From: Candidatus Poribacteria bacterium
Lineage (GTDB): Bacteria > Poribacteria > WGA-4E > GCA-2687025
Reading direction: 5' to 3'
Length of the DNA: 64,000 nt
NCBI GenBank assembly: GCA_963665845.2
Contig: OY762492.1
Span: 2,080,001-2,144,000, forward strand
Shown here: in pieces, positions 1 to 64,000 of the stretch
How positions within the stretch are numbered: the stretch's first letter is position 1
Layout: each line of letters opens with the position of its first letter
Position numbers and translations under genes: made by a program
Notes under the pieces: generated by a model
What the model saw: the letters and a program-made list of their open reading frames with translations, nothing else
Databases searched by the model: none
What the model was told of the DNA's origin: nothing

Positions 1-961
1 GCGCCTCGGTCAGCCGATTTTGCGCCGTCAGCGCCGCGCCGAGCGTCGTCCATGCCGCCGTCAGACGCGGGTTGAGCGCGCAGGCGCGTCGGCATTCCCA
101 TTCCGCCTTCTCCATCTCCCCGCGTTTCAGATAAAGAGCCGCCGCGTTCGTCAACAGCGCCGCTCGGCGCGCCGGGTCGGCCGTCTTATGAAGCGCGGTC
201 GTCACGCGCGCCAGCTGGTCGGCAATCGTTTTTTCCTGTTGAAAACGGCGCATCAGTTCGCGCCCGCGCTCAAGGTCGCCGTTTTTGAGAACCGCCCGCG
301 CCAGCCCGTACCGCGCGTCCATCAGCGTCGGGTCGATCTTGAGCGCCGCCTCAAAACGCGCCGCCGCCTCTTGCCACCGCTCCATGCGCGCATAGACGCG
401 GCCGAGTTCGCGCTGCGCCTTCGCCAGACGCGGATTCAGCCGCAGCGCCTCCCGTTGACTGATCAGCGCCGCGTCCAGATTGCCCGCCGCCGTCTGCGCC
501 GCGCCGAGGCGGCTCCAGATCCGCGCGTCCTCTCGATTCAACTGAACGGCGGCTTGGTACGCCTCAACCGCCCCGCCGTAATCGCGCAGCTCCATGCGCG
601 CGTCGCCGAGGGCGGCATGCGTCGTCGGAGCGTCCTGAACAAGCCGAAGCGCGTTTTCATAGGCGCCGACCGCCTTCATGGGCTGACCCAGAGCGGCAAG
701 CGCGAGACCCTTCGCCTCATGCGCCGATGCGCTGTCGGGCTGAAACGCAAGCGCGGCGCGGCACTCCTCCAACGCGCCCGAAGGGTCGCCAATCAGAAGA
801 AGCAGCCGCGCCAGCTGAACGCGCGCGGACGAATCGCTTGGCGCGCGTTGAACCGTCTGCCGCGCCGTTTCCAGCTGTTGAAGCAGATCGCGCCCCTCCG
901 CCGGCGGCGCGCACAGCATCAGACAGAGCGCGGACGCTAACGCCGTTTGAGCGATCCCCAT
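1..961 (-). CDS. Secreted TPR-repeat protein (3' end runs off the window)
   Basis: Not in the ORF track. My minus-strand translation from ATG 961 gives MGIAQTALASALCLMLCAPPAEG (signal-like), then TPR helices (AHEAKGLALAALGQPMKAVGAYENAL; IWSRLGAAQTAAGNLDAALISQREALRLNP). Confidence 0.8.
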   Translation of the reverse strand, partial: MGIAQTALASALCLMLCAPPAEGRDLLQQLETARQTVQRAPSDSSARVQLARLLLLIGDPSGALEECRAALAFQPDSASAHEAKGLALAALGQPMKAVGAYENALRLVQDAPTTHAALGDARMELRDYGGAVEAYQAAVQLNREDARIWSRLGAAQTAAGNLDAALISQREALRLNPRLAKAQRELGRVYARMERWQEAAARFEAALKIDPTLMDARYGLARAVLKNGDLERGRELMRRFQQEKTIADQLARVTTALHKTADPARRAALLTNAAALYLKRGEMEKAEWECRRACALNPRLTAAWTTLGAALTAQNRLTEA

Positions 962-1596
962 TGCGAAGCCAGTTTGCCTTTCGGATCGACGCTCGTCGCG
1001 GCGCCGGGTATCGAGTCGCCCGACACCTTCACATCGTCAAAGCTGGCGACGGTTGTCCATGCCCAGAGACCGACCATGCCGGCGGCGTAGGTGTCGTCCG
1101 TATTCTCCGCCTGTTTTTCGCCGTTGATCCAGAGCGTCAGGGTGTCGCCCGCCGCTTCGACGCTCACATCCAGCCAGACGCCGCGCTCCACCGTAATGTT
1201 TTGCGCCGCGTTGTTGCTGTTGATCGCCTCGCGGGCGGTGAACCCGCCTGCGTTGTGCTGCCACAGCTCCGACTTGTTGTTCGGCACATTCAAGTAATAG
1301 ACGTAGTATTGGAAATCGTCCTGGGCGCGGACGATGAGACCCGCCCAGTTGCCTTCGTCGATGCGCACCTTCGCTTCCAGCGTGTAGTCGGTCCAGTCGG
1401 CGGCGCCGATGAGCGTATGGGCGGCGGCTTCGTCGGCTTTCGTTTGCCGGTAGACGCCGTCCTCCGCCGTCCAGGTTCCGTTGGAGGGGGTCCAGTCGTC
1501 GGCTCCGTCGTCGAATGTCCATGTTTGTTCGCCCGCCAACGCCGTCCATGCGAGTATGCATGCGGCGGCGGCGCAGATTGTCATGCGAATTTTCAT
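937..1596 (-). CDS. Secreted DUF1080/GH16-like beta-sandwich protein with C-terminal WGxLK motif
   Basis: Signal peptide; WTAEDG, DYTLEAKV..AGLIVR, GMVGLW..ASFDDVKV pattern; ends SVDPKGKLASQWGSLKRR. Confidence 0.75.
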   Translation of the reverse strand: MKIRMTICAAAACILAWTALAGEQTWTFDDGADDWTPSNGTWTAEDGVYRQTKADEAAAHTLIGAADWTDYTLEAKVRIDEGNWAGLIVRAQDDFQYYVYYLNVPNNKSELWQHNAGGFTAREAINSNNAAQNITVERGVWLDVSVEAAGDTLTLWINGEKQAENTDDTYAAGMVGLWAWTTVASFDDVKVSGDSIPGAATSVDPKGKLASQWGSLKRR

Positions 1597-1655
1597 TCGC
1601 GTCTCCTTGTTTCTGTTTGATTCTGTTTAAGTCAGCTCCGCTGCGTTTTCATCGG

Positions 1656-2318
1656 TCAGCGCCGTTTCAGCGCCGCCCATTGAGACGCCAGTTTTCCGTT
1701 CGGCTGCACAGAAAGCGTGTCCTCAACATTGTCGCCTGTAATGGTGAGATCGTCGAAGCTCGCTTTGGACGTCCATGACCAGAGTCCGATGGCTCCCGCC
1801 GCGTAGGTCGGGTCGGAGATCTCCGCCTGCAGCTTGTCGTTGATGTAGAGGGCAAAGTCGCCGCCTTCCACTTCAGCTTTCACATGAATCCAATCGCCCC
1901 GCGTGACCTGAACGCCGTCCTTGACAGCGATGTTGGCATTGAGGCCGGTTCGCGCGTCAAAAGCGCCTGGGTTGTGCCGCCAGAGCTCGCTTTTGTTGTT
2001 CGGAACGTTCAGGTAGTAGACATAGTATTGAAACTCGTCCTGCGCCCGAAAGATCAGCCCCGCCCAGTTGCCCTCGTCGATGCGTATTTTCGTGTGAACG
2101 ACATAGTCGTCCCAGTCCGTTTCGCCGACGATGGCATGCGCGGCGACCATGGCTCCGTCGGTCTGTTGAAGAACGCCGTTGTTTGTTTCCCATGTTCCGT
2201 TGGCGATCTGCCAATCGTCGGTTCCGCCGGAGAAGTCCCAGAGTTGCGTTCCTGCGGCTGCAGTTGCCGCTGCCGCGGTTGCGATGAATACGGCGAATGC
2301 GCGTCGGCAATGTTTCAC
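1656..2318 (-). CDS. Secreted DUF1080-like protein, tandem paralog of 937..1596
   Basis: GTG start after AAGGAGG; shares RIDEGNWAGLIxRAQDxFQYYVYYLNVPNNKSELW with its neighbour; ends SVQPNGKLASQWAALKRR. Confidence 0.75.
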   Translation of the reverse strand: MKHCRRAFAVFIATAAAATAAAGTQLWDFSGGTDDWQIANGTWETNNGVLQQTDGAMVAAHAIVGETDWDDYVVHTKIRIDEGNWAGLIFRAQDEFQYYVYYLNVPNNKSELWRHNPGAFDARTGLNANIAVKDGVQVTRGDWIHVKAEVEGGDFALYINDKLQAEISDPTYAAGAIGLWSWTSKASFDDLTITGDNVEDTLSVQPNGKLASQWAALKRR

Positions 2319-2389
2319 TTCCGCCTCCTTTGGTTGCGCTGTTTTTGCATCATACCATAAACGCTGTTTGAATGTACTGCGCGGAGCCG

Positions 2390-4021
2390 TCATCTAAAAG
2401 CGGCGCCGAGCCGAAGATGAACGATCCCTTCCAGCAGCGGCGCGTCCGGCGAGACGCCGTACTGTATCTGCGCCAGCCCCGTCTTCGATTCAAGGTTCGC
2501 GCCGACGCCGTACCCGTATTGCGTTCGGTTTCTGTCCATTTGCCCGATGTCGATAAAAACGAACAGGCGGGATCTAGCCCCGGTCAAAAGGCGGTATTCG
2601 ATGGAACCGAGGCGTCGAACGGCGCCTTCAAACGCGCGCTCGCGGTGTCCGCGGAGGGTGTCGGCGCCGCCCATGCGGAACCGCTCCGCCGGCGGAACCG
2701 CCGACCCGCCGACCGATCCGACCTGCGCCTTTAAAGCGACCGCATGGCGGCGCGCCACGCGCTGAATGCGCTGAACGGACGCCTGAACCCGCTGAAAACG
2801 CGCCCCCCCGACGACAGCGTCCGCGCCGACCGCAACATGCCAGCCCTCCGTCGGGTTGTCTTGAAAACCTTCGCGCGCGTCCCATTCCGCCTCCGCCAGC
2901 AGCCCGTTTCCCGCCAGCCCGTCCGCGCGGAGACGCTGACCCCCCGCGGACGCCCGAAGCCGCGGCGCCGGCGTCCATCCTACCCGCAGGCTTCCCGTTT
3001 CACGATACCCGCCCTGAACGCGCTCCGCGTCCCAGCGCGCCTCCAGATCGACTCTAGAGCCAAACAGAAACGGTTCTCGATACGCCGCTTGCGTTGATCG
3101 GTCGTCTCCCGCCTCCCATCGAAACCGCGCCTGCCGACCCGTTCCAAACAGATTCAGGTCGGACGCTTCCACGGCGCCGATTAGCTGCGGCGCGTCCTCG
3201 TCCGAAAGCGGCGGGGCGTATCCGAGCAGCCCGACGGCGCGAAAAGTCGGCGCCTCCTCAACGCGCGCGCGAAAGCGGATCAAGCCGTCCCGTCCGCCCC
3301 TCTCCATGAGAGCGGGATGGACGGAAGCGAACCAGCCGCAGTTGAGCAAAATTTGCCGCGCATTGTCGATCTGGCGCGGATCGTAAAGGTCGCCCGCGCG
3401 GACAGGCAGGAGCCGAAGGGCGGTTTGGAGACCCGTTTTCTTCAAGCCTTCAAACTGGACGCTTTCGATGCGCGCCTCGACGCCCTCCTCTATTTGGACG
3501 CGCAGATGCGCCTCTCCAGTCTTCGGGTTGGCGCGGACAATCTCGGTGAGCGCGGAGGCGTAGGGTCGTCCGTTTTCGGCGTAACGCCGCGCCAGCCTGT
3601 CCAGCGCGCTGCGCCAGTCGATGGCATGCATCGGCGCGCCTGTTCGGACGCCGAGCGTCTGCGCCGCTTCTTCTTCGGTCAAGGTTTTCAGCCCGACCCA
3701 CTCGATGCTTTGGAGGCGCGCCGTCGGTCCCTCGCGCGCGCGGACGCGGAGAACGCGCGTTCCGTCCGGCAGCCGTTCCACGACCGCTTCCGCTTCCGCA
3801 AACAGCCGCCCCGCCGCTCGATACCGTTCCAAGACGGCGCGCGCCGCCTCCTGCGGGTCTGTATGCGCCGCGGCAGCCCGCCGCAGTTCGTCGGCGGAAA
3901 CGGCGCCGTCCCCCTCAATCTCTATTTCAACGGCCGTATCGGACGGAGCGGCAAACGCGGCGGCGCAGCATATCAGCGCGATCCAACAGCAGACGGCGGC
4001 AGTCCGCAGAGCCGATCTCAT
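2390..4021 (-). CDS. Omp85 family (BamA/TamA-like) outer membrane protein
   Basis: Signal peptide, POTRA-like repeats (IESVQFEGLKKT), NLFGTGRQ barrel start, FRMGGADTLRG (VRGY-like loop 6), C-terminal VHLRLGAAFR. Confidence 0.85.
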   Translation of the reverse strand: MRSALRTAAVCCWIALICCAAAFAAPSDTAVEIEIEGDGAVSADELRRAAAAHTDPQEAARAVLERYRAAGRLFAEAEAVVERLPDGTRVLRVRAREGPTARLQSIEWVGLKTLTEEEAAQTLGVRTGAPMHAIDWRSALDRLARRYAENGRPYASALTEIVRANPKTGEAHLRVQIEEGVEARIESVQFEGLKKTGLQTALRLLPVRAGDLYDPRQIDNARQILLNCGWFASVHPALMERGGRDGLIRFRARVEEAPTFRAVGLLGYAPPLSDEDAPQLIGAVEASDLNLFGTGRQARFRWEAGDDRSTQAAYREPFLFGSRVDLEARWDAERVQGGYRETGSLRVGWTPAPRLRASAGGQRLRADGLAGNGLLAEAEWDAREGFQDNPTEGWHVAVGADAVVGGARFQRVQASVQRIQRVARRHAVALKAQVGSVGGSAVPPAERFRMGGADTLRGHRERAFEGAVRRLGSIEYRLLTGARSRLFVFIDIGQMDRNRTQYGYGVGANLESKTGLAQIQYGVSPDAPLLEGIVHLRLGAAFR

Positions 4022-5130
4022 TGCGGTTCAACGGGGCGTTCCGCTTCCGCTTCTTTCACCGCTCCCCACTGCTCATGCGCCTTGCCCGCAGGGTCAACGG
4101 AGAGAAAGCGGCTCTTGCCCGCATGAACCCAAGTCGCGGCGCCGAACCTGCCGATGCGCACCATCTCCCGCGTGTTTATATGAATGCGGTAAAGTCCGCT
4201 CAGCGGGTTTTGATTGTCGTCAAGAAACAGATGGAATAGAATCCATTTGCTGTCCGCCGACCAATCGTCTACGTATGCCCGCAGTCCGTCTTTGCGGGAT
4301 GTGAGGCGCTCAACATTGGAACCGTCCGGATCCATCATAAAAAGGTCTGTTCCGCGTATCTCTCCTTCCTGCTCTTTCCGGTCGAACGCAGCGAACGCGA
4401 TCTTCTTGCCGTCCGGCGACCATTCAGGCAATCTCTCGGTTGCGGGGCTGTATGTCAGATTCACGACGTTGGAGCCGTCCGCGTTCATCGTATAGAGATG
4501 GTGAGGCCAGTAATCTCCAATGAGACCGAGCGCAGCTCTCTCCTCTTCGCTGACAGTGGAACTGTAAACGATATTCTTGCCGTCTCCAGAGACGGACGCC
4601 CACCATTCATTCTGAAGCGGCGTCTTGGTGAGCCGCTCCAGCGTCGCGTCGCGGATATCCAACGCGTAGATGTCGGAAAACTCAGGGATCGGGTTGTTTC
4701 TGTCGTTGACGCTGCATGCAAGACGCCTCCCGTCTGGAAACCACACTGCAAATGGAATGTAGATGTGTTTGAATCCTTTTTTATTTAGGCGCTCGGTCAT
4801 GTTGATGAGCCGCCCGGTTTCCAGCTCCAAGATGAACATTGTGTACCAACCGAAATCCTCCGTACTAGCGATGAAGGCGGCGCGTTTGCCGTCCCGGCTG
4901 AATCTTGCCGGAAGGTTGAATTCCCCGGTCATCCAGACCCTTTCGTTTTGACCGTCCCAGTCGATGAGTCTAAGCGTGTTTCCGCGCCTGACGCAGATGG
5001 TCGGCTTTTCCAGTTTCGTCACATCTTCCATCGGGACAAAATCTCTTGCCGGCGCGGAAGCGCACAGCAGAAGCGAGAAGACAGCGGACGCGAACGCCGC
5101 CACGGGTTTTGTGAAGGCGGAGAAGGTCAT
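4018..5130 (-). CDS. Secreted TolB-like PD40-repeat beta-propeller with C-terminal motif
   Basis: PEWSPDGKKIAF and LFMMDPDGSNVERLT repeats; ends RFLSVDPAGKAHEQWGAVKE...; stop overlaps the Omp85 start (ATGA). Confidence 0.8.
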   Translation of the reverse strand: MTFSAFTKPVAAFASAVFSLLLCASAPARDFVPMEDVTKLEKPTICVRRGNTLRLIDWDGQNERVWMTGEFNLPARFSRDGKRAAFIASTEDFGWYTMFILELETGRLINMTERLNKKGFKHIYIPFAVWFPDGRRLACSVNDRNNPIPEFSDIYALDIRDATLERLTKTPLQNEWWASVSGDGKNIVYSSTVSEEERAALGLIGDYWPHHLYTMNADGSNVVNLTYSPATERLPEWSPDGKKIAFAAFDRKEQEGEIRGTDLFMMDPDGSNVERLTSRKDGLRAYVDDWSADSKWILFHLFLDDNQNPLSGLYRIHINTREMVRIGRFGAATWVHAGKSRFLSVDPAGKAHEQWGAVKEAEAERPVEPQ

Positions 5131-5225
5131 GCCATGCTCCTTGCGGCATACTCCGTTTTGGAAAAGTCGCTATAACGTCGCTCATACGGGGGGAGATGTC
5201 AAGCGCCGCTATGCCTTTCTGCGCA

Positions 5226-6281
5226 TTAGTCGCCGTCTTGCGGAGTTTGATTATCGCTACGGTCCGCCGCTTTCAACGCTCCCCATTCCGCTTTTTTTTT
5301 ACCCGCCAGGTCAACGGAGAGGAAGCGGCTCTTGCCCGCCAAAACCCAGCGCGGATCGCGCCCCCCATCGAACGTCAGCTGAACAACCTCCTTTGTCTCC
5401 ACATGAACGCGGTACACATTCCATACGGCGCCGTCGACCCATTCCCTTGAACAATAGACAAGCCATTTCCCGCATGGCGACCACCTCGGAGCATAATCAT
5501 AGTTCGGGCTGGTTGTCAGCGGCTCCTTGTTCGAACCGTCCGCGTTCATCACAAAGATGTTGTAATCGGGAAATTCGGAACCGCGGGTTGACGACAACGC
5601 GATTCGTTTGCCGTCGGGAGACCATCTCGGAGCCACGTCATTGCTCGGATCGATGAAGCGGACAGCGCCGCTGCCGTCCGCGTTCATCACATAGATGTCA
5701 TGGTTGTCCTCGCCAGGAATCTGTGCGTCAAACACAATCTTATCCTCAACAGGCGACCATGAAGGTCCCTGATTGAAGTTATCGCGCGCGTTTGTCAGAT
5801 TTGTCAGACGGCCCGACGAAATATCCAGCTTGTAAATATCTGACCATGCTTTCCAATTCCCTTCAGGCAACGGAAAGCCTGCAAGAAGCAGCGAACGGCT
5901 GTCTCTAGACCACGCAGGGGTGTTGAGAGAAAGCTTGCCTTCAAACGGTTTCGTCACAACGTCGACTTGGTTTGTGGACAGGTTGAGAACGTTGACCGCG
6001 TAATTCCCTCCTCCGTAAAATCCGACAATGGCCGCGCGCCTGCCGTCTGGCGACCATTCGACGCCCGCTAGAAAGCGCATTCGCTTGCGCGCGTCGGTCA
6101 TCCACAACCGGTCGTTCTGCCCGTCCCAGTCGATGAGGCGCAGCTCGTATGCCTCGTTGGCTTTGTAAGCGATCGTCGGCCTCTCAAGCCGCAGCACATT
6201 CTCTTTGGGCTTTGGCAGCTGCGCCGCCGCGGAATAAGCCGACAGCAGCGCAACGGTCAGAAAAGATCCTATGAATCGCAT
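5226..6281 (-). CDS. Secreted TolB-like PD40-repeat beta-propeller, paralog of 4018..5130
   Basis: WSPDG repeats; shares LRLIDWDGQNxRxWMT with the paralog; ends RFLSVDLAGKKKAEWGALKA... Confidence 0.8.
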   Translation of the reverse strand: MRFIGSFLTVALLSAYSAAAQLPKPKENVLRLERPTIAYKANEAYELRLIDWDGQNDRLWMTDARKRMRFLAGVEWSPDGRRAAIVGFYGGGNYAVNVLNLSTNQVDVVTKPFEGKLSLNTPAWSRDSRSLLLAGFPLPEGNWKAWSDIYKLDISSGRLTNLTNARDNFNQGPSWSPVEDKIVFDAQIPGEDNHDIYVMNADGSGAVRFIDPSNDVAPRWSPDGKRIALSSTRGSEFPDYNIFVMNADGSNKEPLTTSPNYDYAPRWSPCGKWLVYCSREWVDGAVWNVYRVHVETKEVVQLTFDGGRDPRWVLAGKSRFLSVDLAGKKKAEWGALKAADRSDNQTPQDGD

Positions 6282-6593
6282 CGTCAAAGCCTCCCTCAAT
6301 CGCTGGGAAAGGGAATGCCGTCGGAGCGCGGTTCCGGGGATTGGGATCGTCCGGCTTTCGCTCTGGCTCTAGCGGTTCATGCATCTTGTAGCTGGGCTAT
6401 GAACGAAGCGATCCGCATTGTCAAGTTCTGCCGGATGAATCCGACTTGGTCATACCCTAGCCTAGGTTCGTTTTCGAGTCAACGTCTTTTTTGCCGATGC
6501 GCCAAAAACTTCTCCCAAGCCGTATTGTCATTGTAGCATGAAGTTTCGCCGGCGCAACCATTTCGCGGCGTTTGACAGGGGCGGAGAGGCGGC

Positions 6594-8024
6594 TTATCCC
6601 CGCACAGCGCACGGCGCCATCACGGCGTCCACCATCCCATGCAGCTTTTTCTTGTTCGACGGGCAGACGGTCGCTTGGATGCCGCCCAGCCGCGCCTTCC
6701 CCTCAACCAAGAAATAGTACGGCGTCAGGCGCGCCCGCCCGTCCATCGTCCGTATCTCCTTCGCCTCAAAATCGTAATACGGAACCTGAAACCGCGACCC
6801 TTTATGGTACGGCTGCAAGATATGCGGCGTCGTCGGAAATTGCGACAGCGCATGCTCCAGCGCCGCCCGCCAATCCTCCGCCGACAGGTCATGTCCAACG
6901 ACGACGCCGCGGCTCCCCCATGCATACGGCGAAAAGCCGGACGGCTTCACCACATACTCCCGCTGTTTCTGCGTCGCGCCGCCAAGCTCGCGGAAATCCT
7001 GAACGGGCAGCCCGTTGTGAACAAGCCCATGAACGACCGCATGCGGCGGAAGCGGCGACGGGTCCAGAACCCATGTCTTCGGCAGCAGGCTCTGCAGGTT
7101 CAGCAGCGCCTCGCCCGACAGCTCGCGCCTCCAGAACGGCTGTAGCGCCGGGTGATGAAACAGCGCAAACAGCAGCTTCTCCTCCAGATAAGCCTTCGGC
7201 GGCGGCGTCATCGGCGTTTCATTCTTGCGCGCCGCGTAAAGCATCAGATCCGCTTTCGGGATCGCCGCCAGATCAAACAGCTCAAAAAAGCGGTAGAGGA
7301 TGTCGACGGGAGTCCGCCCGCCGCTTCCGTTCTCTAAACAGACGCCGATCTCATCCTCGTAGCGCAGCTCTCTTGGATGGACGGTTCGCGTCTGGACGCC
7401 CTGCTCGGTCAGCTTCGGCGCGAGCCATTCCATTTCGGGGCGGTAATCGCCCGCCTCGTCCGATACGGCGACGGCGGCGGTCGGGTTCTCTTTCTTGGCG
7501 GCGGAACGGAGCGCGTCCGCCATCGCCTCGACAACGCCGTTCTCTCCCCCGATCACGTTCGCATGCGCGCCGCTGTAAATCTCGTTCAAAAAAGCGGTGA
7601 ACCCGATCCCGCCCGGCACCGAGTCCAGCTCCGCGATGGCGCAGCCGTTCGGCGTCGGCAGAACGTCGGGGCGTATAACAAGCGGCAGGCGGCTTTTGAA
7701 CCGATTCATACGCCCGTATTTGACGACCGTTTCATCTTTGCCTTGGTCAAGCAGCTCCGCCGCCCATTCGGGCTGAAGTCCGCGCACAGAATGGGAATAC
7801 AGCAGATTGCAGGCGGCGTAAAATTCCGCCAGATGCGTTCCAAGCCGCTCATACCATGCGAGCCGCTCCGCCGAGATCCAGAACGGGTCGGGCGAGACGC
7901 GCCATGAGGCGTTCGAGTCGGGATGCGTCGGGCGCTGTTCGCCCGTGTAGAGCGCGTGTTCCGCGAGCCGTTCGTTGACGGCGAGGGCGCGCCGCGCCGC
8001 GTCTTGTGTTGTAGAGATTTCCAT
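6594..8024 (-). CDS. Circularly permuted ATP-grasp ligase-like protein (GspS/glutathione synthetase-type fold), substrate unknown
   Basis: IRPD...IAELDSVPGGIG metal/ATP motif, LEEKLLFAL, YVVKPSG...WGSRGV, ILQPY. Confidence 0.65.
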   Translation of the reverse strand: MEISTTQDAARRALAVNERLAEHALYTGEQRPTHPDSNASWRVSPDPFWISAERLAWYERLGTHLAEFYAACNLLYSHSVRGLQPEWAAELLDQGKDETVVKYGRMNRFKSRLPLVIRPDVLPTPNGCAIAELDSVPGGIGFTAFLNEIYSGAHANVIGGENGVVEAMADALRSAAKKENPTAAVAVSDEAGDYRPEMEWLAPKLTEQGVQTRTVHPRELRYEDEIGVCLENGSGGRTPVDILYRFFELFDLAAIPKADLMLYAARKNETPMTPPPKAYLEEKLLFALFHHPALQPFWRRELSGEALLNLQSLLPKTWVLDPSPLPPHAVVHGLVHNGLPVQDFRELGGATQKQREYVVKPSGFSPYAWGSRGVVVGHDLSAEDWRAALEHALSQFPTTPHILQPYHKGSRFQVPYYDFEAKEIRTMDGRARLTPYYFLVEGKARLGGIQATVCPSNKKKLHGMVDAVMAPCAVRG

Positions 8025-8348
8025 CTACCGCGCTTTCTTGAAAGGCAGCCGCGCCGCGTTCGGCTGAACGGCGCGCGCCGCAATGTTGAGCTCCTGAAGC
8101 AGTTCCCGCAGGGGCGCCTGAAGCGACGCGCTGACGCTCGCCACCGTTTCAATCTGCGAATTGGCGCACGCTGGACAGTTCAGCCCGTACCGCTTGAAAA
8201 CGGCGGCGCATGCCGGAAAACGTTGGATCGCCTCCGCGACGGTCGTATTCGGACCGATGAGGCCGTCCGCGGCGGGGCGCGTCGGACGCTTCGGCGGCTC
8301 CGCGCCGACAATCTGATAAAGTATGTCGTTCTCTCGGTCTGACGGCAT
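8025..8348 (-). CDS. DUF1858-like small CxxC redox/Fe-S domain protein
   Basis: IGPNTTVAEAIQRFP...VFKRYGLNCPACANSQIETV...LLQELN; stop abuts the ATP-grasp ATG. Confidence 0.75.
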   Translation of the reverse strand: MPSDRENDILYQIVGAEPPKRPTRPAADGLIGPNTTVAEAIQRFPACAAVFKRYGLNCPACANSQIETVASVSASLQAPLRELLQELNIAARAVQPNAARLPFKKAR

Positions 8349-8360
8349 CGTTTTCTTTCG

Positions 8361-9083
8361 TTAATACTGATCATACGGGCGCCACAGCTCTTCGCCGCTG
8401 TCTTCCCGTTTCGCTTCCCGCAGCTGCTCCACCTGCGTTTCAAGGTTGCGCACCCGCTCCAAGAGGCATCCAAGCGCGTTCACCACAGGGTCGGGCAGGT
8501 TGTCATGGTCCAGGTCGATGGCGTCGTCGGTCGGTTCGCCGTCTCGGTACGCGATTCGCCCCGGCACCCCGACGACGACCGAGTTGGGCGGCACATCCTT
8601 GACGACGACGGAGCCGGCGCCGATGCGCGCCCTGTCGCCGATCAGAACGGGACCGAGAATGGCGGCGCCCGCGCCGATAACCGCATTGTCGCCGACGGTC
8701 GGGTGCCGTTTCGTTTTTTCCATGCTCCGCCCGCCGAGCGTGACCCCATGGTAGATCGTCACATTGTCGCCGATTTCAGCCGTCTCCCCGATCACAACGC
8801 CCATCCCATGGTCAATGAACAGCCCATGCCCGATCTGCGCGGCGGGGTGTATTTCGATGCCGGTGAAGAACCGCGCGCATGCCGAGATGAACTTCGCGGG
8901 CAGCCTCAGCCGCATTTTCCATAGGCGGCTGGCGATGCGGTGGGACGCCAACGCCTTCCATCCAGGGTAGGTGACGAGGATGTCCCAAACGCCTCTTGCC
9001 GCCGGGTCTCGGCTCATGGCCGCCTGTATGTTTAAGCGGACGGCTCGAAACCATCCGACCTTCGTTCGCTTCGTTTCTTCGAT
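8361..9083 (-). CDS. cysE: Serine O-acetyltransferase; start proposed at ATC 9083 (first ATG is at 9017)
   Basis: [39 protein letters not shown], hexapeptide repeats. Confidence 0.95.
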
Positions 9084-9163
9084 GACCCTGCTCCTTTTAA
9101 AAAAACCGCCCAGAAGCCCCTTCGCCTTATGTTACCTTTAATTTGCCGCGCGCGTCTTTTTAA

Positions 9164-9523
9164 TCATCCTAAACCGACGGCGATGCCTAAGATTCCCGCT
9201 TACGCGGGAATGACGCCGCGCGGGGCGGAGGCTTTTCCGCTGATCATCCTAAACCGACGGCGATGCCTAAGATTCCCGCTTACGCGGGAATGACGCCGCG
9301 CGGGGCGGAGGCTTTTCCGCTGATCATCCTAAACCGACGGCGATGCCTAAGATTCCCGCTTACGCGGGAATGACGCCGCGCTGGGATGACGCCGCGCGGG
9401 GCGGAGGCTTTTCCGTTGATTAGCCTAAACCGACGGCGATGCCTAAGATTCCCGCTTACGCGGGAATGACGCCGCGCGGGGCGGAGGCTTTTCCGCTGAT
9501 CATCCTAAGCCGACGGCGATGCC
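9164..9523 (-). repeat. Tandem array of about 80-bp units, each with the CGTCATTCCCGCGTAAGCGGGAATC palindrome (4 hairpins)
   Basis: Units start at 9164, 9244, 9324 (with a 16-nt internal duplication) and about 9420; a fifth partial unit is the 3' end of CDS 9500..9796. Confidence 0.95.
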
Positions 9524-9796
9524 GATAAAACAGACGCCGCCGGCTAAGAGCGTCCCCGCCGCGACCAGCGCGCCGATGCCGAGAGCGCTGGAAACGCAGC
9601 CGACCGCGCCCAGCACAACGCCCGCCTTCGCAAGCCGAGCCTGATACGGAAGCGCGATGCCGCGGCGCAGCTTGCGAAGGTCGTTGCGCGCCATCGCCCA
9701 CGCCACGCCGGCAAACGGCAGCATGGCGAACATTCCGATGACGCCGAGCGAGACGATCATGATGCCGCGTCCGTTCTGAAAAATGCGCCGCCGCAT
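9500..9796 (-). CDS. Small two-TM DUF4190-like protein (array member 6)
   Basis: GRGIMIVSLGVIG...GVAWAMARNDLRKL...AKAGVVLGAVG. Confidence 0.7.
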   Translation of the reverse strand: MRRRIFQNGRGIMIVSLGVIGMFAMLPFAGVAWAMARNDLRKLRRGIALPYQARLAKAGVVLGAVGCVSSALGIGALVAAGTLLAGGVCFIGIAVGLG

Positions 9797-9823
9797 GCCG
9801 TTCCTTTCTGATTGAATAACCTT

Positions 9824-10120
9824 CTAAAAGATAGAGAATAATTTCTCAAAAATCGCCTTGAAGACCGAGTCAAAAAAGAGGCTCTTGATCAACACGATAA
9901 GCGTGACGACTCCGCCGATGAGCGCCGCCGCCACTCCTAAGCCGTAGCCGAACTTGACAAGGATGACGCCGCTCTCGTCGGCTTCGTTTGCGCTTATTTT
10001 CCCCAGATCGTGTTTACCTACGACCCACGCGAGTATGCCCAACACAAGGGAGCCGAGCGGAAAGAAAAACAATATCGAAAGCGCGGCGCCGCCGATGAGC
10101 GCTCCTCGGATCGATTTCAT
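9824..10120 (-). CDS. Small two-TM DUF4190-like protein (member 5)
   Basis: LGILAWVVGKHDLGKI...VKFGYGLG; AAGGAG RBS. Confidence 0.75.
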   Translation of the reverse strand: MKSIRGALIGGAALSILFFFPLGSLVLGILAWVVGKHDLGKISANEADESGVILVKFGYGLGVAAALIGGVVTLIVLIKSLFFDSVFKAIFEKLFSIF

Positions 10121-10151
10121 CAACGGCTCCTTTCGTTTGACAGCGCAGGCG

Positions 10152-10427
10152 TTAGAAGGCGAGCAAGAACACCAATGTTAGCGCCAATCCGAGGATCGTC
10201 CCGGCGACAGCGGCGCTGTATCCGACAGCGGCAATGATCCTGTCGCTGCTGGAGCTGTCGCCATTCTGCGCCGCAGAAACCGCTTTGGCTCCCATGAACC
10301 ATGCGATGCCGCCGACAACCATTCCGACAAGCGCAGAAAAGCCGACAGAATGCCAGATGGACGCGAGCGACAACAGAACTGACGCGGCGCCAAGACCGAG
10401 AACCAGCGCAGGTCGAGTCGGTTTCAT
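10152..10427 (-). CDS. Small two-TM DUF4190-like protein (member 4)
   Basis: MKPTRPALVLGLG...GGIAWFMGAKAV...AAVGYS; AAGGA RBS. Confidence 0.7.
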   Translation of the reverse strand: MKPTRPALVLGLGAASVLLSLASIWHSVGFSALVGMVVGGIAWFMGAKAVSAAQNGDSSSSDRIIAAVGYSAAVAGTILGLALTLVFLLAF

Positions 10428-10438
10428 GAGAGAGTCCT

Positions 10439-10738
10439 TCACCCAAAGAACGTTATGGTACCGACGCTGGCAAGCATAAAAAGCAGACCCAGACAAAGCA
10501 GCCCCGTATAAACGCCTCCAATAACGGCGCCGGCGGTTCCAACCCAGTATCCGATCTTCACATAATCCGGATTGAGTTCGTCAGGCTCCTCGCTGCGGTA
10601 TCCGTCCGCCGCGTATCTGGCGAGCGTTCGCGTTCTCATTCCTAAAAAAAGACCGACCGGACCGAAAATAAACGCCAAGATGATACTGGCGATCCCGTAT
10701 GCGAGGATGCGCTCATCCTGTTTTAGATCCAGATTCAT
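10439..10738 (-). CDS. Small two-TM DUF4190-like protein (member 3)
   Basis: RILAYGIASIILAFIFGPVGLFLG...VKIGYWVG; close paralog of member 2. Confidence 0.75.
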   Translation of the reverse strand: MNLDLKQDERILAYGIASIILAFIFGPVGLFLGMRTRTLARYAADGYRSEEPDELNPDYVKIGYWVGTAGAVIGGVYTGLLCLGLLFMLASVGTITFFG

Positions 10739-10803
10739 GTTCCATGCCTTTCCTTGTAAGCCGACGCTCTCACTGCGGACAATCCGATTTCATGCGCCGC
10801 TCT

Positions 10804-11091
10804 TCACCCGATAAACGACAACAGGTAGCCGGTCAGAAAAAGCAGAGGCAGCGAAGCCATGAGAACGATTCCAATCACAATGCTGACGAATCCAAGCGAC
10901 GACCCGATCTTCGCAATCTGCAGATCAAATTCGTCTTGCGGGGATCGTCCGTATCGAATCGCCGCGTCTGTATAGAGGAGGCGTGTCCTAACCCCCAACA
11001 CAAGACCGACCGGACTCAAAACAAACGCCAAAATGAGACTGATGACGCCGTATGCGAGGATGCGCTGATCGGGTCCTATTTCCAGTTTCAT
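10804..11091 (-). CDS. Small two-TM DUF4190-like protein (member 2)
   Basis: RILAYGVISLILAFVLSPVGLVLG...AKIGSSLG; its ~45-nt leader is duplicated in front of member 3. Confidence 0.75.
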   Translation of the reverse strand: MKLEIGPDQRILAYGVISLILAFVLSPVGLVLGVRTRLLYTDAAIRYGRSPQDEFDLQIAKIGSSLGFVSIVIGIVLMASLPLLFLTGYLLSFIG

Positions 11092-11185
11092 GTTCCATGT
11101 CTTTCCTTGTAAGCCGACGTTCTCACTGCAGACAAGCCGCCGACCTGCGCGCGCGTCTCCTTTCCGTCCGCCGTCCGCCAACTTA

Positions 11186-11473
11186 TCACATCCCGACGAA
11201 ACTCAGGAGGACGCCAAACACTCCGAGAGCGAGGAAGATGCCAAAGATGACGATCCCTACAAAAACGGAGACCATGCCCATGATTTTGCCGGCGCTGATC
11301 ATGCCTCGGTCGGCGGGGTCAATGGTTCCGTCCTCTATGCCGCGGAGGTCCTGATTTCCCATTGACCACGCGACGATGCCGACGATGAATCCAACAGGGC
11401 AGCATCCGGTGAGGCTAAAGATGACGGCGACAATGCCCAGCACAAGAATAAGCGTTCCGCGTCCTTGCTGCAT
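11186..11473 (-). CDS. Small two-TM DUF4190-like protein (member 1)
   Basis: GRGTLILVLGI...GCCPVGFIVGIVAWSMGNQDLRGIEDG..D...RGMISAGKIMG; GGAAAGGA RBS. Confidence 0.85.
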   Translation of the reverse strand: MQQGRGTLILVLGIVAVIFSLTGCCPVGFIVGIVAWSMGNQDLRGIEDGTIDPADRGMISAGKIMGMVSVFVGIVIFGIFLALGVFGVLLSFVGM

Positions 11474-11490
11474 GATGTTCCTTTCCAGGT

Positions 11491-12402
11491 TTAAATTCGC
11501 GTCCATGCCTTGATGAGCGTTCGTTTCGCGTTCGCAATGACAACCTCGGAGGATTGTCCAGGCTGCGGGCGCACCTCAAAGCTGACGACGCGCGAATTCT
11601 CTGACGGCTCAAGATAGTTGATGAACGTCAAGGTCTGTAAAAACTCTGCCAGCTCCTCAACGCCGTTCTCTCCGCCTTCGATGCCGAAATGCGGGTGCTG
11701 ATCGCCGTAAGCGGGATGGTTCGGGTCGCTCAAAACGCAATTGCCGATGTGCGCGTGGATGAGATGCTTGCCCGCGGTTTTGATTGCCGGGTAGATCATT
11801 TCATGCTGAAGCGGCAGATGGGACAGGTCTAGCATTAGCCCAAAGTTGGCGCGGTTCACTTTTTCTGCAAGATCAGCCGCTTCGTCCGTCGGTCCGATCA
11901 GCGCCTTTTTGTCGATGGTACGGTCGAAGGTTTCCAGCGCGACGCCGAGTCCGCAGCCGTTCGCTTCATCGCATATCTCTTTGAGCGAACGGGCAAGCAA
12001 TAGGGACGCTTCGGGTCGGCGGTCTTCGCCGGGGTCGGGACCGCTCACCAGCGCGATCGACTCGGCGCCGATTTCCGCCGCCTCTTCGATGCATTCTTTG
12101 ATGCGGTCGACGGCTTGCCGCCGCTCCTCATCGTCGAAGGCGTTCAGGTTCAGCTGGTTGGAAAAGACGATCGGCTGCGCGGCGTATGCGACGCCCATGC
12201 CGCTCGTTTCCAGTATCGCTTTGACCTCTTGGCGCGCCTTCGGGTCTTTGATATGGGTGATTTCGATAAAGTTAAAGAACGGGTCCTCCGCCAGTTTTGT
12301 GATCGTCTCAACGACCGGACCCTCTCCCGACATGCATTCAGGGTACGCCATGAAATGCACGATGCCCACGCGCATATATTCGTAGAGCGAGACGTTTTCC
12401 AT
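11491..12402 (-). CDS. Sugar phosphate isomerase/epimerase (xylose isomerase-like TIM barrel)
   Basis: ALETFD, LMLDLSH, HAHIG and SFEV metal-binding motifs. Confidence 0.85.
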   Translation of the reverse strand: MENVSLYEYMRVGIVHFMAYPECMSGEGPVVETITKLAEDPFFNFIEITHIKDPKARQEVKAILETSGMGVAYAAQPIVFSNQLNLNAFDDEERRQAVDRIKECIEEAAEIGAESIALVSGPDPGEDRRPEASLLLARSLKEICDEANGCGLGVALETFDRTIDKKALIGPTDEAADLAEKVNRANFGLMLDLSHLPLQHEMIYPAIKTAGKHLIHAHIGNCVLSDPNHPAYGDQHPHFGIEGGENGVEELAEFLQTLTFINYLEPSENSRVVSFEVRPQPGQSSEVVIANAKRTLIKAWTRI

Positions 12403-12469
12403 TCGTTTCTCCATCCGTTTGTGTCTATTGTATCATGGAAAGCGGCGCGCGTCATCTACGAGGAGACGG

Positions 12470-12652
12470 GGTAGTACGCTCATACGATGAATTTCATTTG
12501 ACCTTAAAGCGTCGGCGCCGCCTGACGTCATTCCCGCGTAAGCGGGAATCTTAAGGCATCGCAGTCGCCGCGCCGTCTTTTAAACCCCCTAGCCCCCCTT
12601 TTCAAGGGGGGAATCGGACGCGCCGCCAATCGCTCCGTTTGGGAGTACCGCC
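12470..12652 (+). mobile_element. MITE-like composite element (GGYAGTAC...GTACYGCC ends) carrying a CGTC-REP and a CCCCCTTTTCAAGGGGG hairpin
   Basis: Imperfect terminal inverted repeats; reverse-complement homolog at about 34090..34248. Confidence 0.6.
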
Positions 12653-12682
12653 GACGGGGGCTTTGACCGTTCTTGACGCCCG

Positions 12683-13546
12683 TTAGTTCTGTTTCCAGTT
12701 CAATAAAATCACAGCGGCGGCAGACGCGCCGACCCCCGACCAAACGCGCCCTGACGGACGCTCTCCAAGAGCCGCCGCGGACAGCGACGAGACGATCAAC
12801 CCGCCCGCCGCCGCGGTCGGAAACGCGATGATGCCGGGGATCTCCTCCAAAGCGCGCAGCATGAAAACCACCTGCAGCATATTGCACGTCCCGACGCACA
12901 ACCCCCAGAAAAACTCCTCCGCGCGCGGCTTTCGTTTATGAAACGCCAGCATGACAACCGAAAACAGACCCGACGACAGATACACCATCAACGTATAAAA
13001 CAGCTTTTCGTCCGGCGCGTCCGCTTCATTGAACGCCTTCGCCGCGACGCGCGAGCCGCCCGACAGCATAAAAAAGAAGAGCATCTGTATCCACATGCCG
13101 CGCTTGATCTCGCCGAGAAGGTTGCGCCGCGAATCCAGCAGCGCGGCGGAGAACGCGGCGACAAGCGCGCCGACCCCCTGCTCAACAGACGGCTGCTCAC
13201 CCCATACCAGCATCGACGCGAGAACGGGCAGCAGAACGGCAAGCCCCCCGACGGCGCGCGTCGCCGCGAGACCCTGATGCTGAATGCCTTTCACCAGAAA
13301 AAAATACGCCGCAAAATATCCGACGCCGTTCAGCGTTCCAAACACGGCGCTTGACCAGCCGACCGAGACAGCGCCCCCGCCGATGAAATGCCGCCCCGCG
13401 AGCCAGGCGCCGCAAAGAAGCGCCGCGGCGATGTAATTCAGCCCGCCGACATAGATCATGTCGCGTTTGCGAATCGACGCCGCCTTGACGCCGACGCTAA
13501 AACCCGCCCCGAACAGAATTTGAAGCGCGAGGCTCAGCACGTTCAA
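12683..13546 (-). CDS. EamA/DMT family transporter
   Basis: About 10 TM helices in two repeats; LASMLVWGEQ and LGERP signatures. Confidence 0.85.
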   Translation of the reverse strand: MNVLSLALQILFGAGFSVGVKAASIRKRDMIYVGGLNYIAAALLCGAWLAGRHFIGGGAVSVGWSSAVFGTLNGVGYFAAYFFLVKGIQHQGLAATRAVGGLAVLLPVLASMLVWGEQPSVEQGVGALVAAFSAALLDSRRNLLGEIKRGMWIQMLFFFMLSGGSRVAAKAFNEADAPDEKLFYTLMVYLSSGLFSVVMLAFHKRKPRAEEFFWGLCVGTCNMLQVVFMLRALEEIPGIIAFPTAAAGGLIVSSLSAAALGERPSGRVWSGVGASAAAVILLNWKQN

Positions 13547-13609
13547 CCCGCTTTCTAGACGGCGCCAGAGGTCTCCCGTCCGCCATGCGCGCGTCGGCGC
13601 GCCGCGGCG

Positions 13610-14494
13610 TCATTCATCGTCGTCTTCGTCGTCCTCCTCGTCGTCAGGCGCCGTCCCGCTCTGGCTGTTGGGCGGGGACGCGGGCGGCTTGGTCGGCAGC
13701 TCGTTGTCGTCCTCGTCCACGAAGCGCAGGCGGAATCCCTCTGGCGCGATGCCGTATCGGCTGATGTTGAACTTCTCCACAGGCGTCAGCTCACGGGCGT
13801 CCGCCCGCCCAACGGTGTTGATGGCAAGCGCGCCGCTCCCGCGCCCGTCGGGCATGAGCCGAACGTTCAGGGTCGACTCCCCCGTCTTGCGCGCATGGCT
13901 GAATTGCTCCTTCATGGGCGTCCAGATTCGAATCCACCTGTCCACCACCGCGTCTTGCAGCTCCTGCAACGTCGCGTCGGGGGGCAGCCCGCGAACCTTT
14001 CGCTTCCATGCGGCGATGGCAGGGTTCTCACGCCAGCGGTCGATGTTGTCCGCCTGCGCCTGTCCCAGCCTGACGGCGTCCCGTCGGTCGCGGATGACCG
14101 CCCCCCGCGCCAGCAGGTACCTGTAATGCGCCAGCAGCTTCGCCGCTTCGTCCGCCTGCTGGTAGCGCTCGTATCCAGAACTCATGATCGCGAAAATCGC
14201 TTCCGCCGTCTGCGGCCCGACGTAGCGGCGGTCGCGCTCGCCGTCCACCTCCAGCAACCACGGGTGCGGGTCGCCCCAGCGATAGCCGTCGGGAACCAGC
14301 TTGCCCTCGAAGGGCAGCGGCGGCTTGTCTTCCCCCTCGTCCGTCTTGGAAACAACGGCGTCGGACGGAGCGCGTCGGGCGCCGCTGTCCTCCCCCTCCC
14401 GCTGCGCTAGCCAGACGCCGAGCAGCGCCAGCGCTGAGACGCCCGCCGCTAGCGCAAGCCCGCGCAACGCCGTCCGCATTCGGAATCGATGCAT
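13610..14494 (-). CDS. Hypothetical protein with N-terminal membrane anchor and acidic tail
   Basis: AAGGAG RBS, hydrophobic N-terminal helix, C-terminal DDEEDDEDDDE; no family recognised. Confidence 0.65.
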   Translation of the reverse strand: MHRFRMRTALRGLALAAGVSALALLGVWLAQREGEDSGARRAPSDAVVSKTDEGEDKPPLPFEGKLVPDGYRWGDPHPWLLEVDGERDRRYVGPQTAEAIFAIMSSGYERYQQADEAAKLLAHYRYLLARGAVIRDRRDAVRLGQAQADNIDRWRENPAIAAWKRKVRGLPPDATLQELQDAVVDRWIRIWTPMKEQFSHARKTGESTLNVRLMPDGRGSGALAINTVGRADARELTPVEKFNISRYGIAPEGFRLRFVDEDDNELPTKPPASPPNSQSGTAPDDEEDDEDDDE

Positions 14495-14557
14495 GCTCTT
14501 CTCCTTCCCGCCCAGCATACACGACGCCGATTCTAAACACAACCGCTTTATTTAACT

Positions 14558-14737
14558 GGCAGTACGCTCATGCGATGATTTCGATTTTTAGAGCGCCGTT
14601 TTAGAATGCGGAGGCTGTCTGAAAAAACTCTGGATTCCCGCTTGCGCGGGAATGACGAGGAGGAAGCGCGGGAATGACGAGGAGGAAGCGCGGACGCTTT
14701 AGGGTCAAAATGAAAACCTCCGTATCAGCGTACCGCT
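14558..14737 (-). mobile_element. MITE-like element with GGCAGTACGCTCA / GCGGTACGCTGA ends and an internal REP
   Basis: Its reverse complement aligns end to end with 51382..51538. Confidence 0.7.
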
Positions 14738-16171
14738 CTATTCCCGATCGCGGTCCTGGGTGAAATCGAAACTGAGCTGGAGCAGTTTTTGCCCGGTCTG
14801 CTCCGTCGGATAGACGCCGTCAAAACAGGCGGCGCAGTAGGCGTCCGGCTCGGAGAGGCATGAAAGCATCCCTTCGATGCTCAAATACCCCAGCGAGTCA
14901 GCGCGGATGTAGTCGCGCACCTCCTCCACGGCGCGGTCGCTGGCGAGCAGCTCCTGCCGCGTCGGTATGTCCACCCCGTAAAAACAGGGAAACTGCGTCG
15001 GCGGCGCGGCAATGCGGACATGCACCTCCTGAGCGCCCGCCCCGCGTATTTTCTGAACGCTCTTGCGCAGCGTCGTTCCGCGCTGAAGCGAATCGTCAAT
15101 GAGCGCGACCCGCCGCCCCTGCAAGACCGACTGGATCGGGTTGATCTTGATGTTGACCGAAAACTCCCGCTCCCGCTGCGACGGCTGAATGAAGGTCCGC
15201 CCGACATACTGGTTCCGCGCGACGCCGTAGTCGAACGGAATGCCCGTTTCGCGCGCGTATCCGAGAGCCGCCGCGTTCGCCGATTCCGGCATTCCGATCA
15301 CAATGTCCGCCTCCGCCGGACATTCTTTGGCGAGCTGCCGTCCAAAATCTTTCCGCCGCTCCGCGACCGATTCGGAGAAGACGACGCTGTCAGGGCGCGA
15401 CAGATACAGCAGCTCAAAAACGCAGTGCGCCAGCTGAACGGGGCTATGCAGCCGCGCGCTTCCGACGCCCGCTTCGGTGACGACGACGATCTCGCCCGGT
15501 TCCACCTCGCGGACAATCTCCGCCTCGACGGCGTCCAGCGCGCATGTCTCCGACGCAAAGAGAACGGCGCCGTCCAGCCTGCCCATCCAGAGCGGACGGA
15601 ACCCATGCGGATCGCGCACTGCCGCCATGATGTCCTGCCCAAGGCACAGAAGCGAGTAGGCGCCGCTCAGCTCCTTGAGCGCGTCGATGATGCGGTTCTC
15701 CAGCATGTTCTCTCTGGAGCCGGCGATCATATGGGCGATGATTTCGGTGTCGGAGGTGGTGGTGAACAGCTGCCCATGCGTCTGCAGGTGAGCGCGTATA
15801 TCGAACGCGTTCGTGAAATTGCCGTTGTGGGCGATGGCGAGCGGGCCGAGGGCGTATTGCATCTGAAACGGCTGCGCGTTCAGAAGGCTGCTCTGCCCTG
15901 CGGTGGAGTAACGGTTGTGCCCGAGGGCGTGGGCGCCGTGAAGCCGCTCCAGCTGTTCGGCGCTGAAGACCCGTTCGACCAGCCCCATGCCTTTGTGGGA
16001 GCGGAATGCGGCGCCGTCGGATGCGACGATGCCGGCGCTTTCTTGTCCGCGGTGTTGAAGCGCGTAGAGTCCGATATAGGCGAGCTGCGCCGCCTGCGGA
16101 TGTCCAAACACTCCGAACACGCCGCATTCGTCGCGCGGTTTGTCGTCAGCTCTGTTGAGCGGCTGCGTCAT
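14738..16171 (-). CDS. purF: Amidophosphoribosyltransferase
   Basis: Propeptide then CGVFG, LQHRGQE, GHNRYST, AHNGN, IDDSLQRGTT PRPP loop, CFYGVD, YCAACF Fe-S cysteines. Confidence 0.97.
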   Translation of the reverse strand: MTQPLNRADDKPRDECGVFGVFGHPQAAQLAYIGLYALQHRGQESAGIVASDGAAFRSHKGMGLVERVFSAEQLERLHGAHALGHNRYSTAGQSSLLNAQPFQMQYALGPLAIAHNGNFTNAFDIRAHLQTHGQLFTTTSDTEIIAHMIAGSRENMLENRIIDALKELSGAYSLLCLGQDIMAAVRDPHGFRPLWMGRLDGAVLFASETCALDAVEAEIVREVEPGEIVVVTEAGVGSARLHSPVQLAHCVFELLYLSRPDSVVFSESVAERRKDFGRQLAKECPAEADIVIGMPESANAAALGYARETGIPFDYGVARNQYVGRTFIQPSQREREFSVNIKINPIQSVLQGRRVALIDDSLQRGTTLRKSVQKIRGAGAQEVHVRIAAPPTQFPCFYGVDIPTRQELLASDRAVEEVRDYIRADSLGYLSIEGMLSCLSEPDAYCAACFDGVYPTEQTGQKLLQLSFDFTQDRDRE

Positions 16172-16739
16172 TGGGCGTCTCCTCGTTGTTGGTTGGAGTC
16201 GCGTCCAGCATATTTTCAGGATGTCCAAAATAGCGCACCAGCAGGGCGCCGATCGGCATCGCCAGAACGATCGGGATTTCCGGCGGTATGTCGAGTCCAT
16301 ACACGATGAGTCGAAGCGGGGCGGTGATCACATACTGAAAGCCGGCGATGAACAGTTTCAGGGCGCGCCAGATAAATCCCTCGTTCAGCGCGGGCTGGGC
16401 GACGGCTCTCCAGTCCAGCTCCATCACCTGTAGAACGGCGATGACAGCGGTCGGTCCGAGAAAGCCGCCTTTCCATATCTGCCATCGGGCGCGCTTGCCC
16501 CATTTCGGCTTTTCCCGCCGCGCGAGGCGGTAGATCGGCTCCCCGCCGCCGACAGCGGCCGCCGCCGCCAAGAGCAGTATGGCGATCAGCGAAAACAGGC
16601 TGGGCGCCCATCCGCCGATGGCGAGCGCCGTCCATCTCAACACGGTGTTTCCGAAGAGAAAGACGGCTCCTCCGATCAGGACGGCTCCCGCCAGACCTGC
16701 GCCGTATTCTTTTAAAGCGATCAACCATCGAGCGTTCAT
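16146..16739 (-). CDS. Hypothetical membrane protein
   Basis: Several hydrophobic segments; overlaps the purF start; TTGACG-17-TATCAT upstream (16768..16796). Confidence 0.65.
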   Translation of the reverse strand: MNARWLIALKEYGAGLAGAVLIGGAVFLFGNTVLRWTALAIGGWAPSLFSLIAILLLAAAAAVGGGEPIYRLARREKPKWGKRARWQIWKGGFLGPTAVIAVLQVMELDWRAVAQPALNEGFIWRALKLFIAGFQYVITAPLRLIVYGLDIPPEIPIVLAMPIGALLVRYFGHPENMLDATPTNNEETPNDAAAQQS

Positions 16740-16806
16740 AGCCTGGACCCCGCCCATTGATATGCATATGATACCGCTTCTCTCCGCGCGCGTCAAACCC
16801 CTCCCC

Positions 16807-17031
16807 TGACCTTACCCTTAGAGTTGGGACAATTCTGGTTGTGAACGCAGACGGTTTCGGGGTTGACTCTGGATTCCCGCTTACGCGGGAATGACAGGAT
16901 GGGGGCGCGGGAATGCATGTCCTCGTGAAAACGGGGAACGGGGAAGCGGGGGACGGTCTGGTTGGCGGCGTCTTTTTGCCATGAATAAAGGCGCAGTTCG
17001 TTCAAATGTCCCAACTTTATGCATAAGGTCA
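16807..17031. mobile_element. MITE-like element with IS3-like TG...CA terminal inverted repeats
   Basis: Left end TGACCTTACCCTTAGAGTTGGGACA; right end reverse complement TGACCTTATGCATAAAGTTGGGACA; internal REP; homologs at 25329 and 36386. Confidence 0.75.
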
Positions 17032-17102
17032 AAATTGACCGCTTGATTATGCGCCGTTTCTGCGCTATTCTGATGTTCAGGCTAAAGGAGAAACCGGCAA
17101 AT

Positions 17103-19613
17103 ATGGCGATATCGATCATCTATCTGATACATCACAGCGAGACGCGCAACGGACACACCGAGCATCCCGACGACGCCGACCAGAGCGGTTTCCAGCGGCT
17201 GGACGACGCCCTAGACGCATGCGCCGACGACGAGCGGATGCGCTGGACATGCGACGCCGCCGATCCGTTGGCGCGGTGGCTCAACGCGTCGGAGCCTGAC
17301 CGCGCCGACCTGTTCGCGCAGCTGGCGGCGGACAGACGCATCGAAGCATGCGCCCTGCCGTACCATTTAAACGGCTCAACCCCCCGTTCGGCGATGGCGG
17401 GGCGTCTGCGCCAGGCGGCTGAACTTCGACGGCGCGGCATCCCTGTCCGTTCGGCGATGGCGCTCGGAACGGGCGGCGTCGGGGCGGGATGGATCGACCT
17501 TCTCGCCGGGATCGGCGCCGGGCGGCTCATCGCCTGTCCGCTTCAGCCGCCCGCCGGGGGCGGCGTCAAGCGGCCCGACGCGTTCTGGTGGACGTCGCTT
17601 TCTGGGGAACGTTTGCTTGTCTGGAACGGGTTTGATCTGCAGGAAAGCCGGCGCCTCGGCATTGGACGCCGTCTCGATAAAGCGCGCAAAAGCGTCGGGG
17701 AGCGAATCGCGCAGCTGGAAGCGGACGGCTATTTCTACGACTTTCTCGCCGTTCAGGTTGCGGAAACGAACGGCGGCGTCCACCCAAAACTGCCCGATTT
17801 CGTCCAGAAATGGAACGAGGACAAGACGGACGAATCGCCCGAAATGGCGCTCGCGGTTCCCAGCGAGATGTTTGATCGGCTTGAAGAAAAATACAGCGCC
17901 AATCTGCCGGTTCGGCGCGGCGAATGGAACGACTGGCGGACGCTCGGCGCCGCTTCGAACGCGCGTCTCACAGGGGCAGCCCGCGCCGCGCGCGAAACGC
18001 TCAACGCGGCGCAAAATCTGCTCGCTTTCACGGACCAGGAACCTCCGCCCGCCGTAGAGCGCGCCGACCGAAGCCTGCTGCTGTTTGACGAACGAACCTA
18101 CGGGCATCCCGACAGCGCGGACGCCCCCTACGATTTGGAGGTTCTGTCGCGCCGCGCCGCTCAAGATTCGTATGCGCTGGACGCCGCCCGTTTTTCCGCA
18201 TCGGCGCTGGACGCCGCCCGTTCCCAGACGGCGCGGCGCGGCTCCGACGAGGCGGCGGCTCCGCCGGGCATCGTCGTTTTCAACCCGCACCCTTGGCGCG
18301 TGGATGTCCTTGCCGAAATGAAAGCGCGCGGACTCGACACCTCCGCTGGACTCATCGACTCGGTCAGCGGGGAGAATGCGCCGAAATGGATCACGGAAGA
18401 GGGGGTCGCCTTCGCCGCGGCGAATCTTCCCCCGCTCGGATACAAAACCTACCGATGGGGCGAGCGCGGCGTCTTTCCCGACTCCGAACTGACGACCGAC
18501 GGAACCGTCCTGGAGAACCGCTTCTATCGGCTGGAGATGAACCCGAAAACGGGCGTCATCGAAAGCCTCAAAGACAAGCGGCTGAACCGCGAGCTGGTTG
18601 ACGGGCGGGCTGCCTTCGCCTTCGGACAATTGCTGCATGAGCGCATCGATGAAAAAAAGCCGCGCGCCGCCTTCGCCAGAGCGGGCGGTTCGAACCGCAA
18701 AGGCGCCCGCTTTACGCGCCAAAGCTCGACCTACGCGCAGGCGCGCAGCGGGCATCAAACCCCGCTGGCGGCAAGCCTCATCGCCGACATTTCTCCGCAG
18801 GGCGGGATGCGCGGCGCGTCGCTGGAAGCGATCCTGTATGAGCATCATGACTGGGTCGACATCGTTCTTTCGGTCGACAAGCTGCCTTCCGCCGAGCCGG
18901 AAGCCGCTTACGCCGCCTTTCCGTTCTACGTTCCGAACTGCAAGACGCGCTGCGAGTCGTCCGGCGGTTTCATTCTGGTGGACGAAGGGTTTTTGGAAGG
19001 CGCCGTTCGAGACTGGACGCACACGGAGGGCTGCATCGATTTTTCAAACGACGAATTCGGCGTTACGATCGCCTCTCCCGACGCTCCGCTGGCGCAGCTG
19101 GGGCGCATCAACACGGGGCGCTGGCTTCAAGAGTTCACGCCCGCGAGCGCGCATTACTACTCCTGGCTGTATCATAATTACGGATCGGGCGAGTTCTCGC
19201 CGGCGCTGTCCGGCCCGCTGACATTCCGCTACCGGCTGCGCAGTTACGCCGGCGCGTTTGACGCCGGCGCCGCTTACCGCTTGAGCCGCGAAACAGCGCT
19301 GAAACCGCATGCCGCCCAAATCCGCAAGCGTTCAAGCGGGGGGCTGCCTGAAGGCGAAACCGCCTTCTTGAGCGTGGAGCCGAGCAATGTCGCCCTGTCG
19401 ATACAGCGCGCCTCGGACGGGCTGGGCAAAATCGCGCGCCTGCAGGAGCTGAGCGGAAACGACTCGGTCGCGCGCCTGCGCATTGACGGCGCGTCGGAGG
19501 CGCTGCGCGTCACGCCGCTGGAGGAGGAGATCAACCGCTTTTATCCGATCATAGACGGGGCGGTCGTCTGCTGCGTCCCCGCTTTTGGAGAGATCGCCCT
19601 GCGCATTTTATGA
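17103..19613 (+). CDS. GH38-like (alpha-mannosidase-type) protein with degenerate catalytic motifs
   Basis: FWWTSLSGERLLVW, LPVRRGEWNDW, VVFNP, LPPLGYKTY, LENRFYRL, EAAYAAFPF, IARLQELSG; promoter-like TTGATT-17-TATTCT at 17043..17071. Confidence 0.8.
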   Translation: MAISIIYLIHHSETRNGHTEHPDDADQSGFQRLDDALDACADDERMRWTCDAADPLARWLNASEPDRADLFAQLAADRRIEACALPYHLNGSTPRSAMAGRLRQAAELRRRGIPVRSAMALGTGGVGAGWIDLLAGIGAGRLIACPLQPPAGGGVKRPDAFWWTSLSGERLLVWNGFDLQESRRLGIGRRLDKARKSVGERIAQLEADGYFYDFLAVQVAETNGGVHPKLPDFVQKWNEDKTDESPEMALAVPSEMFDRLEEKYSANLPVRRGEWNDWRTLGAASNARLTGAARAARETLNAAQNLLAFTDQEPPPAVERADRSLLLFDERTYGHPDSADAPYDLEVLSRRAAQDSYALDAARFSASALDAARSQTARRGSDEAAAPPGIVVFNPHPWRVDVLAEMKARGLDTSAGLIDSVSGENAPKWITEEGVAFAAANLPPLGYKTYRWGERGVFPDSELTTDGTVLENRFYRLEMNPKTGVIESLKDKRLNRELVDGRAAFAFGQLLHERIDEKKPRAAFARAGGSNRKGARFTRQSSTYAQARSGHQTPLAASLIADISPQGGMRGASLEAILYEHHDWVDIVLSVDKLPSAEPEAAYAAFPFYVPNCKTRCESSGGFILVDEGFLEGAVRDWTHTEGCIDFSNDEFGVTIASPDAPLAQLGRINTGRWLQEFTPASAHYYSWLYHNYGSGEFSPALSGPLTFRYRLRSYAGAFDAGAAYRLSRETALKPHAAQIRKRSSGGLPEGETAFLSVEPSNVALSIQRASDGLGKIARLQELSGNDSVARLRIDGASEALRVTPLEEEINRFYPIIDGAVVCCVPAFGEIALRIL

Positions 19614-19654
19614 TGCGGCATTTATTTTTATGCGGGCGTCCGACAACCCAGGTT

Positions 19655-20395
19655 GTCATTCCCGCGCAAGCGGGAATCCAGAGGCGCCGCCGAAACCGTC
19701 CGCGTTCACCTCAAGCGTCCGGCGGCACAAATCGTCATTCCCGCGTAAGCGGGAATCCAGAGGCGAACCCGAAACCGTCCGCATTCACCTCAAGCGTCCG
19801 GCGGCCCAAATCGTCATTCCCGCGCAAGCGGGAATCCAGAGGCGCCGCCGAAACCGTCCGCGTTCACCTCAAGCGTCCGGCGGCCCAAATCGTCATTCCC
19901 GCGCAAGCGGGAATCCAGAGGCGAACCCGAAACCGTCCGCGTTCACCTCAAGCGTCCGGCGGCCCAAATCGTCATTCCCGCGTAAGCGGGAATCCAGAGG
20001 CGAACCCGAAACCGTCCGCGTTCACCTCAAGCGTCCGGCGGCACAAATCGTCATTCCCGCGCAAGCGGGAATCCAGAGGCGAACCCGAAACCGTCCGCGT
20101 TCACCTCAAGCGTCCGGCGGCACAAATCGTCATTCCCGCGCAAGCGGGAATCCAGAGGCGAACCCGAAACCGTCCGCGTTCACCTCAAGCGTCCGGCGGC
20201 ACAAATCGTCATTCCCGCGCAAGCGGGAATCCAGAGGCGAACCCGAAACCGTCCGCGTTCACCTCAAGCGTCCGGCGGCCCAAATCGTCATTCCCGCGTA
20301 AGCGGGAATCCAGAGGCGAACCCGAAACCGTCCGCGTTCACCTCAAGCGTCCGGCGGCACAAATCGTCATTCCCGCGCAAGCGGGAATCCAGAGG
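19655..20395 (+). repeat. Tandem array of ten CGTC-REP palindromes with an exact 79-bp period
   Basis: GTCATTCCCGCGYAAGCGGGAATCC at 19655, 19734, 19813, 19892, 19971, 20050, 20129, 20208, 20287 and 20366; linkers nearly identical. Confidence 0.97.
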
Positions 20396-20467
20396 CGCCG
20401 CGCGCGCCGCGCCCGTCTTTAAACCCCCCTGATTCCCCCTTTTCAAGGGGAAATCAGACGCGCCGCC

Positions 20468-20758
20468 TCACTCGTGGCTGGCATGTTCCAGCGCCTGCTC
20501 AAAGAGCGAGCGGACATGCTCGTCGTCCAGCGCATAATAGACGCTGCGCCCGTTGCGCCTGTTTTTGACGAGGCGGATGGAGCGCAGATACGCCAGCTGA
20601 TGCGAGACGGCTGACGCGCTGGCGCCCGCTTCGCCGGCGATCTCGCTCACCGAAAGCTCGCCCGACAGAAGCGCGTACAGTATCTGCAGGCGCGTCGGGT
20701 CGCTCAACGCTTTGAACCATTCCGCCATCGTTTCAAAATGCTTGTTGGGGATATTCAT
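20468..20758 (-). CDS. ArsR/SmtB family metalloregulator (alpha5 Zn/Co site)
   Basis: FKALSDPTRLQIL, SAVSHQL HTH, C-terminal DEH-x10-HxxH/E. Confidence 0.93.
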   Translation of the reverse strand: MNIPNKHFETMAEWFKALSDPTRLQILYALLSGELSVSEIAGEAGASASAVSHQLAYLRSIRLVKNRRNGRSVYYALDDEHVRSLFEQALEHASHE

Positions 20759-22923
20759 GCCGCCGCAGCCTCTCCTTCCGCCTCGCGCATTTTGAGCATG
20801 CGCAGCCCGTTGGCGACCACCGCCATCGACACGCCCACATCGGCGACCACCGCCAGCGCTAACATCCCTTTGAAGGCGCTGAGCGCCGGAATGAAAGGTA
20901 TGAGCGCCGCGAAAAGCACCACAACGGCTTTGGTGGAGATGGCGAACCAGACGTTCTGCTGAACGACGAACAACGCCCGTCGACTCAGCCGCACCGCGCC
21001 GGGCAAAGCCCGAAGCGTTCCGCTGGCAAGCGTGATGTCCGCCGCCTCCATCGCAATGTCGACGCCCGCGCCGCCCATCGCGATGCCGATTTTAGACGAA
21101 GCGAGCGCCGGGGCGTCGTTGATGCCGTCCCCGACCATCGCGGCGTTCATTCCCGCCGTATGATGCGCCTTGTCTTCAGGCAGCAGCTCGTAATGCACCT
21201 CGTCAACTTCCGCTTGTTCGCCGATGGATTCCGCGGCGTTGCGCCGGTCGCCTGTCAACATCACAATGGGGGAGATGCCGAGTTCGCGCAGCTCTTGGAC
21301 GACTCCCCGCGTTTCGTCGCGTATCGTGTCTAGAAGCGCGATCTGTCCGGCGAGCTTGCCGTCCTGCGCCGCAAAGACTCCCCCTCTGATGTCCGGCAGG
21401 TCTTTCGTTTCAATGCCGAGCTGGTTCATCATGCGCGCGTTTCCGAGAACCATGCTGCTTCCGTCCGCGACGATTTCGCCGCCCTTGCCGGGGTAGGAGG
21501 TGTACACGCCCGATTCGGCATGCTCAATGCCGCGGTCTTCCGCCTCGTACAAAACCGCCTTTCCGACGGCGTGTTCAGAAAGCGCGCCCGCGGAGGCTCC
21601 GATGCGCAGCACATCCTCCTCGGTGTATCCAGGTTCGGGGTGAACGCTGGCAACGCGCAGTTCGCCAAGCGTCAAGGTCCCTGTTTTGTCGAAGGCGAAG
21701 GAGCGTATTCCCGCCAGCGCTTCCATTGCCGCGCCGCCTTTAAACAGCACCCCCATGCGAGAGGCGCGCGCCAGCGAGGAAGAGATCGCGACCGGCGCCG
21801 CCAAAGCGAGCGCGCACGGACAGCCCGCCACCAAGATCACGAGGCTTATATATAACCAACCCCGCTGCGGTTCTCCATCGACCATGGTGTCGAAGAACGG
21901 TTCCAGAAACACAAGCGGCGGAACCACAGCGATGATGATCGCGACCGCGACCACAACAGGCGTGTAGTACGCCGCAAACTTGTCCAGATAACGCTCGGCG
22001 GGGGAGCGGCGCGCCTGCGCCTCTTCCACCTGCTGAAGGGCGCGCGCCAGCGCCGTCTCGTCCGAAAGCTTCGTCGTTTCAAATTCTATCGTTCCGCTGT
22101 CGTTGATGGAGCCGGCAAACACTTCGGAGCCTGCCGTCTTTTCGATGAGCGCCGATTCGCCGGTGATGGGCGATTCGTTCATCTCCGTCTCCCCGGACAA
22201 GACGACCCCGTCCAGCGGGACGCGTTCGCCCGGCTTCACCAAAACGCGCTCGCCGACGACGACATCTTCAACGGCAACCATCTCCACAGCCCCGTTTCGG
22301 AAAACAGCGGCTTGCGCCGGGCTGAGCGACAGCAGCGACGCGATCTCGCGCCGGGCGCGCGTCGCGCTGTAACCTTCCAGCGCGTTCGCAAACGCAAAGA
22401 GCGACACCACAGCGCACGCCTCAACCCACTCGTCGATAAATATTGCGCCGGCGACCGCGATCACCATCAGCACGTTGATGTCGATGCGCCGGTTCCAGAG
22501 CGAAATGCCGGCGTTTCGAACCGTGAAGATTCCTCCGACCGCGATGGAGGCGATGAAAAAGATCTGCGCGGTCGGGTCATCTTTGACCAGATACTTGCTG
22601 GCGAGGCCTGCCGCCAGTCCGCATAAAGCAAAGACGGCGCAGACCGACCGGAAGGAAAATCCGCTCTCGCGGGCGGTTCCGCTGTCGGGCGTTTCAAAAC
22701 CCAGATTGCGTATTTTGGATTCGATGTCCGCGATGGTGACGGCAGCCTGATTGTAAGCGACCTGCATGCGCCCCTGGGCGAAGACGACGTTGACCGAATC
22801 AACGCCGGGCATCGCGCCGACGACGCTGGTGATCTTGCTGGCGCATGCCGGGCAGTCCATCCCTTCGATGCGCATCGATTCTCTTCTTGCGGCGCGCCGT
22901 TTTGCGGCGGCTTCGTTGTTCAT
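20755..22923 (-). CDS. Heavy-metal P1B-type ATPase (CadA/ZntA-like)
   Basis: GMDCPAC HMA domain, TGES, CPC, DKTGT, GDGINDAPAL. Confidence 0.95.
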   Translation of the reverse strand: MNNEAAAKRRAARRESMRIEGMDCPACASKITSVVGAMPGVDSVNVVFAQGRMQVAYNQAAVTIADIESKIRNLGFETPDSGTARESGFSFRSVCAVFALCGLAAGLASKYLVKDDPTAQIFFIASIAVGGIFTVRNAGISLWNRRIDINVLMVIAVAGAIFIDEWVEACAVVSLFAFANALEGYSATRARREIASLLSLSPAQAAVFRNGAVEMVAVEDVVVGERVLVKPGERVPLDGVVLSGETEMNESPITGESALIEKTAGSEVFAGSINDSGTIEFETTKLSDETALARALQQVEEAQARRSPAERYLDKFAAYYTPVVVAVAIIIAVVPPLVFLEPFFDTMVDGEPQRGWLYISLVILVAGCPCALALAAPVAISSSLARASRMGVLFKGGAAMEALAGIRSFAFDKTGTLTLGELRVASVHPEPGYTEEDVLRIGASAGALSEHAVGKAVLYEAEDRGIEHAESGVYTSYPGKGGEIVADGSSMVLGNARMMNQLGIETKDLPDIRGGVFAAQDGKLAGQIALLDTIRDETRGVVQELRELGISPIVMLTGDRRNAAESIGEQAEVDEVHYELLPEDKAHHTAGMNAAMVGDGINDAPALASSKIGIAMGGAGVDIAMEAADITLASGTLRALPGAVRLSRRALFVVQQNVWFAISTKAVVVLFAALIPFIPALSAFKGMLALAVVADVGVSMAVVANGLRMLKMREAEGEAAAA

Positions 22924-22943
22924 GTATCCCACTCCTCCTCTGC

Positions 22944-23015
22944 GCATGAGCGGTTGTTCATATGTTCATTTGATCATTCGTTCACATATTACCATGCAGG
23001 TTTCCGCCGTGTCAA
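22944..23015 (-). promoter_or_regulatory. Sigma70-like promoter with two SmtB/ArsR-type operator boxes
   Basis: Minus strand TTGACA-18-TAATAT (with extended TG), followed by TGAACGAATGATCA and TGAACAACCGCTCA imperfect inverted repeats. Confidence 0.7.
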
Positions 23016-23106
23016 CCGTTCACAAGGCGCAGAGGCTGTTTTTTTGCGCGGAAAGGCGATTTTTATGAACAGAAGCGCGGAAAGGCGAAAACAACCGCGG
23101 ACAGAG

Positions 23107-25233
23107 TCAGCGCGCGGCGCGCCAAAAGCGTATCGTTCGGTCATGTCCAGCGACGGCAATCTGTCCGTCCGGCGAGAACGCGACAGCGCGCACAATGCCC
23201 TCATGCCCCTCCAATGCGCTGATCAGTTCGCCCGTTTCAGCGTTCCAAACCCGCGCCTTTTGATCGCCCCCGCCGGCGGCAACGAACCGCCCGCATGGAG
23301 ATAGCGCCGCAACAGGCGCGTTGCTGACGCCGTTGAGACGCGTCGACATCGTTTGCAGCGGCTCCCCCGTTTGGACATCCCAGACGCGCGCCTTGTTGTC
23401 GCCGCCGCTGCTGACAAGCCGCCCGTTTTGCGCGAACAGAACCGAGCGCGTCATCGGTTCATGTCCCTCTAACTCTCCTGTCAACGCGCCTGTCTCGGCG
23501 TCCCATAACCTTATCGTTTGATCCCATCCGCCGCTGGCGATCGTCTTGCTGTCCGGCGAGAAAGCCGCCGTGTATACCCGGTCCGTATGTCCCGACAATG
23601 TCTGAACATGCGCCCCTGTCTCGGCGTCCCAAACGCGCGCGGTATTGTCGGAGCTGCCGGTGACAATCCAGCGGCCGTCCGGCGAGTAAGCGGCGGAACG
23701 AACCGAATATCTATGACCCGTCAGCGTATGAACGCAGCCGCCCGTTTGAACGTCCCAGACGCGCGCCGTTTTATCATGGCTTGCGGTGACGACGCGCCGT
23801 CCGTCCGGCGAGAACGCGGCGGAATACGCGAATCCATTATGCGACGCCCTCGTCAATAAGGAGTTCCCTGTATCCGTAAATTTTACGATGCGGTCTCCTG
23901 TTTCAACGTCCCACAGGCAGACATTCTTGTCATGGCTTGCAGTGGCGATTGTCTTGCCGTCCGGCGAAAAGGCTATGGAGGCGATGAAACTTGTATGGCT
24001 CGTCAGAATCTGCCTGTCGAATTCAAACGCGGAGGGCGGAGGCGGAGGAGACGGCCGCGGCGGACGCGGAGACGGCGGAGGCGGAGGCGGAGGCGGTTGA
24101 GGAGCGTAAGCGCTGACATCATGCCGGCGAATGCTCGTACCCTTGCCGGCGGCGATGAGCGTCGTTCCGTCCGGCGAGAAGGCGGCGGTTCGAACGGCGC
24201 TGCCGTTTCCGTTGAACGTATGGATCGGCTCTCCCGTCTCGCCGTTCCAAAGGCGAATATCGGCGTCCACGCCGGCGCTGGCGATGAGCCTGCCGCATGG
24301 TGAAAAAAGCGCCGTGTAGATCCACTGTGTATGACCTCTCAAAATTCGGATCGACTCGCCTGTATCGGCGTCCCAGAGGCGGACCGTTTGATCGCCGCCG
24401 GCGCTGATGAGAACGCGCCCGTCGGGAGAGAAACCGACCGACTCCACGTTTTGCCGATGCCCGTTCAGCGTTCGGACAAGCCCGCCTGTTTCCGCGTCCC
24501 AGATGCGTATCTGATTGTCCTTGCCGCCGCTGGCGATTCGCTTGCCGTCCGGCGAGTATGCGGCGGAGAGAACGCCGTCCAAACTTCCGCTCAATGTTCG
24601 TATGCGTTCGCCCGTTTCCGCGTCCCAGATGCGCACGGTCTTGTCCAAACTGCCGCTGACGATGCGCCGTCCGTCGGGCGAATAAGCGGCGGAACGAACC
24701 GAGGCGCCATGCCCAGAAAAACGGCGCAGCCTTAAGCCTGTGTCGACATTCCAGGTGTAGAGGTCCGCGTCTTCGCTTCCGCTGACGATGAATTTGCCGT
24801 CCGGCGAATACGCGACCGCGCGGACCGACCTCTGATGCCTGTTGAGCGTATGAATCCGCTTGCGCGTTTCAGCATGAAAAATGCGCGCCGTATAGTCGGA
24901 ACCGCCGACCGCGAACGTCTTGCCGTCAGGGGCGTAAGCGGCGGCGTAGATCCAGACTTCAGCCGGCGGCTTAGGTTTCGGCTTAGGTTTCGGCTCCGGC
25001 GGCGGGTCTGGGCGTGGTGGATTCGTGTTCCCGATCTTTTTGTCGTATGCCGCCTTTTTATTAGGGTCGCTCAGCGTAGCATACGCTTCATTGATCTTTT
25101 TGAGTTTTGCTTCGGCTCTTGGATCGCCGGAGTTTTTGTCCGGATGATACTTTTTCGCCAGCCGTCTATACGCTTTTTTGATTTCGTCTTGAGTCGCATG
25201 CCGCGGAACTTCAAGAATATCGTAGTAATTCAT
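23107..25233 (-). CDS. J-domain protein with two WD40 beta-propellers
   Basis: NYYDIL...HPDKN J-domain, Pro/Lys linker, about 7 WD40 repeats, poly-Pro linker, about 7 more WD40 repeats. Confidence 0.9.
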
Positions 25234-25328
25234 CGCCTGTTCATGTCAGAGTTCGCGCCGCAGGAAAAGAGGCGGGTCTACTGGACATTACGTTTGCCGA
25301 AAACGGCGGCTCTGTCAAGAGCGAATCT

Positions 25329-25493
25329 GACCTCATGTCTTTAGTGGGGACATGTCGGCATGGAAACGCGGACGGTTTCGGGGTGGACTCTGGATTCCCG
25401 CTTACGCGGGAATGACGGTATGGTTGGCGGCGCCTTTTTCCCATGAATAAAGTCTTTGGTCGTTCAAATGTCTCAACTTTACGCGTGAGGTCA
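25329..25493. mobile_element. IS3-like-ended MITE copy, followed by further repeat modules to about 25620
   Basis: TGACCTCA...TGAGGTCA ends, internal REP; aligns with the 16807 and 36386 copies. Confidence 0.75.
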
Positions 25494-25672
25494 GAAAACC
25501 CCCCAGCCCCTCTTTTCAAGGGGGAGTCTAGAAACCCGCGCTCTATCCGCCGTCAGTTTTTCTTCGAAGCGCGCTGTCCGCATTCGCATTCAGAATTGTC
25601 CTAACTCAAGGAACGAGGCAGGTTCTTCATGTTATACTACTTAAAAGAACGGCATCAAATGAGGAGCTTTGT

Positions 25673-26260
25673 ATGCGAGTCTTGTACGGAATATGCGCGG
25701 CGGTTCTATCGGCGGCGGCGCTGGGTGGATGCGCGGCGCTGATCGGGGGCGGGTATCAAGGCGAACTGGGCGAAAACTTGGCGCTCGCTTCCACAGGCGC
25801 CACAGCGAGCGACCCGGCATTCAACGACGGAAACATCTACACCCATGCCGAGACGAACACCCCCCAAATCTCCGCAGACGAGCGCAGACCGCGGGACATC
25901 ATGTTCGACTCGGTCGCCGAAGTGCGTTTCAAGGAGCCGACAAAGGTGAATCAGATCGCTGTCGTCTCCAGAGACCTGGACAAGCCGCTGCAAGCGGGCA
26001 TGTGGGTCGCGCTAGAGTATCTCAAAGACGGCGAATGGAAAACGGCGCGCAAATGGTCGACAGGCAACACGCCTCGCAACCCAAAGGCAAGCATGGAGGC
26101 TGTCGCCGACGGAGTCCGCGTACGCATCCGGCGTCCGCCCACCTACTTAACCGGCGGACGGGGGCAAACCTATAGCGGCGACAACGGCAACCGAACCGTC
26201 TACGAGGTGCAGGCGTTTCAGTATGTTTCTAAAGAGCCGTCCTCCGCTGAGGAGGAGTGA
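25673..26260 (+). CDS. Lipoprotein, possibly with a discoidin/galactose-binding-like fold
   Basis: Lipobox LGGC; ENLALASTGATAS..FNDGN; VYEVQAF; GAGGAG RBS. Confidence 0.7.
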   Translation: MRVLYGICAAVLSAAALGGCAALIGGGYQGELGENLALASTGATASDPAFNDGNIYTHAETNTPQISADERRPRDIMFDSVAEVRFKEPTKVNQIAVVSRDLDKPLQAGMWVALEYLKDGEWKTARKWSTGNTPRNPKASMEAVADGVRVRIRRPPTYLTGGRGQTYSGDNGNRTVYEVQAFQYVSKEPSSAEEE

Positions 26261-26288
26261 ATTCGCCTGGGCGCTGTTCGATTGAAGC

Positions 26289-26740
26289 CGTCATTCCCGC
26301 CCTTGCGGTAAAACGCGCGGGAATCCAGAGTCCAACAGACAACGTCCGCGTTCACCGTAAGCGTCCATCCTACACGCCGTCATTCCGCCCGTGCGGTAAA
26401 ACGCGCGGGAATCTTAGCCGTTGTCTGAACTAGGATTGCCAAGATTGAAAAGATTGCCAAGAAAATTCCCGCGCCCCGATCATCTTGGCAATCTTAATCA
26501 TCCTTCAATCCTAGTTCAAAACAGACCTCGACCAGCGCTGAAAACCCCCCAGCCCCCTTTTCAAGGGGGGAGTCCAGAAACACGCGCCCTATCCGCCGTC
26601 ATAGGGCGTCGCGCTATTCCCGCCCGTGCGGTAAAACGCGCGGGAATCTTAAGGCATCGCCGCCGCGCCCGTAAACCCCCCTAGCCCCCCTTTTCAAGGG
26701 GGGAATCGGACGCTGTGCCGAAACCGTCCGCGTCCGCATG
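26289..26740. repeat. Cluster of mixed palindromic modules (long-loop REP x3, GTCTGAACTAGGATT palindrome, CCCCCTTTTCAAGGGGG x2)
   Basis: Direct inspection; each module recurs elsewhere in the window. Confidence 0.85.
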
Positions 26741-26793
26741 CTGCTTATTTTGCCGAGATTCGCCGAAATATGCTGAAATTCGTCCAATTCCGC

Positions 26794-26822
26794 TTGCTAT
26801 TCGCGGCGAGCGGCGTTATGAT
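26794..26822 (+). promoter_or_regulatory. Putative ssrA promoter
   Basis: TTGCTA-17-TATGAT about 60 nt upstream of the tmRNA 5' end. Confidence 0.55.
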
Positions 26823-26883
26823 ATATGGAGAAGCGGTTGCCGCGGAGGTCATGGCTCTGCGCTGCCGCGCGTTCTGCCCAGAC

Positions 26884-27239
26884 GGGGGCGTAATTGGTTT
26901 CGACGCGATCGATCAGCGGAAAAGGTTGCATGTCGAGGGTCCGCCTGGCCTCGTTAAAAAGGCGGAAAAAATCAAAATGCCAACCATGAAATGGCGCTTG
27001 CCGCTTAAGTAAAGCGGCCGTCCGCTGCTTCTTTGCCTATGAGGGGCATGTCGGGCGTTGTTTAGTAGGCTAGGCGTCGGGAGCGCGCCGCAAGCGGCCT
27101 GACGCGACATCAAATGCGGCTAGCGAACGCATTCCCTGCCCGCGGGGACGGCGCAAGCGAACATAAAACGCGGGATAAGCACGTAGAGCCTTTTCAGCGG
27201 CGTTCGCGGACGCGAGTTCGACTCTCGCCGCCTCCACCA
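26884..27239 (+). ncRNA. ssrA: tmRNA; tag peptide ANHEMALAA
   Basis: 5' GGGGGCG pairs with 3' CGCCTCC-ACCA (G3-U wobble), GGTTTCGAC D-loop region, GTTCGACTC T-loop, tag frame GCC AAC CAT GAA ATG GCG CTT GCC GCT TAA. Confidence 0.97.
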
Positions 27240-27348
27240 ATTTAATCGCGCAAGCAAGCGTAAAAGAGCTTGCGCGTCGGGAACATCAAGATTATACTGA
27301 AGCGCAAATGCTTCAGGCTGAGCGTGTCGTAATCAGAAAGGTTGCTAA

Positions 27349-27987
27349 ATGAAGCCAATTCGCTTCGCGTTTTCGTTGATCGCCATAATCGGGTTCGTTC
27401 TGTTGCCCCTTGGGGGCAAGATAGGAATCGAGAGAGCCGATGCCCATTCGCTTGGAGTTTCGGACATGGATGCCGACAATAACGATTTCGTCGCTGTTAC
27501 TGCGCGAGGAAGTGTCGGGGCGCAGGATGACTTTTTACACACGTCGCCATCAATGCCGCCCATGACCACCGTCTATGCCAATTGTGAAGCTGGCGTTTCT
27601 TTGGTACGTCGAAAAGAGAAATCTAAAAACGCTTATTGGCTGGAAGTCTACGCAATCGCAAAAACAAGGTGGAAGACAGCGGAGGACAAACCTCATCCCA
27701 GGATGGGGTTGTCCTTGGAAAGTTACTACGTTCCGTCTACGCTGCCTGACGGAACCATCCTCATTTATTGGGTCTTTCCAGTTGTTCCTGCGCATGAAGC
27801 GAGCGTCACTCTTCATGACTTTGGATCATACCATTTCGCTGCAGCAAAAGCGAAAGCGATAACCAGCGGTCGGAGCACGTCGAATCCAACGGCTTCTCCG
27901 CCGGAACCCGGCGTTTTCGGCGGGAGTGGCGCCCAGAAAGAAGCGGAATACAGCCAAGACCATGTCAACGACTTCTACTACTATTGA
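27349..27987 (+). CDS. Hypothetical secreted protein
   Basis: Signal peptide ending ADA; visibly lower GC than the flanks. Confidence 0.7.
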   Translation: MKPIRFAFSLIAIIGFVLLPLGGKIGIERADAHSLGVSDMDADNNDFVAVTARGSVGAQDDFLHTSPSMPPMTTVYANCEAGVSLVRRKEKSKNAYWLEVYAIAKTRWKTAEDKPHPRMGLSLESYYVPSTLPDGTILIYWVFPVVPAHEASVTLHDFGSYHFAAAKAKAITSGRSTSNPTASPPEPGVFGGSGAQKEAEYSQDHVNDFYYY

Positions 27988-27999
27988 CGGGAGCGGGCG

Positions 28000-28908
28000 A
28001 TGAAACGGGGATGGGTCGCCGCGGCGGTTCTCGTGTGCGCTTTGTTGTTGGGCGTTTGGGTTTTCTTGACAGCGCGCAACAGCAGCCTTCCGCCGGACGA
28101 GGCGGCGTCCGGACATGCGCCTCTGACACTTGATGAGCAGACGCCCGTTGTTCCTGAAGCGAATACGCCCAAAAAATCAGAAGCGTCTGAAGAAGACGCT
28201 GCCGAGTCCTATGCAGATTCCAATGAGCAATCGATCGAATCGGCGGCTACGGACCGGTACCAGTTTGAAACATGGCAGGACGGCTTGGACGTGATTGCGC
28301 ATATGATGTCCATGAGATTTGACGAGCTGAAAGCGAAAGGGATTCCGCCGGGCATGGATATTCCAGAGGAGGATCAAGATAGGTGGTTTCGGAGCCGAGC
28401 GGAGTCGGAGATCAAGATGGAGGTGTTTTCTACAGACAAGCATCCCATGCTGAAAGAAGCCATGCGGCCCTTTCTCAATGAGATACCGCCCAAGGAATGG
28501 AGCCCCGACAGCCTCTTCGTGAGAGCGGGGCGGTTGCCGGCGTCTGTTTTGGATTATAACGTCACGCTGCCCAACGGCGAAATCTACACCCTGCAAGAGA
28601 ATACGAAGCTGGTTATTGTCTACCGGCAAAACAATCTCACGGAAGCGGGAATTCAGAAGTTGGCTGAAATGCAGGCGAAGGAAACGGATCTGTTGAGGCG
28701 TCTCGCGTCTATCCCCTCGGAGAGCGAGGCGGATTCGTTGAACGCGGAGCTAGAGACGGTTCAGATATGGTTAAAACATCTTCAAGAACCGACAGGAACA
28801 GCGCAAAGGGGCTACACCTGGGGAGATCCGAAAGATCCTGACTTCAAGACGATCACGATCGACTTAGGAGTCATTGAGGAGGATTTGAGCGCCGCCAAAG
28901 AGGAATGA
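28000..28908 (+). CDS. Hypothetical protein with N-terminal membrane anchor
   Basis: N-terminal TM helix, disordered linker, coiled-coil near the C-terminus; GGAG RBS. Confidence 0.7.
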   Translation: MKRGWVAAAVLVCALLLGVWVFLTARNSSLPPDEAASGHAPLTLDEQTPVVPEANTPKKSEASEEDAAESYADSNEQSIESAATDRYQFETWQDGLDVIAHMMSMRFDELKAKGIPPGMDIPEEDQDRWFRSRAESEIKMEVFSTDKHPMLKEAMRPFLNEIPPKEWSPDSLFVRAGRLPASVLDYNVTLPNGEIYTLQENTKLVIVYRQNNLTEAGIQKLAEMQAKETDLLRRLASIPSESEADSLNAELETVQIWLKHLQEPTGTAQRGYTWGDPKDPDFKTITIDLGVIEEDLSAAKEE

Positions 28909-28921
28909 CGGCGAGCTGCGC

Positions 28922-29899
28922 TCATTTCCACCCATGCTCCTCATACCAGCGCGCTGTCCTTTCAAATCCCGTCTCCGCGTCTATCTTTGGTTCAAAGCCG
29001 AGTTCGCGGCGCGCTTTGGAGGCGTCGCAGATCCACGCCTCCTGTTTCATCTCGTTCAGCTTCTGGCGGTTGAATGCCGGCGTCTTTCCGCCCGCCAGCA
29101 GCTCCGATGCGCGCGCCGCCAACCCCGCCAACGCCATTGGTATCGGCAGCTTCAACGGGCGGACGCCCAGAGCCGACGCGATCCCCTCCGACATGCTCTC
29201 CCATGTATGCGCCCCGCCGTCGTTCACAAAGTAGGTCTGCCGATGCGCCTCCGGACTCTCCGACGCGAGTATCAGCGCCTCCGCCAAGTCGTCCACGTAT
29301 AGAATGTCGATCTGGCGTTCGCCGCCGCCGAGCCGTGGCGCGGCGCCTTTGCGTATCAACCGAAAAAAGATGCGGATGTCCGTATCGCGCGGACCGTAAA
29401 CAGCCGGCGGACGGACAATCGCATAGGAAAACCGCTCGCCCGCCAGCTCGCGAACCGCCTCTTCGCCCGCCAGTTTCGTCTTTCCGTAGTCGCTGATGGG
29501 GCTGGGCGGATGCGTCTCGTTGATGCGGTGTCCGCGCTTCGTCGGTCCCGCGGCGGCGATGCTGCTGCAGTAGACGAACCGCCCGCTAGGATCGCCGTAT
29601 TGCGTCCATGCCTGCATCGCGTGGACGGTTCCTTGCCGGTTGACAGCGTCAAACGCCTGCGGCGACGGCGCCTTCAGAACCGCCGCCAGATGAAAAACGC
29701 GCTCTTGACCCTCCATCGCCGCTTGGAGCGTTTCGGGCTGCGACAGCTCGCCCACAACGCGCCGAACCGGCAGATGTTCGATCCAGCGCAGATCGCTTGT
29801 CTTCCGCACAAGGCAGGTCGCCTCGGCTCCCCGTTCAACCAGCAGCTCCGTTAGTCGACTGCCGACAAACCCTGTCGCGCCGGCGATGAGCGTTTTCAT
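28922..29899 (-). CDS. NAD-dependent epimerase/dehydratase (extended SDR)
   Basis: GATGFVG, FHLAA, YGKTK, RPPAVYGP. Confidence 0.9.
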   Translation of the reverse strand: MKTLIAGATGFVGSRLTELLVERGAEATCLVRKTSDLRWIEHLPVRRVVGELSQPETLQAAMEGQERVFHLAAVLKAPSPQAFDAVNRQGTVHAMQAWTQYGDPSGRFVYCSSIAAAGPTKRGHRINETHPPSPISDYGKTKLAGEEAVRELAGERFSYAIVRPPAVYGPRDTDIRIFFRLIRKGAAPRLGGGERQIDILYVDDLAEALILASESPEAHRQTYFVNDGGAHTWESMSEGIASALGVRPLKLPIPMALAGLAARASELLAGGKTPAFNRQKLNEMKQEAWICDASKARRELGFEPKIDAETGFERTARWYEEHGWK

Positions 29900-31323
29900 T
29901 GGAGCGGGTCGTAGTCGGGATCGATTCGGCGAAGCTCGGCGGTCAAATCTTGCAGCAGGGCGTCGTTTTGGGCGAGCTGCGCCGCCTTCATCATGCGCGC
30001 GATGTTGAAGAGTCCCTCGCCCCAGCCGTCAAAGTTTTTCTTGCCCGCCATCTGCCGGGCGCGTTCCAGCAGCGTTTGCGCCCCTTTTTCCCGCTCTTCT
30101 TTGTTGTCTGAAAACAGGGCGGTCTTCGCTTTCAGCATCTTCAGACGCCGCTCCGCCTTCTCATCCTTTTCCTGCTCCGCCAGCCGTTCCCGCGCCTTCT
30201 CCAGTTGACCCGCGAGCAGCAGCGCTTCGATGGCGTACGCTTCGGCGAGATTTCGGTCATTCTCCCATTCGTCCGCCAGTTTCAAAACCTCATCGTACCG
30301 CTCAAAATGAAGCAGGCATTCCCAGTATCGGCGCGCCTCTCCGCCGCCCCTGTGTATCTCCAGGGCGCGCTGCAGGATTCGCCGCGCCTGCTTCTCCCTG
30401 CCGAGCCGCATGAGCGCCATTCCGTAAAGATGCAGGTTATGCATATGGTGCCACTCAATGCTCGGCGCCGCATTCTCCGTCCTGAAGTAGTTCATTTCGA
30501 GCCGATGCCCTCTGGCGAAGCGGCGGACCGCGTCCTCCCAGCGCCCGGCGCGCGGCAGAACATGTCCGACCATATGCTGCGCGTGCGGAGCCGCTTTTGC
30601 CCTGTTGCCGTATTTTTCGGCGCGGTTGACCGCCAGCTCATAGGCGCCCATGTTTTCGTAGCAATGCGTTAAATAATGGAGCGCGCCGATATGGGTCGGG
30701 TCTTGCGCCAGCGCCGCTTCATACCAAGCCGCCTGTTTGACGCCCCCGCCCTGTCCGATGGCGCGCGGTCCGGACTCCTCCGCCTGCCCCCGCGCGATCC
30801 ACAGCTCTGCGTCCCACGGATAATCTTCGATCAGGCTTGTCAGCTCGGAACGGTACTGGTTCATCATATTTTCCCGTTCCTCCCCCTTTGCTTGATCGGC
30901 GCTCCATTGGGAGCGCCGCGCCTCAATGTAGCGCCGCTCTCGGTCGCTTGCCAGTTCGCTCATGTCTATCGCCCGCGCCATGCGCTCATTGGAGGCGTCC
31001 ATGTCGCTGAGCTGCCTGTAGGCGAGCGCCATGCCGAAGTGGGCGAGCGCAAGGTTTTCATCATGTTCAAGCGCTTGACGGAAGGAGCGCGCCGCCTCGA
31101 TCCAGAAGTAGCTGTGCGCCCATCCCAGTCCCTGGTTGTAAAACGCCTGCGCCTCCTCGCTGTCGGTTGTAACGGGATGGTTCGGGGCGCCGACATTGGC
31201 GTTCAGCTGCGTCGGGCGCGCGATGATCTCAGCGACGTCTTCAGACACGGCGGACGCCGACAGCGCCGACATCCACGCAAGAGCGCACAGTATGCAGAGG
31301 GCGTAAAACGGGGGGCGTTTCAT
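29896..31323 (-). CDS. Secreted TPR-repeat protein
   Basis: Signal peptide; EAQAFYNQGL..AARSFRQAL; HIGALHYLTH, PHAQHMVGH. Confidence 0.8.
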   Translation of the reverse strand: MKRPPFYALCILCALAWMSALSASAVSEDVAEIIARPTQLNANVGAPNHPVTTDSEEAQAFYNQGLGWAHSYFWIEAARSFRQALEHDENLALAHFGMALAYRQLSDMDASNERMARAIDMSELASDRERRYIEARRSQWSADQAKGEERENMMNQYRSELTSLIEDYPWDAELWIARGQAEESGPRAIGQGGGVKQAAWYEAALAQDPTHIGALHYLTHCYENMGAYELAVNRAEKYGNRAKAAPHAQHMVGHVLPRAGRWEDAVRRFARGHRLEMNYFRTENAAPSIEWHHMHNLHLYGMALMRLGREKQARRILQRALEIHRGGGEARRYWECLLHFERYDEVLKLADEWENDRNLAEAYAIEALLLAGQLEKARERLAEQEKDEKAERRLKMLKAKTALFSDNKEEREKGAQTLLERARQMAGKKNFDGWGEGLFNIARMMKAAQLAQNDALLQDLTAELRRIDPDYDPLQ

Positions 31324-31327
31324 AGGT

Positions 31328-31822
31328 TCATCCTTTCTCCGCGCGGAGAGGGCGCAGTTCGTAGGTCTGTATGACAGCGTTCATGAGCAGCCGTTCGATG
31401 AGCGAGCGCGCCCGCGTTTCGTTCAGCGGTCCGACGAGATACGCTTTGCGCCCCGTCTCCGCATGGCGAAGCGGGAGCGCGCCGAGGTCGCCCGCCGCCT
31501 TGACGACCGTCTCGGAAACGGGGTCGGCGACGCCCGGTATATACCGTATTTCGACGATCCAGCCGTTCGCCGCGTCTGGAAAGGCGAGCGCGTCCGCGTT
31601 GACGCTGTAAAGGTCTAGGACCGCGTCGGCGAGCAGAGATTCTGCCAGCGTTTGCGCCTCTTGCGGTCCGCCGCCGCCTTCCGTTTCGATCCAGTACATG
31701 CGGGAGACGCGCGCCGTTTTCAGCCCTGTTTCGCCGAGGTCGCGCGCTTCTGCTAACAGGCGCGCGGCTTCGCTGTCGTTTTCATGTTGTTTTGCGGCGA
31801 CCTCCACCGCCCAGCGCGCCAT
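31328..31822 (-). CDS. Tandem PurS-like protein (FGAM synthase accessory)
   Basis: Two PurS-like repeats ending LLADAVLDLY and LLMNAVIQTY; PGVADPV motif. Confidence 0.7.
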   Translation of the reverse strand: MARWAVEVAAKQHENDSEAARLLAEARDLGETGLKTARVSRMYWIETEGGGGPQEAQTLAESLLADAVLDLYSVNADALAFPDAANGWIVEIRYIPGVADPVSETVVKAAGDLGALPLRHAETGRKAYLVGPLNETRARSLIERLLMNAVIQTYELRPLRAEKG

Positions 31823-31978
31823 ATTCGCTCCTCTCACTGCTGCCGCTCACTATCAACAAGATACATTTTATGGTTAAACATTGTCCACTGAATGAGCAAC
31901 TATTTTCGCGCATCGCCTGCCGTTCTTGCATAATTCTCTAAACCGATTTTCAAGAGGAATCTGCCGCGCCTCTTCGGT

Positions 31979-32473
31979 CTAGTCCAAAAAGAGCGACGCC
32001 GGGTAGATCTGCGCGTCGTACACTGTCGTTTCAAACTCGCCCTGATTCGGCGTGATGAGCGTCGCATCGATTTCGCCTGTCGGCCCGTCCGCTTCAGGGT
32101 CCAGCTCCGTCAGCGTTGAGGGAATGACGCCGATGAGCGAGCGGAAGGAGTTCACACGCGCCGCGTTCCACCGCAGGGAGCGCAGCCGCCCTGAAAACAC
32201 CGTTTCGTTCCGCTGTCCGTCTTTGAGCGAATAAACCTGAATGCGCGTGTCCAGCTCCGACTCATGCAGAACGCCGCCCCCGCTGAAATTGTCCGACGTC
32301 CAGAGCAGATGCGCGCCGGACGAGGTCAGCAGGTTCAGCCGCAGATAGACGCCTTCCGCTCTAAATTCGGCATGCCCCGATATGCCGCCCAGATCGGAGA
32401 TGCGCTTGCCCTCGCAGCCCGACAGCAGCATCGAAGCCGCGGCAGCAAGCGCCAAAAACGCTGTCCGCCTCAT
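31979..32473 (-). CDS. Hypothetical lipoprotein
   Basis: MRRTAFLALAAAASMLLSGC lipobox; start overlaps the GH32 stop. Confidence 0.7.
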   Translation of the reverse strand: MRRTAFLALAAAASMLLSGCEGKRISDLGGISGHAEFRAEGVYLRLNLLTSSGAHLLWTSDNFSGGGVLHESELDTRIQVYSLKDGQRNETVFSGRLRSLRWNAARVNSFRSLIGVIPSTLTELDPEADGPTGEIDATLITPNQGEFETTVYDAQIYPASLFLD

Positions 32474-34011
32474 GCGTAAATGTTCTCCATCTGCCATGCG
32501 TCCAGCGATGTCATGACCGAATCGCTGCCCTGCGAGCGCAGAGAGACGCCAACGCTGTCCTCCCGCCCTGGATAGACGCGCTGCGCGACGCACTGCCGCT
32601 CGTTGATGAACACCTCAATGACGCTGCGGTCCACGAAGGCGCGCAAGCGTATCGGTTCGTCCCCGGCAATGCGCACCGGTCCCGTCTCCGGCGCCCTTGA
32701 GCGCGCGTCCGGCAAGATCGACGAACGGGAGGAGTCGATGGTCAGCACATCGCCGCCGCGGTAGTCGCGCCCTTTGAAGAACATGACGCGGGTTACCTCT
32801 TCGGCGTTCGGCGAGCGGAGCATGTTCAGCTCGATCATCTGCGCCCCTGTCGGCGCGATTTCCACCTCCACCTCCATCGCGTTGCCGTTCACATTTTCAA
32901 AGACGACCTCCTCGTTTGCCGGCAGCGTTGTCTGTCCGACATGCGTATGCTCGCGCCGCAGCGACTTCAACGCCTCAATCGGCGCGATGACCAGCTGGTT
33001 CCGTTCAGGGAGCGTCAATCGGCGCGGGAGCGTCATGATCTGATTCCAGCGATGCGTCGACTTCGCGGGGTTCATGTTGAAGAGGACGACGACGCCGCCT
33101 TCGCCGTCCGGACATGCGGAGGGCGCATGGACGCCGCCGGGGCCGACAGGACCGAAGTTGAACTTGCCATGCGCCGTGGCGACCAGTTTGTCGCGCCCTT
33201 TGTCGTAGTCCCCGATCAGGTACTGTCCGCCGCTCATATGGCTAAAGAACAGCAGGATGTGCTGATCGCCGATGGGCCAAAAGTAAGGGCATGCGCCGTC
33301 GTCGCCGTTCAACGTGAACCGGTCGTTCTCCACAAACGGATGGAGATACTGCCAGTTGGCGAGGTCTTTTGAACGGAGAAGGAAGTTGGCGCGGACGGGG
33401 CGCCCGTCCGGCCCGTGAGGGAGCGTCCCGCCGGAGAGCGAGTAGTACACGTCGTCCTTTTTCCAGATGCATGGGTCAAAGACGCGGTAGGGAAGCGGAA
33501 AGCCGCTTGGATGCGAGCCTGGGATGACCGCCTTGCCGGCGACTTTTTCCCAGTTGAGCAGCAGCGGGTCGCTGGAAACGGCGACCATGTTGCCGACGCG
33601 CGTGCCGTGGTACATGGCGATGACGCGATCCTCTTCGACCAGCGTGGAGCCTGAAAAGCAGCAGTGTTCGGGGTTCGGATAGATGGCGGGCGGCAGATCG
33701 CGCCAGTGGACAAGGTCGTCGCTGATGGCATGCCCCCAGTGCTGGCGCGTGTCTTCAGGCGGATACGCCTGATAAAACAGGTGCCACCTGTCTTGCCAGA
33801 AGCAGAGGCCGTTCGGGTCGTTCAGCATCGCTTCGGGGTTGACGTAATGGTAGATCGGGCGGTGCGGGTCGCCTTCATACGATTTGCGCGATTCGTTCAT
33901 GCGTTTCAGGAGCGGATTTTCGGCGAGCTGCGCCTCCTGCTCCTCTAAGGTGTCCGCAAATTCGTATTGCGGGACGCGGGATGTGTAGTCGGGAGGGGAC
34001 TGGTCAGCCAT
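32470..34011 (-). CDS. Glycoside hydrolase family 32 protein (atypical active site)
   Basis: LNDPNG, WHLFYQ, HWGHAIS, FSGS, FDP, MTLPRRL, VDRSVIEVFIN. Confidence 0.9.
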   Translation of the reverse strand: MADQSPPDYTSRVPQYEFADTLEEQEAQLAENPLLKRMNESRKSYEGDPHRPIYHYVNPEAMLNDPNGLCFWQDRWHLFYQAYPPEDTRQHWGHAISDDLVHWRDLPPAIYPNPEHCCFSGSTLVEEDRVIAMYHGTRVGNMVAVSSDPLLLNWEKVAGKAVIPGSHPSGFPLPYRVFDPCIWKKDDVYYSLSGGTLPHGPDGRPVRANFLLRSKDLANWQYLHPFVENDRFTLNGDDGACPYFWPIGDQHILLFFSHMSGGQYLIGDYDKGRDKLVATAHGKFNFGPVGPGGVHAPSACPDGEGGVVVLFNMNPAKSTHRWNQIMTLPRRLTLPERNQLVIAPIEALKSLRREHTHVGQTTLPANEEVVFENVNGNAMEVEVEIAPTGAQMIELNMLRSPNAEEVTRVMFFKGRDYRGGDVLTIDSSRSSILPDARSRAPETGPVRIAGDEPIRLRAFVDRSVIEVFINERQCVAQRVYPGREDSVGVSLRSQGSDSVMTSLDAWQMENIYA

Positions 34012-34089
34012 GTTTCTCTCCTTGTGTTGAACATACATCGGCTTCAGCCAGACGCATCATGCCAAAAAAGACGGGGCGCGTCAAGAGTT

Positions 34090-34248
34090 CGGAGGGAGCG
34101 ACTCGTTCCCCCTTGAAAAGGAAGGCTAGGGGGTTTAAAGGACGGACACGGCGGCTGCGATGCCTTAAGATTCCCGCTTGCGCGGGAATGACTGCCTGGA
34201 TCGGCGGGCCGTCGGACAAAATAAATATGACCGCATGAGCGTACTGCC
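34090..34248 (-). mobile_element. MITE-like composite element, reverse complement of 12470..12652
   Basis: Ends GCATGAGCGTACTGCC; carries the REP and the CCCCCTTGAAAAGG hairpin. Confidence 0.6.
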
Positions 34249-34318
34249 TTTCGATCCGCGGTCTAGACGATCCGCCCGCCGTTTCTTATAATAGAAGCGT
34301 AAGAGAAAGGAACAGCGC

Positions 34319-36259
34319 ATGAACAACCCTGGCGGCGCAACACGACTCCTTCATTGGCTCTGCGCGTGCGTCTTCGTCTGCGTCTCTGCCGAGGCGTTTC
34401 CCGACAGGCGCGCCGCTTATCAGGACTCTCTAACGAGCTCTACTCTTCCTCGGATTTTGGACACTCCTGACTTCATCTCAGGCGCGTCTCCGCTTGGTCT
34501 TCCCGACGGCGCCAAGCTGCGCATCGGCAAAGGGTGGGCGTACTCCATCGACTATTCGCCGGACAGCAGCCGTCTTGCGGTCGCCGGAAGCGTCGGCATC
34601 TGGATATACGACGCGCGCTACGGCAAAGAGACCGCGCTGCTTCGGGGGCATACAGAGCGGGTCCATGACGCGGCGTATTCGCCGGACGGCTCCAGGATCG
34701 CCAGCGGAAGCGGCGACAAGACGATACGAATATGGAGCGCCGAAACGGGCGGCGCGATCAGGACGCTTGAAGGACATCAGGATTCGGTCCATACGCTCGC
34801 CTATTCGCCGGACGGAAAGAAGATCGCCAGCGGAAGCGGCGACAAGACGATACGAATATGGAGCGCCGAAACGGGCGGCGCGATCAAGACGCTTGAAGGG
34901 CATCAGGATTCGGTCCATACGCTCGCCTATTCGCCGGACGGAAAGAAGATCGCCAGCGGAAGCGGCGACGGAACCGTCAAAATATGGGACGCCGAGACAG
35001 GGGAGCTTCTCGATACGTTTGAGGGGCATTGGAGGGCGGTTAAATCGCTCGCCTATTCGCCGGACGGAAAGAAGATCGCCAGCTGCGACAAGTATAACGC
35101 GCGTATCTGGGACGCCGACGCTGTCGGCGGCGGAGGCGCGCTTCTCAAAAACCAATGGGCGACTCAATTCAATTCGATGGCGTTCTCGCCGGACGGTCAA
35201 ATCCTTGCCGGCGGCGGAGACCGTCTGCAGTTCTGGAACGGCGTCTATGGATCGATTCGCCGGCCCCTCTTTTCTTTCTTCAATGGACGCTTCGGGATGA
35301 TCGCGTTTTCTCCGGACGGGCATTTCATTGCAGGCATGGGAAACTACGAGATCATTGAGGTCTGGAACATCAAGATTCGCGCGCACGTTTATGGATTAAA
35401 AGGACATACGGGCGGCTTCAAACGCGCCGCGTTTTCACCGGACGGAACGAAAATCGGCGTCGATACCTACGGATTCCCGTATACATGGGATGTCAACACT
35501 GGAGAGCGTCTCTACGGGCTAGGCTCTATGGGAAGAAGGGGGCTGGCATATTCCCCGGACAGAAAAACAATTGCCAAGGAGGGGCGTAACCATTCCATTC
35601 TGCTGATTGAGGCGGAAACGGATTCGACTCTTCATACGCTCAAGGGGCATACGAAGAAGATCGCGTCCGTATCGTTTTCTCCAAACTCCGAGAAGATCGC
35701 ATCCGCCGGCGGCGACCATATGATACGGATATGGGACGCCGCGGCAGGCGCGCCTCTCAAAACGCTGATCGGACATACGGACGCGGTCGTATCGGCGGTC
35801 TTTTCGCCGGACGGAAAAACGATCCTCAGCGCCGGCAGAGACCAGACGATACGCCTATGGAGCGCCGACGCCGGCGGCTTGCTCAAAACGTTCAAGCATA
35901 CGAGCGGCGTTCATTCGGCGGTCTATTCGCCGGACGGCGATCCCGCCGCAAGGACGTTTGCCGCCGCATTTGAAGACGGGGCGGTTCGAATATACGACGC
36001 CGAGACAGGCAAGCTGCTGAAGGCGCTGACACATAAGGAGGCGGTCATGTCGGCGGCGTATTCCCCTGACGGAACGAGAATAGCCAGCGCAAGCAAAGAC
36101 AACGCCGTTCGGATATGGGACAAGAACGGCGCGCTTCTCCATACGCTTGAGGGGCATACGGACGATGTGAACTGGGTAGGCTATTCGCCGGACGGCAAGA
36201 CGCTCGCCAGCGTCAGCGCCGACGGAACGCTGCTCTTATGGGTCGTCCCCGACCGGTAG
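34319..36259 (+). CDS. Secreted WD40-repeat protein
   Basis: Signal peptide, GLPDGAKLRIGKG leader, many YSPDG..IASGS..D.TIRIW repeats; TAGACG-17-TATAAT upstream. Confidence 0.9.
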   Translation: MNNPGGATRLLHWLCACVFVCVSAEAFPDRRAAYQDSLTSSTLPRILDTPDFISGASPLGLPDGAKLRIGKGWAYSIDYSPDSSRLAVAGSVGIWIYDARYGKETALLRGHTERVHDAAYSPDGSRIASGSGDKTIRIWSAETGGAIRTLEGHQDSVHTLAYSPDGKKIASGSGDKTIRIWSAETGGAIKTLEGHQDSVHTLAYSPDGKKIASGSGDGTVKIWDAETGELLDTFEGHWRAVKSLAYSPDGKKIASCDKYNARIWDADAVGGGGALLKNQWATQFNSMAFSPDGQILAGGGDRLQFWNGVYGSIRRPLFSFFNGRFGMIAFSPDGHFIAGMGNYEIIEVWNIKIRAHVYGLKGHTGGFKRAAFSPDGTKIGVDTYGFPYTWDVNTGERLYGLGSMGRRGLAYSPDRKTIAKEGRNHSILLIEAETDSTLHTLKGHTKKIASVSFSPNSEKIASAGGDHMIRIWDAAAGAPLKTLIGHTDAVVSAVFSPDGKTILSAGRDQTIRLWSADAGGLLKTFKHTSGVHSAVYSPDGDPAARTFAAAFEDGAVRIYDAETGKLLKALTHKEAVMSAAYSPDGTRIASASKDNAVRIWDKNGALLHTLEGHTDDVNWVGYSPDGKTLASVSADGTLLLWVVPDR

Positions 36260-36385
36260 CGGTCAAGACACCGCCCCTTCTCTTCTCGTCATTCCCGTGC
36301 AAGCGGGAATCCAGAGCCGCCGCAGCCGCCGTTCGCGTTCGCATGCCGGCATGTCTAAAAAAGACGTAAGGTCAGATACCTGCAC

Positions 36386-36551
36386 TGACCTCATGCATAA
36401 AGTAGGGACATTTGAACCGACCATCGCTTTATTCATGGGAAAAAGGCGCCGCCAACCAAACCGTCATTCCCGCGCAAGCGGGAATCCAGAGTCTACCCCG
36501 AAACCGTCCGCGTTCACAACCAGAATTGTCCCGACTCTAAGGATGAGGTCA
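36386..36551. mobile_element. IS3-like-ended MITE copy in opposite orientation; a partial copy lies at about 36288..36374
   Basis: TGACCTCATGCATAAAGTAGGGACA...TGTCCCGACTCTAAGGGATGAGGTCA. Confidence 0.75.
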
Positions 36552-36637
36552 GCTGCAGCCTTGACCGACAGCCCCCCGCCCGTTAAACTAACTGCAGCCC
36601 GTCAAGCGTTCACTTCAACACGGACGGATACACGCAT

Positions 36638-37489
36638 ATGGATTTCAAAGTCGGCATCGCTCAAATCGCGCCGGCGCTGGGCGACGTCCATGAAAATATG
36701 AAGCGGATTGAGCGTTGCATCGAACGCGCCCTGGACGAGAAAACGGACCTTGTCGTCTTTCCAGAGCTGGCGCTCACGGGATACACCCTGAAAGACATGG
36801 TGCCTTCCGTCAGCCTGCGTCTCGATTCGCCCGAACTGAAGCGGCTTATGGACGCAAGCGCGCGGCTCTCCATCGCGGTCGGTTTTGTGGAAGAATCGCC
36901 TGACTACCGATTTTTCAACTCGGCGGCTTATCTTGAAAAGGGGCGGATTGTACATGTCCATCGAAAAGTGTATCTGCCCAACTACGGCATGTTTGAAGAA
37001 AACAGGGATTTCGCCGCCGGGAGTCGATTCCGCGCCTTCAACGCCGCCTTTGGACGATGCGGCATTCTCATCTGTGAAGACATGTGGCACCCCTCCGCCG
37101 CTTACGTCATCGCGCAGGACGGCTGCGAGCTGCTCATCGCGCTCTCATGCAGCCCCGCCCGCGGCGCCCAGTCGGACGGCGACCTTTACAGCGCAGACGC
37201 TTGGCAGACGCTGAACCGCGTCTACGCCCATCTCTTCTCGCAGTATGTTGTGTATGCGAACCGCGTCGGGTATGAGGACGGGGTCGGGTATTGGGGCGGG
37301 TCGGAGGCGATCGGGCCGGACGGTTCCGTCATCGCGCGCGCGAAGCAGTTTGAAGAGCAGTTTTTGACCGCCGAGCTGTCGTCCGACGCCGTCCGCCGCG
37401 CCAGAATCTCCTCCCCGCTTCTGCGCGACGAACGGCTCGACATCACCCTGCGCGAACTAAAACGCATCAACAGGGAGAGAGAACAATGA
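36638..37489 (+). CDS. Nitrilase-family glutaminase subunit of NAD synthetase
   Basis: FPELALTGY, HRKVYLPNYGMFEE, ICEDMW catalytic triad; overlaps nadE (ATGA). Confidence 0.88.
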   Translation: MDFKVGIAQIAPALGDVHENMKRIERCIERALDEKTDLVVFPELALTGYTLKDMVPSVSLRLDSPELKRLMDASARLSIAVGFVEESPDYRFFNSAAYLEKGRIVHVHRKVYLPNYGMFEENRDFAAGSRFRAFNAAFGRCGILICEDMWHPSAAYVIAQDGCELLIALSCSPARGAQSDGDLYSADAWQTLNRVYAHLFSQYVVYANRVGYEDGVGYWGGSEAIGPDGSVIARAKQFEEQFLTAELSSDAVRRARISSPLLRDERLDITLRELKRINREREQ

Positions 37490-38343
37490 ACGCGCATACG
37501 GAACCGACGCCGCGAGAGCAAGACGACCCGCTCTGGGTCAACCCTGAACTTGTGCTGCCGCTCTTGGAAGGTTTTATTCGGGACGAGATCACGAAGGTCG
37601 GCATTCCGAACGTCGTTGTGAACCTGTCCGGCGGGATCGACTCGGCGGTCTCATGCGTTTTGGCGGCGCGGGCGATGTCGCCTCAAAACGTGACGGCGCT
37701 GATGCTGCCTTACAAGACAAGCCATCCAGACAGCCTCGGCGACGCGCAGACGCTCGCTCGGCAGCTCGGCATTCAGACGATGACCATCTCGGTGACGGAG
37801 CAGGTGGACCCGTATTTTGAAAAGTTTCCGGACATGACCCCCCTGCGCAAAGCGAACAAGATGGCGCGCGAACGCATGACGATTCTCTACGACCAAGCGA
37901 GCGCGCTGAACGCGCTGCCCCTCGGCACGAGCAACAAGACGGAATTGCTCCTCGGATACGGAACGATCTACGGCGACATGGCGTCCGCGCTGAACCCGAT
38001 CGGCGACCTGTATAAAACGCAGGTTTGGCAGATGGCGCGCCATATCGATGTTCCAGAGGAAATCGTTTCTAAAAAGCCGACCGCCGACCTGTGGCCTGGG
38101 CAGACCGACGAATCGGAGCTTGGCTTCACCTATGAAAAGGCGGACAGGCTTCTGTTTCATATGATCGACAGGAGGCGGTCGCCTGAGGCGCTGGAGCGGA
38201 TGGGCTTTGAGCCGGCGTTTATTCAAGAAATCGAGCGGCGGGTTAAACAGACGCAGTTCAAGCGGCGGCTGCCTCTCATCGCAAAGGTGTCGATGCGCAC
38301 CATCGAGTCGGATTTTCGCTATCCGCGCGATTGGGGCAGATGA
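37486..38343 (+). CDS. nadE: NAD+ synthetase (synthetase domain only)
   Basis: LSGGIDS, MARERM, GTSNKTE..LGYGTIYGD, PTADLWPGQTDE, FKRR. Confidence 0.95.
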   Translation: MNAHTEPTPREQDDPLWVNPELVLPLLEGFIRDEITKVGIPNVVVNLSGGIDSAVSCVLAARAMSPQNVTALMLPYKTSHPDSLGDAQTLARQLGIQTMTISVTEQVDPYFEKFPDMTPLRKANKMARERMTILYDQASALNALPLGTSNKTELLLGYGTIYGDMASALNPIGDLYKTQVWQMARHIDVPEEIVSKKPTADLWPGQTDESELGFTYEKADRLLFHMIDRRRSPEALERMGFEPAFIQEIERRVKQTQFKRRLPLIAKVSMRTIESDFRYPRDWGR

Positions 38344-39054
38344 TTGGCGCAGGGGGCGACCGCGGGAAAGCTGTATGTAGTGGCGGGACCGATCGGGAAT
38401 CTGGAGGACATCACATACCGCGCCGTTCGGACGCTTGCCGAGGCGGACATCATCGCCGCGGAGGACACCCGCCGCGCCTTGAAACTGCTCAACCGATACG
38501 GGATCAAAACGCGGCTTGTCAGCTGCCATGAACACAACGAACGGAAGCGGGCGGCTGAACTGACGCAGATGATGTTAGACGGCGCGACGGCGGCGCTCAT
38601 TTCTGACGCCGGGACGCCCGCCGTCTCCGACCCTGGATACCGTCTCATTCGCGCCGCCGTGGAACGCGGCATACAGGTAACGCCGATACCGGGTCCGTGC
38701 GCGGCGGTCGCGGCGGCGTCCGCGTCCGGTTTGCCGGTCTCCAGTTTTTACTTTGCCGGCTTCTGTTCGCCGAAGCGGGGGAAACGGCAGCGGCGGATGC
38801 GCGAACTTGCAAACCTGAACGCCGTTCTCATTTTTTATGAATCGCCCCATCGCCTGATAAAGTTTCTGGACGACGCGCTTGAGGTATTTGGAAATCGAAA
38901 CGCGGTTATCGCGCGGGAAATGACAAAAATGCATGAGGAGTTTCTTCGAGGAACGCTGGAGGAGCTGCGCGCCGCCTTTTTAAACCGAGCGCCGAAAGGC
39001 GAATTCACCATCCTGATTGAGGGAGATCATGAACGCAACGCAACGCCCGACTAA
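38344..39054 (+). CDS. rsmI: 16S rRNA C1402 2'-O-methyltransferase
   Basis: PIGNLEDIT, AAEDTR, SDAGTPAVSDPG, FYESPHR, REMTKMHEE, KGEF. Confidence 0.95.
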   Translation: MAQGATAGKLYVVAGPIGNLEDITYRAVRTLAEADIIAAEDTRRALKLLNRYGIKTRLVSCHEHNERKRAAELTQMMLDGATAALISDAGTPAVSDPGYRLIRAAVERGIQVTPIPGPCAAVAAASASGLPVSSFYFAGFCSPKRGKRQRRMRELANLNAVLIFYESPHRLIKFLDDALEVFGNRNAVIAREMTKMHEEFLRGTLEELRAAFLNRAPKGEFTILIEGDHERNATPD

Positions 39055-40585
39055 AAAAAAGCGGCGGCTCTGGAAACTGCTTGCCGCCGCGCTGATCCTG
39101 CTGTGCGCATGGGTCGGTTATGGACTTTTCCGCATGCCCGACGTCCCCGATCTGCGGGACATTCTGCCGGGCGATCCATACCTTGTAGTAGAGATAAGGG
39201 ACGCGAAAACCTCCATGGAGGAGATCGAACGCGCCGCCGAACCTCTGCAGAGCGTTTGGCTGCCGCTCATTGAAAAACGCGCATCGCTGGCCCCCTACCG
39301 CGGCGAGAATGACGAGTACGGCGAGACGCGCTGGATTCTCGTCTCCAAGTCAAGCCCGATCGCTGTGGAGATTGAGGTCAAGGAAATCGCGGCGATGCTG
39401 GGGGAGGAATCGGCGCTGGCGCTCTACCGCGGCGAGAACGGGGAGATGCGCTGGCTTCTGATCGCCAAGCCGAGCCTGCTCGCCCGCGCGCAGATTGCAT
39501 GGCACTTCATAAACCCGTGGTGGAAAAAAGAATGGGGCGCCGAAAAAGAGACGATCGGCTCCATCGACGCGATGCGCATCAACGGTCTGCCGATGCCGTT
39601 GACGGCGGCGTTTGACGGGCGCCTCGGCTTTGCCGCTTCCGACGCCGAGCTGTTAGAAGACGCCTATGAGCGGCGTTTGGAGGACGCCTTTTTGGTCCGC
39701 GACGGCGCGCCGCAGGAGAGATTGCGCGCCGCGCGGTCGCGTGAACAGTCGGACGACCGATCCGCCTCGTTCTACTGGGCGTATGCGGAAGGCGCGTATG
39801 CGTTCGGCGAAGCGGACATAAGCGGCGGCAAATGGATAGGCAGGGCGTGGGTCTCCAGCCCTGGAAGCCGAACAGAAGGAGCGGAACTCTCCGACACCTC
39901 CGATTTCAGGCGGCGCGCCAATCGGCTGATAAATGAGAACGCGGCGCTCGCCTTCTGGCATACGGGCGTCTACGACCGAGCCGTCATGGAGGCGGCGCGC
40001 GGCGCTGGGTTCACATGGGAAGGCGGACCGGACGCGCTCATTGAACGCCCCATCGGCCTCTATATCCCAAAAGCGGGCGGCGGCGGAATTTTGCCGTCGC
40101 TGGCATTTTTCGTTCATGTCGAGAACGCGGCGGAGGCGCTGGCGCAGTTTGAGGATGCGAACTTCACCTACAACGGCTCCCGCTTGACGCTGCGCAAAGG
40201 CGATCCGTTTCATCAAATACGGGTTCCGCTCAACGCTCTCTTTTCGGTCTCGCTGGAGTGCGCCGCCGCGGGGGACGCGCTCATTGTCGGTACGAACCGC
40301 GCCGCCGCGGAGGAGGCTCTTCAGGCGTTCCAGTCGACCGGTGGGGTAGGCGATTTAGCCGCCGACCTGTTCCGCGTTCATGCGCAGCCGACCGACATTG
40401 CCGCCTCGCTCGGCGCCGCCTCAGCCGCTATCAACATGTTTTCCGCCGTCAGCGGCGGATCGCTAGGGCGGACCCTCGGAACGGCGACGACCCTCATGAA
40501 AGAGATCGAGAACGTTCAGATCGACGGCGTCTCAACGCCGGACGGCTTTTCAGCCGACTTTCAATTGGAATGGAGCGCAGAATGA
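39029..40585 (+). CDS. Hypothetical membrane-anchored protein
   Basis: Basic N-terminus plus one TM helix; coupled to the ABC ATPase. Confidence 0.7.
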   Translation: MNATQRPTKKKRRLWKLLAAALILLCAWVGYGLFRMPDVPDLRDILPGDPYLVVEIRDAKTSMEEIERAAEPLQSVWLPLIEKRASLAPYRGENDEYGETRWILVSKSSPIAVEIEVKEIAAMLGEESALALYRGENGEMRWLLIAKPSLLARAQIAWHFINPWWKKEWGAEKETIGSIDAMRINGLPMPLTAAFDGRLGFAASDAELLEDAYERRLEDAFLVRDGAPQERLRAARSREQSDDRSASFYWAYAEGAYAFGEADISGGKWIGRAWVSSPGSRTEGAELSDTSDFRRRANRLINENAALAFWHTGVYDRAVMEAARGAGFTWEGGPDALIERPIGLYIPKAGGGGILPSLAFFVHVENAAEALAQFEDANFTYNGSRLTLRKGDPFHQIRVPLNALFSVSLECAAAGDALIVGTNRAAAEEALQAFQSTGGVGDLAADLFRVHAQPTDIAASLGAASAAINMFSAVSGGSLGRTLGTATTLMKEIENVQIDGVSTPDGFSADFQLEWSAE

Positions 40586-41331
40586 TCGAAGCGCGGAGCC
40601 TCGGCAAAACGTTCGGCGACAAGGAAGCGGTGCGCAACCTGAACCTAACCGTCGGCGAAGGCGAAATGTTTGTCCTGCTCGGTCCGAACGGCGCCGGCAA
40701 AACGACCACGCTCAAACTGCTCACAACGCTTCTCAAGCCGACGTACGGGCATGCGTCGGTGGCGGGGTTTGACGTCTCCGAATCGCCCGACGAAGTGAAA
40801 CGGCGCATCGGGTATGTCCCCGACACGCCCGCCCTTTATGAGCGTCTCACCGGGCGCGAGTTTCTACATTTCATCGCCGATATACGCGGAACGAAGGAGC
40901 GCGCCTCCATCGACCGCTCCTTGACGCTGTTTGAGATGGACGAAAATGCGGACAAGCTGATCGAAACTTATTCGCATGGTATGAAGAAGAAGATCGCGCT
41001 CGGCGCCGCCCTGCTTCATCAGCCGCAGGTTCTGTTTTTGGACGAGCCGACCGGCGGGCTGGACCCGTACAGCGCGCGGATCATGAAAGACCTGCTGGTT
41101 CGGCTGTGCGAACAGGGCGTCGCCGTCTTCATGACGACGCATATCATGGAGATAGCGGAGCAGCTGTGCGAGCGGGTCGGCATACTCTATGAGGCGGATC
41201 TGATGGCTTGCGGGACGCTGGAGGAGCTGCGCGCCGAGCATGGCGATCTGTCGCTGGAGGACATCTTTATGAAGGTCACGGGCGCGGACGCAAGCTTGAT
41301 GGAGGTGGACCTGTGGGAGGAGGCGGAGTGA
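40582..41331 (+). CDS. ABC transporter ATP-binding protein (ABC-2/exporter type)
   Basis: GPNGAGKT, YSHGMKKK signature, FLDEPTGGLD, TTH. Confidence 0.95.
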   Translation: MIEARSLGKTFGDKEAVRNLNLTVGEGEMFVLLGPNGAGKTTTLKLLTTLLKPTYGHASVAGFDVSESPDEVKRRIGYVPDTPALYERLTGREFLHFIADIRGTKERASIDRSLTLFEMDENADKLIETYSHGMKKKIALGAALLHQPQVLFLDEPTGGLDPYSARIMKDLLVRLCEQGVAVFMTTHIMEIAEQLCERVGILYEADLMACGTLEELRAEHGDLSLEDIFMKVTGADASLMEVDLWEEAE

Positions 41332-42830
41332 ATCCAAGCGCATACGCGGTTTGGCGCGCGCTCGTCAAATCCGAGCTGCTCATGTTGAAAAACCATTTTT
41401 TTAAACTCCCGATCGCAGGGAAAATCGGCGTTGTCTTGTATCTCGCATTCATTGTGATATTGGCGGCGGGGATGGCGGGATCAACGATCGTTGCCCAGTT
41501 CACCTGGACGCTGAAGCCCGCCGATGTAGATGAAAAGATGGGACAGATCGTCTTGGGGTCTGCAGGCATCTTTCTATTGATCCTCTTCCTGTCTTTATTT
41601 ACTGCAGGAATGGGGAGTTTAAAATTGACCGATATTTCAACGCTCGCGCCGCTGCCTGTTCACAGGGGGGCGCTCTATTTCCATCGGATCGCGCGTCTTT
41701 TCACGCCTTTTCTGTTGGCTTTCCTGATTTTCATTCCTGCAGTGCGTTTGGCGGCGGCGCGTTTTCCGGTCAACCTGTTTCAAGAGGCGGTCTATTATCT
41801 TGGATGGCTCGGCCTCTGCGCATTTTGCGCAGGGCTGACGATGGCCGCCGCCGCTCTCATGTCGCGCTTCTTCGGCGTTTCGAAAAGCAAAAAAGCCTAC
41901 ACAGCGATCAGTTGTCTCTTCGCGGCGGCGTACACGATTGCGATTTTCAATATGGATCAGCTCACAGACGCTGTCCAGAGCGGCTTCAACGCCAACCCTT
42001 ACCTGTATTCCGCGCTGCCTTCCACCTGGGCGGCTCTTGCGCTCAAAGATCCGTTTCCGATATGGCAGCTCGCCGCGCTGACAGCGCTTGGCGCCGGCGG
42101 CATTCTGTTGGGATACGCCGTATTCGTCCGCGCCTTCGACATGGAAGAAGCGTTGAAGATGATCGAGATGAAGGGCAATACCGGTCAATACAAAAGCTCC
42201 GCCCGCATGAGCGGAGCCTTCGCCGCTCTTTTGCGCAAGGACATGAAACTCTTCCTCCGCAACCGTAAGTTTCTCGGCGGCGCGGTCTTCATGCTATGCC
42301 TCGGCGCAGCATGGGTCTCGATCTCATTTTTGGAAGATGTCGAGAGAACAGCTTCCATCCTGAACAGCTATGCAATCTTTGCTTCCTTCGCGATGTTGCT
42401 GTCGATGCCGATGTTGGAGGGGCGGGGCATTCTTTCTGCGCGTATGGCGATGCCGAACTTACGCGCCTTCGCGGCGGCGAAGTCGGTTGAATTCTCGACG
42501 TTCCTATTTCTTTATGCAATCGCCGCGCTGAGCGTCAAGACAAGGGCATTTCCGAACGGCGGCGACATCCTGAACGCGGCGTTGATTGGGATTGGATACG
42601 CAAACTACATCGTTGGCATGTGGTGCGCGTTTCCGCGTTTAGACGAAAAGAAACCGATCGGGCTGTCCGGTTTCGTCTTATTGCTGTTGATTTCCGCTCC
42701 GTCTGCGGTCGCATTTGGAATGACCGCCGCGGCGGCGCATGTCTCGATCGCCGCCGCTGTCTGCGCTTCAGGGCTTCTCATGCTGAACTACGGACGCAAG
42801 CGGCTTGAAAGCATGGACGCTTTATGGTGA
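41328..42830 (+). CDS. Putative ABC exporter permease 1
   Basis: GTG start overlapping the ATPase stop; many TM helices; ALLRKDMKL; ends KRLESMDALW. Confidence 0.8.
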   Translation: MNPSAYAVWRALVKSELLMLKNHFFKLPIAGKIGVVLYLAFIVILAAGMAGSTIVAQFTWTLKPADVDEKMGQIVLGSAGIFLLILFLSLFTAGMGSLKLTDISTLAPLPVHRGALYFHRIARLFTPFLLAFLIFIPAVRLAAARFPVNLFQEAVYYLGWLGLCAFCAGLTMAAAALMSRFFGVSKSKKAYTAISCLFAAAYTIAIFNMDQLTDAVQSGFNANPYLYSALPSTWAALALKDPFPIWQLAALTALGAGGILLGYAVFVRAFDMEEALKMIEMKGNTGQYKSSARMSGAFAALLRKDMKLFLRNRKFLGGAVFMLCLGAAWVSISFLEDVERTASILNSYAIFASFAMLLSMPMLEGRGILSARMAMPNLRAFAAAKSVEFSTFLFLYAIAALSVKTRAFPNGGDILNAALIGIGYANYIVGMWCAFPRLDEKKPIGLSGFVLLLLISAPSAVAFGMTAAAAHVSIAAAVCASGLLMLNYGRKRLESMDALW

Positions 42831-44368
42831 ACGAATCGACCCCGCCCGCTGTTGTGAACGCGAGCGCCTACGCGGTTTGGCGCGCGCTGTTTAAGTACGA
42901 TCTCGTTGAGTGGAAAAACATTTTTCTCAAAATGCATACCGCGGTTCGCTGCGTCGTCGGATTCTTGGCGGGGCTCTGCGTTCTTGGCGCCGCGTTCGCG
43001 ACGCTCATCCCCCTGTTTCTGCCGGACCTGATTCCCAATGAGCTGCCGGACGTTGAATCGGCTTCGGCGATTTCAGCCGCCGTTTTCTTCGGCATGTTCT
43101 TTTTCTTGTTCATGATGTTATCGAATCCGCAGCTCAGTCTATCCTTGGGCAAAGTTCAGATTCTGTCGCCTCTCCCTGTTCCGTTGTCGTCGCGCTATGC
43201 GCATCGCGTATCGGGGATCGTTTTCACATTTGCCGTTCTTTATTTCATCCTAGCGCTGCCCTTCTTCTCCTACATCTGCATGGCGTATCAAGCGAATTTG
43301 TTTCAGGCGGCGGCGTATGCGATCGGCTGGGCTTCCCTTTACCTGTCCGCCGTTGGAATCTGCGTCGGCGGCGCAACGCTTCTGTCCCGCTGGTTCGGCG
43401 CCAAACGCAGCGCCAAAGCGTTCAGCGGAATCCTCTTTCTGATCATGATTCCTTCCTTTGCCGTTATGATCAACTTGGAAGCGGCGACGCTGTTCTTTGA
43501 AAGCTCCAGTTTTGAAAACGCCCTAGAATACGCTAGAAGCCTGCTTCCCTACCTGCCGTCCTCATGGACGTTCGCTGTCTTGACCGATCCGTTTGCGTTT
43601 TGGCTTCTTCTTCCGCTGCTGGCGGTCGGCGCCGCGGGCTTGTGGATTGGATACGCCGCTTTCGCGCGAACATACGATATCGAAGCGGAGCTGACGCTCA
43701 TCGATGAAAAGGCGGCGTCGGGCAAACGGGAAACGCGCGCCCGACAACGCGGAGCCTTCGCCGCGCTGCTCGCAAAGGATTTCAAGATCATTGTTCTAAA
43801 CCGCAAGATCGTTACAGGTTGGGTCTTCACGCTGGCGCTCTTCGGAGTTTATTTAGCGTACTCCATGCTGCAATCGACCAGCCCCGATCAGGTTGGAAGA
43901 ATCGCCAATTCCTATGCGATCGCCGCCTCGTTTTTTGTCGGGCTATCGCTGCCGATGTTGGAGGGCGTCGGTTTTCTTTCGGTGCGCATGGCGATGCCGC
44001 GTTTGGGCATGTTCGCCGCTTCGAAGCTGATGATGATGGTTCCGATTTTCTTTTTTTACGCGCTGATCGGCCTCGCCGCGAAGCAGAAGGCGCTGCCGTC
44101 CCTGCCGGACGCCGCGGTCGTTGCGCTGATTGCGGTAGGCCATGGCGGCTTCGGCGTCGGAATTGCATGCGCATTTGCCCGTTTTGACCCGAAAGCGCCG
44201 GTCGGATGCGCCGGCTTGTTTTACTTGTCGCTGTTTATTGCGGCAACCGGCGCTGTGTTCGGCTTCGCGCCTGTCGCTGCGCAGGGATGGATCGCCGCCG
44301 CGGTATGCGTTTCAGGCGCCGTTATGCTTCATTACGGACGCAGGCGGCTTGAAACGATGGACGCCTAA
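42824..44368 (+). CDS. Putative ABC exporter permease 2
   Basis: Paralog of permease 1 (SAYAVWRAL, ALLAKDFK, RRLETMDA). Confidence 0.8.
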   Translation: MVNESTPPAVVNASAYAVWRALFKYDLVEWKNIFLKMHTAVRCVVGFLAGLCVLGAAFATLIPLFLPDLIPNELPDVESASAISAAVFFGMFFFLFMMLSNPQLSLSLGKVQILSPLPVPLSSRYAHRVSGIVFTFAVLYFILALPFFSYICMAYQANLFQAAAYAIGWASLYLSAVGICVGGATLLSRWFGAKRSAKAFSGILFLIMIPSFAVMINLEAATLFFESSSFENALEYARSLLPYLPSSWTFAVLTDPFAFWLLLPLLAVGAAGLWIGYAAFARTYDIEAELTLIDEKAASGKRETRARQRGAFAALLAKDFKIIVLNRKIVTGWVFTLALFGVYLAYSMLQSTSPDQVGRIANSYAIAASFFVGLSLPMLEGVGFLSVRMAMPRLGMFAASKLMMMVPIFFFYALIGLAAKQKALPSLPDAAVVALIAVGHGGFGVGIACAFARFDPKAPVGCAGLFYLSLFIAATGAVFGFAPVAAQGWIAAAVCVSGAVMLHYGRRRLETMDA

Positions 44369-44369
44369 A

Positions 44370-44549
44370 ATGACGCATCCGCGCCATATCGCCGCCGTCT
44401 CCGCGCTGATTTTGCGCCCTGACGGACGCATACTGCTCATCAAAAGCCCGCGCCGCGGCTGGGAATTTCCGGGCGGACAGGTCGAAGAGGGCGAAAACCT
44501 GATTTATACAACGAACCCGTACAGGATCCATTCCCAATGGCGCATCTGA
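44370..44549 (+). pseudogene. Truncated NUDIX hydrolase
   Basis: GRILLIKSPRRGWEFPGGQVEEGENL, then loses the REUXEEXGU half of the Nudix box. Confidence 0.75.
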
Positions 44550-46051
44550 AGCGGGCGAAGCGGCAGCCGGCGTTCTTATGGACGCTCATCAAGGCGCGGC
44601 TGCGCATCGCTTTCAATACCGCGTTCAAGAAGGGGGGAACCCGCGCCGTAGGGACGCTCATGAAGACGCTGGCGGCGGGGGCGTATCTGGCGCTTTTTGC
44701 GGCGCTATTGCGCAGTTTTTTTGTCAACTATTCGCATCCGCGCTTGGCGGCGGCAGCGGCGTTTGGGGCGGCGGCGCTGCTCATAACGGCGCGCGCCGTT
44801 CAATACGGCCTTGCGAATGCCCCAAGCAAAGGCGCCATGCGCGTCTTGGAACCGCTGCCGGTCTCCAGCCGAAAGAAGTGCGCGGCGCGCATTGCGGACA
44901 GCGTTTTCGATAACGGAACGTTTATTTTTCTAAGCGCCGGACCTGCCGCGCTCGGTTACGCGCTCGCCTTTCCGCCCAATCCGTTTCAGGCGCTCGTTTT
45001 TTTAATGGGCTGGACGGCGCTTTGGATCTCCTGCGCCAGCCTTGGAACCGCGGCGACTCTTCTGTTTGAACGTTTTGAAGCGGCGATCGGGGGCGGTCTC
45101 CGCAGCGCGTTGACCGGCGGCGTCTTGCTTGTCAGCTCCGCCGCGTTCTTTTATATTCTTCTTCTCCCCGCTGTCAGCGCGGATTCCGACTCGCCTGACA
45201 TTCTCCTCCGCGCGGAACCGCTGCTCCGCTGGGCGCCGTCGGTATGGCTCGCCGACGCCCTCATCGATCCGATCCCAATACTGCAGGCGGCGGGCTGCGC
45301 TGCGTTGGCGTCCGCCTTGACCGCAAATACGTTTCTCGTACATGCGCTCATAGGCGATACGGAGGCGGCGCTTTCTGAAACGCAGACGCGCCCGATGCGG
45401 CGGCGAAGGCGGCTCCGCCCCCGAACCGCTCTCGCCGCGCTCATCATGAAAGACCTGAAATTGAGCGTACGCCATTCGGGGCTGTTGACCAGCTGGACGC
45501 TCTCGTTTCTGTTGTTGATTGCGGTCAAAGCGTTCCAAAACTGGTCGTCTCCTGAAACGGAGCCGTCAATGGGCAACTCCGTTGGTACCATGGCGATTTT
45601 AGGCTCCATCGTTGTCGGCTTGGTCATTGCCAGCATGGACGGGCGCGCCTATCTGACGCTCCGCGCCGTCATGCCGCGCTTTCGGCTTTATGCAGCCTCC
45701 AAGACTCTCATCGCGTCCGGCGCGATCTTCGCCGCCTCTCTCTGCTCCTTCGCGGTTGAGGCGCACACCGTACCGAGCCTCGGATGGATGTTGACCGCCG
45801 CGGGAATCGCCGTCGGAAGCGGCGGCTTCTCGGTCGGGATCGGATGCCTCATGCCGCGCTTTGAGGAGGAGAACCCGATGCGCGCCGCTCATATGCAGAG
45901 CATATTGATTGTCATAATTCACGCCGCCGCAACCATCGCCTGCTTAGAGTCGTTCCCGGCGGGGTGGACGGCGGCGGTTTCATGCGCGCTCGGCGCGGCC
46001 GTCGCCCAGATCGGAGCCGAACGGCTTGAACGCATGGACGCGACGCTGTAG
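44537..46051 (+). CDS. Putative ABC exporter permease 3
   Basis: ALIMKDLKL, PRFEEENP, ERLERMDATL; same architecture as permeases 1 and 2. Confidence 0.75.
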   Translation: MAHLKRAKRQPAFLWTLIKARLRIAFNTAFKKGGTRAVGTLMKTLAAGAYLALFAALLRSFFVNYSHPRLAAAAAFGAAALLITARAVQYGLANAPSKGAMRVLEPLPVSSRKKCAARIADSVFDNGTFIFLSAGPAALGYALAFPPNPFQALVFLMGWTALWISCASLGTAATLLFERFEAAIGGGLRSALTGGVLLVSSAAFFYILLLPAVSADSDSPDILLRAEPLLRWAPSVWLADALIDPIPILQAAGCAALASALTANTFLVHALIGDTEAALSETQTRPMRRRRRLRPRTALAALIMKDLKLSVRHSGLLTSWTLSFLLLIAVKAFQNWSSPETEPSMGNSVGTMAILGSIVVGLVIASMDGRAYLTLRAVMPRFRLYAASKTLIASGAIFAASLCSFAVEAHTVPSLGWMLTAAGIAVGSGGFSVGIGCLMPRFEEENPMRAAHMQSILIVIIHAAATIACLESFPAGWTAAVSCALGAAVAQIGAERLERMDATL

Positions 46052-46061
46052 CCCGCGCCGC

Positions 46062-46358
46062 TCAACCTTCGATCAATTCGCCCGCCTTGACGACAAATTC
46101 CACATGGCTTCGGCGTATTTCGACGCGCACCCCGTCGGCGATGTTCACTTTCAAGAGATCGTCTTTAGCGTCATCGACGCGCCCCTGCAGTCCGCCGCGC
46201 GTGACGACGATGTCGCCTTTTGTCAGCTCTTCCAGCATTCGCCGATGCTTCTTTTCGCGCGTCCGCTGCGGACGTATCATGAGGAAATAAAACGCCAGAA
46301 CAAAAATGCCTAAAAAAATCAGCATTCCGTAGGGGGAGCCTTGCGCTTGTTCGCCCAT
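46062..46358 (-). CDS. yajC: Preprotein translocase subunit YajC
   Basis: FYFLMIRPQ...LTKGDIVVTRGGLQG. Confidence 0.95.
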   Translation of the reverse strand: MGEQAQGSPYGMLIFLGIFVLAFYFLMIRPQRTREKKHRRMLEELTKGDIVVTRGGLQGRVDDAKDDLLKVNIADGVRVEIRRSHVEFVVKAGELIEG

Positions 46359-46416
46359 ACACTCTCCTTTCTGTGAAAGAACTCAACCCGTTATTAGACC
46401 CACGAATCGCAGGCGG

Positions 46417-47445
46417 TTAGAGGATCAGCATCGCGTCGCCGTAGCTGTAAAAACGGTAACGCTCCCGAACCGCCGCCTCATACGCCTTGCGCATTAAATC
46501 ATACCCCGAAAATGCGGCGGTCAACATCAATAAGGACGATTTCGGCAGGTGAAAATTGGTTAAAATGCTGTCCGCCGCCTTAAACTGAAAACCAGGGGCA
46601 ATGAAAAGGCTTGTCTCGCCGTCGAACGGATGGATCGTTCCGGACGCCGCCGCCGTTTCCAGCGTCCGAACGGTCGTCGTCCCGACCGCGCAGATACGTC
46701 CGCCTTTCTCTTTAAAACGGTTCAGCCGCTCCGCCGTCTCGACAGACACCGCCGCCCTCTCCGAATGAAGATGGACATTCTCTAGATTCTCCGTTTGAAT
46801 CGGCTGAAAGGTGCCGGGACCGACATGCAGCGTGATCGTCTCTAGACCTACGCCGTTTTCTTGAAGTCGGCGCAGCGTTTCTTGGGTGAAATGAAGCCCC
46901 GCTGTCGGCGCCGCCGCGGAGCCGTCATGCCGGGCGTAAACGCACTGATACCGCTCTTTGTCGGACGCATCCGGCAGGCGGCGTATGTAAGGCGGGAGGG
47001 GGGTTTCGCCCGCTTCTTCAAGGGCGGCGTTGAAGTTTTCAACGTTGTTAAAACGGAATCGAAACGCGCCGCCCTCTGTTCGTCCGATCGTTTCGGCGCG
47101 CAAGGCTCCGCCTTTAAAAACGACCTGCGTTCCCTGTTTGAGCCGTTTGCCCGGTTTCGCCAGCGCTTCCCAGACGCCGCCGCCAAGCGGTTTGACAAGC
47201 AGCAGTTCGATCTTGGCGCCTGTCCGCTCCTTTTCTCCGCGCAGGCGGGCGGGGATGACGCGGGTGTCGTTCAACACAAGCGTCCAGCGTTCATCCAGCA
47301 GGCTTTCGATGTCGGCGAAACGGCGGTGTTCAACCGCGCCCGTCCCGCGCCAAACGACCATGAGCCGCGAGTCGCCCCGTTTTGGAGAGGGGGTTTGCGC
47401 GATCAATTCAGGCGGAAGATGATAGTCGAAGTCGGAAAGGCGCAT
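46417..47445 (-). CDS. queA: SAM:tRNA ribosyltransferase-isomerase
   Basis: DFDYHLPPELIAQ, PLPPYI, AAPTAGLHF, TNFHLPKS, RFYSYGDAM. Confidence 0.98.
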   Translation of the reverse strand: MRLSDFDYHLPPELIAQTPSPKRGDSRLMVVWRGTGAVEHRRFADIESLLDERWTLVLNDTRVIPARLRGEKERTGAKIELLLVKPLGGGVWEALAKPGKRLKQGTQVVFKGGALRAETIGRTEGGAFRFRFNNVENFNAALEEAGETPLPPYIRRLPDASDKERYQCVYARHDGSAAAPTAGLHFTQETLRRLQENGVGLETITLHVGPGTFQPIQTENLENVHLHSERAAVSVETAERLNRFKEKGGRICAVGTTTVRTLETAAASGTIHPFDGETSLFIAPGFQFKAADSILTNFHLPKSSLLMLTAAFSGYDLMRKAYEAAVRERYRFYSYGDAMLIL

Positions 47446-47447
47446 CG

Positions 47448-48488
47448 TTAAAATATCGGGTTCGGTTCAAGCGATTCCGGAACAGGCTCCCCCAGATGAA
47501 CATACGCCTGCGGAGTGAGAGACCGCCCGCGCTGCGTCTTGCTAAGGAAACCGATCTGTATCAAAAACGGCTCATACACATCCTCGATGGTGCGCGCGTC
47601 CTCGCTGACAGCGGAGGCGATCGTGTTGAGTCCGGCGTATCCTCCGCGCTCAATGATCGCATGCATGATGCGCCGATCCGTTTCGTCCAGTCCGATGGAG
47701 TCGACGCCGAGCCTGTCGAGAGCGCCGCGCGCCAAGTCGTAGGTGATGACGCCGTCGCCGAGAGCGTCCGCAAAGTCGCGGATGCGGCGGAGATAACGTT
47801 TGGCGATTCGGGGCGTTCCGCGGGCGCGCTTGGCGATTTCGGCGGCGCCGTCCGCTTCCACGCGAATCTGAAACAGATCGGCGTCCCGCTGAATAATCTC
47901 CGCCAGCTCCTCGGCGCTGTAAAAATCTAGGCGCAGACGAATGCCGAACCGGTCGCGCAAGGGACCGGTCAACAGCCCCTCCCGCGTCGTCGCGCCAATC
48001 AGCGTGAAGCTGCCGAGAGGAAGGCGCACCGGACGCGCTCCTGGGCCGCCCTGCCCGATGACGATGTTCAGAAAAAAATCCTCCATCGCCGGATATAAAA
48101 GCTCCTGCGTCCGCTGGTTGACGCGGTGGATCTCGTCGATAAACAGCACCGATCCGCTATGGCTCCCGTCTTGTCTCAAGCCTGACAGGATCGACGTCAG
48201 CTCCAGCCGCTCAATGTTCGATCCGATGGCGCGGGTGAAGCCGACGCCCATCTCGTTCGCGGCGATCTCCGCCAGCGTCGTCTTGCCGAGACCCTTCGGA
48301 CCGACCAGCAGCACATGGTCAAGCGATTCCTCCCGCTGCTGCGCGGCGCGGATAAACACGCTTAGCTGATCCCGTATCTCCTCCTGCCCGATGAACTCGT
48401 CCAGAGAGCGCGGGCGGAAAGTGTGATGCGTCTGTTCATCTTCGGGCTGCTCCTCGGTTGAGGTCAGCGGCTCGCTTCTCTTTTTCAT
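47448..48488 (-). CDS. ruvB: Holliday junction helicase RuvB
   Basis: FRPRSLDEFIGQ, GPKGLGKTT, FIDEIHR, GATTR, RGTPRIA, EPFLIQ. Confidence 0.97.
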   Translation of the reverse strand: MKKRSEPLTSTEEQPEDEQTHHTFRPRSLDEFIGQEEIRDQLSVFIRAAQQREESLDHVLLVGPKGLGKTTLAEIAANEMGVGFTRAIGSNIERLELTSILSGLRQDGSHSGSVLFIDEIHRVNQRTQELLYPAMEDFFLNIVIGQGGPGARPVRLPLGSFTLIGATTREGLLTGPLRDRFGIRLRLDFYSAEELAEIIQRDADLFQIRVEADGAAEIAKRARGTPRIAKRYLRRIRDFADALGDGVITYDLARGALDRLGVDSIGLDETDRRIMHAIIERGGYAGLNTIASAVSEDARTIEDVYEPFLIQIGFLSKTQRGRSLTPQAYVHLGEPVPESLEPNPIF

Positions 48489-49081
48489 GACGCCTTCGAT
48501 CTAGCTTGAAGCGCGGCGCGCAACAGCTCGTCCACGGAGGCGCCGTCGCCGAGACTGCGCCGCGCCTCCCGCACCGCTTTTTCCGCCTCCAGCTCCTCGG
48601 CGCCGAGAGCGACCATCGCTTTGACAGCGTCTCCGATCGGACCCTGAAGACGCATTGACCCCAGCTCCATCGGCTCAATGGCGCCCCATTTATTTTGCAG
48701 GTCAAGAATGACGCGCTGCGCCGTTTTCTTGCCGACGCCGCGCGCGCGCGCGATGGAAGCCGCGTCGCCCGACTGCACCGCGGCGACCAGCTCTTCGGGC
48801 GTCAAAACGGACAGCGCCGCCAGCGCCGACCGCGCCCCGATGCCGCTGACGCCGATCAAATCCTGAAAAATAGCCCGTTCCCTTCGGCGCAAAAAGCCGA
48901 ACAAGGTCCGCTCATCCGCCCGAACATGATCATGCGTGTAGAGATGAATCTCGCCGCCGGGATCGGGCATGTTCATGAGCGCGCGCTGCGTCACAAACGC
49001 CTCATAACCGACGCCCTGAATGTTGACAACGACCGAATTTTCGGTCGCTTCCACAAACGCGCCGCGCAGGAAGACGATCAT
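48485..49081 (-). CDS. ruvA: Holliday junction DNA-binding protein RuvA
   Basis: GVGYE, LFGF, VSGIGARSAL, GVGKKTAQRVILDL. Confidence 0.96.
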   Translation of the reverse strand: MIVFLRGAFVEATENSVVVNIQGVGYEAFVTQRALMNMPDPGGEIHLYTHDHVRADERTLFGFLRRRERAIFQDLIGVSGIGARSALAALSVLTPEELVAAVQSGDAASIARARGVGKKTAQRVILDLQNKWGAIEPMELGSMRLQGPIGDAVKAMVALGAEELEAEKAVREARRSLGDGASVDELLRAALQARSKAS

Positions 49082-49572
49082 GGTAGGCTGAACGCGGGCG
49101 AAGAAGGGGAAAGCAGACGGCAGATTGCCAGCGCCAACCCGTCCGCCGCGTCGTCCGGTTTTGGGAGATCGGGCAAGCCCAGCAGCGTCTTCGTCATATA
49201 CCGCACCTGGTCTTTAGTGGCGCGTCCGACGCCGGCGACTCCGATCTTCACCTGGCTCGGCTTGTAATGCGCGACCGGCAACCCGCTCTGCGCCGCCGCC
49301 AAGAGAGCCACCCCGCGCGCCTGCGCAACCGCGATCCCTGTCGTCACATTCTTTTTAAAAAACAGCTCCTCTACCGCCGCCTCGTCCGGCTGATGCTCCT
49401 CCATCACCTTGCGCAGACCGTCGTAAATGCGTTCCAGCCGCTTCTCGATCGCTTCGCCCGCCGGCGTCCGGATGACGTTGTGCGCGCGCCAGCGCAGCGA
49501 CCCGCCCGCGCCATGCTCCGCCACCCCGTAACCGGTGATCGCCACCCCAGGATCGATGCCCAATACCTTCAT
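49078..49572 (-). CDS. ruvC: Holliday junction resolvase RuvC
   Basis: LGIDPG, AVEELFF, QARGV, PDDAADGLA. Confidence 0.97.
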   Translation of the reverse strand: MKVLGIDPGVAITGYGVAEHGAGGSLRWRAHNVIRTPAGEAIEKRLERIYDGLRKVMEEHQPDEAAVEELFFKKNVTTGIAVAQARGVALLAAAQSGLPVAHYKPSQVKIGVAGVGRATKDQVRYMTKTLLGLPDLPKPDDAADGLALAICRLLSPSSPAFSLP

Positions 49573-49575
49573 GAA

Positions 49576-50334
49576 TCACGCCGCGCTTTCCTGATACCGC
49601 TCCATCAATGCGTCGTCCATATCCATGTCTGCGTACACATTGGAAACATCGTCAAGCTCTTCCAGCGCGTCCATCAGTTTCAGCGCCTCCAGCGCCTGCT
49701 CCGCGTCCAGCTGAAGGGGCGCGGCGGGGGTCATGCGCAGGTCGGCGTTGGCGGTCGGTATCTCTTCCGCTTCCAGAGCCGCGCACACCGCATGGAACGC
49801 TTCGATGGTCGTTTCGATCTCGTAGCCGTTTTCGTCGTCGGTCACGTCGTCCGCGCCGGCGTCCAGGGCGGTCATGATCAGCGTCTCTTCGTCGGCGTCC
49901 TCTAGGTTGACAAGGATGCTTCCTTTTCGGTTGAACTTCCACGCGACCGAGTTGCGTTCGGCGAGTGCGCCGCCGTTTTTGTTGAGCGCGCGGCGCAGTT
50001 CGGCGCTGGTGCGGTGTCGGTTGTCGGTCGCCGCTTCGATATAGAGCGCGACGCCATGCGGTCCGTACGCTTCATACGCGCATTCTTCGTAGTCGGCGCC
50101 TTCCAGTTCGCCCGCGCCGCGCAGGATCGCTTTTTCGATGGTGTCGTTCGGTATATTTTCGGCGCGCGCGTTGGAGACGGCGGTGCGCAGGCGCGGGTTT
50201 GCTTCCGGATCCTTGCCGCCCACGCGCGACGCGACGGTCAGCTCGCGCAGCATCTTCGACATCATCTTGCTGCGGCGCGAATCGTTCACCGCCTTTTTTC
50301 GCTTGATTTTTGACCACTTAGAATGTCCAGCCAT
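49576..50334 (-). CDS. yebC: YebC/PmpR family protein
   Basis: MAGHSKW, NPRLR, YEAYGP, TDNRHRT, LEELDDVSNVY. Confidence 0.95.
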   Translation of the reverse strand: MAGHSKWSKIKRKKAVNDSRRSKMMSKMLRELTVASRVGGKDPEANPRLRTAVSNARAENIPNDTIEKAILRGAGELEGADYEECAYEAYGPHGVALYIEAATDNRHRTSAELRRALNKNGGALAERNSVAWKFNRKGSILVNLEDADEETLIMTALDAGADDVTDDENGYEIETTIEAFHAVCAALEAEEIPTANADLRMTPAAPLQLDAEQALEALKLMDALEELDDVSNVYADMDMDDALMERYQESAA

Positions 50335-50462
50335 ACCGCCTCGCTGTTAGGTCTCGTTCGTATGCCAATTTATCTTACACGATTTGAGCCTGAACAGCAT
50401 CCTTGATCGAGCGGTCTTATAGAAATTGCCATAGACGATGATCTATTGCCGGCGGAGCGCGG

Positions 50463-51362
50463 TTAACCTCCGACGACGCCGAAATACTCCTCAAAAAAGG
50501 CGTCCGCGTCCACATCGACAGCGATGCGGTGCGGTTTCTCGCCGCCGCTGTTGAAGAGCGTCGTTCCTTCCAGGGCGGGGCTGACCGTTTCTACCGAGAC
50601 GGAGCCGTCGGCGTATTTGCAGAGGTCTGGCTTGAAGATCGCCGCGGCGGCGAGCGGGTCATGGAAGGTGATGCCGCCGCGTCCGCGGAACCATATCTCC
50701 GCCATGTCAGCGACGACGCGGAGCGGTCCGCCCGCTTTATGGAAGCGGCGTCTGCACTCGTCGGCGGGGAGCTGGCATTTGGTCGTCACTTCAAGACCAA
50801 TGGAGGTGAAGCGGGGCGGTCGGGCGCGGTAGACCATAGCGGTCGCTGTCGGGTCGCTTCGGGCGTTCCATTCGCGCGCCCCAGGTCCCGCTCCATTATT
50901 TGAGGTGAAGACGCCGCACATCAAAACAAGCTCTTTCAGCAGCGGCGGCAATTCAGGATCAACGGCGAAGAGCAGCGCGATGTTCGTCAGCGGTCCGACG
51001 GCTAGGAGCGTGATCTCGCCGGGGCGGGCGCGTATCGTTTCTTGGAGAAACGGCACGGCTGAATGCGGCGGGAAGTCGGTGCGATGGGGGCGGTCGCGGA
51101 CCGCTTCGTATTGCGGGACATGGGGCTGCCCCGGCCCTGTGAGGAGCGGTCCAGGGGCGCCCGCATGGATGGGCGTTTCAGGGGCGTCGGAGGCGCCGCA
51201 GATGAGCGCGGCTAAGGCGGCGCGCTGCTGCGTGTCGCCGGTTGCGGTTGTGACGCCAAGCAGCTCGCAACGCTCCTGACGCAGCAAATAAGCGAGGCAG
51301 ACCGCGTCGTCAATGTCGGAGCCGATGTCGGTGTCGAACAGGATGGGGGTTTTGGGGTTCAT
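50463..51362 (-). CDS. Nucleoside hydrolase (IU-NH family)
   Basis: DTDIGSDIDD, GPLTNIA, REWN, FHDP. Confidence 0.9.
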   Translation of the reverse strand: MNPKTPILFDTDIGSDIDDAVCLAYLLRQERCELLGVTTATGDTQQRAALAALICGASDAPETPIHAGAPGPLLTGPGQPHVPQYEAVRDRPHRTDFPPHSAVPFLQETIRARPGEITLLAVGPLTNIALLFAVDPELPPLLKELVLMCGVFTSNNGAGPGAREWNARSDPTATAMVYRARPPRFTSIGLEVTTKCQLPADECRRRFHKAGGPLRVVADMAEIWFRGRGGITFHDPLAAAAIFKPDLCKYADGSVSVETVSPALEGTTLFNSGGEKPHRIAVDVDADAFFEEYFGVVGG

Positions 51363-51381
51363 GGCAGGTTCTTCCCTTTTT

Positions 51382-51538
51382 GGCAGTACACTGATATGGA
51401 GATTTCATTTTTAACCCTAAAGCGTCCGCGCCGATCGTCGTCATTCCCGCGTAAGCGGGAATCCAGAGTTCTCCAAGACAGCCTCCTCATTCCAAAACGG
51501 CTCTCTAAAATCAGCGTTATCGTCTATAGAGACTTGCC
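51382..51538 (+). mobile_element. MITE-like element homologous to 14558..14737; contains the methyltransferase stop codon
   Basis: GGCAGTAC...GACTTGCC ends; internal REP. Confidence 0.7.
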
Positions 51539-53037
51539 TTTTCAGCGCCTACAGACTCAGATATGTTCCAACTCAAGCGGCTAGCTCCCTTACCTTCATA
51601 AGAGAACTTCTTTCTCCAAACGCAAACGCTTTTTCGCAGCGGCGCGCGTCCGTAGGCGCCCATTTGCTGGCTGCTGTTGCCTTTCTTGACGGGCGCGACC
51701 AGTATGCTTTCCACCTCAAAACCAAGCGAGCGGGCGATGTCGGACAGGATCAGATCGACGGAGACGCTGACGCCCGCATACCGCACATTGTCGTTCACCA
51801 TGAAGAGCGGCGCGCCAGGCTTCAAGACGCGGGCGCATTCGCCGATGACGCATGCCGTCTCCAAAAAATAACCGCGCGCCATGCGCGGAATGCCGTTGTT
51901 GTTCAGCCTTTTAGCCTTTCTTTCGCGCTCAAGATAGGCGTTCACCGCGCCAAGCAGCTTTTGACGATTCGCCGCTTCGATAAACGGACTCCAGTTCGGA
52001 CATATTTTCAGCAAATCTTTTTCGCGGTTCTCAACCGTACAGCTAAGCATATTTTGCCGCAGTTCAGACACTTCCGATTGGGTCAGTCCAAGCATCGTCA
52101 GCTCAAGCGCGTAAGTCCGCGTGTAATCGTAGCGGTTGCAGTACGGCGGAGAGGTGACGACAGCGCTATAAGCGTTCGCCTCCAGCGTCGGCAGGATATT
52201 CAGGCATGAACCTTTGAACAGGCGGATGTCTCCCTGTTCAGCTTGCTTCGTTGGAAAGAGCGCGGCGGGCATTTTTGCGCGGCGGATGTCCGTTACGATT
52301 TCGTTGATTTTATCGGCGGCCGCGTCATCGAAAGCGGCGATGGCGCCTTTATGAAACGGCTTTGTCCCTGGACGCCGCCTGCCGGAACGGGCGTCCCAGC
52401 GCAGATACTGTCCGTCTTTTCGGGTGTAGCTGACGCTTTCTAAAACGCACAGCAGCGCCATGCGCAGAATCGCCTGAACGCGCTTATTTTCTTGTTGAAT
52501 GGCGGCTCGATACCGTTCAATTGCGTCGACGGTTTCGGGCGGGTATGCGTTTTCAGTGATGCGAATGACGCTAAAAGGCAGTCGGTTGGGGCAATCAACC
52601 CATGGCCGCTCACTTGTCCACTTTTCAAGTTTGGCGATGTCGCTGTCGGTCATTTTTCGTTCGGCGAGAAGGCGGGAATAGATAATCTCTTGTCCGACAG
52701 GCAGCAGCTCAATGCCGTCGGCAGAATTGCCTAAAGCGCCGGCGGCAAAGAGCGCGGTGCCGACGCCTGCAAACGGGTCTAGAATTCGACCGGCAACAGG
52801 CTCGCCGTATCGGTTGAGCAGATATTCGACAAGGTCGGCTGAAAACGCCTCTTTGTATTTATACCATCCATAAGCGGATTTGCCCTTGTTGCCCTGAAAG
52901 CTAACGATTTTTCGAGAGAGAAACGGTTCCGGCGCCATTCGTCCGTCAAATTCCGCCGCGAGCTCGGCGTCCAGCGCGGCGATCTTGTCCAGCAGACGGT
53001 CGCTATTTGGATGCGCATGCGCAGTTTCAGGATTCAT
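51517..53037 (-). CDS. Orphan DNA amino-methyltransferase, probably N4-cytosine (resembles the AvaI/BsoBI type)
   Basis: WYKYKEAFS, DPFAGVGT (motif I) before TSPPY (motif IV), KGNSSQQMG; no adjacent endonuclease. The subfamily call is from memory. Confidence 0.85.
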   Translation of the reverse strand: MNPETAHAHPNSDRLLDKIAALDAELAAEFDGRMAPEPFLSRKIVSFQGNKGKSAYGWYKYKEAFSADLVEYLLNRYGEPVAGRILDPFAGVGTALFAAGALGNSADGIELLPVGQEIIYSRLLAERKMTDSDIAKLEKWTSERPWVDCPNRLPFSVIRITENAYPPETVDAIERYRAAIQQENKRVQAILRMALLCVLESVSYTRKDGQYLRWDARSGRRRPGTKPFHKGAIAAFDDAAADKINEIVTDIRRAKMPAALFPTKQAEQGDIRLFKGSCLNILPTLEANAYSAVVTSPPYCNRYDYTRTYALELTMLGLTQSEVSELRQNMLSCTVENREKDLLKICPNWSPFIEAANRQKLLGAVNAYLERERKAKRLNNNGIPRMARGYFLETACVIGECARVLKPGAPLFMVNDNVRYAGVSVSVDLILSDIARSLGFEVESILVAPVKKGNSSQQMGAYGRAPLRKSVCVWRKKFSYEGKGASRLSWNISESVGAEKASLYRR

Positions 53038-53058
53038 CAAGGCTCATCCATCCCTAGA

Positions 53059-53976
53059 TTAGAACGGCAGCGGCTCGCCCATCGAAGCCGTCCTCTCCGC
53101 ATACAGCTCTTGAAGCCGCCGCGTCGTCTCCCCGATCCCGCCGCTTCCGATGACCCGCCCGTCCACCTTCAACACGGGGCTAAGCTCCCCCATCGTTCCG
53201 CTCGTGAACATCTCATCGGCGGCGTACACTTCCGCCATCGAAATGTTCCGCTCCTCGACAGGGATGCCCGCTTCCCGCGCAATCTGCATCACAAACCCGC
53301 GCGTGATGCCCGGCAGGCAGCTGTCTGCCCGCGGTGTCAACAGCCGCCCGCGCTTCACAATAAAAATGTTCGTCGCGTTCGTCTCGGACACATAACCGTA
53401 CAAATCCAGCATGACCGCGTCGTCCGCGCCCGCAAGGTTCGCCTCAATCTTCGCCAGAATGTTGTTGGCAAGGTTGTTGTGATGAATCTTCGAGTCGAGC
53501 GTGGAGGGCGAATTGCGCCGCACCGACGATGTGATAAGCGAGACGCCCGCCGGGTTGTAGATCGGCTGCTTCCATTCCGGCAAAACGATCATCGTCAAGC
53601 CGTACTGGTTTCGCCGCGGGTCCATGCTGGAGGTGATCTTCAGCCCGCGGCTGATTGTCAGGCGCACATGGCAGCCGTCGCGCATTCCGTTCGCTTCAAG
53701 GGCGGCGAAAACGGCGCTCCGTATCGCGCCGCGGTCGGGGATGTCCTCAAACGCCATCGCTTTGGCCGAGTCGATCAGCCTGTCCAGATGCTCGTCGAAG
53801 GCGAAGATGCGTCCGTTGTAGACGCGCAGCCCTTCCCAGACGCCGTCCCCGCCTTGAACGAGGCTGTCGAAGACGGAGATTTTGGCGTCGTCCCGATGGT
53901 AAAGCCGCCCGTCGATCCAGACCTGGATGTCGGCGTTGCGCGGGTCTGGGAGCGGCGGTTCCGTCCGCGTTTTCAT
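53059..53976 (-). CDS. Class IV PLP aminotransferase (branched-chain/D-amino acid type)
   Basis: GDGVWEGLR, HLDRL, SETNATNIF, LPGITR, ADEMFTSGT. Confidence 0.9.
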   Translation of the reverse strand: MKTRTEPPLPDPRNADIQVWIDGRLYHRDDAKISVFDSLVQGGDGVWEGLRVYNGRIFAFDEHLDRLIDSAKAMAFEDIPDRGAIRSAVFAALEANGMRDGCHVRLTISRGLKITSSMDPRRNQYGLTMIVLPEWKQPIYNPAGVSLITSSVRRNSPSTLDSKIHHNNLANNILAKIEANLAGADDAVMLDLYGYVSETNATNIFIVKRGRLLTPRADSCLPGITRGFVMQIAREAGIPVEERNISMAEVYAADEMFTSGTMGELSPVLKVDGRVIGSGGIGETTRRLQELYAERTASMGEPLPF

Positions 53977-54758
53977 TGCCGTTTGAGCCTTCCCCATTGA
54001 AGCGGGAGTTTGCCGGCAGGTTCCACCGACAGCGTCGTATCCATCTGATCCTGTATTTCGTTCTGCGTTCGGACGACATCGGAGATGCGCACCTCGTCAA
54101 TGGCGCCGTGGAAGTATCCTTGGCCGTCCCCCTTGAAGCCGATGTAAAGGACGGTCGCGGTGGGGTCGACCGCTTCGTTGACGGTTCCTTCGGTTTTCAG
54201 TTCGCCGTCCACATAGATTTTCGCGTCACGGCTGCCGCCGTCGAAGGTGAGAGCGGTATGGCGCCATTCGCCGACATGGTCAATGAAATGGTAATCGTTC
54301 GTCGACTCGAGGCGGGCGCCCCAGATGCCGAACCAGAGCGCGCCGCTGTTGGCGCCGTGAACGACCCACTGGTAGGCGTTGCCTTTGAAGACGATGGCGC
54401 CGGCGCCTGTCCACTTGTCGGGAGAGGAGTCGGCGCGTATCCATGCTTCGATGGTGATGTCGCCGGTGTCAGGGTGAAGGTTGTCGTTGTTTTGGACGAC
54501 GACGCGGGCGTTGGAGCCGTTGAAGAGCAGGGCGGTTCCAGAAATGCCCGCCGTCCATTCGCCTTTTTCAATCTCGCCGGCGCTATCGAACTGGGAGGAG
54601 TCTTCGGCGTCGTCCCCCGCGCCTTCGTCGAATGCCCAGTAGGCGATCACGTTGTCGTCAACGACGCCTTCGGCATAGGCTGTAACGGCGGTCATCGCAG
54701 CGGTTATCACAGCGGTCATCGCGGCGAGCAGGGCGTACATCCATCGCGCGTATTTCAT
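53973..54758 (-). CDS. Secreted LamG-like jellyroll protein with C-terminal motif
   Basis: YWAFDEG, ITIEAWI, WRHTALTFDG, FHGAIDEVRISD; ends LSVEPAGKLPLQWGRLKRQ. Confidence 0.9.
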   Translation of the reverse strand: MKYARWMYALLAAMTAVITAAMTAVTAYAEGVVDDNVIAYWAFDEGAGDDAEDSSQFDSAGEIEKGEWTAGISGTALLFNGSNARVVVQNNDNLHPDTGDITIEAWIRADSSPDKWTGAGAIVFKGNAYQWVVHGANSGALWFGIWGARLESTNDYHFIDHVGEWRHTALTFDGGSRDAKIYVDGELKTEGTVNEAVDPTATVLYIGFKGDGQGYFHGAIDEVRISDVVRTQNEIQDQMDTTLSVEPAGKLPLQWGRLKRQ

Positions 54759-54835
54759 CGGTTTCTCCTGTTTTTGCCGATGCGGGTTTGCGCGATTCTA
54801 CCATAACTGAACGGCAGCCGTTACTTTCAATAGGG

Positions 54836-55075
54836 CAGGCGGTAAAATGCGCGGGAATCCAGAGGCGAACCCGAAACAGGCCGCGCCACTCGCCGTCATT
54901 CCCGCGCAAGCGGGAATCCAGAGGCGAACCCGAAACCGGCCGCGTTCGGCAAAAAGCGTCATACCGCCGGACGTCATTCCCGCGTAAGCGGGAATGACGA
55001 ATAGCCCAATGACAGCGGTTGGGGCGCGGTTTCTGGACTCCCCCCTTGAAAAGGGGGGCTGGGGGGGTTTCCGCC
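54836..55075. repeat. Repeat cluster: three REP hairpins plus a CCCCCTTGAAAAGGGGG hairpin
   Basis: Same modules as the 79-bp array (GAGGCGAACCCGAAAC linker). Confidence 0.85.
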
Positions 55076-55105
55076 GCTTGCGGCGGCCGGACGCGGAAGG
55101 AGCGT

Positions 55106-55978
55106 TCAGGAGGCCGCCAAACTGCGCAGCCGCGCTAGATTCACGCGGTGGCTTTTCAGGTCGTCCGGCGTCTCGATATAACACGGGACGGAACGCAAAC
55201 GGCTGTCCGCAAACAGCCGCCTGAACGGCTCCTCGCCGATATGCCCCTCGCCGATATGCTCATGCCGGTCGACGCATGATCCGAGTTCCCCTTTGGAGTC
55301 GTTCAGATGCAGCGCAAAGAGACGATCAAAGCCGACATGCTCCTCAAACTCCGCCCATACCGCGTCAAACCCGTCCCCGCGCAGATCATAACCCGCCGCA
55401 AACAGATGGCATGTGTCTATGCAGACGCCGAACCGCTCCGCCGGTTCTAGGCGTTGCAGCGCCGCCCCTATCTCCTCAAAGGTTCGTCCGATGCTGCTGC
55501 CCTGCCCCGCCGCGTTTTCCAACAAAACGCGCGTTGATGAGTCGACCTCCGCCGCCAGGCGGTTCAGCTCCTCCGCCAGGCGTTCCCCCGCCTCTTCGGG
55601 CTGGCTCGTTAGACGGGAACCCATATGCAGCACCACATGCGGAATCGACATCGCTTCGCACCTGATCAGCTCGTTGGCGAAGGCGTCCGCCGCCCGTTCG
55701 CGCACATCGTCTTTGGGCGACGCCAAATTCGCCAGATAAGACGCATGCGAAATCACAAGCGGCTTGCCCGCCCGTTCCCATGCCGCCATATACGGATCGA
55801 TGCGGTCGGCGGTCAACGGCTTCGCCCGGTAACTGCGCGGGCTTGCCGTGAAAATCTGTATGACGTCGGCGCCCCATTCCTCGGCGTATTGAAACACCCC
55901 ATGGAACCCTTTGTCCGCCCGTATATGCGCTCCGATGCGCGGCTCTACTGCCTCTGCGTTAAGACCTGCTGCGCCCAC
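55106..55978 (-). CDS. nfo: Endonuclease IV
   Basis: IGAH, QIFT, HASYLANL, LLENAAGQG, CIDTCH, HLNDSK, DRHEHIGEG, IETP. Confidence 0.95.
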   Translation of the reverse strand: MGAAGLNAEAVEPRIGAHIRADKGFHGVFQYAEEWGADVIQIFTASPRSYRAKPLTADRIDPYMAAWERAGKPLVISHASYLANLASPKDDVRERAADAFANELIRCEAMSIPHVVLHMGSRLTSQPEEAGERLAEELNRLAAEVDSSTRVLLENAAGQGSSIGRTFEEIGAALQRLEPAERFGVCIDTCHLFAAGYDLRGDGFDAVWAEFEEHVGFDRLFALHLNDSKGELGSCVDRHEHIGEGHIGEEPFRRLFADSRLRSVPCYIETPDDLKSHRVNLARLRSLAAS

Positions 55979-56382
55979 TCTTTCTCCAATGCGTCCAGAC
56001 TGCCTAAGCGTATTGTTGGTATGAGCGACTGGTCAAAACGTTTCAAGCCGTCCCTGCCGAGGCGCTCTATTTCGTCTAAGCACCGCCGCGCCGCCGCCGC
56101 CAATTCCGCCGCGTTCACGCCGTAACGTTCGGGGTAAAACTTGTCGACCCGCTGAATGCCGCGGTTTAGCAGGTTGCGCGCGCCGACATAATTCAACCCC
56201 GAAAGATGGTAAAAGCCGACCGCGATCTGCAGTATCCCTTGAAAAAACTCCCGCTCGACAGGGCGCGGATCGTCCATCCAGATCGCCTCCAGCGTCTCAT
56301 GGCACTCAAAGAAGAGGCGGCGGTTGAACTCGTCAATTGCCTGTTCAAAGCGGCGCTGGACGCTTCCGCCGTTTCCGCTCAT
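55945..56382 (-). CDS. DUF309 family protein
   Basis: FN...FFECHETLEAIW...QGILQIAVGFYH. Confidence 0.9.
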   Translation of the reverse strand: MSGNGGSVQRRFEQAIDEFNRRLFFECHETLEAIWMDDPRPVEREFFQGILQIAVGFYHLSGLNYVGARNLLNRGIQRVDKFYPERYGVNAAELAAAARRCLDEIERLGRDGLKRFDQSLIPTIRLGSLDALEKEWAQQVLTQRQ

Positions 56383-57203
56383 TCGCCCGCCGAGGGAACC
56401 GCAATCGGGGTGGAGGGGTCGTTGCCCCATTCCGCCCAGGAGCGGAGATAGTTGCGCGCCTTCTGATAACCCGCCAGCCGCAGCGCCATGTACACCTGCG
56501 CCGAACGAATACCGATCTGGCAGTAGCAGGCGATCTCCTTCTCCGGCGTAATGCCCCTGTCGATCATCATGGCGCGAATCTCATCAAGGTCTCGAAAGCG
56601 GGTGATCTTGTTCTCATCCGTATAAACAAGCTCCGACCACTCAATACGCTCGGCGCCGGGGATATGCCCGTTTCGCTTCGCTTCTTTTTGACGACCCGTA
56701 TATTCGCCCTCGGAGCGGCTGTCGATGAGAACAACGTTCTCGTTGTCCAGATTCGCCAATACCCACTCTTTTGTGGCGAGGTTGTCGTATGGAGCCTCTG
56801 CGCGTTTTTCGGGTCGGCTGGCGCCGTCTGTCGTTGGCGTCGGCTTGCCTTTTTCGATGGGCAGCCCTTTAGCCGCCCAGGCGCTGAATCCGCCGTTCAG
56901 AATGCTGACATGCCACTCGCGCCCGCCGCGTTCCAACGCCCACAGAACCGGTCCGGTTCCCAGCCCGCTTCCGTCGTCGTAAAGCATGAGATTATGCGCC
57001 CCGTAAAGACCGAGCGGCGCAAGCATATCGGCGATCTCAAGCGGGTCGGACGTCTGAATCTTCATGCCGTACAGGTTGACGGCGTTCGGCAGACGCGCCG
57101 CGCCGTACAGCTCTGGCTTTCGAGTGTCGACGAATGTCCATCTGCCGTCCCGGCTAAGGGCAAGGTCGGGTTCCGCCAGCCCGACCGGCTTGAAGTTCGC
57201 CAT
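56379..57203 (-). CDS. Two-domain rhodanese/sulfurtransferase
   Basis: LNGGFSAW, IDSRSEGEY, GHIPGA, active-site CQIGIRS, SWAEW. Confidence 0.9.
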   Translation of the reverse strand: MANFKPVGLAEPDLALSRDGRWTFVDTRKPELYGAARLPNAVNLYGMKIQTSDPLEIADMLAPLGLYGAHNLMLYDDGSGLGTGPVLWALERGGREWHVSILNGGFSAWAAKGLPIEKGKPTPTTDGASRPEKRAEAPYDNLATKEWVLANLDNENVVLIDSRSEGEYTGRQKEAKRNGHIPGAERIEWSELVYTDENKITRFRDLDEIRAMMIDRGITPEKEIACYCQIGIRSAQVYMALRLAGYQKARNYLRSWAEWGNDPSTPIAVPSAGE

Positions 57204-57680
57204 CTATTTCTTTCCCTTTGTCAACGGAACCGGCGCGCCGAACGGCTTTGCGAACTGATGAATCAGCTCCACGCGGTCGTAGGTGGAGTACTCAAAATCT
57301 TTCGTCATCGTCAAGCACTCGGTCGGGCATGCCTCAACGCACAAGCCGCAGAAACAGCAGAGCGACATGTCGATGTCGAATCGGCTCGCGTTGCGCCGTA
57401 TGGGGACGTCTCCCGATGTCTTGGCGTAGATCATCCCCTTCGGCGCCTCTTCATAGTCGATGTAGATGCAATCGACGGGGCAGTCGTTGGCGCAGGCGAG
57501 GCAGACGACGCAATCCTCCATGACGTTGTGGAGCCTGTTGCGCGCCCCGTCGGGGATGTGCGGATGCCGTTCGGGGTATTCGTTCGTCACCGCCGGCTGG
57601 AAGAACTCCTTGATCGTGATGCGCATTCCTAGAGCCGCTGTCCAGACCGCTCCGTAAATGTTGCGTAGATACTGCCGCAT
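57204..57680 (-). CDS. NuoI-like 2x[4Fe-4S] protein
   Basis: VTNEYPE, CVVCLACANDCP, FDIDMSLCCFCGLCVEACP, DFEYS. Confidence 0.85.
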   Translation of the reverse strand: MRQYLRNIYGAVWTAALGMRITIKEFFQPAVTNEYPERHPHIPDGARNRLHNVMEDCVVCLACANDCPVDCIYIDYEEAPKGMIYAKTSGDVPIRRNASRFDIDMSLCCFCGLCVEACPTECLTMTKDFEYSTYDRVELIHQFAKPFGAPVPLTKGKK

Positions 57681-57695
57681 CCATGACCCTTTCGG

Positions 57696-59444
<1,749 letters not shown>

Positions 59445-59546
59445 TTATGATAGCGCGCATCTGCGGCGGCGTCGCAATCGTTTTGCCGAAACGGAAAATT
59501 CCGCTGCGATGACCATGACATCTTCAAGCGTTAATTTTATCAAGAT

Positions 59547-59933
59547 TCACCCAAGAACTTCCCAGGCGCGCGCATGGTCTCGCTTGATTCGGTTGATGAT
59601 GCGCATGTTTTTGGACCCGTATTGCCGCGCCGCCTCCAGATCCGCTTTTGCTTTCGCCCACTCTTTCAGGCGCAGATAAGCTCCTCCGCGGCGATAGTAA
59701 GCGTCCGCATGGTCAGGCTTCAACTCAATCGCGCGGGTGTAATCCTCAACGGCGCGCTCAATATCGTTCAGCGCGGCAAAACACATCCCGCGCCGAACGT
59801 AAGCGTCCGCATGGTCAGGCGCATGACGCAGCGCCTCCGTGAAGGCGTCCGCCGCCTCCGCATGCTCGCGATTCTGCGCATGAAGAAGGGCGCGCTTGTA
59901 AAGGGCGTCGAACGGGCTGGCGAAATCGGACAT
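59547..59933 (-). CDS. Small TPR protein
   Basis: PDHADAYVRRG and PDHADAYYRRG repeats. Confidence 0.85.
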   Translation of the reverse strand: MSDFASPFDALYKRALLHAQNREHAEAADAFTEALRHAPDHADAYVRRGMCFAALNDIERAVEDYTRAIELKPDHADAYYRRGGAYLRLKEWAKAKADLEAARQYGSKNMRIINRIKRDHARAWEVLG

Positions 59934-60004
59934 CGCGGCTCTCTTCTCGATTGCGTATATGATACCACGCCTCTTCCCCTTATGAAAAGGGCGCGGCGGC
60001 TTTT

Positions 60005-60420
60005 CTGGACTCCCCCTTGAAAAGGGGCAGGGGGGGTTTGCGCAGGCGGCTCGCGATTGGTTTTGAACTAGGATGAAAGGATTATTAAGATTGCCAAGAG
60101 CGCCGCGCACGGGAATTCTCTTGGCAATCTTTTCAATCTTGGCAATCCTAGTTCAGACGGCAACAACGGCGGCGCCGACTACTCTCCCCCCTTGAAAAGG
60201 GGGGCAGGGGGGTTTCCGCGGCGCCTCTAGATTCCCGCGCGTTTTACCGCAGGGGCGGGAATGACGGCCGGGGATGCGGACGCTTGGGATGAACGCGGAC
60301 GGTTTCGGGGCAGACTCTAGATTCCCGCTTGCGCGGGAATGCATGCCCTCGCGGAAGCGGGGGACGGTCTGGTTGGCGGAGCCTTTTTCCCATGAACAAT
60401 GGCTTTGGCCGTTCACAGGG
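60005..60420. repeat. Mixed repeat cluster, partly the reverse complement of 26289..26740
   Basis: CCCCCTTGAAAAGGGG x2, TGAACTAGGAT...ATCCTAGTTCAGAC palindrome, two REPs, MITE interior. Confidence 0.85.
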
Positions 60421-60424
60421 GGGC

Positions 60425-61537
60425 TTATCTCCCCCCTTCGCCTTCCGCATATTGAGCCGTCCCAGCGCGTATCTCCCACACATCTGAGGCGGCGCGGGCG
60501 CGTAGATCCTCCGCCGCTTCGGTCGCCGTTAAAAAAACCTGCGGCGACAACGACCCGAACGCTGAAAAAAGACGCCCCGCCCGCCCCCTGTCCAGCTCCG
60601 AGACCACATCGTCCAGCAGCGCGACCGGCGCGACCCCCGCCGCCGACTTCAACCACTCAAACTCCGACAACTTCAACGCCAGCGTCAAGGTGCGCTGCTG
60701 CCCCTGCGAACCGAAACGGCGCGCGCTCCGTCCGTTCAAACGCAGCTCCAGGTCGTCCCGATGCGGACCGACCGATGTGGTCCCGCGGCGTATGTCGTTC
60801 GGTTCCGCCGCCGACAGCCGTTCGGCAAACGCCTCCGCCAGCGGTTCGCCCGACACATTGGCGCGGTAGATCATCTCCGCCTCCTCGCCCTCTCCCGCCA
60901 GCCGTTCATGTTGAATCCGCAGCAGCGGGCGCAGCTCTCCGCACACCTCCAAGCGGCGCGCCGTGAGGCGAACGCCCGCCTCTACCAGCGGAGCCTCCCA
61001 GACGCGCAGTTCGGACCGCGCCATGCGGCGGTCGCGCGCCTGTTTCAGCGCCTCGTTGCGCTGCGACAACGCGCGCCGGTAATCGATCAGATCGGACAGG
61101 TAATCTTTGCGCGCCTGCGAAATGAGCGCGTCTAAAAAACGGCGGCGATCCTCGGGAGACCCGCGAACCGCCGCCGTCGACTCAGGAGCGAAAAAAACAA
61201 TCTTCAAGAGGCCGACGATGTTTGAAAAACGGGTCTGCGCCTTTCCGTCCAACGTTACCCGTTTTCGTCCGCCGCGCTCATATGCGATCTCCAAACGGCG
61301 GCGCGAATAGCCGTCGTTCAACAGCCCCCGTATGTAGTAGCTGGAGGCGCCGTGCCGCGCCATCTCCGCGTCCGACGCCGCGCGGTGCGAGCGGGTCGCC
61401 GCCAGCATATGAATCGCTTCCAGCAGGTTCGTCTTTCCCTGCGCGTTCTCCCCCAGAAAAAGATTGAACCTGCCGAAGCGAAGCGTCGTCTCCTCGTAGT
61501 TGCGAAAATTGACAACCGTCAGCTCCTCAAGGCGCAC
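60425..61537 (-). CDS. recF: DNA replication/repair protein RecF
   Basis: NFRNY, GENAQGKTN, GPHRDDL, GSQGQQR, LLDDVVSELD. Confidence 0.97.
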   Translation of the reverse strand: MRLEELTVVNFRNYEETTLRFGRFNLFLGENAQGKTNLLEAIHMLAATRSHRAASDAEMARHGASSYYIRGLLNDGYSRRRLEIAYERGGRKRVTLDGKAQTRFSNIVGLLKIVFFAPESTAAVRGSPEDRRRFLDALISQARKDYLSDLIDYRRALSQRNEALKQARDRRMARSELRVWEAPLVEAGVRLTARRLEVCGELRPLLRIQHERLAGEGEEAEMIYRANVSGEPLAEAFAERLSAAEPNDIRRGTTSVGPHRDDLELRLNGRSARRFGSQGQQRTLTLALKLSEFEWLKSAAGVAPVALLDDVVSELDRGRAGRLFSAFGSLSPQVFLTATEAAEDLRARAASDVWEIRAGTAQYAEGEGGR

Positions 61538-61547
61538 GGAAACGGCG

Positions 61548-62885
61548 TCATTTCATCAGCGGCATGACGACGCAGATGTAATCGTCCGTGTCCGACTCGC
61601 GCACCACGGCGGCGCTGTTGTGGTCTTTGAAGTCCAGAAACACCACCTCGGAACGGGCGGCTTCCAGCGCGTCCGCCAAGAACGTGTGCTTGAAGTCGAT
61701 GTCGAGCGGCTCCGTCGAGGCGGCGTTGATCTCCTCCTCCGCCTGCCCCGCCGCCGATATAGACGACAGCGCCAGATGATCCTCCTTGACGCTCAAGGTG
61801 AGCCGCAGCGTCGACCGGTCGGAGAACTGGCTGATGCGCCGTATCGCGTTCATGAGGGCGCCGCGGTTCACCTCCATTCGAATCGAGTTCGCTTTCGGGA
61901 TCAGTTCCCGGTATTCGACGTAGTTGCCGTCCTGGAGGCGGCTGATGAGCGTCTTGCCGCCGCTGTCGAACACGATCTGGGCGGCGGGGGAGTTTTCGCG
62001 CGTCACCGTTCCGACGCGCAGTTCGTCGTCCGCTTCAAAGGCGCGCAGAAGCTCGTCGGCGGCTTTTGTCGGCAGAAGGGCGCTCCATCTCGGACGCTCG
62101 CCGGCGGGCTGCTCTTCCTGTTCCTCCGCCTCTTCTTCCGCCTCCTCTTCCTCTTCGCCGCCGTTCTCTTCGCCATCCTCTTCGCCGGCGTTCTCTTCGG
62201 CTTCCTCGGCTTCTTCCGCCTCTTCGACGGGTCCGTTGCCGCTTTCTTCCGCCTCTTCCGGCTCGTTCTCTTCGCCGCTGTCTTCTGAATGGTCGCCGCT
62301 GTCCTCCGATACAGGATCGCCCCAGTCGCCGAGACCCTCCACATCGACATTTTTGACGGCGAGGCGCATGCTGTCGGTCGCCACGGAGCAGAGCCGGTCG
62401 TCAAACGCTTGGAAGAAAACGGCGTTCAGAACATACCGCGTCTCTTCCGAGGCGACGGCAAACTTGGTGCAGCGGATCAGCTCCTGCAGGTCGCCCGCCT
62501 TGATGCTGAAATCGAACCGGTCGGCGGTTTCAATGCGCGGAAATTCATCCGCGGCGATGCCGGGCAATTTGGCGGCAACCTTGCCGCACTGAACGGAGAT
62601 CTGCCGCCCGTCCAGCTTTTCGATGCGCACATGCTCGTCCGGCAATTCGCGCACGAAGGCAGCCAGCTTGGCGGCGGGCAGCGTCGCGCTACCCTCCTCT
62701 TCCACATGGGCGTCCACCCGCAGGCGCACGCTCACCTGGAGATCGGTCGCCGTCAAAACGGCGATGTCATCTTCAACATCGATCAGGACATTGGCGAGAA
62801 TGGGCAGCGAGCTTTTGGTCATCGCGACGCTCTGCAGCAGCTGCATCGCGCTGTTGAGTTCGGTTCGGTCAAATACAAGTTTCAT
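61548..62885 (-). CDS. dnaN: DNA polymerase III beta clamp with a large acidic insertion
   Basis: PILANVL, ATDLQ, EETRYVLN, ATDSMRLA, SRLQDGNY, VVMP; lies between dnaA and recF. Confidence 0.95.
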   Translation of the reverse strand: MKLVFDRTELNSAMQLLQSVAMTKSSLPILANVLIDVEDDIAVLTATDLQVSVRLRVDAHVEEEGSATLPAAKLAAFVRELPDEHVRIEKLDGRQISVQCGKVAAKLPGIAADEFPRIETADRFDFSIKAGDLQELIRCTKFAVASEETRYVLNAVFFQAFDDRLCSVATDSMRLAVKNVDVEGLGDWGDPVSEDSGDHSEDSGEENEPEEAEESGNGPVEEAEEAEEAEENAGEEDGEENGGEEEEEAEEEAEEQEEQPAGERPRWSALLPTKAADELLRAFEADDELRVGTVTRENSPAAQIVFDSGGKTLISRLQDGNYVEYRELIPKANSIRMEVNRGALMNAIRRISQFSDRSTLRLTLSVKEDHLALSSISAAGQAEEEINAASTEPLDIDFKHTFLADALEAARSEVVFLDFKDHNSAAVVRESDTDDYICVVMPLMK

Positions 62886-62924
62886 TGCGGTTCCTTTCGC
62901 GTTTGATGCGGCGCGTCCGCGCCT

Positions 62925-63300
62925 TTATCTTTTTTAATTTAAAAATAGTAGCAGTAGTAGTAGGACCTGTGGAAAACGCGCGCAACCGCCATGAGTCCAG
63001 TGACCGCGCGCCATGGAGGCGTATGAAAACCGTTGGAAAACCGCCCCCGTAACTTTGTGAACAACTTTTGGAGAAACGGCATGCGCCGCTTTAGCCCAAA
63101 ACCGCCGGCAAAACGGCAACAGCCTTTCCAACGCTTTCCCACAAAATTGTCCACATGCGCATTTGAGCGGCAAAATCGGAGCGCGCCGTCCAAAACGCCA
63201 TGCGAATAACTTGTGGGAAAAAGATGTGGGAAATTGTGGATAACCCGTATAAACCCGCTTGTTATGCGGGTTTGCAGCGGTCGAGTTATCCACAAAAACG
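62925..63300. other. Replication origin (oriC)
   Basis: Perfect DnaA boxes TGTGGATAA (63235) and TTATCCACA (63286), several near-matches, and DnaA-trio-like repeats with an AT tract next to dnaN. Confidence 0.9.
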
Positions 63301-63324
63301 TTTCTGCTCCGCCGCGTTTTGTTC

Positions 63325-63600
63325 GGTAGTACGCGCATGCGGTGAACTTCATTTTTTGATTTTAAAGCGCCCGCGCTCTCATAGGCTGCCCCTGTGAAAA
63401 CGGGGGTTCCCCGCTTCCGGGAGGACATGCATTTCCGCGCCTGCGGTAATACGCGCGGGATTCTTAGCCGCCGCAGACGCTGTCCGCTCCTGCGGAAACC
63501 CCCCCAGCCCCCCTTTTCAAGGGGGGAGTCCAGAAGCGCCGCGCCCTCATAGCCTGCCCCCGTGAAAACGGGGGTCATTCCCGCGCAAGCGGGAATCTTA
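63325..63600. repeat. Composite MITE/REP cluster between dnaA and oriC
   Basis: GGTAGTACGCGCATGCG end, long-loop REP, CCCCCTTTTCAAGGGGGG hairpin, standard REP. Confidence 0.75.
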
Positions 63601-63691
63601 GGCGGCGACGAAGAACGGGGTTGTTCTTCGGAGCGCGCCGTCCATACCGCGTCCCCGATCAACATCGTCGCATGGGCGTACCGCCTTTTGT

Positions 63692-64000
63692 TCATGAGGA
63701 GGAGCCTCCGCGTTTCAAACGCCCGCCTTGAATCAGCTGTTTCAGCTTCTCGATCGTCTCCGCCGTCTCCGGATTTTCCTGCGCCTCTTTCTCGATTTTC
63801 AGGCATGCCGAATGAACGGTGCTGTGGTCGCGCCCGCCGAATTCGCGCCCGATGTCCATGAGCGAATCGTCGGTCAGCTGGCGGCAAAGATACATCGCCA
63901 TATGGCGCGCGTAGGCGACCCGCTTCGTGCGCCGTTTCGATTTCAGCTCCGCCGCGCTGACGCCGTAAAAATCGGCGGTCGTTTCCAGCGCCTGTTTTGA
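63692..64000 (-). CDS. dnaA: Chromosomal replication initiator DnaA (C-terminal part)
   Basis: Domain IV: ARHMAMYLCRQLT..SLMDIGREFGGRDHSTVHSA. Confidence 0.95.
   Translation of the reverse strand, partial: SKQALETTADFYGVSAAELKSKRRTKRVAYARHMAMYLCRQLTDDSLMDIGREFGGRDHSTVHSACLKIEKEAQENPETAETIEKLKQLIQGGRLKRGGSSS

Follow-up and report, generated by a model that had tools for sequence, protein, structure and literature searches.

Why do small exported proteins of unrelated families, several of them encoded around a single Omp85 gene, share a C-terminal motif, and what might read it? The question is raised by a window of Poribacteria DNA, by which we mean the whole stretch analysed (64,000 nucleotides); all features described here lie on its minus strand. 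An earlier note had placed a common tail on five window proteins of three family types, and the five motifs were all present, on two PF06439 proteins, two PD40/TolB-like propellers and one laminin-G protein. That the proteins end in the motif held for three of them (937, 1656 and 53973), but the two propellers (4018 and 5226) carry 10 and 13 further residues, mostly acidic or polar. The first gene (937..1596) encodes a 219-aa signal-peptide protein with a PF06439 lectin-like (3-keto-disaccharide-hydrolase-like) domain and the terminal tail SVDPKGKLASQWGSLKRR (940..993); the tail is terminal in 47 of 49 homologues, the other two being truncated or frameshifted. Its 3-keto-disaccharide-hydrolase-like PF06439 paralogue (1656..2318) ends in SVQPNGKLASQWAALKRR (1659..1712) and, judged from the sequence, likely starts at 2318 with a GTG that an AAGGAGG box precedes. 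A further ATG of this gene, in frame at 2393, overlaps the stop of the gene for the 543-aa Omp85 (2390..4021).

On the other side of Omp85, the gene for a 370-aa propeller (4018..5130) carries SVDPAGKAHEQWGAVKE (4051..4101), and its stop overlaps the Omp85 start in an ATGA at 4018-4021, confirming the sign of translational coupling seen before. This propeller is one of about 41 paralogues dispersed across the genome; a second (5226..6281), with SVDLAGKKKAEWGALKA at 5268..5318, is missing at the corresponding place in the same-genus genome G008. The fifth motif, SVEPAGKLPLQWGRLKRQ (53976..54029), is terminal on a 261-aa laminin-G (PF13385) protein (53973..54758). The window also holds the start of a 555-aa TPR protein (1..961), which runs past the window edge, is a generic TPR protein and bears no tail. 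One metatranscriptome covers a small share of the stretch, with contigs from diverged relatives that are uninformative on transcription here.

The tail motif across the genome and the phylum

The tail has the consensus L-S-V-[DNE]-P-x-G-K-x-x-x-x-W-[GA]-x-[LIV]-K, 17 residues at or near the C-terminus, and is borne by about 120 small proteins of the Poribacteria genome, almost all of which are predicted to have a signal peptide. Genome-wide, the set comprises 121 ORFs in 73 clusters, about 3% of the genes, and tandem tail genes are frequent (at least two in 27 of the 73 clusters). A short regular expression gave 96 matches among 58,028 stop-to-stop frames, every one of them within 30 residues of the stop. 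A profile built from these 96 gave 117 matches at or above its threshold of 10 bits, all 117 within 30 residues of the stop and none internal, so that the genome-wide count bore out the proposed tail. The top score among reversed decoy sequences was 8.4, which rules out a chance origin; the motif is real. The tail co-occurs with signal peptides: by our own permissive heuristic, a signal peptide was called in 109 of 114 tail proteins versus 730 of 2491 background ORFs (29%). Not one lipobox was found among the tail proteins, ruling out lipoprotein anchoring, and the tail has no hydrophobic helix, ruling out a transmembrane sorting signal.

Within the genome, the tail residues W (116/116) and K (114/116) are near-invariant, and the motif start is also well kept, with S in 103 and V in 109 of 116. 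Terminal tails run 1 to 4 residues past the K, and a Pro directly follows the proposed cut in 25 of 81 other terminal tails. Residues extend past the motif in 40 of 43 propeller-family proteins; in this family a Lys replaces a hydrophobic residue of the tail, and the extension that follows is acidic. The tail was found in 61 of 61 genomes of the phylum and, in the genome under study, on 19 unrelated families. Tail proteins are 196 to 495 aa long (median, 268), and proteins with a sorting domain 288 to 4014 aa (median, 905).

None of 23 members matched a Pfam model, and among NCBIfam models none on topic was found (one weak PqqD match, E 0.045). No PDB chain matched the tail (best E, 0.56), nor did TIGR04183 or PF18962 match any of six window proteins or 23 tails. 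A full-text literature search, mostly of material outside the subscription journals, found no description of the motif. These results support the view, in line with the earlier proposal, that the tail is an uncatalogued tag, C-terminal and portable, carried by exported proteins whose folds are unrelated. PEP-CTERM, GlyGly-CTERM and LPxTG sortase signals are likewise short portable C-terminal tags on unrelated exported proteins; unlike them, the tail has no transmembrane helix, and no NCBIfam or Pfam model of these signals matches it.

The Omp85 gene as a candidate reader

The AlphaFold2 model of the window Omp85 has three predicted POTRA domains and a 16-stranded barrel, a TamA-like layout (mean pLDDT, 91.7), and Foldseek matched it to BamA and TamA at E 1e-28 to 1e-30. 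BamA has five POTRA domains, whereas TamA and TamL have the three POTRA domains and 16-stranded barrel seen in our model. With 93 bits against the BamA model TIGR03303 (cut-off, 297) and 37 bits against the TamA/TamL model (cut-off, 625), the protein scores far below the cut-offs of all three and forms its own subfamily, common to Poribacteria and FCB-group genomes. No long tamB-like neighbour was seen here or in the other loci mapped by eye. The Poribacteria genome has four further Omp85 genes (836 to 1107 aa).

The earlier note had cast this Omp85 as a possible reader of the tail. On that reading the three-POTRA protein, perhaps with a co-travelling barrel of 1150 residues, would recognise the tail and export or anchor its bearers, and the TPR protein would serve as adaptor. 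Tail genes flank Omp85 on both sides (probability 0.0005 for a random interval), and one of them shares the ATGA overlap with it. The family was matched in 149 of 151 genomes of the phylum and is present in 34 of 37 outside genomes that bear the tail; it adjoins PorV-family genes in genomes G100, G104, G132 and G135, and in one of three tested the 1150-residue barrel gave a weak SprA match (E 4e-5). However, no tail gene lies within 1.5 kb of Omp85 at any of 28 other Poribacteria loci or 30 outside loci, the flanking being kept only here and in G008. Omp85 is also just one of four genes sandwiched by tail genes in the genome, and the propeller genes upstream of it belong to the scattered family described above.

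Distribution points the same way. In a different phylum, 70 of 101 genomes have the Omp85 subfamily, and precisely these 70 also have the unnamed 1150-residue barrel (70/70). The tail was not matched in 36 of the 70; Omp85 thus follows the barrel and not the tail. Conversely, neither Omp85 nor the barrel was matched in 3 of the 37 tail-bearing outside genomes, drafts in which a tail protein, SprA and PorU-like proteins are present. We conclude that the window Omp85 is probably not the reader, and consider the reading as a whole quite improbable. The phylogenetic co-occurrence of tail and Omp85 that had been expected is complete within Poribacteria, which leaves room for a general role of Omp85, but is incomplete outside. 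The TPR adaptor is unsupported and was rejected, the protein being generic and not following the locus in G008.

Sorting domains, T9SS-like genes and a cousin tail

The motif also stands directly before type A sorting domains. In 58 of 61 genomes G-x-x-K immediately precedes PNPFNPE, with which the domain starts, and the reversed pattern does so in none; in the hybrid loci fetched, the whole motif stands before the domain. These hybrids have V or I at the matching position in 28 of 31, and the tail W is mostly replaced by L (24/31) and kept in 3, suggesting that constraint differs between the terminal and the hybrid form. In the genome under study, 16 of 45 PNPFNPETWIP proteins have a W-[SA]-x-x-[KR] remnant ahead of the domain. 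Outside Poribacteria, FCB-group records titled Ignavibacteria, Eisenbacteria, Latescibacterota, Zixibacteria, KSB1, Calditrichaceae and others hold a shorter, terminal cousin, [PSA]-V-x-x-x-[ST]-W-G-x-I-K-A-x-[YF]-R. The linker before the type A CTD of Poribacteria is homologous to the tail (profile match with P 89%, E 2e-6, over 25 columns), and the cousin aligned with the tail profile over only 11 columns (P 74%), with the limit that both sets were chosen by patterns holding G and K and are thus partly circular.

The same Poribacteria genome encodes T9SS-like machinery. TIGR04183 type A sorting domains gave 53 matches, 51 of them above the cut-off. A SprA-like protein of 2225 aa was matched at E 1.5e-53 (182 bits versus a curated cut-off of 200), and two C25 (PorU-like) proteins with the His-Gly and Cys intact scored 321 and 320 bits versus a cut-off of 420. 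Five of 15 PorV-family barrels exceed the NF033709 family cut-off, and two of the barrels are single-copy core genes, present in 30 and 31 of 31 phylum genomes. None of the 15 reaches the PorV equivalog cut-off or falls inside the PorV clade of a quick tree, which could not name a PorV orthologue. In this 90%-complete genome the PorZ model matched only sorting domains, and GldN gave no match in a search without a positive control, in which the control genomes were silent too. The nearest tail gene lies 55 and 97 kb from the PorU-like genes, 2.5 to 93 kb from the PorV-like genes and 1 kb from the SprA-like gene; these distances are mostly large, and no operon was seen that would implicate a reader. 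Beside the tail genes there is likewise no barrel gene dedicated to them.

SprA was present in all 50 cousin-tail genomes tested (48 above the cut-off) and also in three tail-bearing genomes without an Omp85 match. Of the 101 genomes from the other phylum, 37 have a single-copy protein in which the cousin is nearly unchanged, and the remaining 64 gave no match to the tail. The neighbourhoods of this protein (29 + 20 + 8 loci, by eye) hold housekeeping genes (Maf-like, SpoIID-like, MATE), and no export genes were seen in them; for the protein itself the ESM Atlas returned only unnamed Ignavibacteriota clusters. If the FCB cousin is a homologue, the earlier description of the tail as lineage-specific is too narrow.

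Readings of the tail motif

With somewhat better than even confidence, we favour the reading that the tail is a miniature, CTD-less address tag for T9SS-like secretion and surface attachment of small cargo. Five observations provide the link: the terminal position, the portability across 19 families, the spread through the phylum, the hybrids, and the SprA-, PorU- and PorV-like genes. The earlier statement that the tail matches none of T9SS CTD, PEP-CTERM and LPxTG was right in that no model matches and no transmembrane helix exists, but T9SS, which it had set aside, is the best link. A tail protein would first be exported by Sec; the W-x-x-x-K stretch, probably a short helix, could then be bound by a T9SS component (the SprA-like translocon, a PorV-family barrel or the PorU-like sortase are candidates), and the protein would cross the outer membrane. 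The PorU-like sortase might cut before S-V, the cleavage site in type A cargo, and then either attach the small lectin-like or propeller domain to a surface glycolipid or set it free. Small cargo of a single domain would carry only the tag, and large cargo the full sorting domain.

Like the tail, the type A CTD (TIGR04183, PF18962) is C-terminal and portable, on Sec-exported proteins of the same genomes. It is a beta-sandwich of 40 to 90 residues with motifs B, D and E, whereas the tail has 17 residues, no beta-sandwich, none of these motifs, a conserved W-[GA]-x-[LIV]-K and small cargo. That the tail has neither the strands nor the motifs B, D and E that PorV binds counts against the T9SS reading. 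The shortest described T9SS signals, those of Prevotella intermedia, have 40 to 51 residues and three strands; these short CTDs show that such signals can become smaller and still undergo cleavage and glycosylation, but they keep the strands and motifs B, D and E, whereas the tail keeps only a cleavage-like start, resembling the PT/GI cleavage consensus of that species, and a W-G-x-x-K stretch (PMC11969387). For PorU of P. gingivalis, cleavage is reported not to depend on sequence (PMC4804311), which makes the resemblance to a cleavage motif weak evidence. The type B and C CTDs and the uncleaved PorZ/PorQ-type anchoring offer a precedent for different signals serving different PorV/PorP-family barrels, of which the genome has its 15 PorV-family members, but there the signal is a folded domain at least about 100 residues long (PMC10202324). 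The co-occurrence of SprA also has to be read among kin, SprA being common in these phyla. Further points against the T9SS reading are the Pro after the proposed cut, the different constraint on hybrids, the partly circular choice of the hybrid and cousin sets, the 64 outside genomes with no tail match, the SprA-like and PorU-like scores below the curated cut-offs, the lack of a barrel in the PorV clade, and the negative searches for GldN and PorZ.

The motif may instead be a retained docking or anchoring peptide that ties small binding domains to an envelope scaffold, a receptor barrel or a membrane face. Cleavage of hybrids would then fall behind the motif, leaving it at the end of both classes. 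The tails do stop about where the hybrid sorting domain starts, Pro is frequent at the proposed cut, the near-invariant W and K suit a binding site, and the spacing of L, W and I/L suggests an amphipathic helix. We nevertheless regard this as unlikely, since it gives tail-only proteins no route to the surface and no scaffold candidate was found; the Lys and acidic extension of the propeller tails also fit poorly with a plain membrane anchor. Very improbable, in our judgement, is that small proteins use the tail to ride along on, or to assemble with, full-sorting-domain proteins, or with each other: the motif adjoins the sorting domain in hybrids and tail genes often stand in tandem, but in the AlphaFold2 model of a hybrid, weak evidence in itself, the sorting domain is mostly above 90 and residues 1 to 41, including the motif, are below 50 and predicted unpacked against it. 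Least probable of all is a jobless leftover linker from genes that lost their sorting domain. Homologous linkers do precede sorting domains, yet 19 families in one genome and all 61 phylum genomes retain the tail, its W is better conserved at the terminus than in the linker, and a single-copy protein preserves the cousin nearly unchanged elsewhere.

Returning to the T9SS tag, we offer tentatively a broader proposal. Poribacteria and non-Bacteroidia FCB bacteria may rely on a pared-down T9SS that comprises SprA, PorU and numerous PorV-family barrels, perhaps lacks a ring or motor, and has a fourth class of signal the size of a peptide, a tag of 12 to 17 residues replacing the folded CTD. Its ancestor might be the single-copy Ig-domain protein, machine-part-like in Ignavibacteria and relatives, whose tail was co-opted by Poribacteria and others for at least 100 surface lectins per cell; Omp85, together with the SprA-like barrel of 1150 residues, could form a second, small translocon for this class. 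A 2014 paper reports sorting domains in Poribacteria and no structural genes, and leaves the pathway open (PMC3909097). If true, the tag would extend T9SS to this phylum with a signal far shorter than any described T9SS signal. It would also make the surface proteins of a dominant sponge symbiont recognisable by a sequence rule and offer surface display a new peptide tag. The cousin, in its single-copy protein, occurs in records titled Ignavibacterium sp. and Melioribacter sp., lineages that have cultured members in which the proposal is testable.

A C-terminal tag throughout the genome

As reported in the earlier note, five copies of the 17-residue motif (the tail) are present on the minus strand, at the genes at window 937, 1656, 4018, 5226 and 53973, which encode two PF06439 proteins, two PD40/TolB-like propellers and one laminin-G protein. 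That all five proteins end in the motif held for 937, 1656 and 53973, whereas the two propellers continue for 10 and 13 residues after it. The ATGA overlap described for a tail gene and the Omp85 gene is real (window 4018-4021), and the named homologues of Omp85 and of the 937 protein come from Candidatus Poribacteria. The members of the PD40/TolB-like family (window 4018-6281; about 41 copies in the source genome, G000) are nearly identical at both termini, some stand in tandem pairs and several are broken, and the family looks to be diversifying through duplication and recombination.

A short regular expression gave 96 matches in the 58,028 stop-to-stop frames of G000, all 96 within 30 residues of the stop. 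The profile built from them gave 117 matches of at least 10 bits, none internal, and reversed sequences topped out at 8.4; at 9 bits, 121 tail ORFs in 73 clusters were obtained. By our own permissive rule, signal peptides were called in 109 of the 114 tail proteins of at least 200 residues, against 730 of 2,491 background ORFs, and no lipobox was found among those 114. Their bodies sort into 19 families (41, 24, 17 and smaller); Pfam names for 21 tail proteins include laminin G, CBM9, NPCBM and PKD, and 7 were without a match. The consensus reads L-S-V-[DNE]-P-x-G-K-x-x-x-x-W-[GA]-x-[LIV]-K. The tail is present in 61 of 61 phylum genomes, with at least 8 to at least 124 matches each, counts that are lower bounds with at most 130 candidates scored per genome. 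We found no model or relative of the tail in Pfam, NCBIfam or PDB sequences, and no published description among open papers. The tail is real and, as far as searched, uncatalogued, in line with the earlier idea of a C-terminal, signal-peptide-associated motif fitting no catalogued sorting domain.

A proposed relation to type IX secretion

The tail resembles T9SS signals in position and company. It is not a member of the type A sorting domain (CTD, TIGR04183), because the defining domain is absent, and type B and C signals are folded domains (PMC10202324). Kamke et al. 2014 (PMC3909097) describe TIGR04183 domains in Poribacteria; they did not find structural genes, and the pathway was left open. 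G000 has 53 type A matches, two C25 proteins with catalytic residues, a SprA-like protein of 2225 residues and 15 PorV-family barrels; SprA and PorU scores fall below curated cut-offs, and GldN and PorZ, also looked for in G000, were not found, GldN in a search whose control genomes gave no match either.

Hybrids, in which a tail-like motif directly precedes a type A domain, were sought with the DNA pattern G-x-x-K shortly before PNPFNPE, which occurs in 58/61 genomes (none for the reversed pattern) and is unmatched in G000, G008 (same genus) and G006. In 20 fetched places, taken from the matches listed, the whole motif forms the linker before the sorting domain (e.g., AVNPMGKAIDTWGKIKKTDLFQNY, VEPRENHLTTLGDIKRTALLQNY). 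This linker matched the tail by profile (P 89%), with L in place of W in 24 of 31 hybrids, and a shorter remnant precedes the domain in 16 of 45 PNPFNPE-type proteins of G000. Proteins with only the tail are small, with a median length of 268 residues, and those with a sorting domain large, with a median of 905. In an AlphaFold2 model of a hybrid, the motif is not packed on the sorting domain.

Outside the phylum, a pattern that demanded the protein end matched a shorter cousin tail at no fewer than 128 loci. Titles among the 80 matches listed were Ignavibacteria, Eisenbacteria, Latescibacterota, Zixibacteria, KSB1, Calditrichaceae, Chlorobiaceae, Bacteroidota and unnamed bacteria, with one Alphaproteobacteria label. 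The cousin is the protein end in all matches, as the pattern required, and most complete proteins have a signal-peptide-like start by eye. Since the alignment spans 11 columns only and the V-to-W stretch is five residues shorter, homology to the tail is likely rather than proven. SprA occurs in 50/50 cousin genomes tested, which are kin and hence not independent. In the outside phylum that includes G164, 37/101 genomes carry a single copy of the cousin, on a signal-peptide protein of 130-190 residues that has one Ig-like domain and matches nothing in Pfam or NCBIfam. The domain is presumably similar to the Ig domain that stands before type A CTDs. The protein (L119:1501-1917, L296-L315, L337-L344) ends S-x-V-[KR]-R-T-W-G-S-I-K-A-M-F-R; it is a candidate unrecognised T9SS component and an experimental handle. 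This protein, the pairing of Omp85 with a barrel and the tests of the two proposals on Omp85 and TPR are what the present analysis adds.

In four places a PorV-family barrel gene stands immediately after the gene of a very large protein whose sorting domain is atypical, one of these proteins being a PorU-like sortase (G000:C1:1858816-1865773, 3638941-3651608, 829876-838574 and 2312510-2325634), a layout like that of dedicated type B shuttles. Two PorV-family fusions, one with a SPOR and one with a lytic transglycosylase (SLT) domain (G000:C1:2940669-2942906 and 789330-790847), tie these barrels to peptidoglycan. A FadL-type barrel (G000:C1:2162401-2163771) has BamG as its top NCBIfam match (E 3.5e-13, below cut-off).

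Omp85 and the readings of the tail

The earlier note suggested Omp85 (543 residues; window 2390-4021, minus strand) as a possible reader of the tail and the TPR protein (window 1-961, minus strand) as a possible adaptor. The AlphaFold2 model of Omp85 (pLDDT 91.7) has three POTRA domains and a 16-stranded barrel, a fold like that of BamA and TamA, but scores are far below both cut-offs; the family was matched in 149/151 phylum genomes. Tail genes flank a random Omp85-sized interval of G000 on both sides with probability 0.0005, so the attention given to Omp85 was fair. However, four genes of G000 are sandwiched in this way, Omp85 among them, the others including sugar-isomerase-type and ABC-transporter look-alikes (by eye), and of the best 30 loci those of G000 and G008 alone place a tail gene 1.5 kb or less from Omp85. 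One of ten wider stretches outside G008 has a tail gene, 7 kb off, and 30 loci in outside phyla, 26 of them ending in the subfamily signature by eye, have none. The G008 locus has a single propeller gene versus two in G000 and is followed by no TPR gene, which argues against the adaptor.

Across the G164 phylum (101 genomes), Omp85 has clear orthologues in 61 and weaker ones of the same length in 9, and a barrel of about 1150 residues with no assigned name is present in exactly these 70 and absent from the other 31. Of the 37 cousin-tail genomes, 34 have both and 3 neither, the latter being drafts with SprA and PorU-like proteins; 36 genomes have both and no tail match. Omp85 therefore tracks the barrel rather than the tail, and we consider a role as reader improbable. 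The barrel lies directly upstream of Omp85 in 7 of 20 fetched loci, chosen because an earlier locus map already hinted at adjacency, and the two may be a two-gene outer-membrane module that has yet to be described, or a small second translocon. Since Omp85 adjoins PorV-family genes in four genomes (G100, G104, G132 and G135), it may have a general part in the same envelope system. The barrel (G000:C1:3353107-3356535; L316-L322) is a weak SprA match, and its gene is directly upstream of Omp85 in several FCB lineages.

The best-supported reading, which we hold somewhat more likely than not, is Sec export of the tail protein, after which the tail would be recognized by a T9SS component and the protein would pass, and a putative PorU-like sortase would cut before S-V with attachment or release. 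The motif start resembles the PT/GI consensus (PMC11969387). Against type IX sorting, the tail is without motifs B, D and E, Pro follows the proposed cut in 25/81 tails, and PorU is reported as sequence-independent (PMC4804311). The passages of PMC12611786 consulted do not confirm that a PorV-like barrel binds a C-terminal tail, and those of PMC7313196 are not about Poribacteria secretion. The main rival, a retained docking helix, is a distinctly less probable account to which we give some weight. Hitch-hiking through the tail appears about as improbable as recognition by Omp85, and a vestigial tail slightly less probable still.

Other genes of the window

About six tandem genes (window 9500-11506, minus strand) encode small membrane proteins of about 100 residues with a similar two-helix layout. 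A 476-residue protein (window 6594-8024) with no Pfam or NCBIfam match looks by eye like circularly permuted ATP-grasp ligases, and its gene is preceded by genes for a small iron-sulfur-type domain and a serine acetyltransferase-like protein.
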